64,000 nt of DNA from a virus. The DNA lies in the IMG/VR virus record IMGVR_UViG_3300013093_000001, positions 32,001 to 96,000 of that record; one strand, written 5' to 3'. The position numbers were made by a program, and so were the translations under genes. Positions 1-64,000 of this stretch are shown here, piece after piece. The notes under the pieces are model-generated. The model ran no database searches. It had not been told where the DNA came from and was given only the letters and a program-made list of their open reading frames with translations. Every line of letters begins with the position of its first letter. Positions within the stretch are counted from its first letter, which is position 1.

Positions 1-20
1 TAGGGAAAGGAAAGCAAGAC

Positions 21-932
21 ATGAACGAAATTAGAGAATACAACGAACCGGTCCTGGACAGCCTGGGACCGCCAGATGATGTGTTTATTACACAGCCGAC
101 AACCGGCGCATTGCAGCGCATGGAGGCAGAAGCACGAGCAATGAAGACGGCGTACACCATCGCCAGCAGTTTAAGTAAGACTGAGATGGTACCGGAGGCA
201 TACCAGGCCGGTAAGCATGGTGAAAGCGCCGCCTACAACCTCTGTGCAGCAATCATGTATGGCGCAGAATTGGGTTTGTCTGCCGTCCAGTCCGCGCAGA
301 ACATCTTCATTGTGCGGGGCAAACCGGCTATTTACAGCGTCACAATGGCAGCAGTCATTCGGCGCGCCGGTTTTGTCATTGAGGAGGTAGAAGCGACAGA
401 TGAAAAGGTTGTGTGGAAAGGACTGCGCGACGGCGCGTGGGCCTTTTCAGAATGGACAATCGGTCGCGCTAAACTCGCCGGTTACACATCAAATAAACTG
501 TATGAGACAAACCCCAAAGCAATGCTAAGGGCTAAATGTATTGCGGAATTGGCGCGTATAAAATTCCAAGACTGCATTACCGGTCTAGCGCATAGCATTG
601 AGGAATTGCAGTTGGAAAACGTCACGGTACAGCGCGTAGTCAAACCGGCCAATGTCGTAAGAGGCGCGGCGGCGTTACGGCAAGCGGCTGCCGCATCCCA
701 AGCGCCGGAACAACCGGTTGAGGAGCCAGAGGTGACGCCTGAGCCGGTAGAGCAGTGGATGATTTCCAAAATGCAAGTCGACAAGATTAGGAAACTGTAT
801 CTACAAAAAGGCATAAAAGGTCAGGGTGTCATGGACGATGTTGCTGAGTTCCTACAGTTGGATTCTCCGCTCAAAGACCTCAATGACCTGTCCTTGGAGG
901 ACGGGGACGCGGTCCTGGCTTACCTGTCGTGA
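21..932 (+). CDS. RecT-like ssDNA-annealing protein
   Basis: AAIMYGAELGLS..QSAQNIFIVRGKP and WTIGRAKLAGY..NP.AMLRAK motifs typical of actinophage RecT-like proteins; SD GGAAAGG upstream. Confidence 0.7.
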   Translation: MNEIREYNEPVLDSLGPPDDVFITQPTTGALQRMEAEARAMKTAYTIASSLSKTEMVPEAYQAGKHGESAAYNLCAAIMYGAELGLSAVQSAQNIFIVRGKPAIYSVTMAAVIRRAGFVIEEVEATDEKVVWKGLRDGAWAFSEWTIGRAKLAGYTSNKLYETNPKAMLRAKCIAELARIKFQDCITGLAHSIEELQLENVTVQRVVKPANVVRGAAALRQAAAASQAPEQPVEEPEVTPEPVEQWMISKMQVDKIRKLYLQKGIKGQGVMDDVAEFLQLDSPLKDLNDLSLEDGDAVLAYLS

Positions 933-943
933 CCCAAGATGCA

Positions 944-979
944 GCAGACCCCCGCCAGAAAGGGGTGGCGGGGGTCTGT
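944..979 (+). terminator. GC-rich stem-loop after the RecT-like gene
   Basis: GCAGACCCCCGCCA / TGGCGGGGGTCTGT inverted repeat; weak U-tract. Confidence 0.5.
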
Positions 980-1150
980 GTGCACCGGGTGATGCGCGTC
1001 CAGATTAGCACGCCAATAATCCGATAGCAAAACTTCTCAAAAAAACCTCCGTGGCTACTACCGCTGAGGGGGTCGGAGCTAGTACGCTACGGCGGTACCT
1101 AAAGGTACAAACCGGGTGACCTGCCAGAAGGGGTAACATGATGACTTGGG

Positions 1151-1990
1151 TTGACACATATGTGGTTTAACGTAGATGACCACCTACACAGCACGCCAGA
1201 ACTTTTTGAGATACCACGCCGTTTTCGTGCCGCCGCCGTTGGCGTGTGGACCCTGTGCGGCAGCTGGCTGTCGCAGCACTGCGCTGACTATGTACCGGAT
1301 GAGGTTGTTCGCGACTTCGGAGGTACGGCGGAAATCAGAGGTTGGCTAGTCCGTGCAGGTCTGTGGACAGAGACAGACAGGGGCATTGCGTACACGTCGC
1401 GTGGCTGCCGCGTACCGAACGCGCAAGCCGTACAGCAATCTCGCGCAGCGACTACGGAGCGGGTACGTAAGCACCGTGCAAACAAGCAAAAGGGCCCCGA
1501 CCAGCAGGTTGAGGCCGACGTAACGCCGTTACACCCTCCGGGACAGGGTGCGTTACTAACGCTGCACGACGGTATAGGTATTGGTAATGGGGTTGGTTCT
1601 TTAACTAAACCTACTTCTTCTAAAGCTGTCGTTACGTTCAGGGGTACGTCACCAGGCGGTCCTCTAGCTGAGGCGAGAGTGTTGGTGCAGCAAGCCCTGG
1701 TAGGGCTGAGTTATTTTGGGCGCAAGCAGCGCAAGGCGCTTGAGGACAAAACACTGGAATTGCTGGGCGACGGCGCTAAGCCGGAGGACTTGGCAGAGGC
1801 TTTGCGGATTTGGGTTCAGACTGATGACGTATACCCAGGCCACTTGTCTCACATGTATACGGAGCTAATGAAAAGACGTAGTGGTGTGACACGCTCACGG
1901 TCGGCAAGTAATATTGACCATTCCTTTCAGCAATTGGCCGACTTGGACCGGCGTTACGCCGCAGAATCAGAAAGCGGGTCGTCAATATGA
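1151..1990 (+). CDS. Phage replication initiator (RepA-like)
   Basis: N-terminal WFNVDDHLHS..AVGVWTLCGSW..LVRAGLW and RVRKHR motifs of actinophage replication proteins. Confidence 0.65.
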   Translation: MTHMWFNVDDHLHSTPELFEIPRRFRAAAVGVWTLCGSWLSQHCADYVPDEVVRDFGGTAEIRGWLVRAGLWTETDRGIAYTSRGCRVPNAQAVQQSRAATTERVRKHRANKQKGPDQQVEADVTPLHPPGQGALLTLHDGIGIGNGVGSLTKPTSSKAVVTFRGTSPGGPLAEARVLVQQALVGLSYFGRKQRKALEDKTLELLGDGAKPEDLAEALRIWVQTDDVYPGHLSHMYTELMKRRSGVTRSRSASNIDHSFQQLADLDRRYAAESESGSSI

Positions 1991-2120
1991 GAAAGTTTTT
2001 AAGCAGTTTTAAGGTCAGCAGCATATTAGATATTTTATGGCCGGACTTTACTTTCTGGTCAACAAAGAAACCGACGCAACGCGAAGAGCCTGGTTTGTTG
2101 GATAAGAAAAGGCCGCAAAA

Positions 2121-2495
2121 GTGAATAACGTCCCGGCAAAGGCTAAGGAAGAATTAGGCTTTAAGCGAATGGCTGTCAGGGTTATTGCGAAAGCCAAAGC
2201 ATATGATGCCAGGGTTTCGGTGGGAGATGAGAACTCAGCTGATGCCAAGGTAGAGGCGTGGGCAGAACACTTCGCGTTAACGCGCTGTGATGATCTGAGT
2301 GACCTGTTGGCGGCAGTTGCACAGTTCTACCTCCAACCACGCGACCGCGTCGTCCAACCCGCCGACATCACCAGTATCGTCAAGGCCAACCGGCGCGACT
2401 GGCTTGACCGCCAATCCGTACCGCAGTCGGTACCGGCGAATGAGGACAGGCGACTGGCGCTGATGGGTGAAATCAGAAAACACTTTAGTATGTGA
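2121..2495 (+). CDS. Hypothetical protein, possibly helicase loader/inhibitor-like
   Basis: Follows the rep gene; YDAR..EAWAE..AV..FY..QPADI pattern. Confidence 0.45.
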   Translation: MNNVPAKAKEELGFKRMAVRVIAKAKAYDARVSVGDENSADAKVEAWAEHFALTRCDDLSDLLAAVAQFYLQPRDRVVQPADITSIVKANRRDWLDRQSVPQSVPANEDRRLALMGEIRKHFSM

Positions 2496-3526
2496 CTATG
2501 CGAGTAGGGCTGATAGCACGTTCAGATAACACCGGCCTGGGTAACCAAACTTATGAATTTTTTTCGCACGTCAAACCAGCTAAAACACTCGTCGTAACGC
2601 TGTACGCCAAAAAGTTGACAGAGCACGTTGAGCGCTACCCCGACAGCCCGACAACCCACACCCCCAACGCGGCTCAGATACACCGATTCCTCGACGGCCT
2701 CGACATCGTTTACACGGCAGAAACGCCCTATAACCATGAGTTATACAGTTTTGCGCGAGACAAGGGCATCCACACCATCGAACACTCAAACTATGAGTTC
2801 CTGGGCTACCCGCAGCGGTTCACGGAAGCTCCGAAACCGAGCATCTTTGCAGCGCCTAGCGCGTGGCACTTCAATGACTTTCCGGAACCCAAAGTATTCC
2901 TCCCTGTGCCCATAGCAACCCGCCGATTCAAACGCAAAAAGAAAGTGAAAGGTCCGGCCTCGCGATTCCTGCATGTCATTGGACACCCCGCAACCAACGA
3001 CCGCAACGGAACAAAAGACTTGCTGGCAGCACTCCCCTTCATTACGTCCGATGTCACGGTCACTTTGACATGCCAGTCCAGCAAATACATCCCCGAAATC
3101 GGGCCACTCCCCTCCAATGTCACAGTTCACAAGCGGTGTGGAGATGTGGAGAACTACTGGGAGTTGTACGACGGTCAAGACGTGCTGATTTTGCCGCGCA
3201 GATATGGTGGTCTATGCCTACCGGCGCAGGAATCTATCGGTGCAGGGATGCCGGTCATCATGCCGGACGTATCACCTAACCAATGGCTACCGCTGCAATG
3301 GAGGACACCGGCTAAGCAGTCAGGGGAACTGATGGTACGTCGGTCATTCACAACCTACAAGACGGACCCCGTTGATCTTGCGGCTAAAATCGACTCCTTC
3401 TGCGACTTAGACTTCTACCGCAATGCCATGCACGAAGTGGACAACTTGCGAGAGGAATACAGCTGGGACGCGCTGCTGCCCGTTTACCATCAAGTCTTTG
3501 CAGACACCCTGTCGCGGCAACCCTGA
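2492..3526 (+). CDS. Glycosyltransferase (GT-B, group 1-like)
   Basis: DNTGLGNQT N-terminus; DVLILPRRYGGLCLPAQESIGAGMPVI nucleotide-sugar motif. Confidence 0.85.
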   Translation: MTMRVGLIARSDNTGLGNQTYEFFSHVKPAKTLVVTLYAKKLTEHVERYPDSPTTHTPNAAQIHRFLDGLDIVYTAETPYNHELYSFARDKGIHTIEHSNYEFLGYPQRFTEAPKPSIFAAPSAWHFNDFPEPKVFLPVPIATRRFKRKKKVKGPASRFLHVIGHPATNDRNGTKDLLAALPFITSDVTVTLTCQSSKYIPEIGPLPSNVTVHKRCGDVENYWELYDGQDVLILPRRYGGLCLPAQESIGAGMPVIMPDVSPNQWLPLQWRTPAKQSGELMVRRSFTTYKTDPVDLAAKIDSFCDLDFYRNAMHEVDNLREEYSWDALLPVYHQVFADTLSRQP

Positions 3527-3565
3527 AAAAGTAGGCCCAAATGGCCTGTAACGAGATTAAATGCG

Positions 3566-3772
3566 TCAGGTGGCCGCAGACCCCAACAGTTGCGACAGGA
3601 TGTCTGGTGGGGAACCTAAGACCAACCGGTCCTCCCCGCCAACCAAAGAGATCGCTGAGCAATCAACCATCGGAGAACCCCAGTCATCCTCACCCACAAG
3701 TATTGATACAACGTGGTCGGTGTTGACCCACCAATCCCCACCCGCCACCAGCTTCAGCTGACACCAGGCCAT
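3566..3772 (-). CDS. Small hypothetical protein
   Basis: Coupled to the upstream ORF; WVNTDHVVSI pattern. Confidence 0.45.
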   Translation of the reverse strand: MAWCQLKLVAGGDWWVNTDHVVSILVGEDDWGSPMVDCSAISLVGGEDRLVLGSPPDILSQLLGSAAT

Positions 3773-4080
3773 CAGGGTTCCTGCGGGTTATTTCCGTAGT
3801 CGGCAAGCATCCACAGCGCTTCCTGTAACTTGCTTTCCTCGCGCTGGAAACTGAGTTCCCAAGCGAGTCTCATGACAGTGGCTAAACGGTAATCAGTCAC
3901 CCGGCGCAGCAACAGCATCAGGTCACCGTGAACCCCTACCGGTACCTGCTGTGGTGAACCGCTATGGATCACTGTTGCCAGGTGCGGTCCATCGTGACCG
4001 ACCGGCAAACCACAATTTCTCGCAGGATCGATATTGATTGAAGCGCCGCAGGAAGAGTCCGGAAATGAATCCTCGTTCAT
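3772..4080 (-). CDS. Hypothetical protein
   Basis: Contains the common actinophage CGLPVGHDGPH motif; start moved to ATG 4080 to avoid overlap with the NUMOD4 gene. Confidence 0.5.
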   Translation of the reverse strand: MNEDSFPDSSCGASINIDPARNCGLPVGHDGPHLATVIHSGSPQQVPVGVHGDLMLLLRRVTDYRLATVMRLAWELSFQREESKLQEALWMLADYGNNPQEP

Positions 4081-4120
4081 GCCAGTGGTCCAATCGGTCC
4101 GTTTGCCGTATTCTGGCTTC

Positions 4121-4444
4121 ATGCTACATGAATCCTGGTCAACAATACCTGGGTATGAGGGCCAGTACGAGATTTCCGACTGGGGCCGCTGCCGATCAAT
4201 CGACCGGGTCGTCAAAGGACGTGACGGCTCAACCCGGTGGATTCAAGGTAAGATCATCAAACCTCATGCGCGGCGTGACGGCGTCATCGTCGTAAACCTG
4301 TGGCGGGAGAGCAAATACCGACAGAAGCAACTGCGCCGACTGGTACTTGAGGTCTTTGACCAGCCGCAACCAGCCGGTCAGGATGCGCGTAACTTAGACG
4401 GAGATCCTCACAATAACCGCCGCGACAACCTCACATGGTCGTAG
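4121..4444 (+). CDS. NUMOD4-HNH protein (HNH possibly degenerate)
   Basis: ESWSTIPGYEGQYEISDWGRCRS NUMOD4 motif; RNLDGDPHNNRRDNLTW HNH-like motif lacking the usual first His. Confidence 0.8.
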   Translation: MLHESWSTIPGYEGQYEISDWGRCRSIDRVVKGRDGSTRWIQGKIIKPHARRDGVIVVNLWRESKYRQKQLRRLVLEVFDQPQPAGQDARNLDGDPHNNRRDNLTWS

Positions 4445-4934
4445 TCGGAGAATACTGCAACCGCCACTCGTACAGGTCTTTCTTGTGGGCATCTGCGCGT
4501 AAAATCTCGTCAATAAGTTTGATGACCTCGTCGGATGTTTTGCAGGTGAAAAACAACTCATCAGCTTCACTCCAACCTAGACCGAGAATTTCAGTCGCGT
4601 AGTCCTTGACATTACGCACTGATTTATTAGGCAGGACGCAATAGTCGGTTACGATACTGCCGTCCACGCGCAGATTTAAAAGCTCCTCCTTAAAAGCTAA
4701 TTGGGCACCAGAGTTGACGACGGTCCAGCCTGCTGCACATGCGGTTGTCGGACAGGATGCCGTCAACCACTTGACTGGCTCGCCGTAATAAGTTCCCGAC
4801 TCAATTTCATCGGCATTGTCCATGTCATCGCGGGACAATTTACCCCAACTGGCCTGGTCATGCGTACCTGCTTTCGCTGCGGCAACAATTGTTGCCCGCA
4901 ACTTCTTCAAGGCCGGAATGTTGTAGTCAGCCAT
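4431..4934 (-). CDS. Hypothetical protein
   Basis: HDQ..W, CPTTACAAGW and EADELF motifs common in actinophages; SD AAAGGAAG and own promoter. Confidence 0.65.
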   Translation of the reverse strand: MADYNIPALKKLRATIVAAAKAGTHDQASWGKLSRDDMDNADEIESGTYYGEPVKWLTASCPTTACAAGWTVVNSGAQLAFKEELLNLRVDGSIVTDYCVLPNKSVRNVKDYATEILGLGWSEADELFFTCKTSDEVIKLIDEILRADAHKKDLYEWRLQYSPTTTM

Positions 4935-4980
4935 TTGCTTCCTTTCTATTTACGCGGCTGCCGTTTGCCGCCGCATACCA

Positions 4981-5009
4981 ATTATGACCGTCCCTGCTGT
5001 TAATCGCAA
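4981..5009 (-). promoter_or_regulatory. SigA-like promoter TTGCGA-N17-CATAAT
   Basis: One of a family of similarly spaced promoters, each followed by a GGCAAA-containing hairpin. Confidence 0.6.
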
Positions 5010-5209
5010 TTGTTGAGAACGCGCTTTACGCGCTCTGGGTAAAAAGAGCGGTAACTATAGTGACCGGGCATACCACCCACGAATGTCAGCGACAGTCGTC
5101 CATCTTTCGACCACGTCGGATAGAGAAATGTGAATTTTCCGCGAACACCGGAAATTGTCATCACAGTTCCAGGACCGACAGCCTTGCCCTTAATTCTCAA
5201 TTCGGCCAT
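5000..5209 (-). CDS. Small hypothetical protein
   Basis: Plausible beta-rich ORF; YRSFYPERVK motif. Confidence 0.55.
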   Translation of the reverse strand: MAELRIKGKAVGPGTVMTISGVRGKFTFLYPTWSKDGRLSLTFVGGMPGHYSYRSFYPERVKRVLNNCD

Positions 5210-5400
5210 CGGATTCTCCGTTCACCAACCTGTATATGACCGTATCGCATCTAATAATTACTTCTTCAATAATTCCACGCTTGACCAAACCAGCGAGCAG
5301 TTGCCTGTCCCTGTATGTCTTCCTCCATTGCGGCAGGTAATAACCTCTGCCGTAGCGCAGCATTTTTTCAATCATCTTCTGCTGCGCTTGACCCAGGCCA

Positions 5401-5733
5401 CTACCCATGCGTGTCTGAAACAGGTTGCGACATGTCATGCTCTGGATCATCGAAAAACCAACCCTGGTCGGGGGCATATTCCGACGGGCCGGTATATTTT
5501 GATGGACGACTCGCCTGCTCCCAGCAACTTTTATGCCAGACACTAGGATCATCTGCGTCGATGCTGATTGGTCGACCGTTGAGGTTGCCGTAGCCGTCGT
5601 ACTCTCCCACCAGCAGGCTGCCATCTGGGGTTAACGCCACTGCATCAACCATCCAGCGGTTTATGTTGTTAGCCGCCATGTGACTGAGCAAAGGGTGGCG
5701 ACAGTCATTGCATAACCAGGAAAAGAATCCCAT
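5401..5733 (-). CDS. Hypothetical protein
   Basis: MGFFSW.C..C and GEYDGYG..PDQGWF phage motifs; SD GGAGGG. Confidence 0.65.
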   Translation of the reverse strand: MGFFSWLCNDCRHPLLSHMAANNINRWMVDAVALTPDGSLLVGEYDGYGNLNGRPISIDADDPSVWHKSCWEQASRPSKYTGPSEYAPDQGWFFDDPEHDMSQPVSDTHG

Positions 5734-6263
5734 TTTCCCTCCATATTCAAGGTGGTCCGGTGCACCCTACCTGGGACGGGAGTAGGTGTCCCAGGTAGGG
5801 GCCCGACCGGCCATGCGCTTCCCCGCGCACAACCGGGGTCATTGGACGTGCTTCGCTAACTGCTTCGCCGCCGCCGTCACCGGTCGGTTGACTTGTCGCT
5901 CTGCGTGGACAACCTTGGGTGCCTTGACCCGCAGGGTGGCCTTAAACGCCTGCTCCGCAGCAAGCCAATCAGCTAGCTTTTCGTGGTACTTGGCTTCCTC
6001 CTCTAACCACTGCTGACATTTGACAGAATGTGTACGCTCAGCGACCAGCCACTCGGCTATAGCCTTTTCATTGGCTTTTGCTTCCCTGGATTTAATCCAT
6101 TCCAGGGTCTTCGTGTGTAACTCATGTCCACCACACACGCTGTTCGCGCAACAAACATGAGAGTGGGTGTTGTCTTTGTAATATGTTTCCCCGCAGGGGT
6201 CGCAACCTGCTGGGCAGGTTGGCGTCTTGTCGCCGGTCCAACCCATGCACCGCAAGTATTGCC

Positions 6264-6773
6264 TCATTGCGCCATGTCCAATGGTCCGTATGCGTTGTAG
6301 GGCAGGTCTTGGACAGTCAAAACTTCCTCCCACCGGTACCGGACACCGTCCGGTGTGACAGCCTCATGCGGTCCGTCATGCTCATAAACCCTGTCACCGC
6401 AACCACATGTCAAAGACTCAAAAAACACGCTAATAAAGCAGCAGACACCATCAGGGTGTACCGCTCCGCAGTCGCGGGTAGCCAACGCCACCCCATCACC
6501 ACCGTGGGTAACCAGCGCCGCAGTTTCCTGCAACGCCACAATCACAGGGTCCACAACAACCGGTTCGACCGGCTGCTCCGGCTCATGCTTTTTTAACGTC
6601 GCCGGTCGCCGGGCCGGGTCTGTGTGAGGTACCCGTATAGTCCACGCATCTACGTGGACCGCCTGGTGCATAACAAACCCACGTCCAGCTAACTCGTCAC
6701 CTACAGCTTGGAAGCTGTTGGCTCTAATGCGCGTCCTGCCATAAACAGCCTCAAAGGCATGTTTGTCGTCCAT
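6264..6773 (-). CDS. Hypothetical protein
   Basis: SD GGAG upstream, promoter upstream, coherent ORF. Confidence 0.5.
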   Translation of the reverse strand: MDDKHAFEAVYGRTRIRANSFQAVGDELAGRGFVMHQAVHVDAWTIRVPHTDPARRPATLKKHEPEQPVEPVVVDPVIVALQETAALVTHGGDGVALATRDCGAVHPDGVCCFISVFFESLTCGCGDRVYEHDGPHEAVTPDGVRYRWEEVLTVQDLPYNAYGPLDMAQ

Positions 6774-6826
6774 TACCTACTCCCTGATCTACTCCCTGTC
6801 GGCTGCCGTTTTGCCGCCGTACCACC

Positions 6827-6856
6827 ATTATGGCCGACACCCCCAGCCACTCACAA
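6827..6856 (-). promoter_or_regulatory. SigA-like promoter TTGTGA-N18-CATAAT
   Basis: Same promoter family; followed by CGGCGGCAAAACGGCAGCCG. Confidence 0.55.
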
Positions 6857-6859
6857 CCC

Positions 6860-7801
6860 CTAATTCTGCGTTACCACATCCAGTATCGTCTGCCAACGGT
6901 GCAGGTAGGTGTGCTTTTCGCGGACCAGGTTGTGCCCAGCGATTCGTATAGACTCCCGTTCCTCGTCGGCGGCGACGTAATAATCAATTACGTCCCGCAG
7001 TTGATCGAAGTCACCGAAGTCGTAGTAGACCAGATGCCGCTTGTCAACAAATGACTTCTCCAAGCCCGAGATTTTAGGCATAATGAGGAAACCCCCGCGA
7101 CCCATGCATTCATAAACCCGGTCACTCCAATAATCGGGGTAGCTGAAGTGTTGGCAGAGGCTGTCGCCAACCGCCACCTTGGCATTGCCGTACACCCTGT
7201 TGAGTGCTGTTGACCGAACCGTCTTGATGCCGTCACCGCCGTAATGCCTGAATCTCTTGCCATAGGTTGTTGCCAACCAGTCAATCAGCTGCGGTCGGTA
7301 CGGCCACTCCTCGTGATAGCCGCGGCTGCCGACGAAGACAACATCAAAGGGATCGTCCCTGGTGATGTCGCGATAGCAGTCGCTGTGAAAAACACCGGCA
7401 GGTAGGTAGTGGCCCTTAACGGCGGTGTTGTTATTCAACCATTCTGCCATCAGACGGTCAGCGGTGAAGAAGTGATCCACCGTCCAGTAGGGCTCTGCTC
7501 CCATGTCCCGCTGCCGCTGTAAACCCATCCACAAGTCCAAGTGGTAGGTCACTACCGGGACACCGCAGTCGCGAATGCGATCCAGCGCCAACTCCATGCC
7601 AGGGGTGTCCCAGCCGTGGGTGTGAACCCACACCAACATATCTGCGCCTTGACAGGCTGTAACGACCTCGCGCCACGTCACCCTACGCTCCTGTAGCCGG
7701 GTAACGGTGTAACCTAACTCCTCCAAGCTGGCGGCGTGGTGATTTTCGCTGCTATACGAAACATCGAAATTGCCCAGGAAAGCAATCCTGCGGCTCACCA
7801 C
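6860..7801 (-). CDS. Glycosyltransferase (Glyco_trans_1_2/CgeB-like)
   Basis: DVVFVGS..Y, YWSDRVYECMGRGGFLI and HTYLHRWQTIL motifs. Confidence 0.85.
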   Translation of the reverse strand: MVSRRIAFLGNFDVSYSSENHHAASLEELGYTVTRLQERRVTWREVVTACQGADMLVWVHTHGWDTPGMELALDRIRDCGVPVVTYHLDLWMGLQRQRDMGAEPYWTVDHFFTADRLMAEWLNNNTAVKGHYLPAGVFHSDCYRDITRDDPFDVVFVGSRGYHEEWPYRPQLIDWLATTYGKRFRHYGGDGIKTVRSTALNRVYGNAKVAVGDSLCQHFSYPDYWSDRVYECMGRGGFLIMPKISGLEKSFVDKRHLVYYDFGDFDQLRDVIDYYVAADEERESIRIAGHNLVREKHTYLHRWQTILDVVTQN

Positions 7802-8178
7802 ACCTCACTCGGTTGTCCAATGTCCAAGACGGGTGCATCACTGCCGCGACGTATATTGCAGTCCAAATGAGAGGCTGCCCAGTTGGACACGTCCATCAAC
7901 AAATCTGGACGCTCCTTCGCGGTAAGGATGTGATCTACACTCCACGATAAAGGGTGCGGGTATGCCAACTTGTAGTCGATGGCATTGCCGCAAAGCCAGC
8001 ACGGCTTACCCACCACCCCCTCCGGGCTTCTGAAGCGTGCACACTCATCACGAAAATCTTTTTTCCTGGCTTTGTACTGCGGCGACTCACGCAGAGAACG
8101 GATTTTCGATGCGTTGACTGACGCCGCAGTTTTCGGTACTGGTGGCGCTGACTCGGGGGTGTCGTCTAGCTCATCCAT
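7795..8178 (-). CDS. HNH endonuclease
   Basis: CWLCG..SVDHI..N..ASHLDCNIRRG. Confidence 0.85.
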   Translation of the reverse strand: MDELDDTPESAPPVPKTAASVNASKIRSLRESPQYKARKKDFRDECARFRSPEGVVGKPCWLCGNAIDYKLAYPHPLSWSVDHILTAKERPDLLMDVSNWAASHLDCNIRRGSDAPVLDIGQPSEVW

Positions 8179-8180
8179 GC

Positions 8181-9419
8181 CTACCCCGCTTGCGGGATGC
8201 TTTGCCGCCAATTACCTGGCATCTGCTGCTTGGCTGACAGCGACATGACATTCGCCAAGCCGTCGCCAGGTGACCAAGTCACCGTGCTGGGTTGCTGGTA
8301 CGGCAGGACCGCCAGCGTCGGGTCGGTCAGATTGACCGCCGTGTTGTCGGTGGACGCATAGAAAGCGAATGGCGCGAGGTACTGGCTTTGACCGTTGAAC
8401 GTCACATCACTAAACGTCACATCGTAAATCAAATGCGTACCGGTCGGTAAACCCAGCACGGACGTTTCGGCTACCAGCTGAAATCCGGGCGTATTGGCGT
8501 AGTCGATGGTGGACAGGACACCGTTATATATACGCGCCGTCAGTGGCGGCAAGGAAATCGCCGTACTCGCTGTCACAGCGGGTCCACCTGTGTTGGTCAC
8601 CGCAACAGTAATCTCACAAAAACCGAGGCCTTGCGCGTTGGAGAGCAGGTCGGCGTTGCCGGTCACCGCTTGAATCGCAGTATTGACCAGAGAACCCCCG
8701 AAGGACAGCAGGTACGTCTGCGGCGCATTATTGGAACTGACCGTGACGTTTCCACTCCCTATGGACGTAAGCGCCTGCAATGCGGATTGGACGCTGGTGA
8801 CACCCGTCGTCGTATGGGAAATGGAGACAGTAGGCGTGGTACCGCCAGTCAAGCTCGACGTTGCCACCAGCAACGACTGGGGCGCATTAGCGAGAGCACT
8901 GACGAATGTGATCGTGTAGGGACCGCCAGCGGAGCCGGTGACGGTGACATTGCCGGTCCCATTAATGGATGACAACGCGCCCAGCGCAGCCTGTACGGAG
9001 TTGGTCCCGGTGGCTGGCGCGTTATAGGCAATCGCAGCTGTCGTATTTCCACCGAAGGTCAGCGTGTAAGTCCCGCCCGTAGGAGAACCTGTCAAGGTAA
9101 CGGTCTGTACGTCGTTGACAGAGGCATTGGCTGGCGCAGTGTAGGGCAAAGCCACCGTTGTGTAGCCGCCGTAAGACAGGGTGAAGGTGCCCCCGGTCGG
9201 GTTGTTGATGAGGTAGACAGTCTGAGTTCCACTCGACGCAGCAGAAATTAAATAACTGGCTACGGGGAACTGCTGACCTTGCGGTAGGCGTGGCGTGAAC
9301 GTAACAAGCCCATTGACAGGCTGCACGACGGGACTGTTCGTATTACCTGAGATGGACGGGTCTGCAACCGCATAGTAGTAGCCGGTGACCTGGAAAAAAG
9401 TCAGCGAATTCGTCATCAA
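8181..9419 (-). CDS. Minor tail/virion decoration-like protein with nested Ser/Thr-rich repeats
   Basis: GLVTFTPR..LIYDVTF domain of mycobacteriophage minor tail proteins plus two QTV..PTGGT(F/Y)TL..VQ.AL.AL repeats. Confidence 0.7.
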   Translation of the reverse strand: MMTNSLTFFQVTGYYYAVADPSISGNTNSPVVQPVNGLVTFTPRLPQGQQFPVASYLISAASSGTQTVYLINNPTGGTFTLSYGGYTTVALPYTAPANASVNDVQTVTLTGSPTGGTYTLTFGGNTTAAIAYNAPATGTNSVQAALGALSSINGTGNVTVTGSAGGPYTITFVSALANAPQSLLVATSSLTGGTTPTVSISHTTTGVTSVQSALQALTSIGSGNVTVSSNNAPQTYLLSFGGSLVNTAIQAVTGNADLLSNAQGLGFCEITVAVTNTGGPAVTASTAISLPPLTARIYNGVLSTIDYANTPGFQLVAETSVLGLPTGTHLIYDVTFSDVTFNGQSQYLAPFAFYASTDNTAVNLTDPTLAVLPYQQPSTVTWSPGDGLANVMSLSAKQQMPGNWRQSIPQAG

Positions 9420-9673
9420 GCTCTCCTGCGTTTGCGTTGGCCGTCATGAACAGTGGTAATGATCGCTTCTCCATCTCGCGGGTCGGACCCGAAAACCTCC
9501 GGCGGCATCTCCTGTATCTCTGGCTGGTCAACCATCTTGGGCTGAATCAACGCGGTCACCCGCAGCTTTTCTTCGTCGCTAATAATTTTCTGGTCGTACA
9601 CGACGCTGGAAAACACGAGCCGATCATTGACGCGGATATCCAACCTCGCAGGTTTCGACACAGGAACCTTCAC
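9416..9673 (-). CDS. Hypothetical protein
   Basis: Stop overlaps the start of the downstream gene. Confidence 0.45.
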   Translation of the reverse strand: MKVPVSKPARLDIRVNDRLVFSSVVYDQKIISDEEKLRVTALIQPKMVDQPEIQEMPPEVFGSDPRDGEAIITTVHDGQRKRRRA

Positions 9674-10020
9674 CTAAACCGCCGCCCCCACCTTAAGCTG
9701 GAACAACGAGAATTTAGGGTTAGAAACCAGCGGCAGGTGATCCGCACACGTCGCGTATGTGTTGGCAACAGTGATTGCAGGGATGCGTGAGCCGGTCCTG
9801 ACAAAACACACAGCACAAGCGATGTAGTTGTCTGCGACAGCACAGGTCATGTAATTTTCTGCGGCGGTTTTCTTCACCCCGACAGTATGACACCTTTTAA
9901 CGCGACAAGATGCGCCGCTGGCAGTGTGTCCAATACACACGCCAACCCGGTAGCGAAGCCGGTGGACCGGGGTTACCCTGTTGTTATACGGCAAACCGCC
10001 GTGGTCGGAAAGGGGTAACA

Positions 10021-10392
10021 ATGAACCAAAATACTGCGTCAGTAGGTGGTGGCCTGCGGCAAGCGAGAAAACAGCAGGCCGCTAAGAGGACACCAGCCAA
10101 GGTCACGCAACTGCGTACCGACACAGATCAGGCGACAAGCCGCAATGCAGCAAAGCCGCAAAGCAGCAAACGAGCAACCCTGAAGTGGACCTTGTCCGGT
10201 GACGCGAAGGGTCGCAAGCAGGTTCCGGCGACCGCTGTCGCGCCAAACGGTGACCTCTACAGCATTGCCGGGTCCGACAAGCAATGGCGAGCCGATGTCA
10301 TTGATGTCAACAAGAACAAGTCAACCCTGGTGGTGGATGTGGCGTTCGACAAGGCTTACAAAGCCTGCGTGGAACACAGCAAGTCGCCGTAA
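10021..10392 (+). CDS. Basic hypothetical protein (paralog of 37313-37693)
   Basis: ATG 10021 with SD GAAAGGGG; promoter-like TAGCGA-N17-TACCCT at 9951-9979. Confidence 0.6.
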   Translation: MNQNTASVGGGLRQARKQQAAKRTPAKVTQLRTDTDQATSRNAAKPQSSKRATLKWTLSGDAKGRKQVPATAVAPNGDLYSIAGSDKQWRADVIDVNKNKSTLVVDVAFDKAYKACVEHSKSP

Positions 10393-10393
10393 A

Positions 10394-10759
10394 TTGCGGA
10401 TGTGGATGTGCCCGACCCAATGGATGTGTCGGGCACATCTACTAGGAGAACACCGGGAGCTTCATGCCCTGGTAGGCATCATACGGCGCGGGACCAGCTT
10501 AGATGGTTATGCGGCCAATGGTTTGATTGAAACCGGGTCAATCCTCGCTCGACATGAGCAGTTAGTTGCTGAAATGACAAAAAGGGGCTACCAGCACCAC
10601 AGCCCATTGATATATCAGGACGATATATCTTTCGGCGTTGTTGACCGGGAGTCAGCTGCGACAGAATTAGCCAGACGATGCAGCCATTGCAGGAACATGA
10701 TGCCAGTCAAGAACTTACCGGCCACCCAAACCCAGGGCACCCAGTTCGTCATTGAATAG
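10394..10759 (+). CDS. Pyrimidine-dimer DNA glycosylase/endonuclease V-like
   Basis: MRMWM..MCRAHLLGEHRELH..RHEQLVAEMTKRGYQHHSPL signature. Confidence 0.8.
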   Translation: MRMWMCPTQWMCRAHLLGEHRELHALVGIIRRGTSLDGYAANGLIETGSILARHEQLVAEMTKRGYQHHSPLIYQDDISFGVVDRESAATELARRCSHCRNMMPVKNLPATQTQGTQFVIE

Positions 10760-10763
10760 TAGT

Positions 10764-11477
10764 TCAGGTAATTATTCGGGTGTAACCGTTCCAAGCATCT
10801 AAAATATCGCGACAGAAATCCTCTGACCTCCACGCTGGCGGCCCCTCCTCAATCTCTTGGACATAATGCCGTATAGCTGCTCGTCCATCAAAGCCAACGT
10901 CTACGCCCCACACCGTGAAGGCTGCCCACTTGCGGCCACAAGGGGGGCATTTGCCGCAAGCCCTGCCCCTGACCGGCTCATAACAGGAAAACGTGTCTTT
11001 GACCATGCGCTTACCATCAAACCCCCTGGTCAAACATTCTCCGACCAAAGCGGCCTTCGTCAATCTATACACCGGCAACTCAACCTTGACATTTCTCCCG
11101 TCAGGTAACCACCGCTGGACGGCGAATAAATACTCTGTCAGGTTGTTCAACCTGCTGACGAACTCCAAATCCTTGTCGTGGCCGGTACTGCTGTCAACGG
11201 ACCCCATCTGAATCCTGTCACCGTAGTTGGCGGCTACGAGCGCCAATATAGCGTTGCGACCGGGGATGACTTTGGAGTCCTGCAATTCATAATTCCCCAA
11301 TTGGCGCAGGTCAGCTACTTCTAACCGGCCAGTAAATCCAGGTGGCTTCTTAAGCCGACGATACTCCTGCTCCCCGTATCGCCCCCCCATGCGGCAGTAG
11401 AGCAACACGTCAGGCTTTGTCAACAGACTCATGCAATAACTGTCAACCCCACCACTGTAGAGCGCTACAACGGTCAC
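10764..11477 (-). CDS. QueC-like PP-loop ATPase (divergent paralog)
   Basis: SGGVDS, IPGRN and SCY..CGKCPPC zinc motif. Confidence 0.8.
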   Translation of the reverse strand: MTVVALYSGGVDSYCMSLLTKPDVLLYCRMGGRYGEQEYRRLKKPPGFTGRLEVADLRQLGNYELQDSKVIPGRNAILALVAANYGDRIQMGSVDSSTGHDKDLEFVSRLNNLTEYLFAVQRWLPDGRNVKVELPVYRLTKAALVGECLTRGFDGKRMVKDTFSCYEPVRGRACGKCPPCGRKWAAFTVWGVDVGFDGRAAIRHYVQEIEEGPPAWRSEDFCRDILDAWNGYTRIIT

Positions 11478-11614
11478 GGCGACATTCTCTGACTGCTGAC
11501 AGCTTTGAGGGAAGCGTTATCGTTTAAGGCTGCTTCTAACTTAGCCTCAGCCCGCAAACACCTTTGTCGCCACTCGTCTTTTTCTCGTTGCAATTCACAG
11601 TCCATGTCCATGTG

Positions 11615-12235
11615 TCAGCATTCTAGTCCAGCCTCTCGCCGGGACAGGCAAGCACCGCAGTTATTACACGGTCGTTGTTCGCCACGGTAACAGGACCACG
11701 TCAAACCCAGCGGAACATCAGACCAACGTCCCAGCTCAACGATTTGCCGCTTATTGAGATTGATGAGGGGAGCAGATACCTTAACCCCATACGCGGAACG
11801 TCCGGCAGCGTTGAGGAATGCTATAAATTCGGGACGACAATCAGGGTATCCGGCAGCATCGTCGCGGTTACACCCCAATACCACCTCATCGCAGTTACAC
11901 ACGCTGGCGCGAGCTAAAGCTATAGATATAAGTAGCAGGTTGCGTCCCGGTACGAATGTTGCGTCCACTGTCTCAGCGTGCTTGACAGGGATTATGCCCT
12001 GTCCTGTTAAGGCAGATGGTAGCGTCATCGGCAAGGTGACAACTTCATGGACCACGCCGTAGTAATCCGCAATAGCGGCTGCCGCTTCCAGCTCCTTGAC
12101 ATGATTCTGCCCGTAATTGACTGAAAGCGCTAGGTGGACGTTTTTCCTTGCCACTGTCAGATCAAGCGCAACTGTGGAATCGATGCCACCTGATAGCAGT
12201 ACAACCGCTGCGTCAGCCCCTGAAAAGTGGCTCAC
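11615..12235 (-). CDS. queC: 7-cyano-7-deazaguanine synthase QueC
   Basis: LLSGGIDS, YGQNH..E, FVPGRN, YPDCRPEF and TWSCY..CNNCGAC..R. Confidence 0.9.
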   Translation of the reverse strand: MSHFSGADAAVVLLSGGIDSTVALDLTVARKNVHLALSVNYGQNHVKELEAAAAIADYYGVVHEVVTLPMTLPSALTGQGIIPVKHAETVDATFVPGRNLLLISIALARASVCNCDEVVLGCNRDDAAGYPDCRPEFIAFLNAAGRSAYGVKVSAPLINLNKRQIVELGRWSDVPLGLTWSCYRGEQRPCNNCGACLSRREAGLEC

Positions 12236-12845
12236 AGTTCACACTCTCCTCTAGCCATTCAATCAACTTTGGCAAGTTTTTATCAGGACCGAAAATTAAA
12301 AACGTTCCATCTGCACTATCACAACCCAGGTGGTCGGCGTATCGGTAACGGCGGGCTGAGTTGACACGTCCGAAGTGCACCCACATTCCAATGGACTTGG
12401 CGTGAGAAATTACCCGCCGCGCCTGCTGACCCAACTTCCAGGCCGTGGTACCCCCAACAAATAACACATCAAAGGTCGACCAGGGGATTGTGTCCGGCTC
12501 CGCACCATCCTGTGCAACGAAGGCGGCAGGAAAACCTAATTCCCTGATCTTCGGTAACCATTGCTCGGACCGCTCGATGGTTGCGACATGATTACCGACA
12601 ACATCTGGAGCGGTTGCAAACAAACAAGTGTTGAGATGTTTTACCTGCGCCGTCAACCATCGCCACCACCGTGCCTCATCGAAATCTTTTTTGCCAAAGC
12701 AACCGTTATCAGCACACCACTGTGCACCATCAACGCGCTGACATGGGCGCGAAGAATCAGGAGTAGCGATAAAACCTAGCTTCGGCTGGTCTTGCATCGC
12801 ATCCCGTATCGGTTGCGTGGAAGGATTTGCGAAATACAGCATCAC
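12213..12845 (-). CDS. TGT/DpdA-like TIM-barrel (putative base-exchange enzyme)
   Basis: DNGCF, PDVVG, FVGG, HFGRVN and DSADGT motifs; adjacent to queC. Confidence 0.6.
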   Translation of the reverse strand: MMLYFANPSTQPIRDAMQDQPKLGFIATPDSSRPCQRVDGAQWCADNGCFGKKDFDEARWWRWLTAQVKHLNTCLFATAPDVVGNHVATIERSEQWLPKIRELGFPAAFVAQDGAEPDTIPWSTFDVLFVGGTTAWKLGQQARRVISHAKSIGMWVHFGRVNSARRYRYADHLGCDSADGTFLIFGPDKNLPKLIEWLEESVNCEPLFRG

Positions 12846-13156
12846 GTCAACTTTTCAAAAGCCACGGTAAAGCCAGTGAGGGGACGATTAGGGTTACCGT
12901 CACTGCGTATCGGGTTGCGCTGATCGACCCTTTTGTAAACCTCGTAAGCAGATTCCGTAGTGAACACCGTGGCGTCAGAAAGACGCTTAGTTGTCACCAT
13001 GTGGCATTGCATCGGTCGGCCAGTAATAGGCTCCAGTCCCGGTCTATCTGGGTCATACTCTACCAGATACTGGCCGTCGAAGGCTGTTGGCGTACCATTG
13101 ACAAGACCAATCACGCGTATGACAACCCTGTCATCTCGTTCTACAAACCCCGTCAC
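12842..13156 (-). CDS. Hypothetical protein
   Basis: In operon with overlapping start/stop; IRSDGNPNRPLTGFTV motif. Confidence 0.55.
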   Translation of the reverse strand: MTGFVERDDRVVIRVIGLVNGTPTAFDGQYLVEYDPDRPGLEPITGRPMQCHMVTTKRLSDATVFTTESAYEVYKRVDQRNPIRSDGNPNRPLTGFTVAFEKLT

Positions 13157-13365
13157 GCTGGCCTCAAAACAAGTGCTTGACCGTGTCCGAATCCCAGTTC
13201 ACACTGAAATTGGTTGAAGTGAAAACGGCAGACATAAGCCCACGTCCCAGGACGGTCACCGACAGCCAACTTCGCATCCGCGTAGGCCGCGACCTTAATG
13301 CCGCGCTGCGCCTCACAGATATCACAGGACGGTCTGACCTTGACTATTGTGTATTTGCTACCCAC
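13153..13365 (-). CDS. Small Cys-containing hypothetical protein
   Basis: CDIC..YADAK..WAYVC..LGFGHGQ phage motif. Confidence 0.6.
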   Translation of the reverse strand: MGSKYTIVKVRPSCDICEAQRGIKVAAYADAKLAVGDRPGTWAYVCRFHFNQFQCELGFGHGQALVLRPA

Positions 13366-13680
13366 CTACTCCCTCTCTGCTAATCTTTTTTCGCGCCGGT
13401 AGTCCCTCATCCATTTGCGGCATAAATCACACCGGCAGCGTAGGCTTGAGTACCCGGTTGAGGTCCCATGCATCTCAGGACTCAATACTTGGCGTTCGCG
13501 CCAGTCCTCAATCTGACCGTACTGCCTGGTACGACGACATCTGTCTGAGCAAGTGACGGGTTTGCGGCCCAACTGACCGGCTGGAACTACAAATGACGTG
13601 GCGCAAACGGTGCACGACCGCTCTGCGTCGAAGCTTCTTGGTTTGCGCTGACGGGGTCGCGGTTCAGACGGTTGTGTCAT
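13366..13680 (-). CDS. Zn-finger hypothetical protein
   Basis: CTVC..CSDRC and HGT..GY...CRCDLC. Confidence 0.6.
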   Translation of the reverse strand: MTQPSEPRPRQRKPRSFDAERSCTVCATSFVVPAGQLGRKPVTCSDRCRRTRQYGQIEDWRERQVLSPEMHGTSTGYSSLRCRCDLCRKWMRDYRREKRLAERE

Positions 13681-13808
13681 TTAATGACTCCTTTCTTGTT
13701 TGTCCAAGTCACGCTACCGTATCTAGTCAGATTTGTCATTGTCGGCAGAAGCCGTTGAGAAGCCGCCGGGGAGGAGGTTGTACCCGGCGGCTGCCCAACG
13801 GCTCCTGG

Positions 13809-14036
13809 TCAGCCGCAGTCGCCTCGTATGATCGGCCAGTTGGTGGAACGCCAAGCTCTCCACTCGTTAAATCGGCCATCGTTGCGCTGCAACCCCTGAC
13901 GTATCTCGTCCTGTGATAGACCCAGGTTGTACGCGCCGCAAACCTCTGCAGTGGTTTGGTCGTCACTATCAGCTCGCGCTGGTATTGACAAAACCAATGA
14001 CAATGCAGCGGCGACTCCCACCGCAATAACTCTCAT
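13809..14036 (-). CDS. Small secreted protein
   Basis: Signal peptide ending ARA-D; Cys pair; SD AGGAG. Confidence 0.6.
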   Translation of the reverse strand: MRVIAVGVAAALSLVLSIPARADSDDQTTAEVCGAYNLGLSQDEIRQGLQRNDGRFNEWRAWRSTNWPIIRGDCG

Positions 14037-14084
14037 AACTAACTCCTACCTGTCGTCAGCGACCCTTTGCCGCCGTACACCACT

Positions 14085-14113
14085 ATTTTAGCTTGCCGGG
14101 TGTTGGTTCACCA
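14085..14113 (-). promoter_or_regulatory. Promoter TGGTGA-N17-TAAAAT
   Basis: Same hexamers and spacing as upstream of ku; followed by hairpin CGGCGGC-AAAGG-GTCGCTG. Confidence 0.55.
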
Positions 14114-14209
14114 TAGCCAAATCCCACTTGTTAACCGAGAGTCCAACGCGGCGTCCGTTGAACGTCAGTCCCATCAGCTATGCTGAGTCTGACTGGGAGG
14201 AAAGAACAC

Positions 14210-14965
14210 ATGGCTTACAAACTCGGGCTGCAGCCGCCAAAACCAGGCGCTGTCCGCTTGCGACTCGCCACCTACCTGGACTTCCGCATGCTCCCCACAC
14301 CTCCACAGGAGTTCGGCCACTACAGCAAAATCAATGAGTGGGGCATGCTCGCTAATGACCAGTACGGCGACTGCGCCCTAGCCGGGGCATGCCACCAGAC
14401 CATGCTGTATACGGCAGAGGGCGGTACACCAGCGCCATTCAACGACAAAGCCGCGCTGGCTAACTACTCTGCCGTCACCGGCTTCAACGCCGACGACCCC
14501 AGTAGCGACCAGGGCACCCAGGTGGGCGCTCTGGCAGATTACTGGCTGCGGCAAGGGATCGTCGACGCTGCCGGGAAGCGCCACCAGGTTGTCGCCATCG
14601 CTGACATGAACCCCGGCGACCTGAGAGAACTGTGGATCGCAACCTACCTTTTCCAAGCTGTCGGCCTCGGTTTTGCTCTGCCGGAAAGCGCGATGGATCA
14701 GACGCGGGACGGCAAAGTGTGGGACGTGGTTCCCGGTGCAGACATTGTCGGCGGCCATTACGTTCCCTGCTTCGGCAGGTCCAACGGTAACGGCATTGGC
14801 GTGACATGGGGCGCTTTGCAACCCTTCACACCCGACTTTTACCGGACCTACAACAACCAGGGACTCTGCGTGCTGAGCGAAGAAATGATGGTCAACGCCA
14901 AAAGCATCGACGGTATTGACGATCAACTCCTCCGCGCCGACATTGCCGCCATGCAGGCAGGGTGA
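14210..14965 (+). CDS. Papain-like cysteine peptidase in the lysis region
   Basis: NDQYGDCA (Cys), GGHYV (His) and VTWG; SD GGGAGG before ATG 14210. Confidence 0.65.
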   Translation: MAYKLGLQPPKPGAVRLRLATYLDFRMLPTPPQEFGHYSKINEWGMLANDQYGDCALAGACHQTMLYTAEGGTPAPFNDKAALANYSAVTGFNADDPSSDQGTQVGALADYWLRQGIVDAAGKRHQVVAIADMNPGDLRELWIATYLFQAVGLGFALPESAMDQTRDGKVWDVVPGADIVGGHYVPCFGRSNGNGIGVTWGALQPFTPDFYRTYNNQGLCVLSEEMMVNAKSIDGIDDQLLRADIAAMQAG

Positions 14966-14966
14966 C

Positions 14967-15419
14967 ATGCCCAACTGGTTGAGCCGCCTACAGGTTAAAA
15001 AACCCGACACACCAGCACATGACGGAAGAATCACTCATTCTTACGTCATCCATTACCCGGCACACCCGCCGAGGGACGGCGACCCCCACTACAAGGACTT
15101 TGAGGCGTTTAGGAAACGAACGAAGGACACGGCGCAATGCGCTATCGGCAGCCACCGCGAAGACTTCTCAGAATGCCAGGGCAGTTTAGAACTACACCAC
15201 TGTCATGTAGAATTCAGTTTGCAGAATGGCATCGACCTGAAGTGGCTGGAAACCGACTACCCTGGCATCAGCGACCCCGACACTGTCGGGGCTTGGGTTG
15301 AGTCAGCGAACAACCTGCTGTACCTATGTGAATACCACCATAGAGGCCACGGCGGTGTCCACGTTGCCAGCGCCAGCGACTATGAGGCTGAGAAGTACGT
15401 CAGAGGATTGATTTCGTGA
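14967..15419 (+). CDS. HNH-like protein
   Basis: LELHH..NLLYLCEYHHRG..GVH. Confidence 0.6.
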   Translation: MPNWLSRLQVKKPDTPAHDGRITHSYVIHYPAHPPRDGDPHYKDFEAFRKRTKDTAQCAIGSHREDFSECQGSLELHHCHVEFSLQNGIDLKWLETDYPGISDPDTVGAWVESANNLLYLCEYHHRGHGGVHVASASDYEAEKYVRGLIS

Positions 15420-15432
15420 GAGGAGAGGAATA

Positions 15433-16782
15433 ATGCCGCTACTGAGAAGCAACGTGGAGTTCGCTAAGCGCGTTTTCCTCGACCGCCTGACCACCGATCA
15501 GCAGGGTCTTTACCAGGCAGACGATAACGATGCAGGACCGGGCGATGTTTATGACTATGCTGGCTGCTACGACCCCGATAACCTCGGTGTGGGCGCAGAC
15601 TGCTCTGGCTCGGCTGGCATCTTCATCGGCGCAGCATTCAACGGACCTGACGGGTTGCAGTGGATCAGGCAATTTTGCACAGAAACATTCCCCGGTTCGT
15701 TCCTCGGCTTCCGTCAAACCACGCAGGAAGATTTAGTCAACAACTACTATCCGATTAAAGTCTGCATTGAGCATGGCGGCGGTGGACCCAACAGCCACAT
15801 GAACTGCTCCATCGACGGCATCGTCATGGAATCAAACGGTGACTACGGTACCTGCACCCTGGACCACGGCGCAATCCCGCAGGACAGCGACTTTTGGAAT
15901 GACTGGTGGGTGTTTGATGGACCCATACAGGAGGACACCACCTACCGCTGCCCCATGGAGTACCCGCAGGGTGTTGACTACGCCGGGGGCACCATCGGTG
16001 CGTTGGATTTGCGAGAAGCTGGAATCAGTTTCGTATGCCGTTACTTGACGGACGGCGGCGCATCCTTACCGGGTAAACAATTGCAGCGACAGGAGTTCCT
16101 TGACCTGTGCGCTAACGGAATCAGCATTGTTTTCAACTGGGAAACCACAGCCGACTTCATGCTCAACGGCTACGACCAGGGCGTGAGTGACGCGCAGCAG
16201 GCACTCGACTACATTCGCTCCCTTCCTGGTGCACCGTCACAACCCGTCGTCTACTTTTCTGCCGACTTTGATGAAACGCCTGACCAGGACTCCGTGGTGT
16301 GGGAGTACATGGCTGGCGCTAACAGCGTCTTGGGCACCAATGCACAAGGAAAAATGTGCGCCGGTATATACGGCGACTACTGGGTTTGCTCGCGAGCTTT
16401 GGATGCCAATGTGGCTGACTATGTGTGGCAGACAGAGGCGTGGAGTGGCGGCAATGTCACCGGGTCGGTCAACATCTTCCAAAGGAATTCTCTAGGCTAC
16501 CGCGACTTTAACGGCATCCAATGCGACATTGATGAAGCACACACTGACGACTTTGGTCAATTCACACCAGGAGGAATCATGCCAGAAAAACCGACCGATC
16601 TCATCCTCGACCAACTGGAGGGACCGCTGGGACCGGATGGCAGCCGTCAAGGCTGGCCGCAACTCGGCAACCGCAGTGTCGTAGATTACCTGGCCCAAGT
16701 CGTTGGACCAGCACTGCAACAAATCCAGGCCAGCCTCACGTCCGTGCACGTCCGCTCACCTTTCTCTAAGGACAAAAAATGA
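15433..16782 (+). CDS. lysA: Lysin A (NlpC/P60-like peptidase plus DUF1906/GH25-like glycosidase)
   Basis: ADCSG..SHM; GVDYA..FVCRYL..VYFSADFD..WQTEAWS; C-terminal GWPQLGNRSVVD motif of mycobacteriophage lysins. Confidence 0.85.
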   Translation: MPLLRSNVEFAKRVFLDRLTTDQQGLYQADDNDAGPGDVYDYAGCYDPDNLGVGADCSGSAGIFIGAAFNGPDGLQWIRQFCTETFPGSFLGFRQTTQEDLVNNYYPIKVCIEHGGGGPNSHMNCSIDGIVMESNGDYGTCTLDHGAIPQDSDFWNDWWVFDGPIQEDTTYRCPMEYPQGVDYAGGTIGALDLREAGISFVCRYLTDGGASLPGKQLQRQEFLDLCANGISIVFNWETTADFMLNGYDQGVSDAQQALDYIRSLPGAPSQPVVYFSADFDETPDQDSVVWEYMAGANSVLGTNAQGKMCAGIYGDYWVCSRALDANVADYVWQTEAWSGGNVTGSVNIFQRNSLGYRDFNGIQCDIDEAHTDDFGQFTPGGIMPEKPTDLILDQLEGPLGPDGSRQGWPQLGNRSVVDYLAQVVGPALQQIQASLTSVHVRSPFSKDKK

Positions 16783-17129
16783 CCTCTCCCAACGCCGACG
16801 CCACCCCGCAGAGCGTGTCGGACAAGCTGGACGGCATCAACGCCAACGGCAACCAGGAACCCTACGACGTTGTCGCCATGCTCTATGACGCCAATCTCCT
16901 GGGACTCGCCAAGGACTACGCCTTCCCCGAGGGCAGCAACACGTCCAGTTCCGCACTCGACCACGTCAACACGCTGGCAAAAATCCTCACAAGGACACAC
17001 AAGCACGCTGACGGGAACAGCTACGACGCATGGGACGCTCTGCAAACCTGCCTGAAGTGGGTATTGACCCAAAACCTACACATCAACGATGACGAAAAGG
17101 ACTCTGTCAACTACAAGGGTGTCAAGTAG
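16779..17129 (+). CDS. Hypothetical protein in the lysis cassette
   Basis: Coupled between lysA and lysB. Confidence 0.6.
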   Translation: MTSPNADATPQSVSDKLDGINANGNQEPYDVVAMLYDANLLGLAKDYAFPEGSNTSSSALDHVNTLAKILTRTHKHADGNSYDAWDALQTCLKWVLTQNLHINDDEKDSVNYKGVK

Positions 17130-17971
17130 TGGTACAGCCCCTGCTGTTGACCGTTAACGGTACCGGTGTTCCCGATCCTTACGGACCGGGCTTTTCCTCT
17201 GACTTGGGGCGCATGCTGCAAGTCAATCCATGGCAAGTCATTGCCGACAAGCTCGATGGACTCGTTTCACCCGCAGCGCCAGTACAGTGGCAGCCCATCG
17301 GCTACCCCGCCGCTGTCGTCCCGATGGGTCCGAGCGTGGAAGCCGGTAGAGCCGAAGTGGTACGGCAGATTAAGCTAAGGCCAGCCGGTACGCCTTTATT
17401 CCTCTCTGGCTACAGCCAAGGCGCTATCGTCACCGGCCAAGTATGGGCACTCGACATTCTTGCACCCAGCGGCTCCCTACACAGCCGCCTACCGGACGTA
17501 CTTGGTGTCATTCAATTCGGTGACCCCCTGCGCTGTCCCGGTAAGGCGAACGGCAATTTGGTTGCCGGAATCCCCATGCCCAAGGACTTAGATGGTCAGG
17601 TCACTGGCGGCATCGCCGGTCCCGCTGACCTAACTCCTAGTCAAACGCCTGACTTCCTGCTGTCCTGCGCGTTGGACGGCGACCTATACGCGTCAGCACC
17701 TGTTGGAAATTCTCCCTGGAATGCGGAGTCCAAGGTGGGAAACGTCGAGACGTCAATCTATAACATTATTGAACAACCGACGTTTACCGATATCATCGCC
17801 GTGGCGCGTGACCTCCTAATGCCAATTGCCACCGTAGAGGGAGCAATGAACGCACTGATGTTCTTCGCTGCCGGTACAAACGCCCCGCATTGGCAATATC
17901 AACCATTCCTACCAGCTATCATCGACTGGATCACTAGTCGCATTAAAGAAAGAGGAACAAGTAATGTCTGA
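17129..17971 (+). CDS. lysB: Lysin B (cutinase-like esterase)
   Basis: TVNGTG, WQPIGYPA, GYSQGA, FGDP, GDLYA and PH motifs. Confidence 0.9.
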   Translation: MVQPLLLTVNGTGVPDPYGPGFSSDLGRMLQVNPWQVIADKLDGLVSPAAPVQWQPIGYPAAVVPMGPSVEAGRAEVVRQIKLRPAGTPLFLSGYSQGAIVTGQVWALDILAPSGSLHSRLPDVLGVIQFGDPLRCPGKANGNLVAGIPMPKDLDGQVTGGIAGPADLTPSQTPDFLLSCALDGDLYASAPVGNSPWNAESKVGNVETSIYNIIEQPTFTDIIAVARDLLMPIATVEGAMNALMFFAAGTNAPHWQYQPFLPAIIDWITSRIKERGTSNV

Positions 17972-18164
17972 CAATTTTTCCCTCGGCGCAGTAGACCCGG
18001 CTACGATTGCCAAGCAGCTGGATGAGGCAATCGTTGGACTCAACGCCGTGATCGGCGTACTGGAAACACTGCCGATCATCCCCGAATCGTTGCAGAAAAA
18101 CTTGGTGGAAGCCCAGCATGTCCTGGCTGTCATCAAGCAAATTCTGGACAAAGTTGCATCGTGA
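17964..18164 (+). CDS. Small helical protein
   Basis: SD AGAGG; coupled to neighbouring genes. Confidence 0.55.
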   Translation: MSDNFSLGAVDPATIAKQLDEAIVGLNAVIGVLETLPIIPESLQKNLVEAQHVLAVIKQILDKVAS

Positions 18165-18484
18165 CCACACCGGTCATCCCACATAGCCTCTCGTCACTGG
18201 CCTTCTGGCTAGACACGACAGAACGGGCACTCCGTAGCTTCGCGCAGGGTACCCTAGCGGCTCTCGGCGTGGGCAGTACCAGCCATGTTGCGCCGGGGGT
18301 GTCAGTACCCTGGGATGCCGCGCTGGCATTCGGTGGCATCTTAGCCATCATGTCCGTCCTGACTTCTATTGCCAGCATTGCTGTACCCGGTAGCGACCCG
18401 CAAAATGGTTCTTTCTTCCCGCCTTACCCGGTACCGGAGGTTAAGATGGCAATGTGGTGGCGGCGACTTATCAGGAGGAAGTGA
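18161..18484 (+). CDS. Holin (r1t-like)
   Basis: FWLDTTERALRSFAQ..SVLTSIAS with two TM segments. Confidence 0.8.
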   Translation: MTTPVIPHSLSSLAFWLDTTERALRSFAQGTLAALGVGSTSHVAPGVSVPWDAALAFGGILAIMSVLTSIASIAVPGSDPQNGSFFPPYPVPEVKMAMWWRRLIRRK

Positions 18485-18869
18485 TTTGCTCTGGCATCAA
18501 AAGCTGTTAGCCAGATTCACTGCTTGGTTCGGTTCTGGTGGCGGCGTCATCCAAACCTTCATAGCAACCGTCGTCGTTGTGGCCTTGGAATTTCTATTCC
18601 CACAGCTTGACAAGCATGGCATCTGGTTGCTGTACTGGCTTACAATCTATTCTGCCGTGACGCAGCCAGCCTTGGCGCACGCTGGCGCGGAGAGTAACAA
18701 ACTCCTACACAAAGTACTTCTCAACCAAGGCGAAATGCTCGCCAATCAGAGCAAGATTTTAGACCGCATAGAACACATGCTGCATGAGGACACGGTGCTG
18801 GACCGCCGAACTCACGACCTCGTCCAAGCCATACACGCTTCCGTCGACACCAGTAAGAAAAGACGTTAG
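18481..18869 (+). CDS. Membrane protein (DUF1003-like)
   Basis: Two TM helices and YSAVTQP; SD AGGAGG before GTG 18481. Confidence 0.55.
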
Positions 18870-18925
18870 TAGCTTCCACTAGCGTACTTGCCAGTACACG
18901 GCTAAAGGCGTGAGAACATAGAGTT

Positions 18926-19549
18926 GTGTACGCCGCAGATTTGCCGACACCCGTAGTCACAGGCGATCTTGCAGTATTGATTGCCGTGCTAGGCCATAGT
19001 TGGCTGACATGGATTCTATTCGTCGTCGTCCTGTGGCTCCTGATCACACGGCTGGCAGAGACTTATGAAGGCGCTGCTAAACTCCTCGGACCATTCGGTA
19101 AGCGCGTCATGCGCGGCTACCAGCAACGCCACAGCGAAAGATACATGCACGATGTTGCGGAGCAAGCAAAGGTTATTGCGGCAAAGCTGGAGGCAGACGG
19201 CATACCGGCAGACTATGAACTGGTCAAGACCCAGTTGGACAACGTCATCACCAGGGTCACCGACTTAGAAGTAGAGAATGCAGCACTTCGATCCTTCGTC
19301 GTCTACGACGAGCAATGGCACTTCGCCGTTCTCCTTCAAGCGGCGCAGAACGGGTCGGCCCCGAATTTCCCCATCAGGCTGACTTGGTTAGAGTTCCGAG
19401 AGAAATGGCGGCAGGGTTGGCGGCCTCCAGCTGGTCCACCGACTGAGCTAAAGACCTACGTCGCAGACGTAGGGAAGGCGGCTCGCCGCGCTGCCCGTCA
19501 AGCGCAGGTTCACGAGGAAGATTTACCAGGTGAATACGCTAGCGACTAA
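18926..19549 (+). CDS. Membrane protein with coiled coil (lysis-associated)
   Basis: N-terminal TM, KLLGPFG motif and coiled coil. Confidence 0.6.
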   Translation: MYAADLPTPVVTGDLAVLIAVLGHSWLTWILFVVVLWLLITRLAETYEGAAKLLGPFGKRVMRGYQQRHSERYMHDVAEQAKVIAAKLEADGIPADYELVKTQLDNVITRVTDLEVENAALRSFVVYDEQWHFAVLLQAAQNGSAPNFPIRLTWLEFREKWRQGWRPPAGPPTELKTYVADVGKAARRAARQAQVHEEDLPGEYASD

Positions 19550-19841
19550 AAATCACCGCGACGAGGTTCTGCTCAACACCTTTGCTGTCGTTTTGATAGA
19601 AGCGTCAACGGGTCGCATCATTTACGCCAATGATCAGATGTCCAATATGACCGGGCTGAAATTAGATGACCTGATGGGCTGCTACATAGCAGACATACTC
19701 GCAAAAGACAGCGTCTTTGAAAACGGACAAGTTCACATCAAACACAGGGACGGTACTACCCTCCCTGCGTGGGTCGCGCTAGACCGCAATATGAAATATG
19801 CACCTAAATACATCGCCGCCGCGCTGCTGCCCGCAATTTGA
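19530..19841 (+). CDS. Stand-alone PAS-domain protein
   Basis: GRIIYANDQMSNMTG...DLMG..I.DIL..KHRDGT. Confidence 0.75.
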   Translation: MNTLATKNHRDEVLLNTFAVVLIEASTGRIIYANDQMSNMTGLKLDDLMGCYIADILAKDSVFENGQVHIKHRDGTTLPAWVALDRNMKYAPKYIAAALLPAI

Positions 19842-19847
19842 AAATCT

Positions 19848-20858
19848 ATGTTCGAACCACCGGAAATAATTTCTGAGCAACTCTACGCTGGACCGGGTGC
19901 TGCTCCGATGTTGACGGCGGCGGCAGGCTGGCAGGGCACTGCGAACAACCTAGCTGGTACAGGTCAAGACTTCGCTCGTATTATCTCCCAAATCCCCTGG
20001 TCGGGACCAAGTTCAGAATCGATGCGCGCAACGGCAGCGTCTTACGCGACGTGGCTATTCGCGACAGCGGAACAAGCCGCGCAGACCGCTGCCTTGGCGC
20101 ACGCCGCCGCAACGGCCTATGAATTAGCACGCGCGACCGCCATACCACCGGAAGCTGTGACATGTAACAGAATGCAACTGGCAATACTGACGGCAACCAA
20201 CATCCTCGGCATGAACTCCGTTGCTATCGCAGCCACAGAATCCCAGTACGCAGAGATGTGGACACAAGATATAGCCGCTATGACAGCCTACAGCGCAACA
20301 TCTGCTGAGCTAACGAGCGCATTACCGAATTGGACTACGCCCCCCGCCGCAACGGCTCCACCATCAGCACCTGCTATTTGGACTTATTTACTCGGAGGTC
20401 AAACAATCCCACAGCTGTTTTGGACTACTTTCCAAGCCAATCTGAGCAGCGGACCATTTTCTTTACCGCTGCAACTCCTCAGCCTGTTTACAGTGCTATG
20501 GGCCACCGGCAGTCCCGACAGCCCTATCAATCAAATACTGGGGCTGGCCCAGAATCCGGTCATTGCGCCGCCAACATACCTAGCAGAGCCGTTGGCGACA
20601 GCGCCAACACCTCAAATACGCGCCAACATGGGCAGCGGCAATACTCTGGGACCGCTGCGGGTGCCTCCGACATGGGCACAACCGCCTAAGCAACTAGTTC
20701 CCCGACCCATTACCGTCAACACAGTGGGATCGGAACTAGAACCCTACCCGTTGGGACTGCCGATACTGACAGGTAGCGGCGGTACGACCACGCGGAAACC
20801 GTTACCCGAATACGGCAAGAGCTCGACCGTGATGGTCAAACACCCATATGGCGGCTAG
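19848..20858 (+). CDS. PPE family protein (SVP-type C-terminus)
   Basis: PPEIIS..YAGPG..M..AA.GW, WSGPSS, NR..L..L.ATN.LG.N..AIAATE.QYAEMWTQD and GPLRVPPTW. Confidence 0.9.
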   Translation: MFEPPEIISEQLYAGPGAAPMLTAAAGWQGTANNLAGTGQDFARIISQIPWSGPSSESMRATAASYATWLFATAEQAAQTAALAHAAATAYELARATAIPPEAVTCNRMQLAILTATNILGMNSVAIAATESQYAEMWTQDIAAMTAYSATSAELTSALPNWTTPPAATAPPSAPAIWTYLLGGQTIPQLFWTTFQANLSSGPFSLPLQLLSLFTVLWATGSPDSPINQILGLAQNPVIAPPTYLAEPLATAPTPQIRANMGSGNTLGPLRVPPTWAQPPKQLVPRPITVNTVGSELEPYPLGLPILTGSGGTTTRKPLPEYGKSSTVMVKHPYGG

Positions 20859-21301
20859 GACTGTCGAATTGTTGGAGTAGAACTCAAATCACGCCGACAG
20901 TCGAGGAAGTTTCGCAAAGCTATGTGCATAACTTCTGACAGCTGCCACCCCTCGCTGGACTCACAGAAAGCCTGAACTATATTTTCTTCGCTGTTCGCCC
21001 AACCATCCTCATGGTCATTGTAAATGCCAACACACCAGCCCATCGGTTTACCAAACCATTCCAAACCTAACCGCGACCGCAGTGAGTGGCAATCTGGGTC
21101 CGTGGCAACTATCCAATGGCCGCTCTCTAAGCGGCCCTCTAAGGCATAGCAACCACCACCTGTATGCACTTCATGCAATAAAATACCCAGGTCAAGCCTT
21201 ACTTTCCACAGGATGATCGCGGCATGGGCACCTGACGATTTTCCAATCTCATGCTCATAGTCTGAGAACGGCGGGTCGGTTGGTTTCATAAAAATACCCA
21301 T
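20855..21301 (-). CDS. Hypothetical protein
   Basis: HTGGGC motif; last gene of the leftward array. Confidence 0.55.
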   Translation of the reverse strand: MGIFMKPTDPPFSDYEHEIGKSSGAHAAIILWKVRLDLGILLHEVHTGGGCYALEGRLESGHWIVATDPDCHSLRSRLGLEWFGKPMGWCVGIYNDHEDGWANSEENIVQAFCESSEGWQLSEVMHIALRNFLDCRRDLSSTPTIRQS

Positions 21302-21822
21302 TACACGTCCCGTCTGAAGCTGTAGGCATCATAGGGCTTTCGGCCACACCACACGTCCGTCAGAGCTTGTGTGACGTTAAGGCCAGTTGCTTCGTCAATG
21401 GCCTGCCACTCAACGATGCAACGCGGTTCTCCATCAAGACCCAGCAGAACAGACTCCACCGGTTCCATAAGTGTCATGCGGAGTCGGTTATACCACCACG
21501 ACTTTTGCATCGTCAGGCGCATGAACCGCAAACCGTCATCAACACTGGCAAAAACGATGTTCCCGTTCGGCGTCATGTCAGGACTACCAGGGTAGTGTGC
21601 ACCACCTTGACAGGAGAACTGCGTTGCAATGCCAGACCGCCACACGGCGTCCAGCAGATCAACCATGCCTTCGTCAACATGGCCGTTGCTCGTCAATACT
21701 TGCTTATGAATACTCACTATCCTCCTTATCTGGGTCGGCCTCTGCCGACCGCGCACCCAGGCCAGGTAATGAACCTGACCTGGGCCTTCTTTCAGTTGTG
21801 GTAGTCGACGTGCACCAGCCAC
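21301..21822 (-). CDS. Hypothetical protein (start uncertain)
   Basis: VDEGM..L...W..GI.TQFSCQG phage motif. Confidence 0.5.
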   Translation of the reverse strand: MAGARRLPQLKEGPGQVHYLAWVRGRQRPTQIRRIVSIHKQVLTSNGHVDEGMVDLLDAVWRSGIATQFSCQGGAHYPGSPDMTPNGNIVFASVDDGLRFMRLTMQKSWWYNRLRMTLMEPVESVLLGLDGEPRCIVEWQAIDEATGLNVTQALTDVWCGRKPYDAYSFRRDV

Positions 21823-22268
21823 GTTGACGGGTCGAGCGAAGCCAGGAATTTCAAAAACTGCTCTTCAAATTCCGGTCCGCGTTCCCAGTCACCAATCACG
21901 GTTGACCCGCTACCCTCTGGGCCAAGCCACTTCGTGTGCCACACGCAATCAAGGTCCAGGTAACTGTAGACGTAGTCTATCGACTCTGCTACAAGGTCAC
22001 CGACGCGTGCACAGTCGGTAGCGCCAGCTTCCGCGACTTCATCGGGGAAACCGAAACTGCTGGGCTCAGACGGCAGACCGCTAACACAGTCGGGTTTCAA
22101 CCGCCACTCACCACCCCACCTGCCGCCAACAACCCACCAGTCCCATTCAGGATCACCTTCTGGGTCACATGAATCGTAGCCATACCGGGACATGCGTAGT
22201 TCCAACTCGGACCGCAAGTTATCCGGCTCAACATCTCCCGGTATGGCGACAACATGGCTATAGTGCAT
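21792..22268 (-). CDS. Hypothetical protein
   Basis: WDWWVVGGRW..LVHVDYH conserved phage motifs. Confidence 0.65.
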   Translation of the reverse strand: MHYSHVVAIPGDVEPDNLRSELELRMSRYGYDSCDPEGDPEWDWWVVGGRWGGEWRLKPDCVSGLPSEPSSFGFPDEVAEAGATDCARVGDLVAESIDYVYSYLDLDCVWHTKWLGPEGSGSTVIGDWERGPEFEEQFLKFLASLDPSTWLVHVDYHN

Positions 22269-22668
22269 TAGCCGCCACCTCATCTGTCACCGTGGACGCT
22301 GGGTATTTCGGCGCGAGTTGGTCCCGCAGGAACACCCAAATCCGGTCAGGCAGGCTGGTGGTTTCTCCCTGATCGTCGTGCGACGTCAGGGCAACAGGAC
22401 CGCAAATCACGTCCTGGTTACGCATCTCAGGGCATAAACCCCACCACAACGCTGTCGCTGGCTCATTAACCGGCAAGCCTTGCAGTTTGCCTTCTTCGTT
22501 ACACCACATGTCCAGTTCGTCTGTCACCCGAACCAGTTCAATGTAGCCACCGACAACACCCTGTAGGAATCCCAAACTGGTGGCTTCGTCACCTGACGAC
22601 ACCCGCCGAAATTCGTACAGACCACCAGAGTCCTGGTCGATAATGGCCGCTTTGTAACCTGTATTCAT
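22258..22668 (-). CDS. DUF3846 protein
   Basis: LQGVVGGYIE..NEEGKL.GLPVN..AT..DVICGPV. Confidence 0.8.
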   Translation of the reverse strand: MNTGYKAAIIDQDSGGLYEFRRVSSGDEATSLGFLQGVVGGYIELVRVTDELDMWCNEEGKLQGLPVNEPATALWWGLCPEMRNQDVICGPVALTSHDDQGETTSLPDRIWVFLRDQLAPKYPASTVTDEVAANAL

Positions 22669-23870
22669 CTTTCCTCCTGTCGGGTCTGACCTCGTGTCAG
22701 ACCTCGTGTCGCGGCAAGGTAGTGAGCCTTGCCGGGACGAACTTTACGCTGGCGTGTCTGGGCCAAACATAGAGCGCAAGTAATTGAGCTCTTCTTTTTT
22801 GAGCTCACTGACATAGCGCAACTCGCCGCAGTGTTCGCAACTATGCGGGTGGTCATTGCCACCGTCGCATGAGCCACACACCCAATCGTCATACGTCAAT
22901 CTACTGCTACCTGCCTCTCTTGGTCACATTGAACTTGCCAGCCTTCAAGCGGTCTACTAATTCTCCCAATGCCGCCTCAAAACCGTCCGCGAAGGCGCTC
23001 GCTTCGTTTTGGTCCAGGTTTTTTCGTCTTTGCACAGCCACATGGGAGAGTGTTCCAGTTGGTCACGGACCCCGGCGACTGCTTCTTGACACCACTCCTC
23101 AACCGCGTGCTCGTCAAACTCCATTGTTGCCTTCCTATAAATTGGTCCTGGCCTGTGCCAATACTCGCGTCCCGGTAAGGTAATAAGCCTTACCGGGACT
23201 GTACTAATAATTAGTACGCTTCACCACACCGGCAACCACAGTTACGACGTTATCGGTTCTCCGCGTTGTTCGCCGCGTGCATTGTCCCAGGTATACATCA
23301 TGACATCGAGTGCATTAATGAACCTGACGTACATCTCCGATCCTGTCGGAAGGTAGCGCGGTATAGTTGCGCGTTGATCCCGACCGGTTACGGTTTCCGT
23401 CAAATGCACGTCCACTTGTATGCCGTCGTAGTCAATGCTGACCCTGATCGTCACGACCTAGACTCCCGCTGCATTATACGAATTTCGTCACGGATAACTG
23501 GGTGCCAAAAACTGTTAATTTCCGTTCCTGGTGTCCAATTTTGACGTGCCCACGACCGAAATTCTGCTTCTTCCTCCGGGGTCAAGTCACGGAAAATGCT
23601 CTCAAACTGACCCGACTTGCTGTTGCGGATCATTAAATTCCCCTCCGCATAGTCAAAACATGCGCTGCATGAGCTAAATTAATCCAAGCGTCAGCAAGTT
23701 GTATCTGACAATTGACTGTCAGTCTCTGACCTAGCGGACCATTCTCCACCGCAGTGAGTATTTTTTCTGCTTTCCGCAGGTACTCAACGGTTTCCATTCC
23801 TCCTCCAATCACCTTGGCCGGTTGCCAAGGACAGCGCCTGGGCGGGGCACTGAACCCCACCCAGGCTTCC

Positions 23871-24149
23871 TCAATCTTTGTAAATCTTGGACCCCAATGC
23901 TTCTTCGGTCGCAATGACCAAATTCTGCATTGTAGTCAACTCCTGCTCCGTGGTTTCCGCCGCCATTGGCATCATCTCAACCCGGTACTCGACAATTTCG
24001 TCAAAACCAGCTTCTAGGTGGTCGTCAACGATTTTGGCAGCAGTAGCCGCTGTCATGCCGGGGTTATTCTCTCGCAGTTGCTGGATAAGTTCGCTGCGAC
24101 TGCCTCGGTAAACTCGGCTCTGGCCTTCCGGCCTCTTGCCGTCAGTCAT
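23871..24149 (-). CDS. Hypothetical protein
   Basis: Coupled to the upstream ORF; ends at a repeat element. Confidence 0.5.
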   Translation of the reverse strand: MTDGKRPEGQSRVYRGSRSELIQQLRENNPGMTAATAAKIVDDHLEAGFDEIVEYRVEMMPMAAETTEQELTTMQNLVIATEEALGSKIYKD

Positions 24150-24612
24150 TTTGGCCGTCAACGTCGATATACAGCGTCCTGCTTGCACCCGGTCCTGTTT
24201 CAACGGTAATAGAAGCGTGGTCACCGTCAAAAACGATTTCAGCACTCCTGACTGCTTCCAACGACCGCTGCTTCACCGCCGCATACTTTGCGTCATGCGC
24301 CGCAAGACTCGCCGCCAAAGGACTTCTGTCTGTCAGGAATCCTGGGACTCGTTCTGACTGCAACCACTTGACCAAACCACTGACAAATTCTCGTGGTAAG
24401 GAAACCGTTGCTTCTGGCGCCTGCTCTACCATTGTGCCAAGCAGCGCATGGGGCCGGTTATTGACGACGGCAAGCATGACATCCAATGCCGGGTTAAGCT
24501 GCTCCAGCGGTAACTCCACGTCCCAGTCCAGACGGTCGAATGCCTGATCGGCTAGTTCGACAGCCCTATTTCGCACGGACTGCAACACGTCAGCAGTATT
24601 AGTATCTGCCAT
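24142..24612 (-). CDS. Hypothetical protein
   Basis: ATG after the element SD. Confidence 0.6.
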   Translation of the reverse strand: MADTNTADVLQSVRNRAVELADQAFDRLDWDVELPLEQLNPALDVMLAVVNNRPHALLGTMVEQAPEATVSLPREFVSGLVKWLQSERVPGFLTDRSPLAASLAAHDAKYAAVKQRSLEAVRSAEIVFDGDHASITVETGPGASRTLYIDVDGQND

Positions 24613-24698
24613 GTTTAACTTCTCCTCTAATCTAGTGCAGGTCGGCTCTTTGCCGACCTCGTACCGGGTGCCGGTACGACCCGACACCCGGCCTCTTT

Positions 24699-25256
24699 TT
24701 ACGCTACAGCCTCAACGCGGTGGGTGTAAAAACACCCATTCTTCCCGCAGTCCACTTCCTGCTGCACAAGCGACCACATTGCGTCCCACACGCCGAATAG
24801 CAAATCATAATCGGACGGACGACGACCCAAACCGAAATCGTCTTCCGGCTTCATAAACATTGCTATGATCTCGCGTAGCGCCGCTGTCACAATGTCCTTC
24901 GCTGCGTCACACCAAACGAAATTCACGTCTGCCGGGTCGAAGCCCCGGTACCACGACCTCGGTCCCGGCGCTGGCTCTAAACCAGCGTTGGACCGCTCAA
25001 TTTGAGCGGCCCTGTACGCCTTCGTGTCGTGGCAGTCGCAGTAATTCCTGTCAGACGCGACAATCTCATCACTGGCAAGTAACTGCCAAATACTGAGATG
25101 GACACCGGCAAGCAACTCGCTGTCACTGGTCCTGCTGTGCAGGTCCGTGGCATACAAGTCCACGACCTCACGCAAAGCATCCTTCAGGATATCCGTGGCA
25201 TCTTCACACCACAGATAGTCGTCTGACTTTTTGTCGTCTTGGTACTCCCAAGCCAT
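24699..25256 (-). CDS. Hypothetical protein with internal duplication
   Basis: WCEDATDILKDALRE..SDSELLAGV and WCDAAKDIVTAALRE..SDYDLLFGV. Confidence 0.6.
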   Translation of the reverse strand: MAWEYQDDKKSDDYLWCEDATDILKDALREVVDLYATDLHSRTSDSELLAGVHLSIWQLLASDEIVASDRNYCDCHDTKAYRAAQIERSNAGLEPAPGPRSWYRGFDPADVNFVWCDAAKDIVTAALREIIAMFMKPEDDFGLGRRPSDYDLLFGVWDAMWSLVQQEVDCGKNGCFYTHRVEAVA

Positions 25257-25338
25257 ACTTTTCTCCTCCACTATGGGAACCGGCCTTTGCCAGTCCCTCG
25301 TACCCCGGCCGGATTTGACACCGACCGGGGCTGACCTA

Positions 25339-25803
25339 CTACCTACCCTGCGGGAACTCTTCCTGAATCAAAGCGGTGATAAACGCTTTGTGGTCAGCCA
25401 GGGCTTTATTCAGCGCAACGATCACGCCATACACCGCTTGTCGCTCTCGCCAGTCCTGCATCTGCTCCTCGTAGTATTGTCCAGCGGTGACCGTGGAAGC
25501 AGGCAAACGGAACTGTTTGTCCTCACTAAGCGAGTTTAGTATCGCGTTAGGGTCGTCCGGCTTCTGGGGTTGCGGTTCGTTGCCAACAACAGGAGAAAAA
25601 CCCCAGTATTGTGCTTCCAGATGATCGATCAGACCTGTCAGAAATTGCTGCGTTATCGGGAAGCCGTCTTCTCCTGCTGGCTGATCATCCGTCAACACAA
25701 CGTCGGCAGCCTGCTTCAGCGCTAGCTTCAACGTGCTGCCAGGTACTTCCAAGACGTAATGATCACACGCCTCGTCAATCCGACGCTGCAATTCTGTTGT
25801 CAT
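25339..25803 (-). CDS. Hypothetical protein
   Basis: Exactly fills the space between two elements. Confidence 0.6.
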   Translation of the reverse strand: MTTELQRRIDEACDHYVLEVPGSTLKLALKQAADVVLTDDQPAGEDGFPITQQFLTGLIDHLEAQYWGFSPVVGNEPQPQKPDDPNAILNSLSEDKQFRLPASTVTAGQYYEEQMQDWRERQAVYGVIVALNKALADHKAFITALIQEEFPQGR

Positions 25804-25878
25804 CTTTCCTCCAATCTGACCCGACCCTTTGCCGGGTTCGTACCCCGGTCAGGCTCGACCCTGACCGGGGCTGGGCAG

Positions 25879-26736
25879 CTAGCTGACCTTCCTGGTCGGC
25901 GCTGCTCGCTTAGCTGGCGCTTTCTTAGGCGCAGCCTTCTTAGCTGGTGTCTTACCAGCCGGATGCCGCTTGACGGACGCTTCCAGCTGCGCCATCAAGT
26001 CGGACACGTCGTCGTCGCGCTGGTCCAGATCAACGACGCTGGTCAACACGCCACCCTTAGCTTTCGTGTCAATCAACGCCGCGACCTGCGCGGTGTAGGT
26101 GTCAACGAAGTTGGCGGGACTAAAGTCCTCAATCATGCTGTCAACGACTGCGTGCGCCATTTCCAGCATTTTGGGTGACTCAATGGTCCCGTTTAAATGC
26201 TGCAAACCATTAGCGTCACGGATTTCGTCCAGCCAAATCAGGGTGTGCATGACCAACACGTTGCCAAGGACGCGGATGACAGCCATTTGCTGTCGTGTTC
26301 GCAACACAAACTTTGCGACCGCAACAACATCTGACTCCACCATGACCCGACGCAACAGCGCGTAACCTTGAGAGCTGTTGTCTGTGGGTTCCAAAAAGTA
26401 ACTGGACTCCCACATAATCGGGTCAATCTCGTCACTGTGACAAAACTGGACCACCTCAATGGCCGACAACTTATTGGCTTCCTGCAACTGCGCCAGGTCG
26501 TCATCGGTAATAACGACAATCTTGTCGTCATCAACCAGCTTGCCTTTAATGACTTCGTCAGACCGTGGGTTGACGCCACACTTCTTACACACGCGGGGCT
26601 GACCAATCGCACCCTCGCAACCTGCATGGAACAGGTTAAACGAGATGTCATGGCTGTCCGTTGCCTTGTAGAGTTTGACACCCACATTCACTAAACCGAA
26701 GTTCAGTGACGTGTTTTTCACTGATCTCATACCCAT
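25879..26736 (-). CDS. ku: Ku-like DNA end-binding protein
   Basis: LNFGLVNVGVKLYKAT, YFLEP..YALLR and DLMAQLEASV, plus a Lys/Ala-rich tail. Confidence 0.92.
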   Translation of the reverse strand: MGMRSVKNTSLNFGLVNVGVKLYKATDSHDISFNLFHAGCEGAIGQPRVCKKCGVNPRSDEVIKGKLVDDDKIVVITDDDLAQLQEANKLSAIEVVQFCHSDEIDPIMWESSYFLEPTDNSSQGYALLRRVMVESDVVAVAKFVLRTRQQMAVIRVLGNVLVMHTLIWLDEIRDANGLQHLNGTIESPKMLEMAHAVVDSMIEDFSPANFVDTYTAQVAALIDTKAKGGVLTSVVDLDQRDDDVSDLMAQLEASVKRHPAGKTPAKKAAPKKAPAKRAAPTRKVS

Positions 26737-26776
26737 GTTTTCCTCCTCCACGGCGACCCTTTGCCACCGCTTATTT

Positions 26777-26805
26777 ATTTTAGCCAGACAACTGGCTACT
26801 CACCA
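26777..26805 (-). promoter_or_regulatory. Promoter TGGTGA-N17-TAAAAT upstream of ku
   Basis: Followed by hairpin GCGGTGGC-AAAGG-GTCGCCGT and SD GGAGGAGG. Confidence 0.6.
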
Positions 26806-27135
26806 CCCGGTGGTGGCGAAATCTATGACCCCTCCAGGTAAAATCTCCTCAATACAGGGGAGGTGTAACGACCCGTCAGGTTCGCTACACCCCCTCCCTA
26901 CTCAGGGTGGTAAATGCCGTGCATTTCGTCTAGGCATTTGTCGCAGTGCTTGACGTAAGACGGCTTTCCGTCAACTAGCCAAAACTCTGTACCATAAATC
27001 TGGTTTGGCAATATCTGCCTCACGCATGTACTACAGGCATGGCTCTTCCTTGCTCGGCGGTACCGGGTCTCACCTAGCTGTAATTCATCAATCCAGTCAA
27101 CTTCTTCTGGATCATCCCTGTAGCCAGCGTAGATG

Positions 27136-27525
27136 CTAGCCACAATGCCACCGCAGCATTTGAGAATAGTTGACGCAACCCTCTGCGTAACCCTCGGTAT
27201 ACATTTCCGCTCTCTGCTGGTCGTATTGCCGCTCCGACTCCTTGTACTGCGCGAGCAGTTCAGGCGACAGACGTGACTCGTCAACAGTCAACAAAACTCG
27301 CTGACCATTGCACACAGAGCAAAGCGCATCATAGACACCCGACTTGTAATCCTGCCAAAAGTCGGGGTCTTGATCGTACATTTCATCCTGGGTCATACCG
27401 CCCTCCCAGCAATCATGCACACCGCGACCTTCACAACGCCAGCAGACCTCGTACTTGTCGGGCAAGTTGACGCTCGTCGGTCCGTCTTCGCTGTTTGCGT
27501 CGGTACCAAGCATCTGGTACTTCAT
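27136..27525 (-). CDS. Hypothetical Zn-finger protein
   Basis: CWRCEGRG..Y.SG.YD..CSVCNG. Confidence 0.65.
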   Translation of the reverse strand: MKYQMLGTDANSEDGPTSVNLPDKYEVCWRCEGRGVHDCWEGGMTQDEMYDQDPDFWQDYKSGVYDALCSVCNGQRVLLTVDESRLSPELLAQYKESERQYDQQRAEMYTEGYAEGCVNYSQMLRWHCG

Positions 27526-27796
27526 GCTTCTCTCCTCCTAACCGGGCTGGCTTGTGCCAGCCTCGCACCCTGGCCGGGTTCGACCCCGGCCAGGGCTCGT
27601 CAGGCCAATCCCCTGACGTACAGGTAACCCTTCACCCGTTCGGCCAGCTCGTAAGCGGAATCGATGATATCCAATTCGTTGGACGAATTGTCATACCGCT
27701 CGTAAAACTGGTTCAGCGCAGCCACGACCGCCTTTGCGTCGTATTCTTGCCGCTCCTGCATAATCGGCAATGACTGCGGCGACCACCAGTGGCCGC

Positions 27797-28003
27797 TCAC
27801 ATACCCGGCTTGAAGTCGAAGTACACACGCGGGTTGTGCGTGAACTCCATGACACCTTCGACACGGTCCGACTTCCGTCGGACCATGACGTATGGAGCAG
27901 AGAAGCCAATGACTTCAAATTCTGCCTGTAACTGCTCGGTGTCCCACGTCTGTCCCTCTGGCTTGCGACCAGAGTCGTAGTTGTGGATTTCAATACCTGA
28001 CAT
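27797..28003 (-). CDS. Small hypothetical protein
   Basis: WDTEQL..EFEVIGFSAPY..VRRKSD..FTHNPRVYF conserved phage motif. Confidence 0.65.
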   Translation of the reverse strand: MSGIEIHNYDSGRKPEGQTWDTEQLQAEFEVIGFSAPYVMVRRKSDRVEGVMEFTHNPRVYFDFKPGM

Positions 28004-28084
28004 TTTTCCTCCTCCACTTGGGTCGGCCTGGTGCCGACCTCGCGCCGTGGTTGAGTTCGACCCCAACCACGGCAATTCTTAGTC

Positions 28085-28435
28085 TCAAACCCGCAGCGTA
28101 ACAGCCTGCGGGTTCCTCAACCCAACCGCGAAGGTGTGGTCACCACCGACATCCGTATTACAATGACGGCAGTAGGTTGTAGCACCTACCACTGACAGCG
28201 CTGATCGCACCCAGGCGAAATGATCGCCAACACACGGCAGGCAAACAGCGCCTCCAGGTTGACCGCACTCCTGCATTGCAATATGCGTTGCTTCCCGTTT
28301 GCCACACAGGCCACACCGAATTACCCCGCCAGCTACCTCAGCTAACGAATAAATCTCCCTGAGAGTTTCGATATATGCTTCACCCGTTTTCTCGCTGAGA
28401 GACTCAAGTAATTCTGCTATTAATTCTTCTCCCAT
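28085..28435 (-). CDS. Cys-rich hypothetical protein
   Basis: Three CxxC motifs; lies between elements. Confidence 0.55.
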   Translation of the reverse strand: MGEELIAELLESLSEKTGEAYIETLREIYSLAEVAGGVIRCGLCGKREATHIAMQECGQPGGAVCLPCVGDHFAWVRSALSVVGATTYCRHCNTDVGGDHTFAVGLRNPQAVTLRV

Positions 28436-29091
28436 GTTTCCTCCTCCTTGTGGCTGGTTGTCAGCCCCGTGCGCTGGCCGGGTAATGAACCCGGCCAGGG
28501 CTGTGTCATAGCCGCGACAGGACACCGTTAATTAGTTCTGCCACCGCATCCAACGTCACGCCACCAGACAATTTTAGCTTCTCAGCAACATAATCAGCGC
28601 TGACCGGACTGTCGAAGGTGTATGCCCCGCAGGACTTGACTGCAACGAATACCTGCCTGTGGTTGACATAACTGATCGTATTGCTGCCACCGACGTCGCA
28701 AGGCGATGCAAACAAAATCCGCAGCGCAGTAGCCTGTCTATCCGTCCAAAGCAGAGCGACCGACCCGTAGTAATTCATATCGAACACCACGGCGTCGAAT
28801 GTACCGTCGCTGTTGACAACCTGATTGTATTCGTCAAGCGTGTACTGCCGCTCACCCATCACTCTGGTCCGTTCGCCCAAAAATCCAGCAACTCAAGAAT
28901 TCCGGTGAGGGCTTCGGCAATAGCTATCTGCGCGTGGTCCTGGCTAGTTGGACGCAAATCCGCACGCCCGTTTTTAGCCCAACCGATCCGCTCTCGCGCA
29001 TTTTTCAGGTGTTGATTCACTTTTCCTCCAATCTGGTCCGGCATTTGCCGGACTCGTACCCCGGCCAGGTTCGACCCTGGCCGGGGCGTGT

Positions 29092-29553
29092 CTAGCTCGC
29101 TATGACGCCGCTACCCTCGCAACGCAGGCAGGTCTGGTATCCCAGCGACTCGTGGTCGTAGTCAAACCATTGCGACCCTGGTTCAAGTTGCAGAAGCTTG
29201 CTGCGGTGCAATTCCTCGCTGTAGTTAAAGCCTTCGCCGCTGCAACCCGCGCAAGTGCGCTTGCCTGTCAACTGCAATTCCAGTTCGTAGACAATCGCCG
29301 CAACCTCACAGTTGCAAATATTGACGCTGTGATCGCAACCCAAATCGTCTGAGAGGTATTCAATCAACGACGCCACCAGCGCCTTGGGTACAGGTTGACT
29401 GTCACCCCGCTCTGGGTGTTTTTCCATCTCAGCGCGGTAGTCAGCGATCTCAGTTCTGCGCATCAATGTCCAAGACGGACGTTCGATGGGGTCACTGACC
29501 CGCAACGCCTCACTCAGCAGGACATTCTCAATTTCGACCCACTCAGTAGACAT
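29092..29553 (-). CDS. Hypothetical protein with CxxCxG repeats
   Basis: Between elements; strong SD. Confidence 0.6.
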   Translation of the reverse strand: MSTEWVEIENVLLSEALRVSDPIERPSWTLMRRTEIADYRAEMEKHPERGDSQPVPKALVASLIEYLSDDLGCDHSVNICNCEVAAIVYELELQLTGKRTCAGCSGEGFNYSEELHRSKLLQLEPGSQWFDYDHESLGYQTCLRCEGSGVIAS

Positions 29554-29625
29554 CTCTCCTCCTAACTGGGCTGGCCTCTTGCCAGCCTCGTACCCCGGCC
29601 AGGTTCGACCCTGACCGGGGCTATT

Positions 29626-30024
29626 TCAACGAACCGTGAACGACACGGTCATTCCGTCACTCCTACGGTCTATCCTGTCACGCAAACGCGACAGCGAAGC
29701 AAACAGGTGTGCGTGTGGGACTGCTGCAACACCGAACCGTTTGAAACCACCTGGATCGTCAAACTCATCTGCTAAAAACGACTCCGTGTAGTAGTCCTCT
29801 GCGTCTTCGTCAACGTAGCGCACAACTAATCTCCTCACAGGCAACGGACTCAACTCAGCCAGCAACGGCTCCCACAAGCATTGATCGGCAGTGAACGTCA
29901 CTTCGTTCTTCGGCCAGCCAAACGTGTCCCTCGGTCCTTCTGACACCCAAGACCAACCTAGCCCTACGGCCATAGTCCGTATGTTTGCTCGGTTTTTCTC
30001 TGCAATCTCGTACTCGTACTGCAC
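29626..30024 (-). CDS. Hypothetical protein
   Basis: Between elements; strong SD. Confidence 0.55.
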   Translation of the reverse strand: MQYEYEIAEKNRANIRTMAVGLGWSWVSEGPRDTFGWPKNEVTFTADQCLWEPLLAELSPLPVRRLVVRYVDEDAEDYYTESFLADEFDDPGGFKRFGVAAVPHAHLFASLSRLRDRIDRRSDGMTVSFTVR

Positions 30025-30105
30025 AGTTTTTTCCTCCTCCTAACTGGTCTGGCTCATGCCAGACTCGTACCCGGTACAGGTTCGACCCTGTACCGGGCGC
30101 TACCG

Positions 30106-30345
30106 CTAAACCTTCTGCTTACGCGGCTCAAACTCGGTCACAATCGGTTGCGTAGCAGACCCATGATGTGTCCAGTGGTAGTACCCCATCTGGTCAACAC
30201 CAGTGAACTCTAAGGGTGGCGGGAACTCTACTAAAACATAGCCGTAACCCAACCGGGCACCTTGCTGCCGGAAGTTATGTTTGGCTTCCGACACGCTGCT
30301 GCCTCGACCCCAGCGGTTTTGACCCATCACAAGGAATGTGGACAT
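30106..30345 (-). CDS. Small hypothetical protein
   Basis: Between elements; SD. Confidence 0.55.
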   Translation of the reverse strand: MSTFLVMGQNRWGRGSSVSEAKHNFRQQGARLGYGYVLVEFPPPLEFTGVDQMGYYHWTHHGSATQPIVTEFEPRKQKV

Positions 30346-30421
30346 TCTTTCCTCCAATCTGACCCGACCTCTTGCCGGGTTCGCGTCCTAGCCAGGTTCG
30401 ACCCTGACTAGGACTCCTTTA

Positions 30422-30667
30422 TTAGTCTTGGGTACCGTAGCTACCCAACCTGCCACGCAATTCTTTCAGCGTGTCAATCTCCCGCGTCAACTGGTTGGCG
30501 TGTGCTTTGGCGACTTCCAGCGCCGCGTTCCCAACCGCTCGGGTGATGTGCCTGAGCGTGGCATTGATGTGGCTGATGTCAGTGGACTGCCGCAACCACA
30601 TCGCGTCCCGCAAGCAGCCATCCAACTCCAAAACCAAGTCGTTGATGGCGTCTTGTAAGTGCTCCAT
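30422..30667 (-). CDS. Small helical hypothetical protein
   Basis: Between elements; SD. Confidence 0.55.
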   Translation of the reverse strand: MEHLQDAINDLVLELDGCLRDAMWLRQSTDISHINATLRHITRAVGNAALEVAKAHANQLTREIDTLKELRGRLGSYGTQD

Positions 30668-30740
30668 TTTCCTCCTTCTAACTGGCTGACTCTTTGTCAG
30701 CCTCGTACCCCGGCCAGTTCTGACACTGGCCGGGGCCACC

Positions 30741-31271
30741 TCACGCCGCAAATGCGTCGTACCACACCTTCCGCTTGTCACCACAGCAAGGGCCATAAAA
30801 CCACCCACGCCTATTAACTCTAAGCCGGTGCGCTGTCACGTTACCGTGACAGTAGAAGCAATGCGGGACCAGCTTACCGTCAGCTATCGTAAACTCTAGC
30901 TGCTGCCTCGGCTTATTGTTCCAGCCAACAAAGAACCTAAAAATTCTCAGGTGACTGGTATGACGCATCAAATGCAATGACCTTGCTAGCCTCGCTAACC
31001 GCAGCAGGGCTAAACCACCACCTGCCACGGGCAGTAACGCTGCCACAATGACACAAGCATCAAACACGTTCCAAAAAGACCGGAAGAAAAGCCTGGTAAA
31101 CGCGACACGAAGAGCCAGTTCACACGCAAAGAACAGCAAAACAGCGTTGTCCAGCCGCTCAAGTAATTCAGCGTTCGTGTCATCTACAAGGCTCCACGCC
31201 ACCAGACCAAGGTTGGTTAGAATTGCGACCATCACTACCCGGTCTAGCGGGGAAGACCTGTTGTGCGACAT
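30741..31271 (-). CDS. Ion_trans-like voltage-sensor (S1-S4) protein without a pore domain
   Basis: FFACELALR (S2), WNVFD (S3) and LRLARLARSLHLMR (S4). Confidence 0.8.
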   Translation of the reverse strand: MSHNRSSPLDRVVMVAILTNLGLVAWSLVDDTNAELLERLDNAVLLFFACELALRVAFTRLFFRSFWNVFDACVIVAALLPVAGGGLALLRLARLARSLHLMRHTSHLRIFRFFVGWNNKPRQQLEFTIADGKLVPHCFYCHGNVTAHRLRVNRRGWFYGPCCGDKRKVWYDAFAA

Positions 31272-31327
31272 TTCTCATAAACCTCCTCCTAACATCCCCG
31301 ACCCTGTGTCGGGGAAATCTGTGTGGG

Positions 31328-31444
31328 GAGGCGGCGGCGCAGGTACTGCGCCCGAGCCATGTAACCGGGCAAGGCAATCCTTGCTTCCATTGCCACCAAA
31401 AATGAATGAAAACGGTGGGATGGTGAGTTTAACGCCGCCGCCTC
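31328..31444 (-). ncRNA. Putative structured three-way-junction RNA, copy A
   Basis: Closing stem, TTAAACTCA, stem, AAGCAAGGA, stem, TACCTG; covaries with copies B and C; strand inferred. Confidence 0.6.
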
Positions 31445-31477
31445 AAGCCTCAAAAAGTTTGTGTGGAAAGGTGGTGG

Positions 31478-31598
31478 GGGGGCGGCGGCGCAGGTACTAC
31501 ACGCCCCGTAGTAAAAGGGCGCTTATTGGTAGTCCTTACTTTCCAATTTCCCACCAGCAAGGAACGAGAAATTGGTTGAGCTTAACGCCGCCGCCTCC
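31478..31598 (-). ncRNA. Putative structured three-way-junction RNA, copy B
   Basis: TTAAGCTCA..AAAGTAAGGA..TACCTG core with different stems. Confidence 0.6.
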
Positions 31599-31601
31599 AG
31601 C

Positions 31602-31844
31602 CTATGCTGACCGCCGTGAAGCGGCCATCGTTCGTACCTTGCTGACCACCCAGCGGGTGAATTTTACAAGATAACGAACTGCTGTGACCAAGAACCACGC
31701 GAGGCAAGCGAAAATCAGCAGTTCAGACAACTTGCGATTCTTTCGCATAACGCTCAGTATCACTTCTCCAGCGATTAGCTGGACCGCGTTACTGCTCAGG
31801 TGCTTCGTCAGTTCTTCAAACTGGTTTGGTCGTTCAAGCAACAC
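31602..31844 (-). CDS. Small membrane protein
   Basis: One TM; SD from the element. Confidence 0.5.
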   Translation of the reverse strand: MLLERPNQFEELTKHLSSNAVQLIAGEVILSVMRKNRKLSELLIFACLAWFLVTAVRYLVKFTRWVVSKVRTMAASRRSA

Positions 31845-31917
31845 CTTTCCTCCTCTCCTAAGCTGGCCTTATGCCAGCTTCGTGTCCAGCACGACTTCGA
31901 CATCGTGCTGGACTTCC

Positions 31918-32283
31918 TTACTTGCGGTGACCGTGACCGGCGATGTTGTAATGACCGATATCACCACTTGATGTACCGGGTTGGTCGCTGCGGAACACGG
32001 AGGGACATAAATTCGCCACCGCAATCAACACCGCCTCATCAGCGCGAACCCGCGTCAAATCACTGTTCAGCCACAGGTCATGTGCAATCTTATCGGCAGA
32101 CGCGCCAGCGCCGATCTTACTGCAAATCATGTAACCCAATTGAAGCTGGCCGACAGAACCGCCATCGTTAATAAATCCAGCTTGGGACATGGCGCTTAAA
32201 TAACTACCATCATCCGCGTTCGCGATACCCTGCTGGCTTAACGTGAGCGCCAGAACAGCAGACACCGCTGCCTTTAAGACCAT
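31918..32283 (-). CDS. DUF732 secreted protein
   Basis: ANADD.SYLSAM..AG...G..IC....G..AVANLCP. Confidence 0.8.
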   Translation of the reverse strand: MVLKAAVSAVLALTLSQQGIANADDGSYLSAMSQAGFINDGGSVGQLQLGYMICSKIGAGASADKIAHDLWLNSDLTRVRADEAVLIAVANLCPSVFRSDQPGTSSGDIGHYNIAGHGHRK

Positions 32284-32566
32284 CTTTCCTCCTCCTTGTT
32301 CGGGCTATCTGACTGACAGCCGCCGCACTGGGTGGGATTTTGACATCCCACCCAGTCACCTTACTACGAAAACTTCTTACCTGCCTGCAACCACATCATT
32401 GCTATTACGTCGCATAATTCTGTACGACGCTCTGGCGTGACAGGCGGGTGCTTGGGATTCTCCCACCTCGCCATAATCTGCGCCGCGACCAGCAGCGTTA
32501 AGGGTGTGCGAACCGTTTCCCTGTCTGCTGCCGCCTGGTTCGCGAGCTCAGCCGCGTCTGTTTCGC

Positions 32567-32884
32567 TCACGCCTCAACCCGCTTAATAACGGGGGCACCT
32601 GTTGCCGGATCACGGTGACCTGTCGTCCACCCACTAGGGACCGCCGCCTGGGCATCATCAATAATTCTCTCAATGACACCCCAGCGGATCGTGTCCGCGT
32701 CGATTTCTTCCGGGTCCACCGGCTCGCTAAAATAAAGCTCCCACGACGCTTCAAGCTCTCCGTCTGAGATTGCTAGTATCTCCTGCATCTCTGCGGCATA
32801 CGCGCCACCATCGTTGGCGACCTCATCAACAGCCTGACAGAACAGCATCAAACCCCTGACGTAGTCTTCGTCCATGTCGCTCAT
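32567..32884 (-). CDS. Acidic hypothetical protein
   Basis: ATG after the element SD. Confidence 0.55.
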   Translation of the reverse strand: MSDMDEDYVRGLMLFCQAVDEVANDGGAYAAEMQEILAISDGELEASWELYFSEPVDPEEIDADTIRWGVIERIIDDAQAAVPSGWTTGHRDPATGAPVIKRVEA

Positions 32885-32959
32885 TTCCTCCTCCAATCTG
32901 GTCCGACCCTTGTCGGACTCGTACCCCAGTCAGCTTCGACACTGACTGGGGCCTGCGTG

Positions 32960-33457
32960 TCAGTAAACGCGAAAACCGCCATGCTTCGCAGCGGCCTCTA
33001 AAAACGGGACAAAATCGACTAGCTGTTCTTCAATAGACTGATCTGTGTTGTCGGCGTAAAAATTGCTCGCCAACTCCATTTCAAACAGCTTCAGCGCCGA
33101 CTGGCATTCAACCTTGGTCACCCACCAACCATCATTACCGATGAGCTTGTGGATCGGTATGCCTGGACGCTCATCCCGACTGTCCCGGTAGTAACGATCA
33201 ACAGCTGCAACGAAGTCACGCGCTTCCTGCGTGACAGGCTCCCGCGACCAGCCGTCCTCCGACGTAACCCAGTGGTTGTCGTCTGGACGCTCCGGTACCT
33301 GCCGCCAGTTGTCTTCACCAACCGCCTCAAAGGCCATGTTGCAGCGAAGCAGTGCTAACCGCAGGTTACCTTGGTTCCACATGTTTCTGCGGCAGTAGAA
33401 TTCGTCGCCGTGCAGCGTTTTACCGTCCTCATCACAAACATACATGTCGTATCCCAT
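32960..33457 (-). CDS. Hypothetical protein
   Basis: MGYDMY..GIPIHKL..NDGWWVT..GGFRVY phage motifs. Confidence 0.65.
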   Translation of the reverse strand: MGYDMYVCDEDGKTLHGDEFYCRRNMWNQGNLRLALLRCNMAFEAVGEDNWRQVPERPDDNHWVTSEDGWSREPVTQEARDFVAAVDRYYRDSRDERPGIPIHKLIGNDGWWVTKVECQSALKLFEMELASNFYADNTDQSIEEQLVDFVPFLEAAAKHGGFRVY

Positions 33458-33541
33458 GTTTGCTGCTTCCTCCTCACTATGGTCCGACACCCTGCCGGAC
33501 TCGTACCCCGGCTAGCTATGACACTAGCCGGGGCCACCTAA

Positions 33542-34177
33542 CTACCTTCTTTGCGCTGGGTCAACGTAGCGATCTAACAGTCGCCACCCGAAACCCTCAC
33601 ACGCGAAGGGACGGTCACCGATAATTACTAAATCGCCGACCGACAAACTGCGGTTCCCGTCGTCCCTGTATTTCCTACCCCACGCAAACGCAGGGTTGTC
33701 GCGGTTCAGTTCACCAAAAACTTTCCCCAGTAATCGAAACTCTGGTTCAAATTTCCACTGCAACCGCTCCGGTCCGCGCAACGTGGGAATGAAATCAGGC
33801 TCATCCCAACTGACCGCTAAGACGAGCTGGTCGCCTGGGCGGTGACCGTACATAAAACACTCGGTGTTTTGGTTCAAATAGACCCTCACTTGCCGGTGTC
33901 TCTGTACGCAGTCGGGACAAAGATCGTTACCTACAAGATTTTCGGCTTGTAGCCAACCATCAGTTTGCAACCCTTCCTGTATGACCGCGTCCCGGATTTT
34001 CTCATCTTCAGCGTAGCTATCTACACCCCACACGGCGTGACACTCATCGCATTCGATGAATGTCTCCCGTATTTTGTCTGTCAAGTCCAAGGGAAAATTC
34101 TCCCTCACACAGTCGGGTGGTAGATATGCTGTGCTCACGTCGGGCGGGTAACCCCAAAGCGCATCGCCTCGGGTCAT
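33542..34177 (-). CDS. Hypothetical protein
   Basis: C-terminal RSLSVGDLV..FACEGFGW (YodL-like) motif; start uncertain. Confidence 0.6.
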   Translation of the reverse strand: MTRGDALWGYPPDVSTAYLPPDCVRENFPLDLTDKIRETFIECDECHAVWGVDSYAEDEKIRDAVIQEGLQTDGWLQAENLVGNDLCPDCVQRHRQVRVYLNQNTECFMYGHRPGDQLVLAVSWDEPDFIPTLRGPERLQWKFEPEFRLLGKVFGELNRDNPAFAWGRKYRDDGNRSLSVGDLVIIGDRPFACEGFGWRLLDRYVDPAQRR

Positions 34178-34283
34178 TGCCGCCAACCCTCGTCAGCAGT
34201 CATCTTCTATCCTCCTTTACCAAAGTCCGGCTCCTTGCCGGACTCGCACCCGGTACGGTTCTGACACCGTACCGGGCCTGTGT

Positions 34284-34694
34284 CTAGCCTTCTTTTAGCG
34301 CAGCAACGCGCTCCGCTATGTCACACACCCACTCAACGCCAGGGATGTCGGTACCCAGCTCGTCTTCATCGACGTATGCCATGGAGTTGTCCGGGCTCCC
34401 GGTGTACGCCACCACGGGCCGGTCCACGGACTTACGCCCGAAACCCGTCAGGCCAGCGCACCAAATCGGCTGGTACATTTTCTGCTGACCTATGCGCTCC
34501 TTGCCTGCTTCCAGGCAGGGCGTGCATATGTTGACGACAATGTCCTCGTGGTCAAACGAGTCCCAGAACGTCGCGCCGTAATGACCGTCGGTCCTGAAGA
34601 CATTGGCTTCGTAAGGCTGGTTATCAGCCTCTATGAAGGCGTTTTGTAGTTTCTTACCGCACACGAAGCACGGTAAAAATGCCTCAACAGACAC
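34284..34694 (-). CDS. Hypothetical protein
   Basis: CFVC..GHYGATFWD..NICTPC. Confidence 0.6.
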   Translation of the reverse strand: MSVEAFLPCFVCGKKLQNAFIEADNQPYEANVFRTDGHYGATFWDSFDHEDIVVNICTPCLEAGKERIGQQKMYQPIWCAGLTGFGRKSVDRPVVAYTGSPDNSMAYVDEDELGTDIPGVEWVCDIAERVAALKEG

Positions 34695-35087
34695 GCTTCC
34701 TCCTCTAACGGGTCGGCTGTCTGCCGACCTCGTACCCGGTATGGTGTTGAAACCATACCGGGCCTTTTTACCGCGACGTACAGGCAAGGGCACGACAATC
34801 AGCGCAGTAGGTTTTGCCGTAGGCGCTGATGTACGCAGTCAGCAACGTCAACGGATTGTCGCAATAAAAGCAGTGGATTAGCACTGGTGCTCCTCCTTAT
34901 AACCAAAGTGCGACTCAGGCAGCGTCACGGTCAACTCACCGGCAAGAAAAGCTACGGCCTGTTCGCGACTGAGTCGCATCTTTTGGTACTCCCAAATGTC
35001 GCGCTCGTCGTACTCCATTTCCTCCTCCAATCTGGTCAGCTTCTGCCAACCTCGTACCCCGGCCAGGTTCGACCCTGGCCGGGGCTT

Positions 35088-35447
35088 TCACGCCATCTGT
35101 TTACACGTCCCATCTGCGCTGTGCTTATCCGGCGGCGTCCAGAAGTGTGTCAAACACCCATGTACCGACCTGAGATACCGTTCTACGTCGGGGTGATCTA
35201 ATTCATCTGCCGGGTTGTCGACACGAGAACAAATCTCATTCCACATGACGTCTTCCAACACCGACCCGGTGAATGCGTCTTGGCTCCTACGCCGCTGGTA
35301 ATCATGTACCAGCAACTCGTCGGACAACTCAATGACCTGATCATTGATGTCTTCTCTGACGCAGTCGCTCACCATACCCTGTAGCGGATTAGCACTGGAC
35401 GGTAAACCAAAACCCTCATAGGGTAAAGGCTGCCAATCTCCCTGCAT
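35088..35447 (-). CDS. Hypothetical protein
   Basis: Between elements; SD. Confidence 0.5.
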   Translation of the reverse strand: MQGDWQPLPYEGFGLPSSANPLQGMVSDCVREDINDQVIELSDELLVHDYQRRRSQDAFTGSVLEDVMWNEICSRVDNPADELDHPDVERYLRSVHGCLTHFWTPPDKHSADGTCKQMA

Positions 35448-35523
35448 GTTTCCTCCTCCTAAACGGGCTGGCTTCTGCCAGCCTCGTGTCCGGTGTGGAT
35501 TCGACCCCACACCGGACCGTATG

Positions 35524-35772
35524 TCAATCTATGCCGCGCCACCACCGCATCGTAATGTCCAAGTTCCAGTCTCCAATCTCCCATTGCCACTGATCGCGTG
35601 GCAATTCGGCCACGTTTATTTTCTCATCTTCAAACCTGTCGTCACACCACAGCTGGGCAGCGGCAATCGCCTTCTCCTCAGTTGAGTGAAGAGTGACGGA
35701 GATGTACGGACCCTCTGCATAACACTCGGTGTCAACCAAGCAAATGGTTAGCACCCAGATATCCTGTTCCAT
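35524..35772 (-). CDS. Small hypothetical protein
   Basis: Between elements; SD. Confidence 0.55.
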   Translation of the reverse strand: MEQDIWVLTICLVDTECYAEGPYISVTLHSTEEKAIAAAQLWCDDRFEDEKINVAELPRDQWQWEIGDWNLDITMRWWRGID

Positions 35773-35857
35773 TTTCCTCCTCCAATCTGGTCGGCTTTTT
35801 GCCAACCTCGTACCCACGTCAGGTTCGACCCTGACGTGGGCGCTCAGCGCTAGCTGA

Positions 35858-36298
35858 TCATTGGCGTGCAGCGTAGAACAATTCCACGCATGTGACTTCA
35901 CGGACCGGCTCTACCGTCAGGTAGGCCCAATCGACGAGGTACGCCAATGCGAAGCGCTCTGCGTCCCGCTGCGCCAATTCGCGCGTAGCGGCCTTGCCAT
36001 ACGCAATCAGTTCTCCGTCATCAACGGTCCAAGCCTTTAGCCCTAAGTCCGGTTTGCCGGACAGATGACGAACGTACCAGGACCAGGGCCGGGGCCGCGG
36101 TCCAGGCGACAGCTGCTCAAAAAGCAGATCGGTTGCTGCCGCATCAGCGCTAGGCTGGTCATCGTCGCCTGGTGGGAACACTTGCGCGAGCAATTCAAAA
36201 GCAGTCATGTACTGATCGCCAACTTGACCCCCCGTAACCTCAGCGGTTTCGGGCGTCATGGTTGACCATTCCCACGGTACTTCTATCGTTATTTCCAT
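35858..36298 (-). CDS. Hypothetical protein
   Basis: Between elements. Confidence 0.55.
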   Translation of the reverse strand: MEITIEVPWEWSTMTPETAEVTGGQVGDQYMTAFELLAQVFPPGDDDQPSADAAATDLLFEQLSPGPRPRPWSWYVRHLSGKPDLGLKAWTVDDGELIAYGKAATRELAQRDAERFALAYLVDWAYLTVEPVREVTCVELFYAARQ

Positions 36299-36381
36299 GG
36301 TTGGTACTTTCTCCCTCTAACTGGCTCGGCTTTTTGCCAAGCTCGCGTCCTGGTGTGGTTCGACCCACACCAGGACTCCTT

Positions 36382-36630
36382 TCAGTCCAGGTAACTCGCC
36401 ACCACGTCTTCGAATTCAGCTTCGCAGCAGTCACTCACGTCTTCGTAGTACGTTTCGAAGTCAATGATCGGACTCCAGCTAATTCCTGGGCGTGGACGTT
36501 CATGCTCTAGCGCAATCACGTCACATTCGGTGTTGCACTCTCTGCAAACCTGCGTCAGCGGTGGATTTAAGCGCCTTCGCAGCGCTTCCGCTTCCTGCAT
36601 ACGCATCAAAAAGTCTTTCATGCGTGACAT
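36382..36630 (-). CDS. Small hypothetical protein
   Basis: MSRMKD..CREC..SDCC; between elements. Confidence 0.55.
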   Translation of the reverse strand: MSRMKDFLMRMQEAEALRRRLNPPLTQVCRECNTECDVIALEHERPRPGISWSPIIDFETYYEDVSDCCEAEFEDVVASYLD

Positions 36631-36704
36631 TTTTCCTCCTCCAAGGTGGGCATGGCTATTTGCCACGCCTCGTGCCCCGGCCAGGTTCGACCCTGGCCGG
36701 GGCT

Positions 36705-36900
36705 AGGTGCGACGCAGGTACAGTACGCCAGAGGATAGCTGGCGGTCACTCGGGCCGCATCGCAACATGGCTATGCGCGACCTGAGTGGACTGTCCTTGC
36801 ATTCCCGCTCCAAAGGGAGCAATCTTACCGCCGAGAAATTGGGCACTCGGCCTCTGCGGCAAGCAAAAACCTTCGGGGGGTGAGTTTAACGTCGCTTCCT
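36705..36900 (-). ncRNA. Putative structured three-way-junction RNA, copy C (extended arms)
   Basis: GCGACG-TTAAACTCA..AATGCAAGGA-CAGT..ACTG-TACCTG-CGTCGC; fills a slot between two double-hairpin elements. Confidence 0.65.
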
Positions 36901-36964
36901 CTTTTGTGGTCGGCGTTCTTGCCGACCTCGTGTCCCAGGCAGGTTCGACCCTACCTGGGACTGC

Positions 36965-37213
36965 TCAGGCGCTGATCTTGTCAAACGGGTGCTTAACCCA
37001 ACACCGCTCAGCGTTCATCAACGACCGTTTGCCGTCATCATGGACGACATAGAACCACAATGTTCGCTTTCCCGGGTACATCGCTGACGGCTCCCAATGA
37101 TGGGGTCGGCAACCGGACAGGTCGATGTAGCCTGCACGCAAATCGTAGTCCCAGACCCGCAACCCGTGCGTGATTGGGACTCCATCAAGGGTGCGCTCTG
37201 TCGTCGTTTCCAT
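36965..37213 (-). CDS. Small hypothetical protein
   Basis: DGVPI..GLRVWDYD..WF.V motif; between elements. Confidence 0.6.
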   Translation of the reverse strand: METTTERTLDGVPITHGLRVWDYDLRAGYIDLSGCRPHHWEPSAMYPGKRTLWFYVVHDDGKRSLMNAERCWVKHPFDKISA

Positions 37214-37312
37214 CTCTTCCTCCTTCTAGCTGGCTATTTGCCAACTCGTACCCCGGCCAGGTTCGACCCTGGCCGGGGCTATATTCAGTTGTTATTCAGT
37301 TGTGGGTTAGTG

Positions 37313-37693
37313 CTAGGCGACCTTGGTCTCCTTCGGCGCAGCCTTGACCTCGGGCATCCGGTCGTAGTGGTAGAAGTCGACGATCACGTCGTAGGCTCGC
37401 TGACGCTTCACGTCAACAGCCAACTCGACCGTCTTGCCACCCTTTCGGACAGTCGACTTCCAGCCATTCTTCGACGGGACAATGCGGAAGACAACCTGCT
37501 CGTCTCCCTCACCGATCTTGGCCGTCGCAGAAGTGGCCTTGGTCGCTTTCGTGACGCCGTCCAGCTGGAACCAGCGGAGCTGGACCCGACCGGATTTCGT
37601 CGGCTTCTTGCGACCTGCGCCACCGTTGCTGTTCCCAACCGTCTCCACCTCGGGGACGGTGTCGATCACAACGGTTTCCTTAGTTGCGGTCAT
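37313..37693 (-). CDS. Basic hypothetical protein (paralog of 10021-10392)
   Basis: Strong GC3 codon bias; similarity to 10021-10392. Confidence 0.65.
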   Translation of the reverse strand: MTATKETVVIDTVPEVETVGNSNGGAGRKKPTKSGRVQLRWFQLDGVTKATKATSATAKIGEGDEQVVFRIVPSKNGWKSTVRKGGKTVELAVDVKRQRAYDVIVDFYHYDRMPEVKAAPKETKVA

Positions 37694-37795
37694 CTCTCTT
37701 ATTTCCTCCATTGTTGTGTGGCATTCGCCACGCATCCGGCCTTGTGCCGGATGTCTGTACCCGGTGCGGTTATGACGCCACACCGGGCCTTGTTG

Positions 37796-38251
37796 CTAAG
37801 CTTCAACCGACTGCGACTTCAACGCAGCAATCTGCTGCTGCAACCGCTCGATCTCAGCCACCGGGTCACCCATCATCTGGGTAAACGCCTGCTCAACCGC
37901 AGTCACAATCCGGTCGGCAGGGTTCAAGCGATAAATCAGGCCTTTTTCATAACCCGACTCACCCTTAATTCCGGCGTAAAGGTTGGTTCCTGCGCGGTTC
38001 CGCTTGACCACGGCCACTCGCCCGTCGTCCATGCGGTACTCACCCGGCTCTGTCACGCGCTCTGCGGCGGGTTTACCACCGGCAAAGGGCGCTTCTAGGG
38101 CCTTCGCAATCAAGGCGCTGGCCTGTTCAGCTGTCATTCCAACAGCTAAAAACTGGTCAATCGCCGACCGCAAGCCGTCTGGTACTTCTCGCTTGACCAG
38201 CAGGTCACCGAGAAAGCTCAGCTGCTTTTCAGTCGCCATTCTTATCGCCAT
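37796..38251 (-). CDS. Hypothetical protein
   Basis: ATEKQLSFL.DL..AS.LI..L N-terminal motif; true start after the element SD. Confidence 0.65.
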   Translation of the reverse strand: MAIRMATEKQLSFLGDLLVKREVPDGLRSAIDQFLAVGMTAEQASALIAKALEAPFAGGKPAAERVTEPGEYRMDDGRVAVVKRNRAGTNLYAGIKGESGYEKGLIYRLNPADRIVTAVEQAFTQMMGDPVAEIERLQQQIAALKSQSVEA

Positions 38252-38330
38252 GTTTCCTCCTCCATGGGTCCGACCCTGTGCCAGACCTCGTGTCCGGTGC
38301 GGTTTTGACACCGCACCGGACTCCCTAGCA

Positions 38331-38650
38331 ACCCAACATCGCTGTTGGGGGTGGGGCGGTAGGGGTTCCCTACCCACCCCAGTTTGGAGGTTAGAGGAAA
38401 TCACTATTCATTAGACCTGTCGGTGCCACATGCGACCAGCTTCGCGCTGGCCGGGTTTGCACCCTAGCGCCTTGTGTTCACTAGCGGTGCCTCTACGTGC
38501 GCGACCGCTGCTTCACTTTTGCCACCATCGTCCAAGTGCGCGACGGCGGCCACAAAGCACGCAGGCGCAAGGCTGCTCAGCCAGGTTGCGTGGACACCAC
38601 AGATATAGGTGTCCCGTAAAACCCGACCGGCAACTTTGCGCCTAAAACAA
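38331..38650 (-). ncRNA. Putative large structured ncRNA (~320 nt), copy 1
   Basis: Diverged duplicate at 43350-43694 with indels and compensatory changes; no conserved ORF. Confidence 0.7.
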
Positions 38651-39623
38651 GTATACCCAGGGGCCTGAGTGTTGCCTACCCCTAAGCACGACTAATTCTT
38701 TCTAACCCAAACCTGCTGGCGGCTGCCGGAAGGCTTTACCTTCCCCAGCCAGCCTCGTACCCGGTGTGGCTTCGACACCATACCGGGCCTCCTTACTTGT
38801 GCGTCCAGTCCCGGTAAAGCACCGCGAACAGGGTGCAAGCCATAACAATCATGGCCTCAACAGCGGGTGACATCATTTCTCCCGCTGGCTTTTCAGTCCC
38901 AAGCGTTGACGCACCCAGGCCAGACCTGGCGTTTCAGCCGGGGGCACATAATCCTGTGCGGGTTTAATCCCCTGCCAGACGCTCAACCCCATGTTGGGGT
39001 TCATGTATAGCATTTCTATCCTCCTTCTAGGTCGGCCTCGTGCCAACCTCGTGTCCCGCGTGGGTTCGACCCCACGCGGGACCACCACCTACTAGGAATT
39101 CTCCCAATTCCGGTAGCTCTTGTCTCGGCGTAACGCTTTCGCGTTTCGCTTCTTGCGCTGGTCTTGGTGGATACCAGCAGCGCCGGATCGTCGCAATTCA
39201 AGACGGGCTCGCAGTTGCTCCTCGCAGGCGCTCAGGTACTTGTCATCCACCAGTTGCAGATGACGCTTCATTATCATTATTTCCTCCTGTACCGGCTGGC
39301 TCTTTGCCAGCCTCGTACCCCGGCAGGTTCTGACACCCACCGGGGCCTGGGCCTTTATGGTCCTGCTAGAGCAGCACCAAATCTTCAGGCCACGCCTCAT
39401 CTTCACCGCCTGTGTCGAACTGGCCTGGATCCCATTCCAGGACAATGCCAATTCCGTTGGGGCCGTCCACCACCTCAACAACAGTTCCAATCATGGTAGG
39501 TGCACCGCAAGAGCGGACACGATCTCCCGGTTTGAACTTTTTACTCATTCCTCCTCCACTCTGGTCGGCCTCGTACCGACCTCGTACCCGGTATGGCTTC
39601 GACACCATACCGGGCCTCGTCAC

Positions 39624-39893
39624 TCAAGCAAAGTCTCGGTAGCGTTTTTCTGCTTCCACGACCGCTCGCGCGATCTTCGACGGTTCCAACCACTCCTGGT
39701 GACCGGACTTAGCTTCCGGCTGCTTCCAGTACCACGCCACGACCTCACTGTGCGTGTCTTCTGCTTTCCACCAGAACAAGCACGTTTCGTAGGTCAAGTC
39801 AGGTAACTCGACCGTACTCACCAAGACCGAACCAACGCTCTCCAGCGTGACGACTTCTCGTTCGTGGTAACGGGCGTCTTCTTCGTAGTCCAT
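39624..39893 (-). CDS. Small hypothetical protein
   Basis: VSTVEL...YETCLF motif; between elements. Confidence 0.6.
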   Translation of the reverse strand: MDYEEDARYHEREVVTLESVGSVLVSTVELPDLTYETCLFWWKAEDTHSEVVAWYWKQPEAKSGHQEWLEPSKIARAVVEAEKRYRDFA

Positions 39894-39969
39894 TTTCTCC
39901 TCCTAATCAGCTGACCGTTTGCCAGCTTTGCGCCCTGTGTGGTTTCGACACCACACAGGGCCATCTCAC

Positions 39970-40281
39970 TCAGTTGCGCCACCACGTTTCCCAGTCGTAC
40001 ATCTCACTGTCGCTCAGGAACCCGTCGCCATCCGGGTCGGTACCAAACCGGGCGAACTCAATGCGCTTCGCCGCTAGGGCGAACTGCAAGTTCTTCGACT
40101 CTCCAGCCGGGACCAAAAACGTCACATCCCACACGGAGAAATCTGTACCGGAACCGGTGTCGTAGCCGTGGTGATCGGCAATGATCTGCTTCAGGAACAC
40201 CCATTGGGGGTTTTCCCGTCCAGCGTCATCGCGCTCCGGGTAGGGCAGGTAAGCCTTGTACCGGTGCATTACTGTTGCCAT
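39970..40281 (-). CDS. Small hypothetical protein
   Basis: Between elements; SD. Confidence 0.55.
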   Translation of the reverse strand: MATVMHRYKAYLPYPERDDAGRENPQWVFLKQIIADHHGYDTGSGTDFSVWDVTFLVPAGESKNLQFALAAKRIEFARFGTDPDGDGFLSDSEMYDWETWWRN

Positions 40282-40359
40282 GTTTTCCTCCTCCAACGTG
40301 GTCCGGCCTTGTGCCGGACCTGCGTGCCCTGGCGGGTTCTGACACCCACCAGGGCTTTT

Positions 40360-40665
40360 CTAGCTGGTTGCCGCCTCAAACTCAGCGTTTAACTCAGCAA
40401 CCTTCTGCTTGACCGTCCCATCCAGCCACGCTTGCGCCAGTTCATCAATTTTCGGTACCCGGTAGGGCCAAATCTCCCTGAACTCGCTCGCCAGCTTGAA
40501 TTGCGCTGTCAAACACTCAGCCGTCATCTCCAACTTGCCGTCAAGTTCTTCTACTATAAACTTGACGAGCTGGGTTTCATTCTGACGGACGGCATCCAAT
40601 TTCCGCCAAGTGTTGAAGACGCGCTCTCGCGCTTTTTCTAATTTGGTCGGTGGACCACCAATCAT
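40360..40665 (-). CDS. Small hypothetical protein
   Basis: Between elements; SD. Confidence 0.55.
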   Translation of the reverse strand: MIGGPPTKLEKARERVFNTWRKLDAVRQNETQLVKFIVEELDGKLEMTAECLTAQFKLASEFREIWPYRVPKIDELAQAWLDGTVKQKVAELNAEFEAATS

Positions 40666-40736
40666 TTTTCCTCCTCCTTATCTAGCCACTAGTGGCTTCG
40701 TACCGGTGCAGGGTTCGACCCCCACACCGGTTCCTT

Positions 40737-41006
40737 TTACTGCGAGAACTGCGCGTGGAGCTCTCGGGCGTACTCGGGTATAGCTGCTTTCCACCATGTC
40801 TCATACCCAAGGTGTTGGGCAATTTGCTGCGCCAAGTGCAGCGCATCTTCCGGCGACAAGAACATGACCGCGTTGCTTCGGTCTGTTTTCGTTCCGGCCA
40901 GGTCAATGACGACCTTCGTCCCGTCTTCCGTGCGGTGTACGTCTCGCCGTAGCGCGACGTAGTGCATGTAGACGGTGAAGGCGCTGCTTTCGTGGTCTTG
41001 TTCCAT
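40737..41006 (-). CDS. Small hypothetical protein
   Basis: Between elements; SD. Confidence 0.55.
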   Translation of the reverse strand: MEQDHESSAFTVYMHYVALRRDVHRTEDGTKVVIDLAGTKTDRSNAVMFLSPEDALHLAQQIAQHLGYETWWKAAIPEYARELHAQFSQ

Positions 41007-41083
41007 TTTTCCTCCTCCAACATGGGTTCGGCTTCTTGCCGGACCTCGCGTCCCGGTCAGGTTCGACGCTGACCGGGACTCCC

Positions 41084-41329
41084 TCACACGACCGTGAAAT
41101 TCCCGGTCTTGGCTTTCACCTTCACGTTCGCGTACCAGCGCCGATCCCGGTAGGGGTCGGGGCCAACCACCACGTCGCTCGGTGTCAGCTCTGCAGCTTT
41201 CACAGTCCCACGGTTGCTGAACGCTGAGGTGTCGGTGAATGCCACCGGCTGCTCAGCCTCAACAGCGTCCTTCAACGCTTTCTTGGACGGGAAGTTACGT
41301 CCTCCTAGCGTGGCGTGGAAGTTGCTCAT
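41084..41329 (-). CDS. Small hypothetical protein
   Basis: FPSKKALKDAV..VVGPDPY.DRRWYANV conserved phage motif. Confidence 0.65.
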   Translation of the reverse strand: MSNFHATLGGRNFPSKKALKDAVEAEQPVAFTDTSAFSNRGTVKAAELTPSDVVVGPDPYRDRRWYANVKVKAKTGNFTVV

Positions 41330-41414
41330 TATTTTTCCTCCTCCAACATGGGTCCGGCCTTGTGCCGGACCCTGCGTGCCCCCGCCAGGTTCGACCCTGA
41401 CGGGGGCTTCTGTC

Positions 41415-41759
41415 CTACTGGACGTATCCGTTGTCAACACACTCCTGGCAGGTAAAAAACCCTGTCTTTAGGTTGTAGAACCCATCCCAGCCGGTGTCCT
41501 TCGCATTACAGGACCAGCAATCCGGGGCTGGCATGATTTCGGGCGCTTCGTCCTTGAATGCGTCCCACTCTTTGGGCGTCACCCCGCTGATGAGAAATTC
41601 TCTCTCATCAACACTCAGGTGTGGGAACGCGTCTTGCACGCACTCTCCCACGCCGCGCTCTCGCGCTTCCAGCCACGCTTCCATCGCGTGGGGTGCAACA
41701 TCAATGTCCATCTGGTTCACGTAACCAGTGATGATCGATGTCTTCTGGACTGTGACCAT
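41415..41759 (-). CDS. Hypothetical protein
   Basis: QDAFPHLS.DEREFLISGVTP.EW conserved phage motif. Confidence 0.65.
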   Translation of the reverse strand: MVTVQKTSIITGYVNQMDIDVAPHAMEAWLEARERGVGECVQDAFPHLSVDEREFLISGVTPKEWDAFKDEAPEIMPAPDCWSCNAKDTGWDGFYNLKTGFFTCQECVDNGYVQ

Positions 41760-41839
41760 TCTTTCCTCCTCCAACTTGGCTCGACCTCATGTCAAGCCTC
41801 GTACCCGGTGGTGGTTCGACCCACCACCGGGCCTTGTGG

Positions 41840-42058
41840 CTAGTGCACCAATTCGTTCGGCATCCAGCCTGGTTGACGGTCTGAGTAGTGTGACTCATCG
41901 TCAACCGCAGTAATCGTCGCTAACTGCATTCCGTCACCTTCGCTTAGCTTGCATATCGAAGCATTCGCGATTCCCTGCTCTTGCATCGCCAGCAAGGTCT
42001 TCAGGTTCCGTGTGGTCAGTTCAACGCGAAGTTCGTTTCCAACTGCGAACACCTTCAT
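41840..42058 (-). CDS. Small hypothetical protein
   Basis: ELTTRNL.TLL..D..HYSDR.PG motif. Confidence 0.6.
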   Translation of the reverse strand: MKVFAVGNELRVELTTRNLKTLLAMQEQGIANASICKLSEGDGMQLATITAVDDESHYSDRQPGWMPNELVH

Positions 42059-42140
42059 TTTTTCCTCCTCCAACTTGGCTTGGCCTCGTGCCAGCCTCGT
42101 ACCCCTGCCAGGTTCGACCCTGACAGGGGCTCCTTCCGCG

Positions 42141-42587
42141 TCAGCGGTAAAAACCATCACAATCGGTGTCATCTAACCCTAATACGTGGACGAATAGCTT
42201 CTCCCCACACATCAGGCATATCTGCTGGCTGTACTCTTCCAACAACTGATTTTCGACTGCCGAAGCCAGCTCTTCCCCAGACAGACCTTGTTCAGTAAAA
42301 CTGCTGAACAACTCGACACAGCGGGGTGCTACCCTCACTGCGTCAATGTGGAAGTCTGCTATCCAGTCCCAGTTCAGTTGTTTATCGTCACCGTGTGCTT
42401 TACTACTCGTTGACCCGGTGTGATACACATAATCCGACCAGCGGATGTATGTACCGGCCATCGGTGTACCAGAGAGTCTGTAGTGACGATCAACGTATGC
42501 CGGTTCGTGTGGCGGTTCTAATACCGTCTCAACGGTAATCAAAACCGACTCAACCGACAGGGCAGTTTGCAGCAACCGTGCGTCCAC
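42141..42587 (-). CDS. Hypothetical protein
   Basis: Between elements; GTG after SD. Confidence 0.5.
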   Translation of the reverse strand: MDARLLQTALSVESVLITVETVLEPPHEPAYVDRHYRLSGTPMAGTYIRWSDYVYHTGSTSSKAHGDDKQLNWDWIADFHIDAVRVAPRCVELFSSFTEQGLSGEELASAVENQLLEEYSQQICLMCGEKLFVHVLGLDDTDCDGFYR

Positions 42588-42912
42588 TGCTGTTTCCTCC
42601 TCCAACTTGGCTCGACCTCATGTCAAGCCTCGTACCCGGTACAGTTTCGAGGCTGTACCGGGCCTGTGCGCTACGCCAACCCGGCGCGGCGCAGTGCGTC
42701 CCGCATCGCGGGGTTGCGGTAGTGCGTACCCCGCACCGGGGCGGGACCGCTCGCCTTCGCAGGCATGGCGGCCGGAGTGGCCTCTGCGGCCACAACCGCG
42801 ACCAGCTTCCGGTTCACGTTGTATGCGTTCACTTTTTTCCTCCTCCAACATGGGCCTGACCTTTTGCCAAGCCTCGTACCCCGGCAGGTTCTGACACCCA
42901 CCGGGGCCTTCG

Positions 42913-43185
42913 TCACACGGCGACGATCTTCAATTCGCCTCGCGTGACCAATCGGTACATCGGGCGACACCCATCATCGGTCCGACACAGGGTATCAATG
43001 GCGCAACGAATGTCATCGACAAGCGTCTCAACTGGGTCATCACCCCTGCGCCAGTTCGGGTAGCGGAACACGTTCTTCATGTCCGCTTCGAACGCAGCAA
43101 TGTAACCAGTGCGTCCAAGAATCTCGTCGGCGTTCCGGGCAAGTGCAACCCAGGCCGCTTCGTCGTAAATCTCCGACATCCTCAT
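42913..43185 (-). CDS. Small hypothetical protein
   Basis: First protein-coding unit of the leftward array. Confidence 0.5.
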   Translation of the reverse strand: MRMSEIYDEAAWVALARNADEILGRTGYIAAFEADMKNVFRYPNWRRGDDPVETLVDDIRCAIDTLCRTDDGCRPMYRLVTRGELKIVAV

Positions 43186-43349
43186 GTGACAGCTCCAATC
43201 TGTCTCTAACTCGGTGGCCTCAACTGAGGTCACCGCCTCCGCTTCGTCAGCGGCAGGATGGTTGGTTGTGCAGCGCGGGGTAAATCTCCCAGCCGCGCTG
43301 CACAACCTCGTGGCCGGTGCGGTTTTGACACCGCACCGGCCTCCAGTAC

Positions 43350-43694
43350 ACCCAACATCGCTGTTGGGGCGGGGGTGGGCGGGGGCTCCCCACCCACCCC
43401 CTGTTTGGAGGTTAGAGGAAATCACTATGTATCAAACCTGTCGGTGCTACATGCGACCGGCTCTTGCCAGTCGGGTTTGCGCCCTAGCTCGTCGTGTCCA
43501 CTAGCAAGGCCTCTAACCGCGCACCTGCTGCTTCACTTTTGCCGACATCGCCCAAGTGCGCGACGGCGGCCACAACGAACAACGCAAAGAAGCCGGTCAA
43601 GGTAGCACCTACAGGGATGTACCCCTGTAGGTTGCGGACCCCTTAGATAAGGGTGTCCCTAAAACCCCGACCGGCAACTTTGCGCCTAAAACAA
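43350..43694 (-). ncRNA. Putative large structured ncRNA (~345 nt), copy 2
   Basis: Paralog of 38331-38650, located at the head of the leftward array. Confidence 0.7.
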
Positions 43695-44200
43695 ACGTAC
43701 CAACGGGCAGGAGCGACCACAACCCCCAATCTTTTCTGGTCACTCATTCTTTGGCGCGGGGTCGGCGCTGGCAGCGGCTGGTTGAGCGGCAATTCTTTCC
43801 GCTACCCAGGATGCTGGTTTCTTTCTCCACCAAGATTGAGTGACCGGAGCCGGTACCGGCTTCGGAGTGGCTGAGCGGAGCGACACTCGGAGCAAAAATC
43901 GGAGTGACATTCGGAGTAACTCTGATTGCGTGAGTTGATAGCGGCTCTGCACTAGGACTGCGCCCTAGCTTACTCGGCCCTGGCAGCCTCCGCGCTGTCC
44001 TCCGCGCTGTCCTCCAGCAGCCGCTCCCCAGCCACTCTGGGCAGTTGTGGCAGAAAAGATTGGGTGGCGTGAAGAGTAAACCCGTTGCACAGAACTATTG
44101 CCTGGTGTCAAGCTAGGTATTACGCTTGCCTTATGGCAAGCGTTACACGACACACCACCACGGTGGACAACGCAGCGCCAGGGACGGAGGTGACAACAAA

Positions 44201-44602
44201 ATGAGCAAACGCCAAAACGGCAAGGCACTGCCAATGAGCAGTGTCGCAGGCAAGGGTCACAAGCGAGCACCCCGCCTGTCGGCGAGGGTACCGGAGCACC
44301 TGCTAGCACCTAGCGAGAGGTCCACCGGCTCGCTGCGGTTGGACGACCCGGCACCACGCGAGATTAAGATCGTCGCGCCGCCGCAACCCGCCGTGGTTCC
44401 AAGCAAGGACCACAGCGCCGACGAGCGGCTGGCAGAGGGACGGGTCGGCAAGGACCGCCCCCTGCTTGAGTCGCTGGGTGTGGTAGACGGAGCGTTGTGG
44501 GTAGACGCCCAGTTTACCGCATTGCCCCGGTTCAGCTGGTCGTACCGCAAGGATGGTACAGCTGAGTACAAGCGCCGCGACCCGGAGCTTGGGTGGTACT
44601 GA
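44201..44602 (+). CDS. Hypothetical protein
   Basis: SD GGAGGTG; promoter-like TTGCCT-N17-TACGCT upstream; hairpin downstream. Confidence 0.55.
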   Translation: MSKRQNGKALPMSSVAGKGHKRAPRLSARVPEHLLAPSERSTGSLRLDDPAPREIKIVAPPQPAVVPSKDHSADERLAEGRVGKDRPLLESLGVVDGALWVDAQFTALPRFSWSYRKDGTAEYKRRDPELGWY

Positions 44603-44603
44603 C

Positions 44604-44636
44604 GGTGGGGCGCAGGCCAACAACCTGCGCCCCACC
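44604..44636 (+). terminator. Stem-loop after stop codon
   Basis: GGTGGGGCGCAGG / CCTGCGCCCCACC perfect 13-bp stem; no U-tract. Confidence 0.45.
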
Positions 44637-44674
44637 CCCAACAAGCACACACACAGCACACAAAGGAGAGCAAC

Positions 44675-44833
44675 ATGGCAACAGATGTTGACATAGACGA
44701 ATTGGAATACCGGCTACGCAAGATAGCAGAAGCTGGCCTGAGTTGGAGCAGGTTTGTTCAGGTAGCGCAGGGAAACGGCGACCTCACATACAAGCAAGCA
44801 CAGGAACTGCGCCAACGGATGCAGCACCGCTAA
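44675..44833 (+). CDS. 52-aa hypothetical protein
   Basis: SD AAAGGAGA, ORF MATDVDIDELEYRL... Confidence 0.5.
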   Translation: MATDVDIDELEYRLRKIAEAGLSWSRFVQVAQGNGDLTYKQAQELRQRMQHR

Positions 44834-45240
44834 AAGCGGAAACACGCGGCGAACCAACCACGGAATGCCGGGCAGTCGGGTGGCTGCTCTGCACCAGTAC
44901 AAATCTCCACACCAGATTCCCAACGTGCCGCCCAACAGGATTCTGGCCTCGGCCCACCTCGGCACGGACACCACCCTTAATCTCCCTCCGCGTGAAAGGA
45001 CCGCAGTTGCACCAGGCATCTGAGGCGCGGCCCTCTGCCCCCGCCCTGCCCCTGCCCGACCTCCACCTCCGCACCTGCCCGCCTCTGAACTGGGAACAAC
45101 TCAACCTCGGCCCACCTCGGCCCACCTCGGCCCCAGCCGCCCGAAACTCAGCTCGGCTCAGGGCCAATCTCCTTCGCTTCGCAGCAAATCTCCCTCGCTT
45201 CAAAATCAGCTCAACGCCGGCTCCCGTGCCGCCGGCGCAA

Positions 45241-45395
45241 GTTACTGGTCGGTAACTTACTGGCCGGTAACATGGTCATGTCGGTAAACCTGGTCAAGTT
45301 ACCCAACATTACCGACATGACCAACATGACCAACATGGGTAAGTTACCCAACATGACCAGCTTACACCCGTGTAACTTAGCGTAGCCTTACCTAA
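45241..45395. repeat. Cluster of short direct and inverted repeats (TTAC/GTAA, ACATGACC)
   Basis: e.g. ACATGACCA three times, AAGTTACCCAACAT twice, TTACTGGYCGGTAA twice. Confidence 0.7.
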
Positions 45396-45488
45396 CAACC
45401 CATAACGTCGTCCCTTACACCATTGCCTGGCCGACTGTCAATAGCTGGACAGTGTGACGTACAACACAAAATTGGTCGGCCTAAACCC

Positions 45489-45517
45489 TTGCGACGTGTG
45501 TCCAACTAAGGTAATTT
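45489..45517 (+). promoter_or_regulatory. Promoter TTGCGA-N17-TAATTT
   Basis: Same family as the other promoters; upstream of the 45560 ORF. Confidence 0.55.
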
Positions 45518-45559
45518 GGTACTTGTCAGGCAATACCAACCAAGTAGTAAGGACACAAA

Positions 45560-45922
45560 ATGGACACCAACACCAACACCGCCGCCGCCGCCGCCGCCGC
45601 CATTGGCAGCGTCGTCGCAACCCACGGTAACGTCGTCGTCGCCGCGCCGCGCCGGACCGCATGGGTCGTCGTCGGCAAGGGGTATGACGGTCCGACCGGA
45701 CCGTCCACCGGACCTGCCGACGGGTGGCAGACCGTCGGCGACACACACGTCCTGACCTACACCATGCGTCAGGTCAAGGCCGGTACGTGGGTCGCTACCA
45801 ACAAGGTCACGGGTCGCAGCGCAAAGGGTCTGACCCGCAGCGCCGCGTACGCTTGGTGTGTCCGCGACAACAAGGCGCGTCACGCGGCGGCGGTCGCCGC
45901 CGCTAACGCCGCAACGGCGTAG
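45560..45922 (+). CDS. Hypothetical protein
   Basis: SD TAAGGA, GC3 bias, followed by a 16-bp hairpin at ~45931-45965. Confidence 0.6.
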   Translation: MDTNTNTAAAAAAAIGSVVATHGNVVVAAPRRTAWVVVGKGYDGPTGPSTGPADGWQTVGDTHVLTYTMRQVKAGTWVATNKVTGRSAKGLTRSAAYAWCVRDNKARHAAAVAAANAATA

Positions 45923-46411
45923 CGGCCACACCGTACCCCACCCGCGACACGCGGGTGGGGTACGGTTGCGCGTGGGCGGCTGGTCCCCCCGACAAGGTTA
46001 CCCGCCAGTAACTTACGCCGGCGTAAGTTACATCCGCCCCCCTCCGCCCAAAGTCTGGGGGGCCGAGGGGGGGCGGGACGGAGGTGGTTCTAACTACCCC
46101 CGCAATCTTTGAAGACCGTTTGGGCGGCACGTATCAGTTCTTTCCCATGTAATCAATTTTCAGATGTACCCTTGTTCTGTGTCCCAGAAGGGTGCTGATG
46201 CGACATGAGGTTGTTCCTGCGGGTTTGCGGTTTCACCGTCGTGGAGTTAGCTTTGGAGTCGTCTGAGTCGGTCCGTGACGAAGGGCCGCAGTTCGCTGGT
46301 GGCGGTCAGTCGGGTTGTTTGGAGCGAGATTTGTCGCCGTTGAGTCCTGATGATCGGTATGACTGGGAAGTTGAAGATCGACAGTCTTTCGGGTTTCACT
46401 AGGAGATTATT

Positions 46412-46675
46412 GTGGATGCGTTACATGCGGCTGCGAATGTGGTGGGCTTCGCTGGCATGGTGTGTGTGATTCTTGCTTACGCGTACATCACTGCTGTTGA
46501 CCGTCCTAATCCTTTTATCCAGCATGGGACTAATCTGCTTGGTGCAGTGTTGTTGGGCTTTTCGCTGCTCGTTAATACCAATCCTGCGAGCTTGGTTTTG
46601 GAGATGTTTTGGTTGGCGATCTCATCGTGGGGTCTTGTCAAGGCCGTTGTGGATAGGAAAAAGCGTGATGCCTAA
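46412..46675 (+). CDS. CBU_0592-like small membrane protein
   Basis: G..G...V..AY...N..GA.LL..SL....N......FW..IS..G; three TM segments. Confidence 0.65.
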   Translation: MDALHAAANVVGFAGMVCVILAYAYITAVDRPNPFIQHGTNLLGAVLLGFSLLVNTNPASLVLEMFWLAISSWGLVKAVVDRKKRDA

Positions 46676-47144
46676 CCCTTTGACTGATGAGTTGTCGGAT
46701 GCCGTGAAGGCTGATTTGGCGGCTGAGTTTGAGCGGTTGCGGCGGGTGATTGATTCCCGTCAGGGTGCGTTGCCGTGGCGTGAGCAGGCGCGGTTGTATA
46801 ACGAGTTCACGTTGCGTCGTTTCACGTGAAACGATTGTTCGGTTAAAGGGCAGATTTCGTCGCGTGTGGAACAGCCGCTTTTTCCGAACATGTTCCGACA
46901 CGTCTGGCAGATGGCGGGTTGTCACCGGGAACGGCTATGCTAGACCGGTGAAGGAATGGCCGATTGGTGAAAACCCCAGCGGTGTCACCCAAGGTCCGAT
47001 CACAGCTGGTGACAGCTATGATGATGGCGGGAAGACGTTGCAACCTAATAATGATTTACCGTTAATGAATGACACCCCTTACGCTAAGGTTTGGCATCCT
47101 GTTGCTGGTACGCCAACTCTGGGTACTGACACCGGGTTTACACT

Positions 47145-47426
47145 GTGATGGCGTGTCGTTGTAAAACACCGATCTGGGCTCAGCAAATCCTTGCTGGTCT
47201 GAAGAAAATAGAGAAAGGAATCGAGGACATTATGGCTCTTGTTCAGGTTGACCAGGCGGCGTTGGACACGCTTGCCGCATCACTGGAGGCTGTCAAGTCG
47301 TCTTTGGCTACGGAGATTGCTGCGTTGGGTCAGGCGCTCCCCGCCGCTGACCTCACTGGGATCAACAAGGCGCTGACGGACTTGGAGGCCTTGGAGGCCC
47401 CCGCGCCGCCTGCCCCCGCCCCGTAA
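47145..47426 (+). CDS. Coiled-coil hypothetical protein (internal start at 47232 possible)
   Basis: Helical ORF with a second SD GAGG before MALVQV. Confidence 0.5.
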   Translation: MMACRCKTPIWAQQILAGLKKIEKGIEDIMALVQVDQAALDTLAASLEAVKSSLATEIAALGQALPAADLTGINKALTDLEALEAPAPPAPAP

Positions 47427-47596
47427 GGTGCAGAGGTTGCTGGTCAAGGCACTCATCATCCTTGGTGTTGAGTTGATTGCGCTTGCCGTGGTGGTGACGG
47501 GGTGTAACGGTGGCTTAGCCGCCCTCCGTCACCACCAGCAAATGCACCTAGATTGCTGTAACCTGGGCGAAGGCTCCGAAATTACGGGCCTAGACA

Positions 47597-48472
47597 ATGG
47601 GCCAGCAAACCATTGAGGTCGGTCAGCTAGCGCCTGGTGACCAATGGGATCAAACCCTGCTAGCTGACCTCCTCAGTAACAAGTTGTATCCTACCGGCCT
47701 GTCATTCCGTCGTTGCATGGGTTATCCGAACGCAGATGGCTGTGTCCTATTGATCCCTGGCCGGTATTGGTGGGATCACACGGAAGAGATTTCAGACGCT
47801 TTAAGTCGTTACCGTTGGGTGCTGTGCTTGCTGACTGGTGACGAAGAAGCGCTGTTTGATATCAGTCGTGTGGTGCATCCAAACATTAAGTGGTGGGTCC
47901 AGTCGCCGCGCCCAGACCGTGACTACCGAGATGCCAGGTTGGTGGGGTTGGGGTACACGCCTCACTGCCGGACGCAGGCGGTGGGTTACCCGTCCAAGGA
48001 ATTAGATATATTCCTCGCTGCACAGAATACGCATGAGCGGCGTGCACTCGCGTTTGCGGCGTTACGCGGTTCACCGTTCTTCAACATGCTGCTGCTGCCT
48101 ACGGAGGGTTTTACCTGTGGGATGAAGCCAGACGCTTATGCTACGGCGATGCGGAACACACGGGTTGCGCCTGCGCCTGCCGGTCCCGCCACCCCCGACA
48201 CCTTCAGGGTGTATGAGGCTTTGCAGGCACACGCCATACCGATTGCTGATGATGTGACACCGGGGTACCCTAGTCGCGGTTTTTGGCGCAACCTTTACCC
48301 TGATGCGCCATTCCCGATTTTGACTGACTACACCCATCTGTCCGGTCAGGTCCACCAACTTTTGGAGTCGTACCCGTCGTCGGCTAATGAAGTTGCGGCG
48401 TGGTGGATGCGGCAGAAGCGAGAATATGCGCGGTGGCTGCGTAGCGACTTGACGGCGTTGGGTGCCCTATGA
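47597..48472 (+). CDS. Glycosyltransferase (exostosin/GT47-like)
   Basis: APAPAG..TPDTFRVYEALQAHAIPI. Confidence 0.75.
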   Translation: MGQQTIEVGQLAPGDQWDQTLLADLLSNKLYPTGLSFRRCMGYPNADGCVLLIPGRYWWDHTEEISDALSRYRWVLCLLTGDEEALFDISRVVHPNIKWWVQSPRPDRDYRDARLVGLGYTPHCRTQAVGYPSKELDIFLAAQNTHERRALAFAALRGSPFFNMLLLPTEGFTCGMKPDAYATAMRNTRVAPAPAGPATPDTFRVYEALQAHAIPIADDVTPGYPSRGFWRNLYPDAPFPILTDYTHLSGQVHQLLESYPSSANEVAAWWMRQKREYARWLRSDLTALGAL

Positions 48473-49206
48473 GGCAGCAGATTACGGTGGTCACGCCTGT
48501 GTCACCCATCCCCAGCCACCCCGGTATGGAGATTATAGAGGAGACAGTTGCGTCGGTCAGACACCATTTACCGGACGCGGAAATCGTTTTGACCTTTGAC
48601 GGTGTCCGAAAGGATGATGAGGACAGGCGGCCAGACTACGAGGAGTTTGTGCGGCGTACCTTGTGGCGAGCCGACCACCAATGGGGTCGCGTTGTTCCCT
48701 GGCTATTCCCCCACCACACCCACCAAGCTGGCATGATGCGGCATGTGCTTGACAGCCTCGACACGCCGCTTCTTATGTATGTGGAGCAGGACACACCGCT
48801 GTGTGTGGACAAGGACATCAGTGTCTTTGAGACAACTAACTTCATCCTATCCGGCGCATCCGACGTGGTCAGACTGCACCACGAAAAACGGGTACCAGAT
48901 GAACACCGCAGAATGATTCATGGTTTTGACGGCGCTGACTACCTTCGGACCTCCCAGTGGTCGCAGCGCCCACACATTGCGTCCGTTGACTACTACCGGC
49001 GCATCATGCAAGACCACTTCTCAGCCAACGCCTGCTGCTTTATTGAGGACGTTATGCACAGCGTCGTCCAGGAGGCCAGGAAAAGTGAGGCGGTGTGGGA
49101 AAACCACCGGGTGCACATCTACCACCCAGATGGTGACATCCAGCGCAGCTACCACACAGACGGACGCGCAGGCGCTGAGAAGTATGAAGACAAGCAAACC
49201 TTTTAG
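48469..49206 (+). CDS. Glycosyltransferase (GT-A/GT2-like)
   Basis: ITVVTPVSPIPSHP, TFDG, YVEQD and SYHTDGR. Confidence 0.75.
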   Translation: MRQQITVVTPVSPIPSHPGMEIIEETVASVRHHLPDAEIVLTFDGVRKDDEDRRPDYEEFVRRTLWRADHQWGRVVPWLFPHHTHQAGMMRHVLDSLDTPLLMYVEQDTPLCVDKDISVFETTNFILSGASDVVRLHHEKRVPDEHRRMIHGFDGADYLRTSQWSQRPHIASVDYYRRIMQDHFSANACCFIEDVMHSVVQEARKSEAVWENHRVHIYHPDGDIQRSYHTDGRAGAEKYEDKQTF

Positions 49207-49208
49207 CC

Positions 49209-50240
49209 ATGAAAATTGGTTCGGTTTTCTCTGGTGGCGGTGGCCTCGACCTGGCGGTAGAGCAGGTATTCAACGGTCGGGTGGTGTGGCAGTCGGAAAT
49301 CGACCGATCTGCGTCTAGGGTTTTGGCAAAGAGGTTTGGTGCACCAAACCTCGGAGATATCACAACCGTCAACTGGGATTTGGTAGAACCAGTGGACGTG
49401 CTGTGCGGTGGGTTTCCCTGCCAGGACGTCAGCGCCGCAGGCAAGCGCGCCGGAATCAAGGACGGCACCCGCTCCGGTCTGTGGGCTGTGTTTGCTGACG
49501 CCATCGACACCCTGCGCCCGCCCATTGTCATCATCGAAAACGTCAGAGGACTGCTCAGTGCCCGAGCCCATCGCAATATGGAACGCGCAGACACAACTCT
49601 GGGAAACGAGTCAGAGCGATTTATTCTCCGAGCAGCAGGAGCCGTACTCGGCGACCTGGCCGACCTCGGGTATGACGCGCAATGGACAACTATTGCCGCT
49701 GGCGATGTCGGGGCACCGCACAGGCGAGAACGAGTCTTTGTTGTTGCCTACGCCGGATACGGGAATGACTCCAAACGGTCACGGTCGGCGTGGCGGCACG
49801 AAGGGCAACGGTCACCAGTCAAGCAATTCGCTGGATTCAGAAGTTATGGACATGTAGAGCTGCTGCCGACGCCCAACGCCAGCGATGCATCCGGTGGCGG
49901 TGCCCACCCCGACAAACGAGAAGGACATTCCCGCCAACTCATCGACTACGCGCTGCTCAACAACACCACGGCCTGGGGCAAGTACGCTCCCGCCATCCGA
50001 CGCTGGGAATCCCTGACCCGTCCTGCCCCGGTGCCCACAGAGTTGACCAAGAACGGAAATCCCCGACTCAACGCGGCGTTTTCCGAATGGCTGATGGGCT
50101 GGCCTGCCGGGTGGGTCACCGACCCGGCCATCGGTATCAGCCGCAACGACCAGTTACGCATTCTCGGTAATGGAGTCGTTGTTCAGCAGGCAATTGCTGC
50201 GCTCAACTACCTGCTGCTCACACAAAACATAACGCTGTGA
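49209..50240 (+). CDS. DNA cytosine-5 methyltransferase
   Basis: FSGGGG, GFPCQDVS, ENV, RRERVF and LGNGVV motifs. Confidence 0.92.
   Translation: MKIGSVFSGGGGLDLAVEQVFNGRVVWQSEIDRSASRVLAKRFGAPNLGDITTVNWDLVEPVDVLCGGFPCQDVSAAGKRAGIKDGTRSGLWAVFADAIDTLRPPIVIIENVRGLLSARAHRNMERADTTLGNESERFILRAAGAVLGDLADLGYDAQWTTIAAGDVGAPHRRERVFVVAYAGYGNDSKRSRSAWRHEGQRSPVKQFAGFRSYGHVELLPTPNASDASGGGAHPDKREGHSRQLIDYALLNNTTAWGKYAPAIRRWESLTRPAPVPTELTKNGNPRLNAAFSEWLMGWPAGWVTDPAIGISRNDQLRILGNGVVVQQAIAALNYLLLTQNITL
49558..49857 (+). CDS. Out-of-frame overlapping ORF inside the methylase (beta-subunit-like)
   Basis: SD AGAGGA before GTG 49558; YSATWPTSGMTRNG..SLLLPTP motif. Confidence 0.5.
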   Translation: MPEPIAIWNAQTQLWETSQSDLFSEQQEPYSATWPTSGMTRNGQLLPLAMSGHRTGENESLLLPTPDTGMTPNGHGRRGGTKGNGHQSSNSLDSEVMDM

Positions 50241-50518
50241 CGGCAGCGGCCACGAAGAAGTACGACACCGGCTTCAGTTGGCAGCTACGCGCGAATAAAG
50301 AGGCCGCAACAAAAACGATCACAAGTGTGGTCATGGTGTCACTGTACGCCTGACTCATATTTTCCACACGAGCAGCCTACAGGCAGGGTGGCCGTTAATT
50401 TTAATCCGGGTAAAACACTCAAGGTTATTCCAGTCTGGACCTGCTGGTACCTTCGCAGTGTTATTAACGTCGCTCGTTATTAGCGTCCCGACGATAATGA
50501 CCAGGCTGAGCAGGCGGT

Positions 50519-51334
50519 TCATCTTACCGCTCGTAGTTCCGTTCCCGACTTTGCGCGTTTCCCCCGGCAGTAACTCCCACAGCCGTCACACCTGTACTGG
50601 TTGTAGCCGAAGGTACCGGTGAAGTAGAGGCCAGCGGGTTTAAGCAGCCCTTCCTTACCGCAAGCTATACATACCAGTAACTCATCATCATCTGCGTGTT
50701 TGCGGTGGATAGCGACGTTGATTGGCGTCCACGGCAAGTACGCCACCAACAGCCGTTCCGTTAAAACAACGTCATGGCAGTTGTATTCCTTCATCTTGCG
50801 CTGCGACTCTCTGCGCTCCGCAGCGGTACCGTAGCGGATCTGAAACCAAAGATCGGAACCCTGATGAGCTACCTTCTTATCCCCAAGCCATTGACGCGCA
50901 GACCAGTCGAGGCTTTTGTAGGCTGCACCTTTGCCGAATTTGCGGGTCACTTTGTAAAGGTCCACGCTCTTAGACGGCGCTGGCCGACCTAAACCCAGGA
51001 CACCGCATTCATGTTCAATCCAGCCCAGGTCGAAGCGGTCGCCGTTATAGGTGACAAGGATATGGGCATCATTCATAAGTTGCCACAGGCTTTGCAGCAT
51101 CTTCTTATAGCTGTCAGCGTCGTCATCAAGCCACGAGGCCTTGAAGACGACCTTGTCCTCCCCGAACCATTTGGCTGCGAAACACAAAATGCGGGGCGGT
51201 TTGATGCACCGCGCAGCAGGTAGCCACTTGACATCTGCGCCAAAGGACTCCCAAATACCCCTCTGGGTTTCGATATCAAGGGTCAAGATTTTGGCGTCTG
51301 AGTGCAACGCGGAAACACGCTGGGCAAGGCTCAA
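50519..51334 (-). CDS. RNase H-like/DnaQ-like 3'-5' exonuclease with C-terminal Zn ribbon
   Basis: LDIET, YNGDRFD, SLD, YNCHDV and CIAC..CDGC. Confidence 0.85.
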   Translation of the reverse strand: MSLAQRVSALHSDAKILTLDIETQRGIWESFGADVKWLPAARCIKPPRILCFAAKWFGEDKVVFKASWLDDDADSYKKMLQSLWQLMNDAHILVTYNGDRFDLGWIEHECGVLGLGRPAPSKSVDLYKVTRKFGKGAAYKSLDWSARQWLGDKKVAHQGSDLWFQIRYGTAAERRESQRKMKEYNCHDVVLTERLLVAYLPWTPINVAIHRKHADDDELLVCIACGKEGLLKPAGLYFTGTFGYNQYRCDGCGSYCRGKRAKSGTELRAVR

Positions 51335-51573
51335 GTGGCGGCTCCGGCCGGGTGGTGGTTATAAACATGGTCCCTAAACGGGGTACAGGAAATATCCAGC
51401 CCCTCCTCACAACACATGCGCCACAACCCGCGCACGGAGTTGCCGTCAAATATCCACTGGTCGAATGCTTGTTTGTCTGCTTTCGATAGTTCTGCATACC
51501 AGTTACACGTCGTGCAACCGCGACGACCCTTCAGGCTTTCGCCGTGTTTCTCAATGCGTGTAGCGAGTCCCAT
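51331..51573 (-). CDS. Small Zn-binding hypothetical protein
   Basis: GCTTC.W..FRDH; coupled to the exonuclease. Confidence 0.6.
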   Translation of the reverse strand: MGLATRIEKHGESLKGRRGCTTCNWYAELSKADKQAFDQWIFDGNSVRGLWRMCCEEGLDISCTPFRDHVYNHHPAGAAT

Positions 51574-51805
51574 GCTGCCCTTCCATCAACCCGCGTCAGC
51601 GGGATCGGATCAGTGTTTTCTCTGCTTCCCACATAGTCCCATCTGTTTGCCACTTTACGAGGTAGATATTGCCTTCTGGCTTCATCAAGCTCTCTACGAC
51701 GATACCGACTTGCTTGGTATTTCTGCGCTTGACCACGTCGCCAGCTCTCAGTGTGGGTTTCATCGTGGTTCTTCTGCCATGTACCGTCACAGTGACGTAA
51801 TGCGC

Positions 51806-52066
51806 CTATAGGTCAGCGGTCTTTACAGCGCGGGACAGCATGTTAATGGCGGTTCGATGGATAGGATTATGCCTGGAAATGAGATCGAACCGTGGGTCAA
51901 GCACCCCAGCTAGGTGACCGGCGACAGCGGCGATGGCAAATCTGACCAGTACGGGGTGCTTGTTGCGGTACCTTTCCACCGCATAAGTCATCAAGTCGTC
52001 GGCAATCACCTCATAGACCAGGACACCGGCTATGAGCATGCCCCACGCAACGTCGCCGCTCCGCAC
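51806..52066 (-). CDS. Small membrane protein
   Basis: AW..L.AGV.VYE..GHL mycobacteriophage motif. Confidence 0.6.
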   Translation of the reverse strand: MRSGDVAWGMLIAGVLVYEVIADDLMTYAVERYRNKHPVLVRFAIAAVAGHLAGVLDPRFDLISRHNPIHRTAINMLSRAVKTADL

Positions 52067-52111
52067 ACTCTCAGTATTAACCCACGAAACTGGTTATATG
52101 ACGGTGACGCG

Positions 52112-52378
52112 CTAGGCCCAACCCAAGTCTTTAATCAGCTGATCGGCAATGTCCATGTTCGCTAACAGGCGTTCACTGACGTTTTTTTCTCGTTCAGCTC
52201 TTCGCTCTTTGTTACGTTGAACGTTGAGTTTAGCTACCTGTCTAGCGCACTTAACTTTATTGCGGTACGCCTGCCTCTTAGCTTTGAGTTTTTCCTGCTC
52301 CCGCTTCTTGGCTTGCAAGGCGCGGTACTCACTCACCAGCATGGGTCGCCCGTACCGCATCGGCCACGGTTCACTCAT
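52112..52378 (-). CDS. Basic hypothetical protein
   Basis: Coherent ORF in a leftward operon. Confidence 0.45.
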   Translation of the reverse strand: MSEPWPMRYGRPMLVSEYRALQAKKREQEKLKAKRQAYRNKVKCARQVAKLNVQRNKERRAEREKNVSERLLANMDIADQLIKDLGWA

Positions 52379-53608
52379 AGCTACAAAAATAACGTCAAGA
52401 GTGGTATGCCGTCAAGAAAGCAAGTACGCAGACGGCGGCAACCAGACACGGCAACTCCAAGCTGTCACCTATGAACATTTGGATAGTGGCGTACACGGTG
52501 GCGGTGACGGCAATGAGGAGCAGAAAATAACTCAGTAGGCGCGTTGTCATGCGCTGGCCGCCGGAACCATTTTGGCGAAAATATCGTCTACGATGTCCGT
52601 TGCCAGGTTCAGGGACATCTCGTAAGACATATTGGTGCTGCAATTGCTTAGGTGGCTGTAGACCAGTTTGATGAGGTCATGTCGCGCCTCTAGGTACAGT
52701 ATGACCAACTCTGCATCTTCTTGTCCCATGTCATTCCCTTTCTTTGGTTAACAACACCCTATTATATGCCAGCGGACGGGTATATAATGCGTGTGTGACA
52801 GATCAGAATATGACAAGAACAAGCCAGAACTTCATGAGCGTTGTGGAGGTGGTGGAGCAATTTGATGCCATGCGGCATGAGTTGGAGCAGCTACACCGCC
52901 GCAACATTGAGTTAGAGAACATGGTCACGTTGGGAGATTTCCTGTGTGACTCCTGTAGTCGTCAAGTGGTTCCCGCGCCGTCTAGCGACGGCTGTTACAT
53001 GTTTATTTGTGAGCGGTGTATGGAACTTAAACGGTTCAGCAGTAAGGATGCGCGGGACGGTTGGGAGAGGACACACCGCGCCGCAGGTTGCTAACCGACC
53101 GGGACAGGGGTAAGGATGGAAATGTGAAAGCACAAGACCAGGACCGGCATTATCAACTGAACGCGGGTCAGCGCGACCAAATGATATGGCAGCTACGAAA
53201 ACGTGGTATGCCTATGCACAAGATCGCCAAACGTGTCGGCATGTCAGCGTCAGGAGTCTGCCGTGCACTTGAAAGAATGAAAGCTGGCAGGTCAGGCGTT
53301 GACAGGCGCGATACTTAATGCCCGCCTACCTCTGTCCGGTGTGCTTGCTGCGCGTTGCGCCGACACAACGACATAAAATCGTCAGCCACCTGGACAAATT
53401 GAACAAAATCTGTCCAGGTTCAAGCCAGCCCTGGGCTATAGCCGTCCGAAAAAACATTTTGAAGCCAAGAACCGCGCAGAAAAAGCCGGTCAAATGACTT
53501 GCATCTTCGGTCATAAATGGCGCAAGAAATTCGCCACAATTGACCCCACGATCCTCCACAGCGACCTTATGATACGAGTATGCGTGCGTTGCAAAAAGGA
53601 ACGAAGCA

Positions 53609-54349
53609 ATGACCATCGGTGACCCCTGCGTCGTCGGAGTGGTTGCACACCCGCAGCGGGAATCCCGTCACCGCCTACTATGCGACTTTGCTCAACCGGA
53701 AGTCTTTTGCCTTGACGACGGCTCCCTAGGCTGCGCCAACAACCATATTGAAGTGTTGACCGAACTGCTTCAATATCCGAGGACAGCCCGGTGGGCCGTG
53801 GTGTTGGAGGACGACGCCGTACCGTGCTTTGAGTTCCGCAAACAACTGCGGTCGGCATTGGAGACAAGTCCAGCACCAATTATCAGCCTGTACCTTGGGA
53901 CGGGTAACCCCAGCGGCCACATCCAGCGTCAATTCAAAGCCGCCGTGGACACTGCTACCGCCAAAGGGCACAGCTGGATTATGGGCGACTGCCTGGTACC
54001 GGGCGTCGGGTACGCCATTGAACGAACACTTCTGCGCGACCTCATAAAAACGCTGCCCACACGGTCAGAAGAATTAACCATGCGGATAACGCGCTGGGCA
54101 CAGTCTCGGGGCTACCCCGTCGCCTACACCAGACCCAGCCTGGTAGACCATGAGGATAGCGACCCTATAGGCAGACCCTGGCGTGGCAGCAACTACCTCC
54201 CGCGCAAGGCTTGGTCTTTTAGTACCGGAACAGACATTTACGCCTGGGATACTCCCTTCACGGAGTTAGGCCATTGCGGCAACTGGAGCATCCCAGAGGC
54301 TGAAGAAGAAGTGACCGACTTTTTGCCGCCGTCGAAGATTTATGGCTAG
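53609..54349 (+). CDS. Glycosyltransferase (GT25-like)
   Basis: VVAH..R, GCANNH, VVLEDDA, SLYLG and PSLVDH. Confidence 0.8.
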   Translation: MTIGDPCVVGVVAHPQRESRHRLLCDFAQPEVFCLDDGSLGCANNHIEVLTELLQYPRTARWAVVLEDDAVPCFEFRKQLRSALETSPAPIISLYLGTGNPSGHIQRQFKAAVDTATAKGHSWIMGDCLVPGVGYAIERTLLRDLIKTLPTRSEELTMRITRWAQSRGYPVAYTRPSLVDHEDSDPIGRPWRGSNYLPRKAWSFSTGTDIYAWDTPFTELGHCGNWSIPEAEEEVTDFLPPSKIYG

Positions 54350-54641
54350 GTTGCGCCATCAGTACGTCGACACTTCCTAATGGACGTTGCCTCCGTTGCG
54401 GCCATGACAAAGACAGTCACGACAAAGACGGAAAATGTCAAATCAAAATACAAACAGATTGGGACGAGCAGAAGCGCGCCTTCTTAGGGGAACGCCAGTG
54501 TTCTTGTCTGGTCTACACGACCGTTCAAGACCCTCAACCGACGGCAGATCAGGAAGCCCCCAAGAAACACTGTTGCCCACATGAATATATGAAGTCCAGC
54601 CTAATCTGTGTTCACTGCGGCCAACGGCGCAAACCCCGCTT

Positions 54642-55280
54642 ATGAGCGTGGCCGTATGTATACCGTGGCGACCGTCCAAGCGAAGGGAGCCGCCGTATCG
54701 GCGCGTAAGAGAGTTTTGGGAAGCAACTGGGTGGCCGATATACACCGCAGACAGCGACAGCCGCATATTCAGCGCAAGTCAAGCGAGAAATAATGCGGTA
54801 CGGCAAGCTGATGCAGAGGTAGTTGTCGTCGCGGATGCCGACAGCATACCGCCGATGAAGAATGTCAGAGCCGCCGTACAAAACCCGCAGGGCTTTATCT
54901 GGCCCTTCACCCGAACTCTCATTATCGACGGTTGTTGGACCGGACCCCTAAGCAAAGCCCGTGTCCAGAAGGAATACGACGGTATAGGCGGGGTTACCAT
55001 TTGCCGCAGGTCAGAGTATTTACGGGTCGGCGGTCAGCCTGAAGAATTCTACGGGTGGGGTTATGAGGTCATGGCCTTTCATGTCATCGCGCAAACGCTG
55101 TCCACGACACAGCGCATTCCGGGTGTTCTTTATTCCCTCAACCATAATGATGAAGAAGGACGTTCCGACTCCCCATGCTGGGACAGAGACAGGACTGACA
55201 ATGAAGTCCTGCTTAAACCCTACCTCAACGCCATGCAGCGACCGTGGCTGATGCGTGAACTGCTCTCGGAACGGATTTAG
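54642..55280 (+). CDS. Glycosyltransferase (galactosyltransferase-like GT2/GT7)
   Basis: IPWR, ARNNA, ADAD and GG.PEEFYGWGYE. Confidence 0.8.
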   Translation: MSVAVCIPWRPSKRREPPYRRVREFWEATGWPIYTADSDSRIFSASQARNNAVRQADAEVVVVADADSIPPMKNVRAAVQNPQGFIWPFTRTLIIDGCWTGPLSKARVQKEYDGIGGVTICRRSEYLRVGGQPEEFYGWGYEVMAFHVIAQTLSTTQRIPGVLYSLNHNDEEGRSDSPCWDRDRTDNEVLLKPYLNAMQRPWLMRELLSERI

Positions 55281-55439
55281 AGCGGTTCGTCAATGCCGCC
55301 ACCGACTCGCGGTGTCGGGCCATCGTCCAGCTTCTCAACCGTCCATACGATCACCATTATCAAGCCAATACACCCGACCAGGGTCAGCAGCATCGTCAAC
55401 ATGAGCAGACCCGCCACCACGAATATGTCCATGCAGTCC

Positions 55440-56147
55440 TCATTGGTCGTCCGGCAATTCAATTATTTTGGTCACCGCGACCTTTTCCGGCAACACCACA
55501 ACCTCTTGCTCAGACCTGCCGTCAAAGTAGGCGATGATGTCTTTTTTGGCGACCGTACCTACTACAAGATTACGCGCCTCATCTTTGCCTGCCAAGCGCC
55601 GCGCAAAGAATTTAGCGACTACCGGATTAGTTGACCAGGAGAAGCCGTGTTGTATGCCGCGACCGGGGAAACCCCGATACACAGTGACCTCACCCGGCAG
55701 GTCGTGCTTAATGACGTTGCGTTCCTCCTGTTGCATCATTGCGTACCGGCAGGGTCGGTGACTACTCAACAGGTGTCGCCACTCCGACATGTTCTGCCGT
55801 ATGTTCTCGCTGTCTGTCCATATGTCACCTAGCAGGGACCAATACTTCTTGTCAGGCAAAATGTCCTCCACGGACATAAAAGCATCCAGCCGGTACGGGC
55901 GCTCATGGAGGAATATGAAACGGTCCCAACGCCTGGTATTCCGCGCCTTGTTGACAGCCAACTTCTTCTCTCGTAACTGTCGATTGACCAGCGCATTCAT
56001 GGCGTCAAAGTGGGGCACACTAAAAACAAGGGGGTGACGCAGCATAGGCCACCCCAAATCCTCGTTTTCCTCCAGGTAATACTCCAGTTCCGCGCTCAGC
56101 GGCTCCTGCTTAGACATCAAGTCCTGTAGTTCTGTCAGCAAATTCAC
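55440..56147 (-). CDS. Hypothetical protein with ADP-ribosyltransferase-like C-terminus
   Basis: VYRG, SWST and EQEVV (R-S-ExE pattern). Confidence 0.55.
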   Translation of the reverse strand: MNLLTELQDLMSKQEPLSAELEYYLEENEDLGWPMLRHPLVFSVPHFDAMNALVNRQLREKKLAVNKARNTRRWDRFIFLHERPYRLDAFMSVEDILPDKKYWSLLGDIWTDSENIRQNMSEWRHLLSSHRPCRYAMMQQEERNVIKHDLPGEVTVYRGFPGRGIQHGFSWSTNPVVAKFFARRLAGKDEARNLVVGTVAKKDIIAYFDGRSEQEVVVLPEKVAVTKIIELPDDQ

Positions 56148-56733
56148 CCAACTACCTCCGTCACAGGCGGCAGCGGTACTTCCGGCTTAAAAAAGTTGTG
56201 CATAGCCTCCGCTTCGCCGCAGTCGCTACAGATGTTGGTTTTGTTGTCGCAACGAGATGTTGCGGGGTAACTTTTAATCTCAGCGCCGCAACGTGGACAA
56301 ACAAGACCGGACCACCAGTCAGCCGTCATTAATCGGTCCCTTCTCAAGTCTGGCGACCGTTTGCCGCCATTACACAACTTTAGGCCACCACAGCTACCTT
56401 CACCAGTCGGTAGAGGTAACGAGGGATTCCAGTTTGCTGATGAATTCACGCAGGTCTTTGACATCAAACCATGTGAAGTCGCCGTTGTATCCCTGCCAAG
56501 GACCAATGACGACCTCATTGAGTCCGGTGTCAATCCGCATGTCTGGTACTGTACTGTCGCTCATTTGTCACACGGCGCAATGATCAGACCTGGGCAGGCA
56601 TCACCCTGTGGCGGGTCGGTCAACATCTTTATGTAAGCCGGTAGGAATGGCTCACCGGTCGGCTGTGGTGGCGCGGCAGCTTCCGTAGTTCCACACGCAG
56701 AAGTAACTAACACAACTGCAACCAGCAGTCGCC

Positions 56734-57210
56734 TCATGCCATTCCTCTTCCTGTTGTGATTCCTTCTTCCCAGTCACGCTGACGCGCCTTACTAGGTCCG
56801 TTCACTGCGACGTTTTCCTCTTGTGTTGTCACTAGGCCGTCTTGTATTAAGTACGGGAAGTCGTCTTGTAGCGCTTCCGGCAGTATCCACAAATGGTACT
56901 CGTTTGCTTGATCTGTCAGCTTAGACTCCGGTGGAAAAACCTCAATGCCAATTCGTTCGGGACCAGCTACCTCATTCTTAATTGCCTGCATGTGTCGCCA
57001 GTCGCGGATGGCTCTACGGTCATGCCGGTGGAAACTGACATGCAACGCGCCGAACCCTATGTCACGAACGAACACACTGTATAGATCGTTCCTGTAAGTA
57101 GCCTTCGGGACGGACATTCCAGCATTTATATAAAACTGCGCTGTCGTCTCGCATAGCTGAAGTGGTTGCCATCGGTGCCTCTGCTGCGGATTCCTCCTGC
57201 TTTTATTCAC
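56734..57210 (-). CDS. Conserved phage hypothetical protein
   Basis: DWRHMQAIKNEVAG.E...EVFPPES.L.DQANEYHLW; promoter TTGCGA-N17-AATAAT at 57258-57286. Confidence 0.7.
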   Translation of the reverse strand: MNKSRRNPQQRHRWQPLQLCETTAQFYINAGMSVPKATYRNDLYSVFVRDIGFGALHVSFHRHDRRAIRDWRHMQAIKNEVAGPERIGIEVFPPESKLTDQANEYHLWILPEALQDDFPYLIQDGLVTTQEENVAVNGPSKARQRDWEEGITTGRGMA

Positions 57211-57287
57211 TACCTCTCCTGCTCTTTGCTTGATTTGGCCTTTTGCCGCCAGCTACAATTATTTGTAAATTGTTTATTGCTCGCAAC

Positions 57288-57704
57288 CTACGACACCGCC
57301 TGTCGCATCAGGTCCGAGAACTCCATAAGGTGGCCGTACTTACGTTTCAGGTCACCGATTTCCCGCTGGAGCTCTTTCAACAGGATTTTCGTTAGGAACT
57401 CATCCTGTACTAGTTCCTCTGTCGGAATGTACCCAGTCCGTCTGTCGCCAGCTTCATGGAATGACTGGAAAGCCCTCACGTACCGACGCTCTCCAGACGG
57501 CGCATCGGGTATTTGAATGCGTACAGACCTCACCAACTCAGCAGCCTGTACCTTCCGGTAAGCCTCTCCCGCAACGGTGTCGTCCCATTCAAACCGATGG
57601 TGGAGGGGCGCGTCCAACGGACGCGCCTCCTCGACAACCAGTTCTGGCGTTAACTCACCGTGGTTACGGTAAATTGCCGTCAAAACATCACGCAGGTTTG
57701 ACAT
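57288..57704 (-). CDS. Conserved phage protein, partner of the RAMP-like gene
   Basis: LTPELVVEEAR...PLHHRFEWDD..A...YR..QA; start overlaps the stop of the RAMP-like gene. Confidence 0.75.
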   Translation of the reverse strand: MSNLRDVLTAIYRNHGELTPELVVEEARPLDAPLHHRFEWDDTVAGEAYRKVQAAELVRSVRIQIPDAPSGERRYVRAFQSFHEAGDRRTGYIPTEELVQDEFLTKILLKELQREIGDLKRKYGHLMEFSDLMRQAVS

Positions 57705-58366
57705 CAGCCTTCAATGCCAATCTCAACACTGCGGTCCACCTCGTACGTCCCGTACTCACCACGCTTTTCTGGCCGCCACTCACCGACCCCAATACCCATG
57801 CCGCCAGCGTCAATGAGAGACAGCACGCTGTTGCGGTCAATGGATGACTTGACGTAGGTCACCGTCAGTACCGTCGTCCATTCGGGGAACATTGGACGGT
57901 ATCGCAGGTCAGCCGACCGGGATGGACCGCCTAACCTGACCACGTCCTCACGCATCTCCGGTACACCCTTGATTTCGACCAACATTTGCGGGTCGGCCTT
58001 AGTCAAAACGCCGCGAAAAAACAGGAACTGCCGCAACGCCGTCATCGTGATGGACTTGTCGTAGAACCTGGCCGCGCTTGTCGTCGCCGCCTTAAACGCG
58101 GTGACAGGGAAGCCGTAAGCCTCTACCGGCTGGTCCGGTGTTCCCACGTTCGGCATGTCACTACGCAGGATGCGGTAAAAAGATGCCTCATACTCTGCTT
58201 TGGGGTCGCGGATTTCCTTGACCTTTTTCTTACCTTGCTGCGCCTCCAGCATCTGCCGCTTAGACTTCTCGCTAAAGTTGTGGACAATCAGCGGAGATGT
58301 ACCGATGATCGGTACATACAGCGTTTCTACGTCAATTCTGTCTAGCTTTACGTTATCTGTCGTCAC
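57704..58366 (-). CDS. Cas7/RAMP-like RNA-binding protein (putative Vipr-type effector)
   Basis: IIGTSPLIVH first strand, GFPVTAFKAA helix motif and C-terminal Gly-rich loop GIGVGEWRPEKRGEYGTYEV. Confidence 0.7.
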   Translation of the reverse strand: MTTDNVKLDRIDVETLYVPIIGTSPLIVHNFSEKSKRQMLEAQQGKKKVKEIRDPKAEYEASFYRILRSDMPNVGTPDQPVEAYGFPVTAFKAATTSAARFYDKSITMTALRQFLFFRGVLTKADPQMLVEIKGVPEMREDVVRLGGPSRSADLRYRPMFPEWTTVLTVTYVKSSIDRNSVLSLIDAGGMGIGVGEWRPEKRGEYGTYEVDRSVEIGIEG

Positions 58367-58375
58367 TACACTTAC

Positions 58376-58439
58376 CTCTCCTTATGGGTCAGCCCGTTGC
58401 CGACCTCGTACCCTGTCCAAGTTTGACCCTGACCAGGGC
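58376..58439 (-). repeat. Isolated copy of the double-hairpin element upstream of the RAMP-like gene
   Basis: GCCCTGGTCAGG-GTCAAA-CTTGGACAGGGT-ACGA-GGTCGGC-AACGG-GCTGACC followed by SD AAGGAGAGG. Confidence 0.75.
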
Positions 58440-58544
58440 TCGCGTGCCACGACGGGGTTCCTTATGCCACGCCTGCTGACCCGCATATATATATATACGG
58501 TAAATAAAACCGGCTTACTTCACCAGGCCAACTTGTCATGCCCA

Positions 58545-59152
58545 GCACTGCCTGCCGTGCTAAGCCCAGCCCAGCCGCACCAAACCCGACCTCGCCGTAC
58601 CGTACCTCGCCTGCCTCGCCGTGCCAGACCCGACCTCGCCATGCCAGACCTCACCGCGCCAAACCGTACCGCGCCCCGCCTGCCATGCCATGCCTTGCGA
58701 TGCCATGCCGTACCACGCCTCACCTTGCCTGCCTCGCTAGCCTCACCTTGCCTGCCTCGCCATACCATTCCTCGCCTCGCCTTGCCGCGCCTGCCTTGCC
58801 ACACCCTGCCTCGACACGCCAAGCAAAGCCCAGCCTCGCCTGCCATGACTTGCCTCAACGTGACATACCCGGCCTTGACCCGCCTGCCCTGCCTTGACTT
58901 GCCTCGACTTGCCTCAACCAGCCTCGACTGCCGCGCCACACCGCGCCAGACCGCGCCATCCACACCCAGCCGCTCCGTGCCTCGACTGCGTCGCCGCGCC
59001 ATGCCTGACCGGGACTGCCTCGCCATACCAGGCCGTGCCGTGCCATGCCAAACCGCGCCCTGCCCGGTCCCGCCATGCCTTGCCACGCCTTGACTGCCGT
59101 GACTTGACAAACCCCGCCGTGCCCAACCAAACCTGACCATGCCTGCCAGCCA
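58545..59152 (-). ncRNA. Segmented GGY-NN pentamer array (putative guide-RNA array)
   Basis: Over 100 pentamers with a near-constant GG(C/T) and a variable NN; 13 GGCAG(G/T)C-type delimiters give 12 segments of 23-79 nt. Confidence 0.75.
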
Positions 59153-59181
59153 GCTAGGTTGCCTTGTCGAACAATGCTCTG

Positions 59182-59223
59182 TATGGCAGTCCCGGCGACG
59201 GAGGTAGACACCGGGACCGCCAT
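59182..59223. terminator. Stem-loop between the DUF932 gene and the pentamer array
   Basis: TATGGCAGTCCCGG / CCGGGACCGCCATA inverted repeat. Confidence 0.45.
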
Positions 59224-59258
59224 ACCTTATTTTAGTTGTAGGTTGTACTGTTCACCAG

Positions 59259-60326
59259 CTACCCCAACACAGACTCCAACGCCGCCACGAACTTGCGGTC
59301 CGACTCAGCCTGCTCTCCCTTAATTGCTCGCCAGGTGTTGCGCTCGCTACGAGATCCCTGAATTTGACTCAACCAGTGGTCCCAGGTGTTGTTCGTTTGG
59401 ACTGCACCAAAGGCGGTACCTTGCCACGGTGCACATCGGTCGTCGGACGTGTATAAATCCCACCACCTGTCGCGTTTATTCAACGCCACCGTCCTAGCGC
59501 GACCCTCATCCTCTGGTATGGGGATGACAATGTCCAAAACCTTGCCGACCTGCTGCGTTGTGACCTCTCGGTCCAGCAAAGCGTGTAATTCGGACACAAA
59601 CTCCTCGTTGGTGGCTTCCAAAATACCCAGCGCGTCCCGCTCGTCTTGGAAATCAGCAAAGTTGCGGGTGTGTTTGCGCCTAAACAGGACACCAGCCTTG
59701 TTGGCTTCCAGCAGGTTCCACGACAACGTGTTATCGCAGACCGTTGCGTTGATTGTCCTGCCGCTCGTTTGGGAAATCGAACCGTCCATGCTGTCAGCTT
59801 TGAGCAGGTTGGGTCGGTAATCGAAACCCGACTTAGCGTCGTGTAGCGTTTCCGGCAACGAGAACTCAACCCAGGCGCGGCCACCTTTAGCTAGCAGACC
59901 GGCAGACGAGATGCCTAACACTGAACCCGTTAACCGCTCTGCCTGCTGGATTAGGGTTATGCCGTAGGACTGGTGGATCGCGGTCTTGAAAATCCCCAGG
60001 TCGTAGCCGGTGTCGTCCCGCAACACTCCACGACGCGCCGCCTGCGACTCAATAACCTTAACCGCGACACCCTGCGCTGTTATGAAATCAGCTTCGTCAA
60101 CCTCACACGGTTTCAGGTACGCCACCTCAAGTGACTGCGGTAGCCAGTTAAATAGTCGGCGCTGCACGTCGGCGACTGGAATAAAACCCTCGTAATGGTT
60201 ACATTCCATATAGGTACCGTCTTCGTTTTTGCGGAGGTCGTCGCGGCGGTGCCACGCATTCCCCCTTTGCGCGGTCATGCCGATCAATGTGTTGACCTGC
60301 AAGTCCCGCATCGTTTCTTGCGTCAT
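59259..60326 (-). CDS. DUF932 (TIGR03299-like) protein
   Basis: NAWH, SAGLL.KG, S.DGS, VCDNTL, RKHT and GTAFG motifs. Confidence 0.8.
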   Translation of the reverse strand: MTQETMRDLQVNTLIGMTAQRGNAWHRRDDLRKNEDGTYMECNHYEGFIPVADVQRRLFNWLPQSLEVAYLKPCEVDEADFITAQGVAVKVIESQAARRGVLRDDTGYDLGIFKTAIHQSYGITLIQQAERLTGSVLGISSAGLLAKGGRAWVEFSLPETLHDAKSGFDYRPNLLKADSMDGSISQTSGRTINATVCDNTLSWNLLEANKAGVLFRRKHTRNFADFQDERDALGILEATNEEFVSELHALLDREVTTQQVGKVLDIVIPIPEDEGRARTVALNKRDRWWDLYTSDDRCAPWQGTAFGAVQTNNTWDHWLSQIQGSRSERNTWRAIKGEQAESDRKFVAALESVLG

Positions 60327-60657
60327 GCGTTCCCTCTCTTTGTTGTTTTAGTCCCTTGTGGACTAAATTCTGTTAGTAGTCGGGTAAGGGTTCACCGCCG
60401 CAGGCGCAGCCGCTGCTATGCCATGCAGCCCAGGCATGGGCTTTGCCGGGTTTGCCGGGGTTGTTTTCGTCCTCGTACCACTCCATCAGGTGTCCAGCCC
60501 ACGACTGGTATTGGACGGTGGTGTCGGTGGTACCTTGGCGGTCGAATTCGATCTGCCGCTGGTCGTAGCAGTCGATTTCGCTTTGTTCGTATGCGCTGGG
60601 GTCGTAAGACATGTTTACCTCCTGTCCTGTCCGGCCATTTGCCAAACAGCTAAGGTA

Positions 60658-60686
60658 ATAGTATGGGTTTAGCTAGTTGCTCACAA
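60658..60686 (-). promoter_or_regulatory. Promoter TTGTGA-N17-TACTAT
   Basis: Same promoter family; nearest clear promoter upstream of the DUF932, array and RAMP block. Confidence 0.55.
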
Positions 60687-61410
60687 CCTGCTGCGGTTTG
60701 ATGATGAATGGTGCACCAGACAAGCCATGACGTATCCGCGCTGGAGAGCTCGTCTTACTGAGGAAGTCGTGGACTGCGCGGCAACAGCCGTCCCAGGCCC
60801 AGTAGTCGTCAATGAGGACAACGCCGCCTGGGACAACACTATCCCAAAACGCGTCGAGGCAGATCATGGTGGAGTCGTACCAGTCTGCGTCTAGGCGCAA
60901 CACCGCAATCTTTTCTGGTTTCAAACAGGTGGGCAGTGTGTCTTCAAAAAAACCGGGTGTGATGTGTACGCTTTGAGGTTGCGGCGCTCTCGACAGGGTA
61001 TCAACGAAGGTTTTTGCTGACGCGGAGCAGTTATTGCGGTAGTACGGCCCCTCAACGTCACGCTGCCATTCCAGTGCAGATTGTCCGTCAATTTCCTGTG
61101 CTGGCGGCATACCTTGGAAAGAGTCGAAGAAGAAATAGTCGCGCTTAGGACCACATACTTCAATTAGAGCCGCCGACATGCCGCCCTTCCATGTCCCGCA
61201 CTCTATGACCGCGCCGCCTTTGCCTGCCAGATGACTGGCGACGATAGCGATGTTGTCAACGAATTGCAGCAGTGGGATCATGCTGCGGTCGCGGTACTTG
61301 TTATATAGGTGTAGGCCGCGCAACCAGGAACTACTGTAACGCATGGCTCGCTGCGCGGAAAGTTGTTCGGGACGGATTAGTCTCAAATCTAGCTTCGGCA
61401 ACATGGGCAA
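60673..61410 (-). CDS. TylF/MycF-family O-methyltransferase
   Basis: IECGTWKGG, FDSFQGMP, GFFEDTLP, LRLDADWYDST and IDDY. Confidence 0.9.
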   Translation of the reverse strand: MPMLPKLDLRLIRPEQLSAQRAMRYSSSWLRGLHLYNKYRDRSMIPLLQFVDNIAIVASHLAGKGGAVIECGTWKGGMSAALIEVCGPKRDYFFFDSFQGMPPAQEIDGQSALEWQRDVEGPYYRNNCSASAKTFVDTLSRAPQPQSVHITPGFFEDTLPTCLKPEKIAVLRLDADWYDSTMICLDAFWDSVVPGGVVLIDDYWAWDGCCRAVHDFLSKTSSPARIRHGLSGAPFIIKPQQVVSN

Positions 61411-61471
61411 AGTCTACATCCTGCGTCTGATGAACGTGCACCGAAAGCCAGTGCTGTGTGACAATGAGTAA

Positions 61472-61954
61472 ATGGCACGCACACGCAAACCTGGACCGCA
61501 ACCAGATATGAGCGCGGAAGACCGTCACCGCCGCAACACGCGCATCATGGCGTTGTTTGTTGCCGGGAACACGGAGAGCGAAATTGGTCGTGTCGTCAAC
61601 CTGACTGGTGCTCGCGTCCACCAAATCCTCAAAGCGGAACTTAAGAACGCTGCACGTCACCGGCAGTTATTGACTGACCAGGCTCTAGCCATCTACGTCA
61701 CGCGGTTGGAAACCCTGATCCGCGCCGCGTGGCCTGGTGTTGTTCAGCAAGACCCGAAATTCATTGAAATAGCTCGCAGGTTATTGGAGCAGCAGGCCAG
61801 GTTGTACGATCTGGAAGAGGACAGGATGCCAGGACTGCCGCCTATGGCTGAGAATGAATTGTCGGACGACGACGGCCTGGACCCGAGGGATGAGTTAGCG
61901 CAGTACCGTCGCCGCCACCGGACCAGACCGGGTGAAGCTACAGGGACCGAGTAG
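61472..61954 (+). CDS. HTH protein, probable terminase small subunit
   Basis: N-terminal HTH, RLE.L...W motif and DELAQYRRR tail; upstream of terL. Confidence 0.6.
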   Translation: MARTRKPGPQPDMSAEDRHRRNTRIMALFVAGNTESEIGRVVNLTGARVHQILKAELKNAARHRQLLTDQALAIYVTRLETLIRAAWPGVVQQDPKFIEIARRLLEQQARLYDLEEDRMPGLPPMAENELSDDDGLDPRDELAQYRRRHRTRPGEATGTE

Positions 61955-61969
61955 TTGTAGGAGGTCATC

Positions 61970-62212
61970 GTGTTGTTCAAACTGATACCAGTCGGTGTTG
62001 TGAACGCTTTGGAGAATTTCGTCAACAGTGTCATAACGGTAATTGTTGACTCTGTTGAGGACCGGATGCGGATGGTGATGCTGGAGTTCACCGTCGATGA
62101 CCCTAATGCTGGTGGACCCGTTATATGTAGTAAATGCGCCACTAATACCGAGTCGGGTATATGCCCTGACTGTCAGCCTATGGCGCACTCTCGACTCCCT
62201 AACCAGGCATGA
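61970..62212 (+). CDS. Small hypothetical protein with CxxC motifs
   Basis: SD AGGAGG; stop overlaps the terL start. Confidence 0.55.
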   Translation: MLFKLIPVGVVNALENFVNSVITVIVDSVEDRMRMVMLEFTVDDPNAGGPVICSKCATNTESGICPDCQPMAHSRLPNQA

Positions 62213-63828
62213 CTGCCGCGTTTGTTGACGAGGTCATCCCCGCGCAGGGGAGTACCACGCCACGCATTTACACCAAGCCCCTGGATGTCAACTGCACTGG
62301 TCAGGTTGATGACGAGGAGTGCATTTGCGGGTGTGGACTCAACCCTGACACGTCGTGGGGTTTCGACTGCATCGACTTCCTCCTCAATGTGTGTCATTGG
62401 CAGCTTATGCCCTGGCAGGAGTGGTTGTATGTGCACGCTTTGGAGAAGCAGACAGACGGTACGGGTTTCCGCTTCCAAATCCTTGTCATCCTGGTGGCGC
62501 GTCAGAATGGTAAGTCGCGGTGGCTTAAGGGGCTGGGTTTGTGGCGGCTTTTCCTGTCCCGCTACGGGCGGGTTGACGCTCATTGTCCTGGCGCTCGACT
62601 CGCTGTCATCGCTGCTCAGAACCTTGACTATGCGGAGAATATGCTCAAGGAGGTTGTTGACGAAATCCGTGACAACCCGCTGCTGTGCCGTGAGCTGATT
62701 AACCACCGGGTCACCAATGGTAAACACAGGGCTATCCTCACTAACCGCCGTTACTGGCGTGCCGCCACCGCGTCCCGTAAAGGCGCTCGTTCGTTGTCGG
62801 TAGACATAGCCATGTTGGATGAGTTGCGTGAGCATACGACGTGGGATGCGTGGAATGCTATTGTCCCGACGACGACGGTACGCCGATACAGCCAGGTGGT
62901 GTGTACCAGCAACGCGGGAGACAGCCGCAGTGAGGTGTTGAGAGCGGCCAGGGATGGCGCTATGCGCCGCGTGTTGACGGGCGAAACGGAGAACACCAGG
63001 ATCGGGTTGTTTGAGTGGAGTGTTCCTATGGAGGAAGACCCTAAAGACCCGGCGTTTTGGCACATGGCTAACCCGTCTATGGGTTTACTGAATGATTTTT
63101 CGCTGGATGATTTGCGTGGCTATTTGGAGGCAATGGAGTATAGGAACTTGGCTGGCTTTCAAACTGAACACCTGTGTCAGTGGGTTGACTCCCTGCAACC
63201 TGGCATTTTGCCAGCTGAGCATTGGGCTGAAACTATTGACCCCACCAGTCGCAGAGATGAGTCGGCACCTGTTTTCGCGGCATTGGACGTTAACTATGAT
63301 AGGACGAGAAGCTATGTCTGCATCGCAGGCCGTCGCGCTGACGGTAACTTGCACATTGAAATTGCCGTCGCTGCCAGCGGAACTGACTGGGTTGTTGAGT
63401 ACCTTGCGGAACGAAAGAAAAAGTTCAAAGCCGTCGCTGTCCAAAAGACCGGAGCGCCGGTCAGCGGTATGATTGACGACATTAAACGCGCTGGTGTCAA
63501 GGTTGTTGAGTGGGGTCCGAGCAACGAAATTGCTGGGGCCTGCGCCATGCTGTATGACCAGATCACTGAACACCGGATTTTCCACCGGCCAGCCGGAGCC
63601 CTGGACCGAGCAGCTGCTAGCGGCGTGGCGAGGAATGTCAGTGAGGGTTGGGTGTTTGACCGCCGTAACTCCCCCGTCGACGTGTCGCCTTTAATTGCGT
63701 GCGCCGCTGCGGCATGGTTGGAGCATAAAAGGCCGGGAACGCCTACAGTTCATGAGTGGCCTGATGAAGATGTCATTAGGCAGTGGGAAGAAGAAGGCCG
63801 AGGCATGGAGGCGCAATGGAAAACGTGA
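62209..63828 (+). CDS. terL: Terminase large subunit
   Basis: LMPWQ, VARQNGKS (Walker A), MLDELRE (Walker B), TSNAG and ANPS. Confidence 0.93.
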   Translation: MTAAFVDEVIPAQGSTTPRIYTKPLDVNCTGQVDDEECICGCGLNPDTSWGFDCIDFLLNVCHWQLMPWQEWLYVHALEKQTDGTGFRFQILVILVARQNGKSRWLKGLGLWRLFLSRYGRVDAHCPGARLAVIAAQNLDYAENMLKEVVDEIRDNPLLCRELINHRVTNGKHRAILTNRRYWRAATASRKGARSLSVDIAMLDELREHTTWDAWNAIVPTTTVRRYSQVVCTSNAGDSRSEVLRAARDGAMRRVLTGETENTRIGLFEWSVPMEEDPKDPAFWHMANPSMGLLNDFSLDDLRGYLEAMEYRNLAGFQTEHLCQWVDSLQPGILPAEHWAETIDPTSRRDESAPVFAALDVNYDRTRSYVCIAGRRADGNLHIEIAVAASGTDWVVEYLAERKKKFKAVAVQKTGAPVSGMIDDIKRAGVKVVEWGPSNEIAGACAMLYDQITEHRIFHRPAGALDRAAASGVARNVSEGWVFDRRNSPVDVSPLIACAAAAWLEHKRPGTPTVHEWPDEDVIRQWEEEGRGMEAQWKT

Positions 63829-63880
63829 CACCAGAAGAAGAAGGCCGAGGCATGGAGGCGCAATGGAAAACGTGACACCA
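63787..63880 (+). repeat. Perfect 47-bp tandem duplication
   Basis: 63787-63833 is identical to 63834-63880. Confidence 0.9.
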
Positions 63881-64000
63881 ATCGGCAGCGGTGGCCGTAT
63901 TTATGCGGATTCTCGGCCAAAAACCGGAAAAAAGCCGCCTGTTGACGACAGGGAGGCGCAGACCCGTCAAGCGGAGAGCAAATTGTTTGAACGGATTGTC

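What the first reader, a model, noticed from the sequence alone, without database searches (positions are those of the whole stretch)
58550..59147. The pentamer array is punctuated into 12 guide-sized units by 4-nt phase-shift delimiters
Seen: plus-strand GCCTGCC/GACTGC(C/G) delimiters start at 58550, 58609, 58678, 58727, 58750, 58789, 58838, 58882, 58926, 58984, 59013, 59092 and 59141. The spacings are 59, 69, 49, 23, 39, 49, 44, 44, 58, 29, 79 and 49; ten of twelve equal 5n+4. The NN strings differ between units, so this is not a slippage microsatellite. Inference: delimiters mark processing or filament-capping points, analogous to CRISPR repeats, and each unit is one guide.
Basis: partly seen in the sequence, partly recalled or inferred. 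Interest (0 to 1): 0.88.

Follow-up and report, generated by a model that had tools for sequence, protein, structure and literature searches.

The report
Staggered VIPR guide-RNA array in phage
The pentamer array is the guide-RNA array of a phage VIPR system, a CRISPR-like RNA-guided silencing system first described in 2026, and its 4-nt "phase shifts" are conserved GGC-A-GGY junctions that cut the array into guide-sized units; this is a new example of a known kind.

Summary

On the minus strand the array (59147-58532) reads (GGYNN)n. At each junction the two-base NN is replaced by a single A (GGC-A-GGY).

The gene just downstream (57704-58366, minus strand) is a Vipr RAMP protein. It is followed by a conserved winged-helix-like accessory gene. 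This is a VIPR locus (Doudna lab preprints, 2026), and the array appears to be of the "staggered array" kind that they drew in a supplementary figure but did not test.

Across 62 related arrays:
- The junction spacer is A in 92% of 626 junctions.
- The triplet before the junction is GGC in 98%.
- Unit length peaks at 8-13 repeats.

Close relatives among mycobacteriophages differ by whole units.

In relatives, four junction-bounded units match rival vipr genes under the published one-base-skip rule, and the matches stop at the junction. One rival guide matches this phage's own vipr at 18 of 20 positions.

Not shown: RNA ends, and any target for this window's own guides. All pattern scans for targets were negative.

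The same stretch was noted by other first readers of this scan. Verdict: a new member of a known kind.

The parts
59144..59147 (-). Leading junction GGC-A that opens the array
   Evidence: Minus-strand reading of the GCCTGCC at 59141-59147. Related arrays also begin with a GGC-A junction.
59095..59143 (-). Unit U1: 9 GGYNN repeats plus GGC-A (49 nt)
   Evidence: Viterbi parse.
59016..59094 (-). Unit U2: 15 repeats plus GGC-A (79 nt). Read as codon positions 1-2, its NN string gives [KN]V[KN][IM]GR[SR]A[FL][IM]TTL[IM][DE].
   Evidence: The decoding is by inspection, and no target was found.
58987..59015 (-). Unit U3: 5 repeats (29 nt), shorter than the family norm
58929..58986 (-). Unit U4: 5 + 5 repeats with an internal irregular slip where a Y is missing (58 nt)
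58885..58928 (-). Unit U5: 8 repeats (44 nt)
58841..58884 (-). Unit U6: 8 repeats (44 nt)
58792..58840 (-). Unit U7: 9 repeats (49 nt)
58753..58791 (-). Unit U8: 7 repeats (39 nt)
58730..58752 (-). Unit U9: 23-nt remnant made by a perfect tandem duplication of the 5' part of U10
   Evidence: TRF reports period 23 with 100% matches at 58717-58760. Parse.
58681..58729 (-). Unit U10: 9 repeats (49 nt)
58612..58680 (-). Unit U11: 13 repeats (69 nt)
   Evidence: No target was found.
58553..58611 (-). Unit U12: 11 repeats (59 nt)
   Evidence: No target was found.
58532..58552 (-). Trailing degenerate remnant of 4 repeats after the last junction
   Evidence: Cluster F arrays also end in a short conserved trailing segment.
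58510..58526 (-). Weak terminator-like hairpin with a U-run directly after the array, followed by an (AT)n run and a structured leader that extends to the vipr start
   Evidence: Consensus scan. The fold of 58367-58535 has z = -3.0.
57704..58366 (-). vipr gene: a 220-aa stand-alone Cas7-like RAMP protein
   Evidence: Member of phrog_4652. Matches the PDB chain 36pp_D, SUSP1 Vipr, at E = 3e-4 alone and 4.8e-6 as a profile. The AF2 model's top Foldseek hits are Csm3/Cas7.
57288..57704 (-). vap-like accessory gene of 138 aa: a winged-helix-like N-terminal domain plus a long C-terminal helix
   Evidence: A homologue is adjacent to vipr in 83 of 91 loci. It is 60% identical to Gordonia phage Pipp gp44 and 35% to Saal gp52.
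57798..57826 (+). Site inside vipr (antisense strand) that matches the first guide of a rival phage's array (locus L046) at 18 of 20 NN positions
   Evidence: It is the only site with 17 or more of 20 matches in the 64-kb window.
59181..59225 (-). Strong 17-bp hairpin between the upstream DUF932 gene and the array
   Evidence: The fold has z = -3.45 and no shuffle folds as well.

Best explanation
The region is the guide-RNA array of a VIPR (Viral Interference Programmable Repeat) system carried by a 113.9-kb phage, probably of an actinobacterium.

Proposed mechanism:
- The minus strand is transcribed into (GGYNN)n RNA.
- The adjacent Vipr RAMP protein polymerises on the RNA, one protomer per pentamer. 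It buries each GGY and presents the NN bases, which read double-stranded DNA as (NNx)n and silence a competing mobile element.
This shifts the pentamer register by one base, so a Vipr filament growing on one unit cannot continue into the next.
- The junctions therefore divide one transcript into 12 units of 3-15 repeats. About 9 of them have the family's normal guide length. Each unit is a separate guide, and no 3' tail or ribozyme lies between units.

Shown here: the anatomy; that the neighbouring protein is a Vipr homologue; the conserved three-part locus; the conserved junction grammar and unit length in relatives; whole-unit gain and loss between relatives; and, in relatives, target matches that end at the junction.

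Inferred: transcription of the array, filament capping at the junction, cleavage into separate RNAs, and what this phage's own guides target.
For: - Anatomy. The parse gives (GGYnn)n with 13 GGC-A-G(G/T)C junctions on the same strand as the neighbouring genes.
- Vipr identity. The protein hits solved SUSP1 Vipr at E = 4.8e-6 as a profile. Its YRP and GVGEWRP motifs align to SUSP1 R138 and D177-W178-R179, the residues that paper 10.64898/2026.04.26.720927 shows binding G1/G2/Y3. These positions are invariant in 25 homologues. The model resembles Csm3/Cas7.
- Linkage. 78 of 80 viral loci and 66 of 68 genomic loci that encode a homologue carry a sense-strand pentamer array beside it, and 83 of 91 loci carry the vap-like gene. 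The gene order varies, which argues for functional linkage rather than inherited synteny.
- Junction grammar. Of 626 junctions, 92% have an A spacer and 98% have GGC before it. Among 564 units the median length is 10 repeats, peaked at 8-13.
- Modularity. Phage Saal has a 59-nt unit that ByChance lacks exactly from junction to junction. Donkeykong has two extra units (59 + 54 nt) compared with Brocalys.
- Function in the clade. Junction-bounded units give 29 hits with two or fewer mismatches in other phages' vipr genes, against 0.5 expected (maximum 5) in 40 shuffles of NN order. The skip base falls on the codon wobble position. Identity is 0.90 within the guide and 0.20-0.38 for the neighbouring unit's NN bases.
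- No self-targeting in the phage's own genome. No Cas1, CRISPR or Rfam hit.
Against:
- No target was found for any of the window's guides. Exact (NNx)n scans of viral and metagenome contigs gave nothing, and neither did a 3-mismatch scan of 401 Microbacteriaceae genomes.
- The cross-targeting evidence rests on only four distinct guides, all from relatives.
- Units U3 and U9 are too short to be guides, and U4 has an internal slip.
- One sense frame is open across the whole array (206 aa), which happens in only 3% of NN shuffles.
- I could not see the preprint's Fig. S18. Equating its "1-nt overlapping" staggered arrays with these junctions is my reading of the legend.
Confidence: 0.8

Rival explanations
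1. The junctions delimit guides only physically. The array stays one long RNA carrying a string of separate Vipr filaments, each ended by the register break, and no nuclease cleaves at the junctions.
For: No nuclease, ribozyme or structured handle lies between units. The locus encodes only Vipr and a winged-helix-like protein. The published staggered arrays were not confirmed by RNA sequencing (paper 10.64898/2026.04.26.720920).
Against: The legend of the preprint's Fig. S18 speaks of individual processed vrRNAs. Arrays reach about 2.9 kb in relatives, which seems unwieldy as a single particle. Nothing tested here separates this reading from cleavage.
Confidence: 0.15
2. The one-base phase shifts are neutral scars of replication slippage or deletion in a long repeat, with no role in defining guides.
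For: Two irregular slips of another kind do occur in the array. About a quarter of all slips in relatives are irregular.
Against: The spacer is A in 92% of junctions and the preceding triplet is GGC in 98%, compared with 56% GGC among this array's ordinary repeats. Unit length is peaked at 8-13 rather than geometrically distributed. Indels between relatives remove whole units. Target matches stop at the junctions.
Confidence: 0.03
3. The region encodes a 206-aa Arg/Gly/Trp-rich protein (ORF 58520-59140, minus strand).
For: The frame is open over the whole array, which happens in 3% of NN shuffles. GenBank annotators called ORFs over the homologous arrays, for example UmaThurman gp40 and Donkeykong gp48.
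Against: - The period is 5, not 3.
- Close relatives differ by 5-nt, 59-nt and 113-nt indels, which would shift any frame.
- 29 of 51 related arrays of 300 nt or more are interrupted in every sense frame.
- Long open frames are expected from the composition alone, with a shuffle median of 150 aa.
- The ORF has no Pfam or PHROG match.
- Annotators' ORF calls over these arrays disagree between near-identical phages.
Confidence: 0.02

Closest known systems
VIPR systems, "staggered vrRNA arrays" (bioRxiv 10.64898/2026.04.26.720920, Fig. S18)
   Same: A stand-alone Vipr RAMP sits next to a sense-strand GGY/NN pentamer array, with a small accessory gene and no cas genes, in a phage. Adjacent guides abut with a one-base register offset, so the end of one guide marks the start of the next.
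   Different: The preprint gives only a schematic for this architecture and says it was not among those confirmed by RNA sequencing. The features worked out here are not in its text: the junction grammar (GGC-A-GGY), the unit-length distribution, whole-unit turnover, and the presence in Mycobacterium and Gordonia phages and in actinobacterial, firmicute and alphaproteobacterial prophages. I could not assign the locus to one of types I-VII.
Type II VIPR of Escherichia phage SUSP1 and the P. fulva prophage (experimentally characterised; PDB 36pp)
   Same: The pentamer code is the same, the RNA-binding residues are conserved (YRP and G-loop D/E-W-R), and the one-base-skip target rule operates with the skip base at the codon wobble position. 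Anti-vipr guides occur in rivals.
   Different: In SUSP1 each vrRNA is a separate transcript of about 100 nt, with 9-16 repeats capped by an invariant 3' pseudoknot tail. Here there is no tail: 12 units follow each other without a gap and are separated only by a one-base junction. Protein similarity is confined to about 55 C-terminal residues.
Class 1 CRISPR arrays with Cas7 backbone filaments (type I Cascade, type III Csm/Cmr)
   Same: The protein has the Cas7-like RAMP fold. It polymerises along a guide with a fixed step, and one array encodes many guides.
   Different: The step is 5 nt rather than 6 nt. The guide is read non-contiguously. There is no repeat hairpin, Cas6, Cas1/2 or other cas gene. 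The delimiter is a single base, not a 25-40-nt repeat.

Membership tests
VIPR system | A Vipr protein: a small stand-alone RAMP with an RRM core, a glycine-rich loop and a thumb | tested here: met
   It matches SUSP1 Vipr (36pp_D) at E = 3e-4, or 4.8e-6 as a profile. The AF2 model has pLDDT 77.6, and its top Foldseek hits are Csm3/Cas7 at E of about 1e-5. The G-loop motif GxGxGVGEWRP is invariant.
VIPR system | The GGY-binding residues of Vipr are conserved (SUSP1 R138, D177, W178, R179) | tested here: met
   The HMMER alignment pairs window R157 with R138 and E196-W197-R198 with D177-W178-R179. D is replaced by E, a conservative change. H17 and K33 could not be aligned by sequence.
VIPR system | Tandem GGY/NN pentamer repeats next to vipr on the same strand | tested here: met
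   111 regular pentamers lie on the minus strand, 165 nt upstream of the vipr start.
VIPR system | A minimal locus with a vap accessory gene and no cas genes or CRISPR array | tested here: met
   A 138-aa gene overlaps the vipr stop and is conserved in 83 of 91 loci. No Cas1 is present in the genome and the window has no Rfam CRISPR hit. Homology to a named vap1-6 could not be tested.
VIPR system | Guides recognise DNA by the one-base-skip (NNx)n rule | tested here: inconclusive
   The rule holds for the clade: 29 hits in vipr genes against 0.5 expected. No target was found for any guide of this window.
VIPR system | vrRNAs are expressed and co-purify with Vipr | not testable with these tools
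Type II VIPR (SUSP1-like) | An invariant structured 3' tail (pseudoknot) after each repeat tract | tested here: not met
   Units follow each other with only a single A between them. There is no room for a tail.
Staggered vrRNA array (Fig. S18 of the preprint) | Adjacent vrRNAs are offset by one base, so the end of one marks the start of the next | tested here: met
   Every regular junction is a -1 register shift. Matching this to the figure rests on its legend only.
CRISPR-Cas class 1 | A repeat-spacer array with cas1/cas2 and multi-subunit effector genes | tested here: not met
   No Cas1, no CRISPR repeat family, and only one RAMP gene in the locus.

The most novel reading that the evidence does not exclude
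The one-base GGC-A-GGY junction is a complete punctuation mark in itself. By breaking the 5-nt register it ends Vipr polymerisation and so measures out guides. In this large, cross-phylum VIPR clade it would replace the 3' tail, ribozyme or Cas6-type handle used by other RNA-guided systems. Arrays in this clade also often open with an anti-vipr guide, so these phages would be fighting VIPR against VIPR, with this phage's own vipr (57798-57826) as a predicted target.
Probability: 0.5. Interest if true: 0.65.

Novelty: new member of a known kind. Interest (0 to 1): 0.5.

Why it matters
VIPR was reported only in 2026, and its staggered arrays have not been tested experimentally.

This locus and its roughly 150 relatives show that the tail-less, junction-punctuated architecture is widespread. 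It occurs in actinobacterial, firmicute, alphaproteobacterial and bacteroidete proviruses.

It is also present in cultured SEA-PHAGES phages of Mycobacterium smegmatis (Saal, Donkeykong, DRBy19 and others) and of Gordonia terrae (UmaThurman, Pipp, ODay, Ecliptus). In those GenBank records the arrays are mis-annotated as hypothetical proteins or as N-terminal extensions of vipr.

These phages are tractable systems for asking how guides are measured out without a handle. The junction grammar also gives a simple rule for calling guides, and hence predicting targets, in such arrays.

Tried and rejected
Target hunts for the window's guides. All were negative:
- Exact (NNx)n scans of viral contigs for U11, U2, U12, U2 NN2-11, U2 NN6-15 and U11 NN1-10.
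- Exact scans of metagenome contigs for U11 and U12.
- U11 with up to 3 mismatches in five proviruses.
- U2 with up to 3 mismatches in five host genomes and in 401 genomes of the family of Microbacterium lacus.
- A scored scan against all fetched loci.
- The conserved cluster F guide (Saal U2) also had no exact hit in viral contigs.

These scans were exact or nearly exact. The preprint used 80% or more NN identity, so absence here is weak evidence.

Other negative or unavailable results:
- Rfam gave no hit in the region or in the window.
- Pfam, NCBIfam and PADLOC do not know either protein.
- The vap-like fold had no Foldseek hit at E of 0.001 or better. VIA-align gives only middling winged-helix matches, Z 5-6.4.
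No RNA evidence and no closer metagenomic neighbours could be obtained.
- The host could not be named. The closest cultured relatives of Vipr are in Microbacterium (72-74% identity).
- The VIPR type (I-VII) could not be assigned, because the preprint's tree and tables are not held as text.

Readings considered and rejected: a coding ORF, slippage scars, a DNA-level element (origin or G-quadruplex), and a rut-like C-rich antisense RNA. The last two do not explain the strict co-orientation and linkage with a RAMP gene.

Full report
**Observation**

The regex G[AC]CTGC[CG] finds 13 sites on the + strand at exactly the claimed starts. The spacings are 59, 69, 49, 23, 39, 49, 44, 44, 58, 29, 79 and 49. 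Ten are 4 mod 5 and two are 3 mod 5.

Identity at lag 5 is 0.55, against about 0.21-0.29 at other short lags apart from lag 4 (0.33). The + strand is 47% C. The array is the only one in the window and in the 113.9-kb virus genome, which has direct terminal repeats.

The flanking genes lie on the minus strand. On that strand the array reads (GGYNN)n from 59143 to 58532. A Viterbi parse shows that each delimiter is GGC-A-G(G/T)C, meaning a single A stands where two NN bases should be. The two odd spacings each contain one further irregular one-base slip.

The 13 junctions bound 12 units of 9, 15, 5, 10, 8, 8, 9, 7, about 3, 9, 13 and 11 repeats, followed by a 4-repeat trailing remnant. The 23-nt unit is a fresh perfect duplication.

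**What it is**

The gene immediately downstream (57704-58366, minus strand, 220 aa) has no Pfam family and belongs to phrog_4652, which has no known function.

- It hits one solved structure, SUSP1 Vipr protein (36pp_D), at E = 3e-4 alone and 4.8e-6 as a 25-sequence profile.
- The aligned stretch pairs the window's YRP and GVGEWRP motifs with SUSP1 R138 and D177-W178-R179. Those are the residues that bioRxiv 10.64898/2026.04.26.720927 shows holding the GGY bases. They are invariant in the homologues.
- An AlphaFold model (pLDDT 77.6) finds Csm3/Cas7 RAMPs as its best matches.

The preprint 10.64898/2026.04.26.720920 describes VIPR systems. A roughly 20-kDa Vipr RAMP polymerises on vrRNAs made of 9-16 GGY/NN pentamers, and the NN bases read double-stranded DNA with a one-base skip, (NNx)n, to silence competing phages and satellites. 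The window's locus fits this description. The genome has no Cas1, and the window has no CRISPR or other Rfam hit.

**Conserved three-part locus**

The same kind of array sits beside a phrog_4652 gene in cultured phages:
- Gordonia phages UmaThurman, Pipp, Ecliptus and ODay.
- 17 cluster F Mycobacterium phages, such as Saal, Donkeykong and DRBy19.

Scans with the Vipr alignment gave 80 viral and 68 genomic loci. Of these, 78 and 66 respectively carry a sense-strand pentamer array next to the gene.

The 138-aa gene that overlaps the vipr stop (57288-57704) has a homologue beside vipr in 83 of 91 loci. Its model (pLDDT 89) has a winged-helix-like N-terminal domain and a long C-terminal helix. The structural matches are only middling, Z 5-6.4.

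The order of the three parts varies: vipr-vap-array, vipr-array-vap, or array-vipr-vap as here. That argues for functional linkage.

**Are the junctions guide boundaries?**

Four results say yes.

1. Grammar. In 62 good arrays with 626 junctions, the spacer is A in 92%. The preceding triplet is GGC in 98%. The following triplet is GGC, GGT or GTC in 97%.
2. Length. The 564 units between junctions have a median of 10 repeats and a sharp peak at 8-13. This matches the 9-16 repeats of experimentally defined vrRNAs and is unlike the distribution random slippage would give.
3. Turnover. Nearly identical cluster F arrays differ by whole units. Saal's 59-nt third unit is missing in ByChance exactly from junction to junction. 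Donkeykong has two extra units (59 + 54 nt) relative to Brocalys. DRBy19 differs from Saal by one pentamer.
4. Function.
   - I scanned every junction-bounded unit of 9 or more repeats against all fetched loci as (NNx)n. This gave 29 hits with two or fewer mismatches inside other phages' vipr genes, against 0.5 expected (maximum 5) in 40 shuffles of NN order. Outside vipr and vap there was 1 hit against 3.1 expected.
   - The hits come from four guides. Three of those are the first unit after the vipr stop codon. They lie on conserved Vipr motifs with the skip base at the codon wobble position.
   - Identity is 0.90 inside the guide but 0.20-0.38 for the adjacent unit's NN bases at any offset, so pairing stops at the junction.
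   - Each guide matches its own phage's vipr less well than the best foreign one.

The legend of the preprint's Fig. [quoted passage not shown] The main text says this architecture was not among those confirmed by RNA sequencing. I read the GGC-A-GGY junction as that architecture, but I could not see the figure.

**How it most likely works**

In the solved filament, two adjacent protomers share each GGY, and the step is one protomer per 5 nt. A 4-nt step puts the next GGY one base out of register, so a filament cannot continue across a junction. Each unit, [GGYNN]n followed by a closing GGC, would therefore carry its own filament and act as one guide, with the A as linker.

This is inference. 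Whether the RNA is also cut at the A, and by what, is unknown. A weak terminator-like hairpin follows the array, and a strong hairpin precedes it.

**What is not shown**

No RNA data could be obtained. None of the window's guides has a self-target in its own genome. None found a target elsewhere in exact or near-exact scans, and none is shared with about 780 units from relatives.

Conversely, the first guide of a rival array (locus L046) matches this phage's vipr at 57798-57826 in 18 of 20 positions. That is the only such site in the window.

**Rival readings**

- Coding. A 206-aa ORF spans the array, and a fully open frame arises in only 3% of NN shuffles. But long open frames are the compositional norm, with a shuffle median of 150 aa. 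In addition, 29 of 51 related arrays are broken in every frame, and relatives differ by indels of 5, 59 and 113 nt. I reject the coding reading.
- Slippage scars. This is rejected by the junction grammar, the length peak and whole-unit turnover.
- A long uncleaved RNA carrying a string of filaments. This remains a live variant of the main explanation.

**Verdict**

The element is a new member of a kind published in 2026, not a new kind. Other first readers of this scan noted the same stretch independently.

Its value lies in three things: the junction grammar; the wide spread of the tail-less architecture; and tractable Mycobacterium and Gordonia phages in which the arrays are currently mis-annotated as genes.

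Noticed in passing
window 57798-57826 (+), inside vipr: The first guide of a rival phage's array (locus L046, IMG/VR contig 3300037760_000080) matches this site at 18 of 20 NN positions under the (NNx)n rule. It is the only site with 17 or more matches in the 64-kb window. The same guide hits 20 other vipr genes at the VLSL(L/I)DAGG motif and matches its own vipr at only 16 of 20.
   Followed up: partly
L002 2954-3340, L001 2954-3277, L005 1127-1291, L006 1133-1291, L011 1132-1296, L008 2411-2680; also L004, L006 and L007 from 1333: GenBank records of SEA-PHAGES phages annotate ORFs over the vrRNA arrays (Donkeykong gp48, UmaThurman gp40, DRBy19 gp51, ByChance gp39, Gorge gp53, Pipp gp43). Others extend the vipr start about 147 nt into the array (Saal gp51, ByChance gp40, Brocalys gp45). 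The calls disagree between near-identical phages and are probably not genes.
   Followed up: partly
L030 3659-6594, L041 3636-6463, L037 3740-6387, L029 4276-6528: Some relatives carry pentamer arrays of 2.2 to at least 2.9 kb, with 380-506 pentamers and roughly 40-60 regular junctions. That is far larger than any vrRNA array described in the preprint text. L030's array runs off the end of the fetched locus.
   Followed up: no
window 59181-59225 (-): A 17-bp perfect-stem hairpin lies between the DUF932 gene stop and the array (region z = -3.45). It has no U-run after it, so it is not a canonical terminator.
   Followed up: partly
window 58367-58535 (-): The 165-nt spacer between the array and vipr contains a weak terminator-like hairpin with a U-run (58526-58510), an (AT)6-7 run and a multi-branched fold closed by GGGUCAGC...GCUGACCC (z = -3.0). 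It may separate guide transcription from vipr expression.
   Followed up: partly
window 58717-58760: A perfect 23-nt tandem duplication spans a junction. It created the 23-nt unit U9 as a copy of the 5' part of U10. This is one visible way that units arise.
   Followed up: yes
L011 1333-2550 (Mycobacterium phage Gorge gp54): One annotated CDS spans both vipr and the vap-like gene, and tblastn matched vipr there in two pieces. This suggests a frameshift or sequencing error in that record rather than a true fusion.
   Followed up: no
L004-L007, L011, L012, array 3' ends (about 1320-1342): All cluster F arrays end with the same short segment after the last junction (GGAat GGCgg GGCtt GGCtg GGC), just before the vipr start. 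This window's array also ends in a degenerate 4-repeat segment. Its role is unknown.
   Followed up: no

What the first reader, a model, noticed from the sequence alone, without database searches (positions are those of the whole stretch)
59020..59091. Variable dinucleotides decode as wobble-skipped codons; one unit spells an excisionase-like motif
Seen: the NN string of unit 59020-59091 on the minus strand is AA GT AA AT GG CG AG GC TT AT AC AC CT AT GA. Read as codon positions 1-2 it gives (K/N)V(K/N)(I/M)GR(R/S)A(F/L)(I/M)TT. This resembles the KVNIGRRxFIT wing motif that I recall from mycobacterial HTH excisionase/AlpA-like proteins. Unit 58616-58677 gives GAT(L/F)A(D/E)L(I/M)(D/E)RLT(D/E), like an amphipathic helix. 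Inference: guides pair with two of every three target bases, tolerate synonymous escape, and may target xis-like genes of prophages or satellites. Caveat: any NN string decodes to some peptide.
Basis: inference. Interest (0 to 1): 0.9.

Follow-up and report, generated by a model that had tools for sequence, protein, structure and literature searches.

The report
Phage VIPR guide-RNA array

Summary
On the minus strand, 59020-59091 reads NN-GGC fifteen times with exactly the dinucleotides listed. It is one unit (59015-59094, 16 pentamers) of a 615-nt array at 58533-59147, made of 118 pentamers and 17 four-base phase shifts.

The array sits next to a 220-aa gene that is a Vipr protein. Its family profile matches the solved SUSP1 Vipr structure (PDB 36pp) at E=2e-13, and its fold is Cas7-like. 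A small accessory gene follows. This is therefore a VIPR locus with a "staggered" vrRNA array, a kind published in 2026 (bioRxiv 10.64898/2026.04.26.720920). In that system each NN pairs with target DNA and every third base, usually the codon wobble, is skipped.

I confirmed the rule in this actinobacterial clade. A guide conserved in related prophages reads, antisense and in codon phase, the AHELGHL motif of XRE-ImmA/IrrE protease genes. It gave 16 hits in 301 genomes, against 1 for the backwards control and 0 with a two-base gap.

The excisionase claim is not supported. Unit 4 found no credible target in viral contigs, metagenome contigs, 201 genomes of a related Nocardia's family, or the phage itself.

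This scan has already found VIPR in at least 16 other genomes. Verdict: new member of a known kind.

The parts
58533..59147 (-). Staggered vrRNA array. It holds about 125 GGYNN pentamers in about 13 units of 6-16 pentamers. Most units end in GGCAG, whose last G is the first G of the next unit (a 4-nt phase shift).
   Evidence: Dynamic-programming segmentation and periodicity and entropy statistics. The same architecture lies beside vipr homologues in 18 other loci. It matches the legend of fig. S18 of 10.64898/2026.04.26.720920.
59015..59094 (-). Its NN string is AA GT AA AT GG CG AG GC TT AT AC AC CT AT GA AG.
   Evidence: No natural target was found.
58611..58680 (-). Its NN string is GG GC AC TT GC GA CT AT GA CG CT AC GA AG.
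   Evidence: Seed searches hit only AELIERLT(D/E)-coding sites. The best full match was 22/28, below the published 80% threshold.
58500..58526 (-). Terminator-like hairpin plus a T-run directly after the last unit. It is the likely 3' end of the array transcript.
   Evidence: Consensus scan. This is an inference, not a mapped RNA end.
58367..58499 (-). Structured leader between the array and vipr, including a (TA)6 run at 58486-58497. It may hold a promoter or 5'UTR for vipr-vap.
   Evidence: RNA fold z-score -2.7. Its function is not tested.
57704..58366 (-). vipr gene: a 220-aa minimal Cas7-like RAMP protein (phrog_4652).
   Evidence: A single-sequence search hits PDB 36pp 'SUSP1 Vipr protein' at E=3e-4. 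The family profile hits it at E=2.1e-13 over residues 3-188 of the 202-residue chain. The AF2 model has pLDDT 93.8. The top Foldseek hits are all Csm3/Cmr4/Cas7.
57288..57704 (-). Candidate vap accessory gene (138 aa, phrog_15946). Its start overlaps the vipr stop by 1 nt.
   Evidence: It is adjacent to vipr or the array in the window, Donkeykong and UmaThurman. The AF2 model has pLDDT 88.7. The N-terminal ~100 residues give only middling winged-helix-like matches, Z 5-6.2.

Best explanation
Window 57288-59147 (minus strand) is a VIPR (Viral Interference Programmable Repeat) locus of an uncultured 114-kb actinobacteriophage.

The 615-nt GGYNN array is probably transcribed as one precursor and cut into about 13 vrRNAs at the GGCAG junctions (inferred). 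By analogy with the solved SUSP1 system (inferred), Vipr protomers polymerise along each vrRNA. One protomer holds each GGY and presents the two following bases.

The presented NN dinucleotides pair with double-stranded target DNA while every third target base is skipped. A guide therefore reads codon positions 1-2 and ignores wobble positions, which silences transcription of a rival phage, prophage or satellite gene. The rule is shown in the literature and, here, for sister arrays.

Unit 59020-59091 is one such guide. Its target gene is unknown.
For: 1. Protein. The adjacent 220-aa gene belongs to the Vipr family. The profile of 57 homologues hits PDB 36pp SUSP1 Vipr at E=2.1e-13 over nearly its full length. 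The high-confidence model has a Cas7/Csm3 RAMP fold.
2. RNA. The array has GGY constant and NN hypervariable with a strict 5-nt phase. Units are mostly in the published range of 9-16 repeats. The 1-nt-overlap junctions match the 'staggered arrays' legend.
3. Conserved module. Array, vipr and phrog_15946 occur together in the window, Mycobacterium phage Donkeykong and Gordonia phage UmaThurman, despite a different gene order. Arrays lie on the vipr strand in 16 further loci.
4. Rule. A guide family shared by 9 related loci matches the (F)(D/T)xAHELGHL coding sites of HTH+Peptidase_M78 genes at 83-92% of NN bases. The skipped base is at the wobble position in every case, including sites in the same genomes as the guides. 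There were 16 hits in 301 Microbacteriaceae genomes, against 1 for the backwards control and 0 with a 2-nt gap.
5. No self-targeting of the phage's own 113,905-bp genome, as the paper reports for its systems.
Against: No natural target was found for any of the five window guides tried, so targeting by this particular array is inferred, not shown. Expression and processing of the array were not tested. Three units (58928-59015) have only 6 pentamers, below the published 9-16, and may be degenerate or wrongly split. The accessory protein has no significant structural match, so its equivalence to a published vap class is open. The VIPR type (I-VII) could not be assigned, because the figures and tables that define the types are not held.
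Confidence: 0.9

Rival explanations
1. One reading: unit 59020-59091 is aimed at the wing-coding part of an HTH excisionase/AlpA-like gene of a rival prophage or satellite.
For: VIPR guides elsewhere do target excision functions and lysis-lysogeny regulators. The sense-strand decoding (K/N)V(K/N)(I/M)GR(R/S)A(F/L)(I/M)TTL... is protein-like. The window guides' NN composition weakly prefers codon positions 1-2 in sense orientation (+5.7 nats, against -1.2 and -21.3 for the other phases).
Against: Exact 9- or 10-NN seeds (NN1-10, NN5-14, NN1-9) gave 0 hits in 2.9 million viral contigs. The NN3-11 seed gave 10 hits in metagenome contigs, but the flanks matched at chance level (best 24/32). Three of those hits have in-frame stops, and the one best-scoring site I checked (L042; L046 and L047 carry the same peptide) lies antisense to a 391-aa ORF. 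There was no match with up to 3 mismatches in 201 genomes of the Nocardia genome's family, in 5 related phage records, or in the phage itself. Pfam sees nothing in the decoded peptide. Two actinophage excisionases lack the motif. Each guide yields two decodings with several two-way choices, so some resemblance is expected.
Confidence: 0.1
2. The repeat region is a protein-coding gene. A 206-aa Arg/Gly-rich ORF (58520-59140, minus strand) spans it, and equivalent regions are annotated as CDS in Donkeykong (gp48) and UmaThurman (gp40).
For: One of three minus-strand frames has no stop across the array. GenBank annotators called CDSs over the equivalent regions.
Against: GGYNN pentamers can make only one stop (TAG, from NN=TA), so an open frame is nearly automatic. 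The repeat unit is 5 nt with 17 shifts of 4 nt, which is not a codon-based pattern. Conservation lies in GGY nucleotides and not in any peptide. There is no Pfam or PHROG match. Homologous arrays are experimentally shown to be non-coding RNAs bound by Vipr.
Confidence: 0.02
3. The array RNAs are made and bound by Vipr, but some or all units are not aimed at rival elements. They could be decoys, regulators of host or own genes, or decaying guides.
For: [quoted passage not shown] No foreign target was found for five window units. Three units are short.
Against: No match in the phage's own genome. Sister arrays have clear targets in co-resident elements. The host and its mobile elements are unsampled, which explains the blanks equally well.
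Confidence: 0.08

Closest known systems
VIPR systems with staggered vrRNA arrays (bioRxiv 10.64898/2026.04.26.720920, fig. S18 legend; types I-VII)
   Same: A lone minimal RAMP (Vipr) gene and a small accessory gene. Same-strand GGY/NN pentamer guides in the flanking intergenic DNA. Consecutive guides overlap by 1 nt. Phage-borne. Sister arrays follow the 1-nt skip with wobble alignment.
   Different: The type could not be assigned. This array has about 13 guides in one block, upstream of vipr. Junctions are the fixed word GGCAG. Three units are shorter than 9 repeats. Targets are unknown.
Type II VIPR of Escherichia phage SUSP1 (Vipr structure PDB 36pp; 10.64898/2026.04.26.720927)
   Same: Homologous Vipr protein (profile E=2.1e-13) and the same GGYNN guide grammar.
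   Different: SUSP1 vrRNAs are separate transcripts of about 100 nt, each with a conserved structured 3' tail. Here no tail separates the units; there is only a terminator-like hairpin after the last unit. The sequence match to SUSP1 Vipr is weak: a single-sequence search aligns only residues 153-207 at E=3e-4.
Class 1 CRISPR-Cas Cas7/Csm3 backbone with crRNA
   Same: RAMP fold (Foldseek E about 2e-5 to Csm3, Cmr4 and type VII Cas7), and periodic interruption of guide-target pairing by the protein.
   Different: No match to cas genes among the flanking genes scanned, and no CRISPR-like repeat-spacer array in the tandem-repeat scan of the window. The guide is written in every pentamer rather than in a contiguous spacer. 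Two of three target bases are read, rather than five of six.

Membership tests
VIPR system | Vipr protein: a small stand-alone RAMP homologous to SUSP1 Vipr | tested here: met
   The family profile hits PDB 36pp at E=2.1e-13, aligning profile positions 19-202 to chain residues 3-188. The AF2 model has pLDDT 93.8, and the top 40+ Foldseek hits are Cas7-type RAMPs.
VIPR system | vrRNA locus: tandem YNNGG/GGYNN pentamers with conserved GGY and hypervariable NN, 9-16 per guide, flanking vipr on the same strand | tested here: met
   Nine of the 13 units have 8-16 pentamers, three have 6, and one is broken. The array is on the same strand as vipr and 167 nt upstream of it.
VIPR system | Adjacent vap accessory gene with a DNA-interacting fold | tested here: inconclusive
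   A co-oriented 138-aa gene overlaps the vipr stop and is conserved in three phages. Winged-helix-like matches reach only Z 5-6.2, and there is no Foldseek hit below E=0.5. The sequences of vap1-6 are not available to compare.
VIPR system | Guides match natural targets under the 1-nt skip rule (at least 80% NN match), with skip bases mostly at wobble positions | tested here: inconclusive
   Met for sister arrays: the HELGH guide family gave 16 hits against 1 (backwards control) and 0 (2-nt gap), all in codon phase. Not found for the window's own units 3... i.e. units 4, 14, 15 and 16.
VIPR system | vrRNAs are expressed, processed and co-purify with Vipr | not testable with these tools
   This needs small-RNA sequencing or pull-down. 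The only evidence here is a terminator-like hairpin after the array.
Staggered-array architecture (fig. S18) | Consecutive vrRNAs share 1 nt, so that the end of one marks the start of the next | tested here: met
   There are 17 four-base units, nearly all GGCA followed by G(G/T)C, which shift the pentamer phase by -1. The same is seen in 18 related loci. The actual RNA ends are not mapped.
   There were 0 exact seed hits in viral contigs. Metagenome hits were at chance level only. There were 0 hits with up to 3 mismatches in 201 genomes of the Nocardia genome's family, in 5 related phage records, and in the phage's own genome.

The most novel reading that the evidence does not exclude
The window's 13 guides, including unit 4, are aimed at an unsampled rival prophage or satellite of a Mycobacteriales-like host, with unit 4 reading an excisionase-type DNA-binding gene. 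In addition, the tail-less, GGCAG-punctuated array may be processed by a mechanism not yet described for VIPR. If both hold, actinobacteriophages, including well-studied Cluster F mycobacteriophages whose arrays are annotated as protein genes, would offer a tractable system for VIPR biology.
Probability: 0.12. Interest if true: 0.45.

Novelty: new member of a known kind. Interest (0 to 1): 0.3.

Why it matters
The result shows that a reader working from sequence alone re-derived the gapped, wobble-skipping guide code of VIPR systems. It also places a clear VIPR locus in a 114-kb uncultured actinophage.

Practical value is modest. It flags that GGYNN arrays in cultured actinophages are annotated as hypothetical protein genes (Donkeykong gp48, UmaThurman gp40). 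It also shows that actinobacterial prophage VIPRs carry a conserved guide against the catalytic HELGH motif of XRE-ImmA/IrrE genes of co-resident elements. The mechanism itself is already published.

Tried and rejected
1. Protein-coding reading of the array. Rejected: 5-nt unit, 4-nt shifts, no family match.
2. My early ideas before the PDB hit (a TRAP-like RNA-binding ring, G-quadruplex DNA, Chi-like decoys) were dropped once the neighbouring gene matched Vipr.
3. Target searches for window guides all failed.
- Unit 4 seeds NN1-10, NN5-14 and NN1-9 in viral contigs gave 0 hits.
- Unit 4 seed NN3-11 in metagenome contigs gave 10 hits with chance-level flanks.
- Unit 15 seeds gave 10 hits, all AELIERLT(D/E)-type sites, best 22/28.
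- A unit 16 seed gave 0 hits.
- A unit 14 seed gave 18 hits, all in 29-40% GC phages and mostly one gene. These are implausible for a 56% GC actinophage.
- Unit 4 with up to 3 mismatches gave nothing in 5 related phage records, in 201 genomes of the Nocardia genome's family, or in its own genome.
4. Scanning all 143 parsed guides against 620 kb of fetched loci showed no excess at gap 1 over gaps 0 or 2.
5. Pfam on the decoded peptides gave nothing.
6. The codon-phase composition test was weakly positive for the window guides and negative for the pooled guides, so it was not used.
7. Rfam has no family for the region.
8. The 0-nt gap control was not run at genome scale. Only the 2-nt gap and backwards controls were run.

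Full report
**What is there.** Window 58533-59147 is a 615-nt run of five-base units that read GGYNN on the minus strand. A segmentation gives 118 pentamers and 17 four-base units.
- The first three positions are almost fixed: G 95%, G 87%, C/T 97%. The last two are close to random, at 1.74 and 1.98 bits.
- Of 103 GGY sites, 70 have another GGY exactly 5 nt downstream. Shuffles gave a mean of 4 and a maximum of 13.
- The four-base units are nearly all GGCA followed by G(G/T)C. They cut the array into about 13 units of 6-16 pentamers, most ending in GGCAG.
Its NN string is exactly as reported, as is the string of 58616-58677.

**Context.** The window is part of a complete 113,905-bp virus record with direct terminal repeats and 55.7% GC. 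The large terminase is closest to those of Mycobacterium phages, at about 56% identity.
- The array lies between two minus-strand genes: a DUF932 gene (59259-60326) and a 220-aa gene (57704-58366, phrog_4652). The stop of the 220-aa gene overlaps the start of a 138-aa gene (57288-57704, phrog_15946).
- A terminator-like hairpin with a T-run follows the last unit (58526-58500). A (TA)6 run and a structured leader precede the 220-aa gene.

**The same module elsewhere.** blastn with the region hit cultured actinophages inside the array itself.
- In Mycobacterium phage Donkeykong the order is array, phrog_4652, phrog_15946 (gp48, gp49, gp50). In Gordonia phage UmaThurman it is phrog_4652, array, phrog_15946 (gp39, gp40, gp41). 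In both records the array is annotated as a hypothetical protein.
- Sixteen further loci encoding close relatives of the 220-aa protein were fetched. They come from Microbacterium, Streptomyces and Nocardia genomes and from IMG/VR contigs. All carry same-strand GGYNN arrays next to the gene, upstream, downstream or both. Units are mostly 9-14 pentamers, again ending in GGCAG.

**What the protein is.**
- A sequence search of solved structures gave one hit, PDB 36pp 'SUSP1 Vipr protein' (E=3e-4).
- A profile of 57 diverse homologues raised this to E=2.1e-13 over nearly the whole chain.
- The AlphaFold model is confident (pLDDT 93.8). All its significant Foldseek matches are Cas7-type RAMPs: Csm3, Cmr4/6, type VII Cas7 and Cas7-11.
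- The family is large, with 3,193 cluster representatives at E<=0.001.

**What is known.** Three 2026 preprints describe VIPR systems.
- A system has a minimal RAMP protein (Vipr), an accessory gene (vap) and vrRNAs made of 9-16 YNNGG repeats.
- GGY is held by the protein. The NN dinucleotides pair with double-stranded DNA while one target base in three is skipped. The skipped base usually falls on the codon wobble position.
- Natural targets are satellites, prophage regulators and other VIPR loci.
- Seven types exist. One array architecture is 'staggered', with consecutive vrRNAs overlapping by 1 nt. That is what the GGCA|G phase shifts amount to.

**Testing the rule in this clade.** Comparing guides between loci showed one family shared by nine loci, with NN core AT AC AG TG CC AG TC TG GC AC.
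- Read as the reverse complement in NNx codons, it spells V-A-H-E-L-G-H-L-V, a zincin HExxH motif.
- The 1-nt-gap pattern found sites in the very genomes that carry the guides. The Microbacterium ginsengisoli guide matches a site on another contig at 19/22. The Nocardia guide matches at 21/26.
- The sites lie in codon phase 0 inside genes with an XRE helix-turn-helix and a Peptidase_M78 (ImmA/IrrE) domain.
- In 301 Microbacteriaceae genomes the pattern gave 16 sites with at most 1 mismatch, 3 of them perfect. The backwards control gave 1. The same NN string with a 2-nt gap gave 0.
- Differences between sister guides track differences between targets beyond the core.

This is direct support for the wobble-skipping code in actinobacterial staggered arrays.

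**Testing the specific claim.** I looked for targets of the window's own guides.
- Unit 4: exact seeds of 9-10 NN gave nothing in 2.9 million viral contigs.
- Unit 4: a 9-NN seed gave 10 hits in metagenome contigs. Outside the seed they match at chance level (19-24 of 32). Three have in-frame stops. The one best-scoring site I checked (L042; L046 and L047 carry the same peptide) is antisense to a long ORF.
- Unit 4 with up to 3 mismatches: no site in the phage's own genome, in five related phage records, or in 201 genomes of the family of the Nocardia genome.
- Unit 15: seeds hit only AELIERLT(D/E)-coding sites, best 22/28.
- Unit 16: no hits.
- Unit 14: hits only in low-GC phages.
- Pfam does not recognise the decoded peptides.
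- The two actinophage excisionases at hand lack the motif.

The excisionase reading thus rests on a recalled resemblance. It also requires AGx to be read as Arg rather than Ser. It is not excluded, because the host and its mobile elements are unsampled, but nothing supports it.

**Accessory gene.** The 138-aa protein folds confidently (pLDDT 88.7). Its first ~100 residues give a list dominated by winged-helix DNA-binding domains, but only at Z 5-6.2, and Foldseek finds nothing significant. This is compatible with the DNA-binding vaps described for some VIPR types, but it is not a demonstration.

**Verdict.** This is a real VIPR locus with a staggered guide array. The general interpretation is right but already published. 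The named target is unsupported. The scan has reported VIPR loci in at least 16 other genomes. I rate it a new member of a known kind, of modest interest.

Noticed in passing
L001:2954-3340 (Donkeykong gp48) and L002:2954-3277 (UmaThurman gp40): In GenBank records of cultured actinophages the GGYNN vrRNA arrays are annotated as hypothetical protein CDSs. The flanking phrog_4652 and phrog_15946 genes are unnamed. These look like unrecognised VIPR loci in tractable phages.
   Followed up: partly
L004, L005/L013, L006, L008, L011, L014, L015, L018 (guides); L020, L022, L023, L028-L037 (targets): A guide family conserved across Microbacterium, Nocardia and metagenomic prophage VIPRs reads, antisense and in codon phase, the catalytic AHELGHL motif of XRE + Peptidase_M78 (ImmA/IrrE) genes, including genes in the same host genome. 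Silencing such a gene could lock a rival prophage in lysogeny, or switch off an XRE/M78-controlled element.
   Followed up: partly
window 58928-59015: Three consecutive units have only 6 pentamers each, below the published 9-16. One junction reads GGATG and another CGCAG instead of GGCAG. They may be decayed guides or a mis-split longer guide.
   Followed up: no
window 58611-58680: Unit 15 decodes in sense to GAT(F/L)A(D/E)L(I/M)(D/E)RLT(D/E). From my own recollection, its second half resembles the AELIERL motif common in SAP/HeH-type DNA-binding domains. Only partial matches were found.
   Followed up: partly
window 63787-63880: A perfect 47-bp direct tandem repeat (2.0 copies) straddles the end of the large terminase ORF (62209-63828).
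   Followed up: no
window 59181-59226: A GC-rich hairpin lies between the DUF932 gene's stop and the start of the array. It could be the terminator of the upstream operon or part of the array's promoter region.
   Followed up: no
window 58520-59140 (minus) and 58200-59093 (plus): Long ORFs of 206 and 297 aa run through the array on both strands. This is only because GGYNN/NNRCC repeats almost never make stop codons, so gene callers will be misled here.
   Followed up: yes
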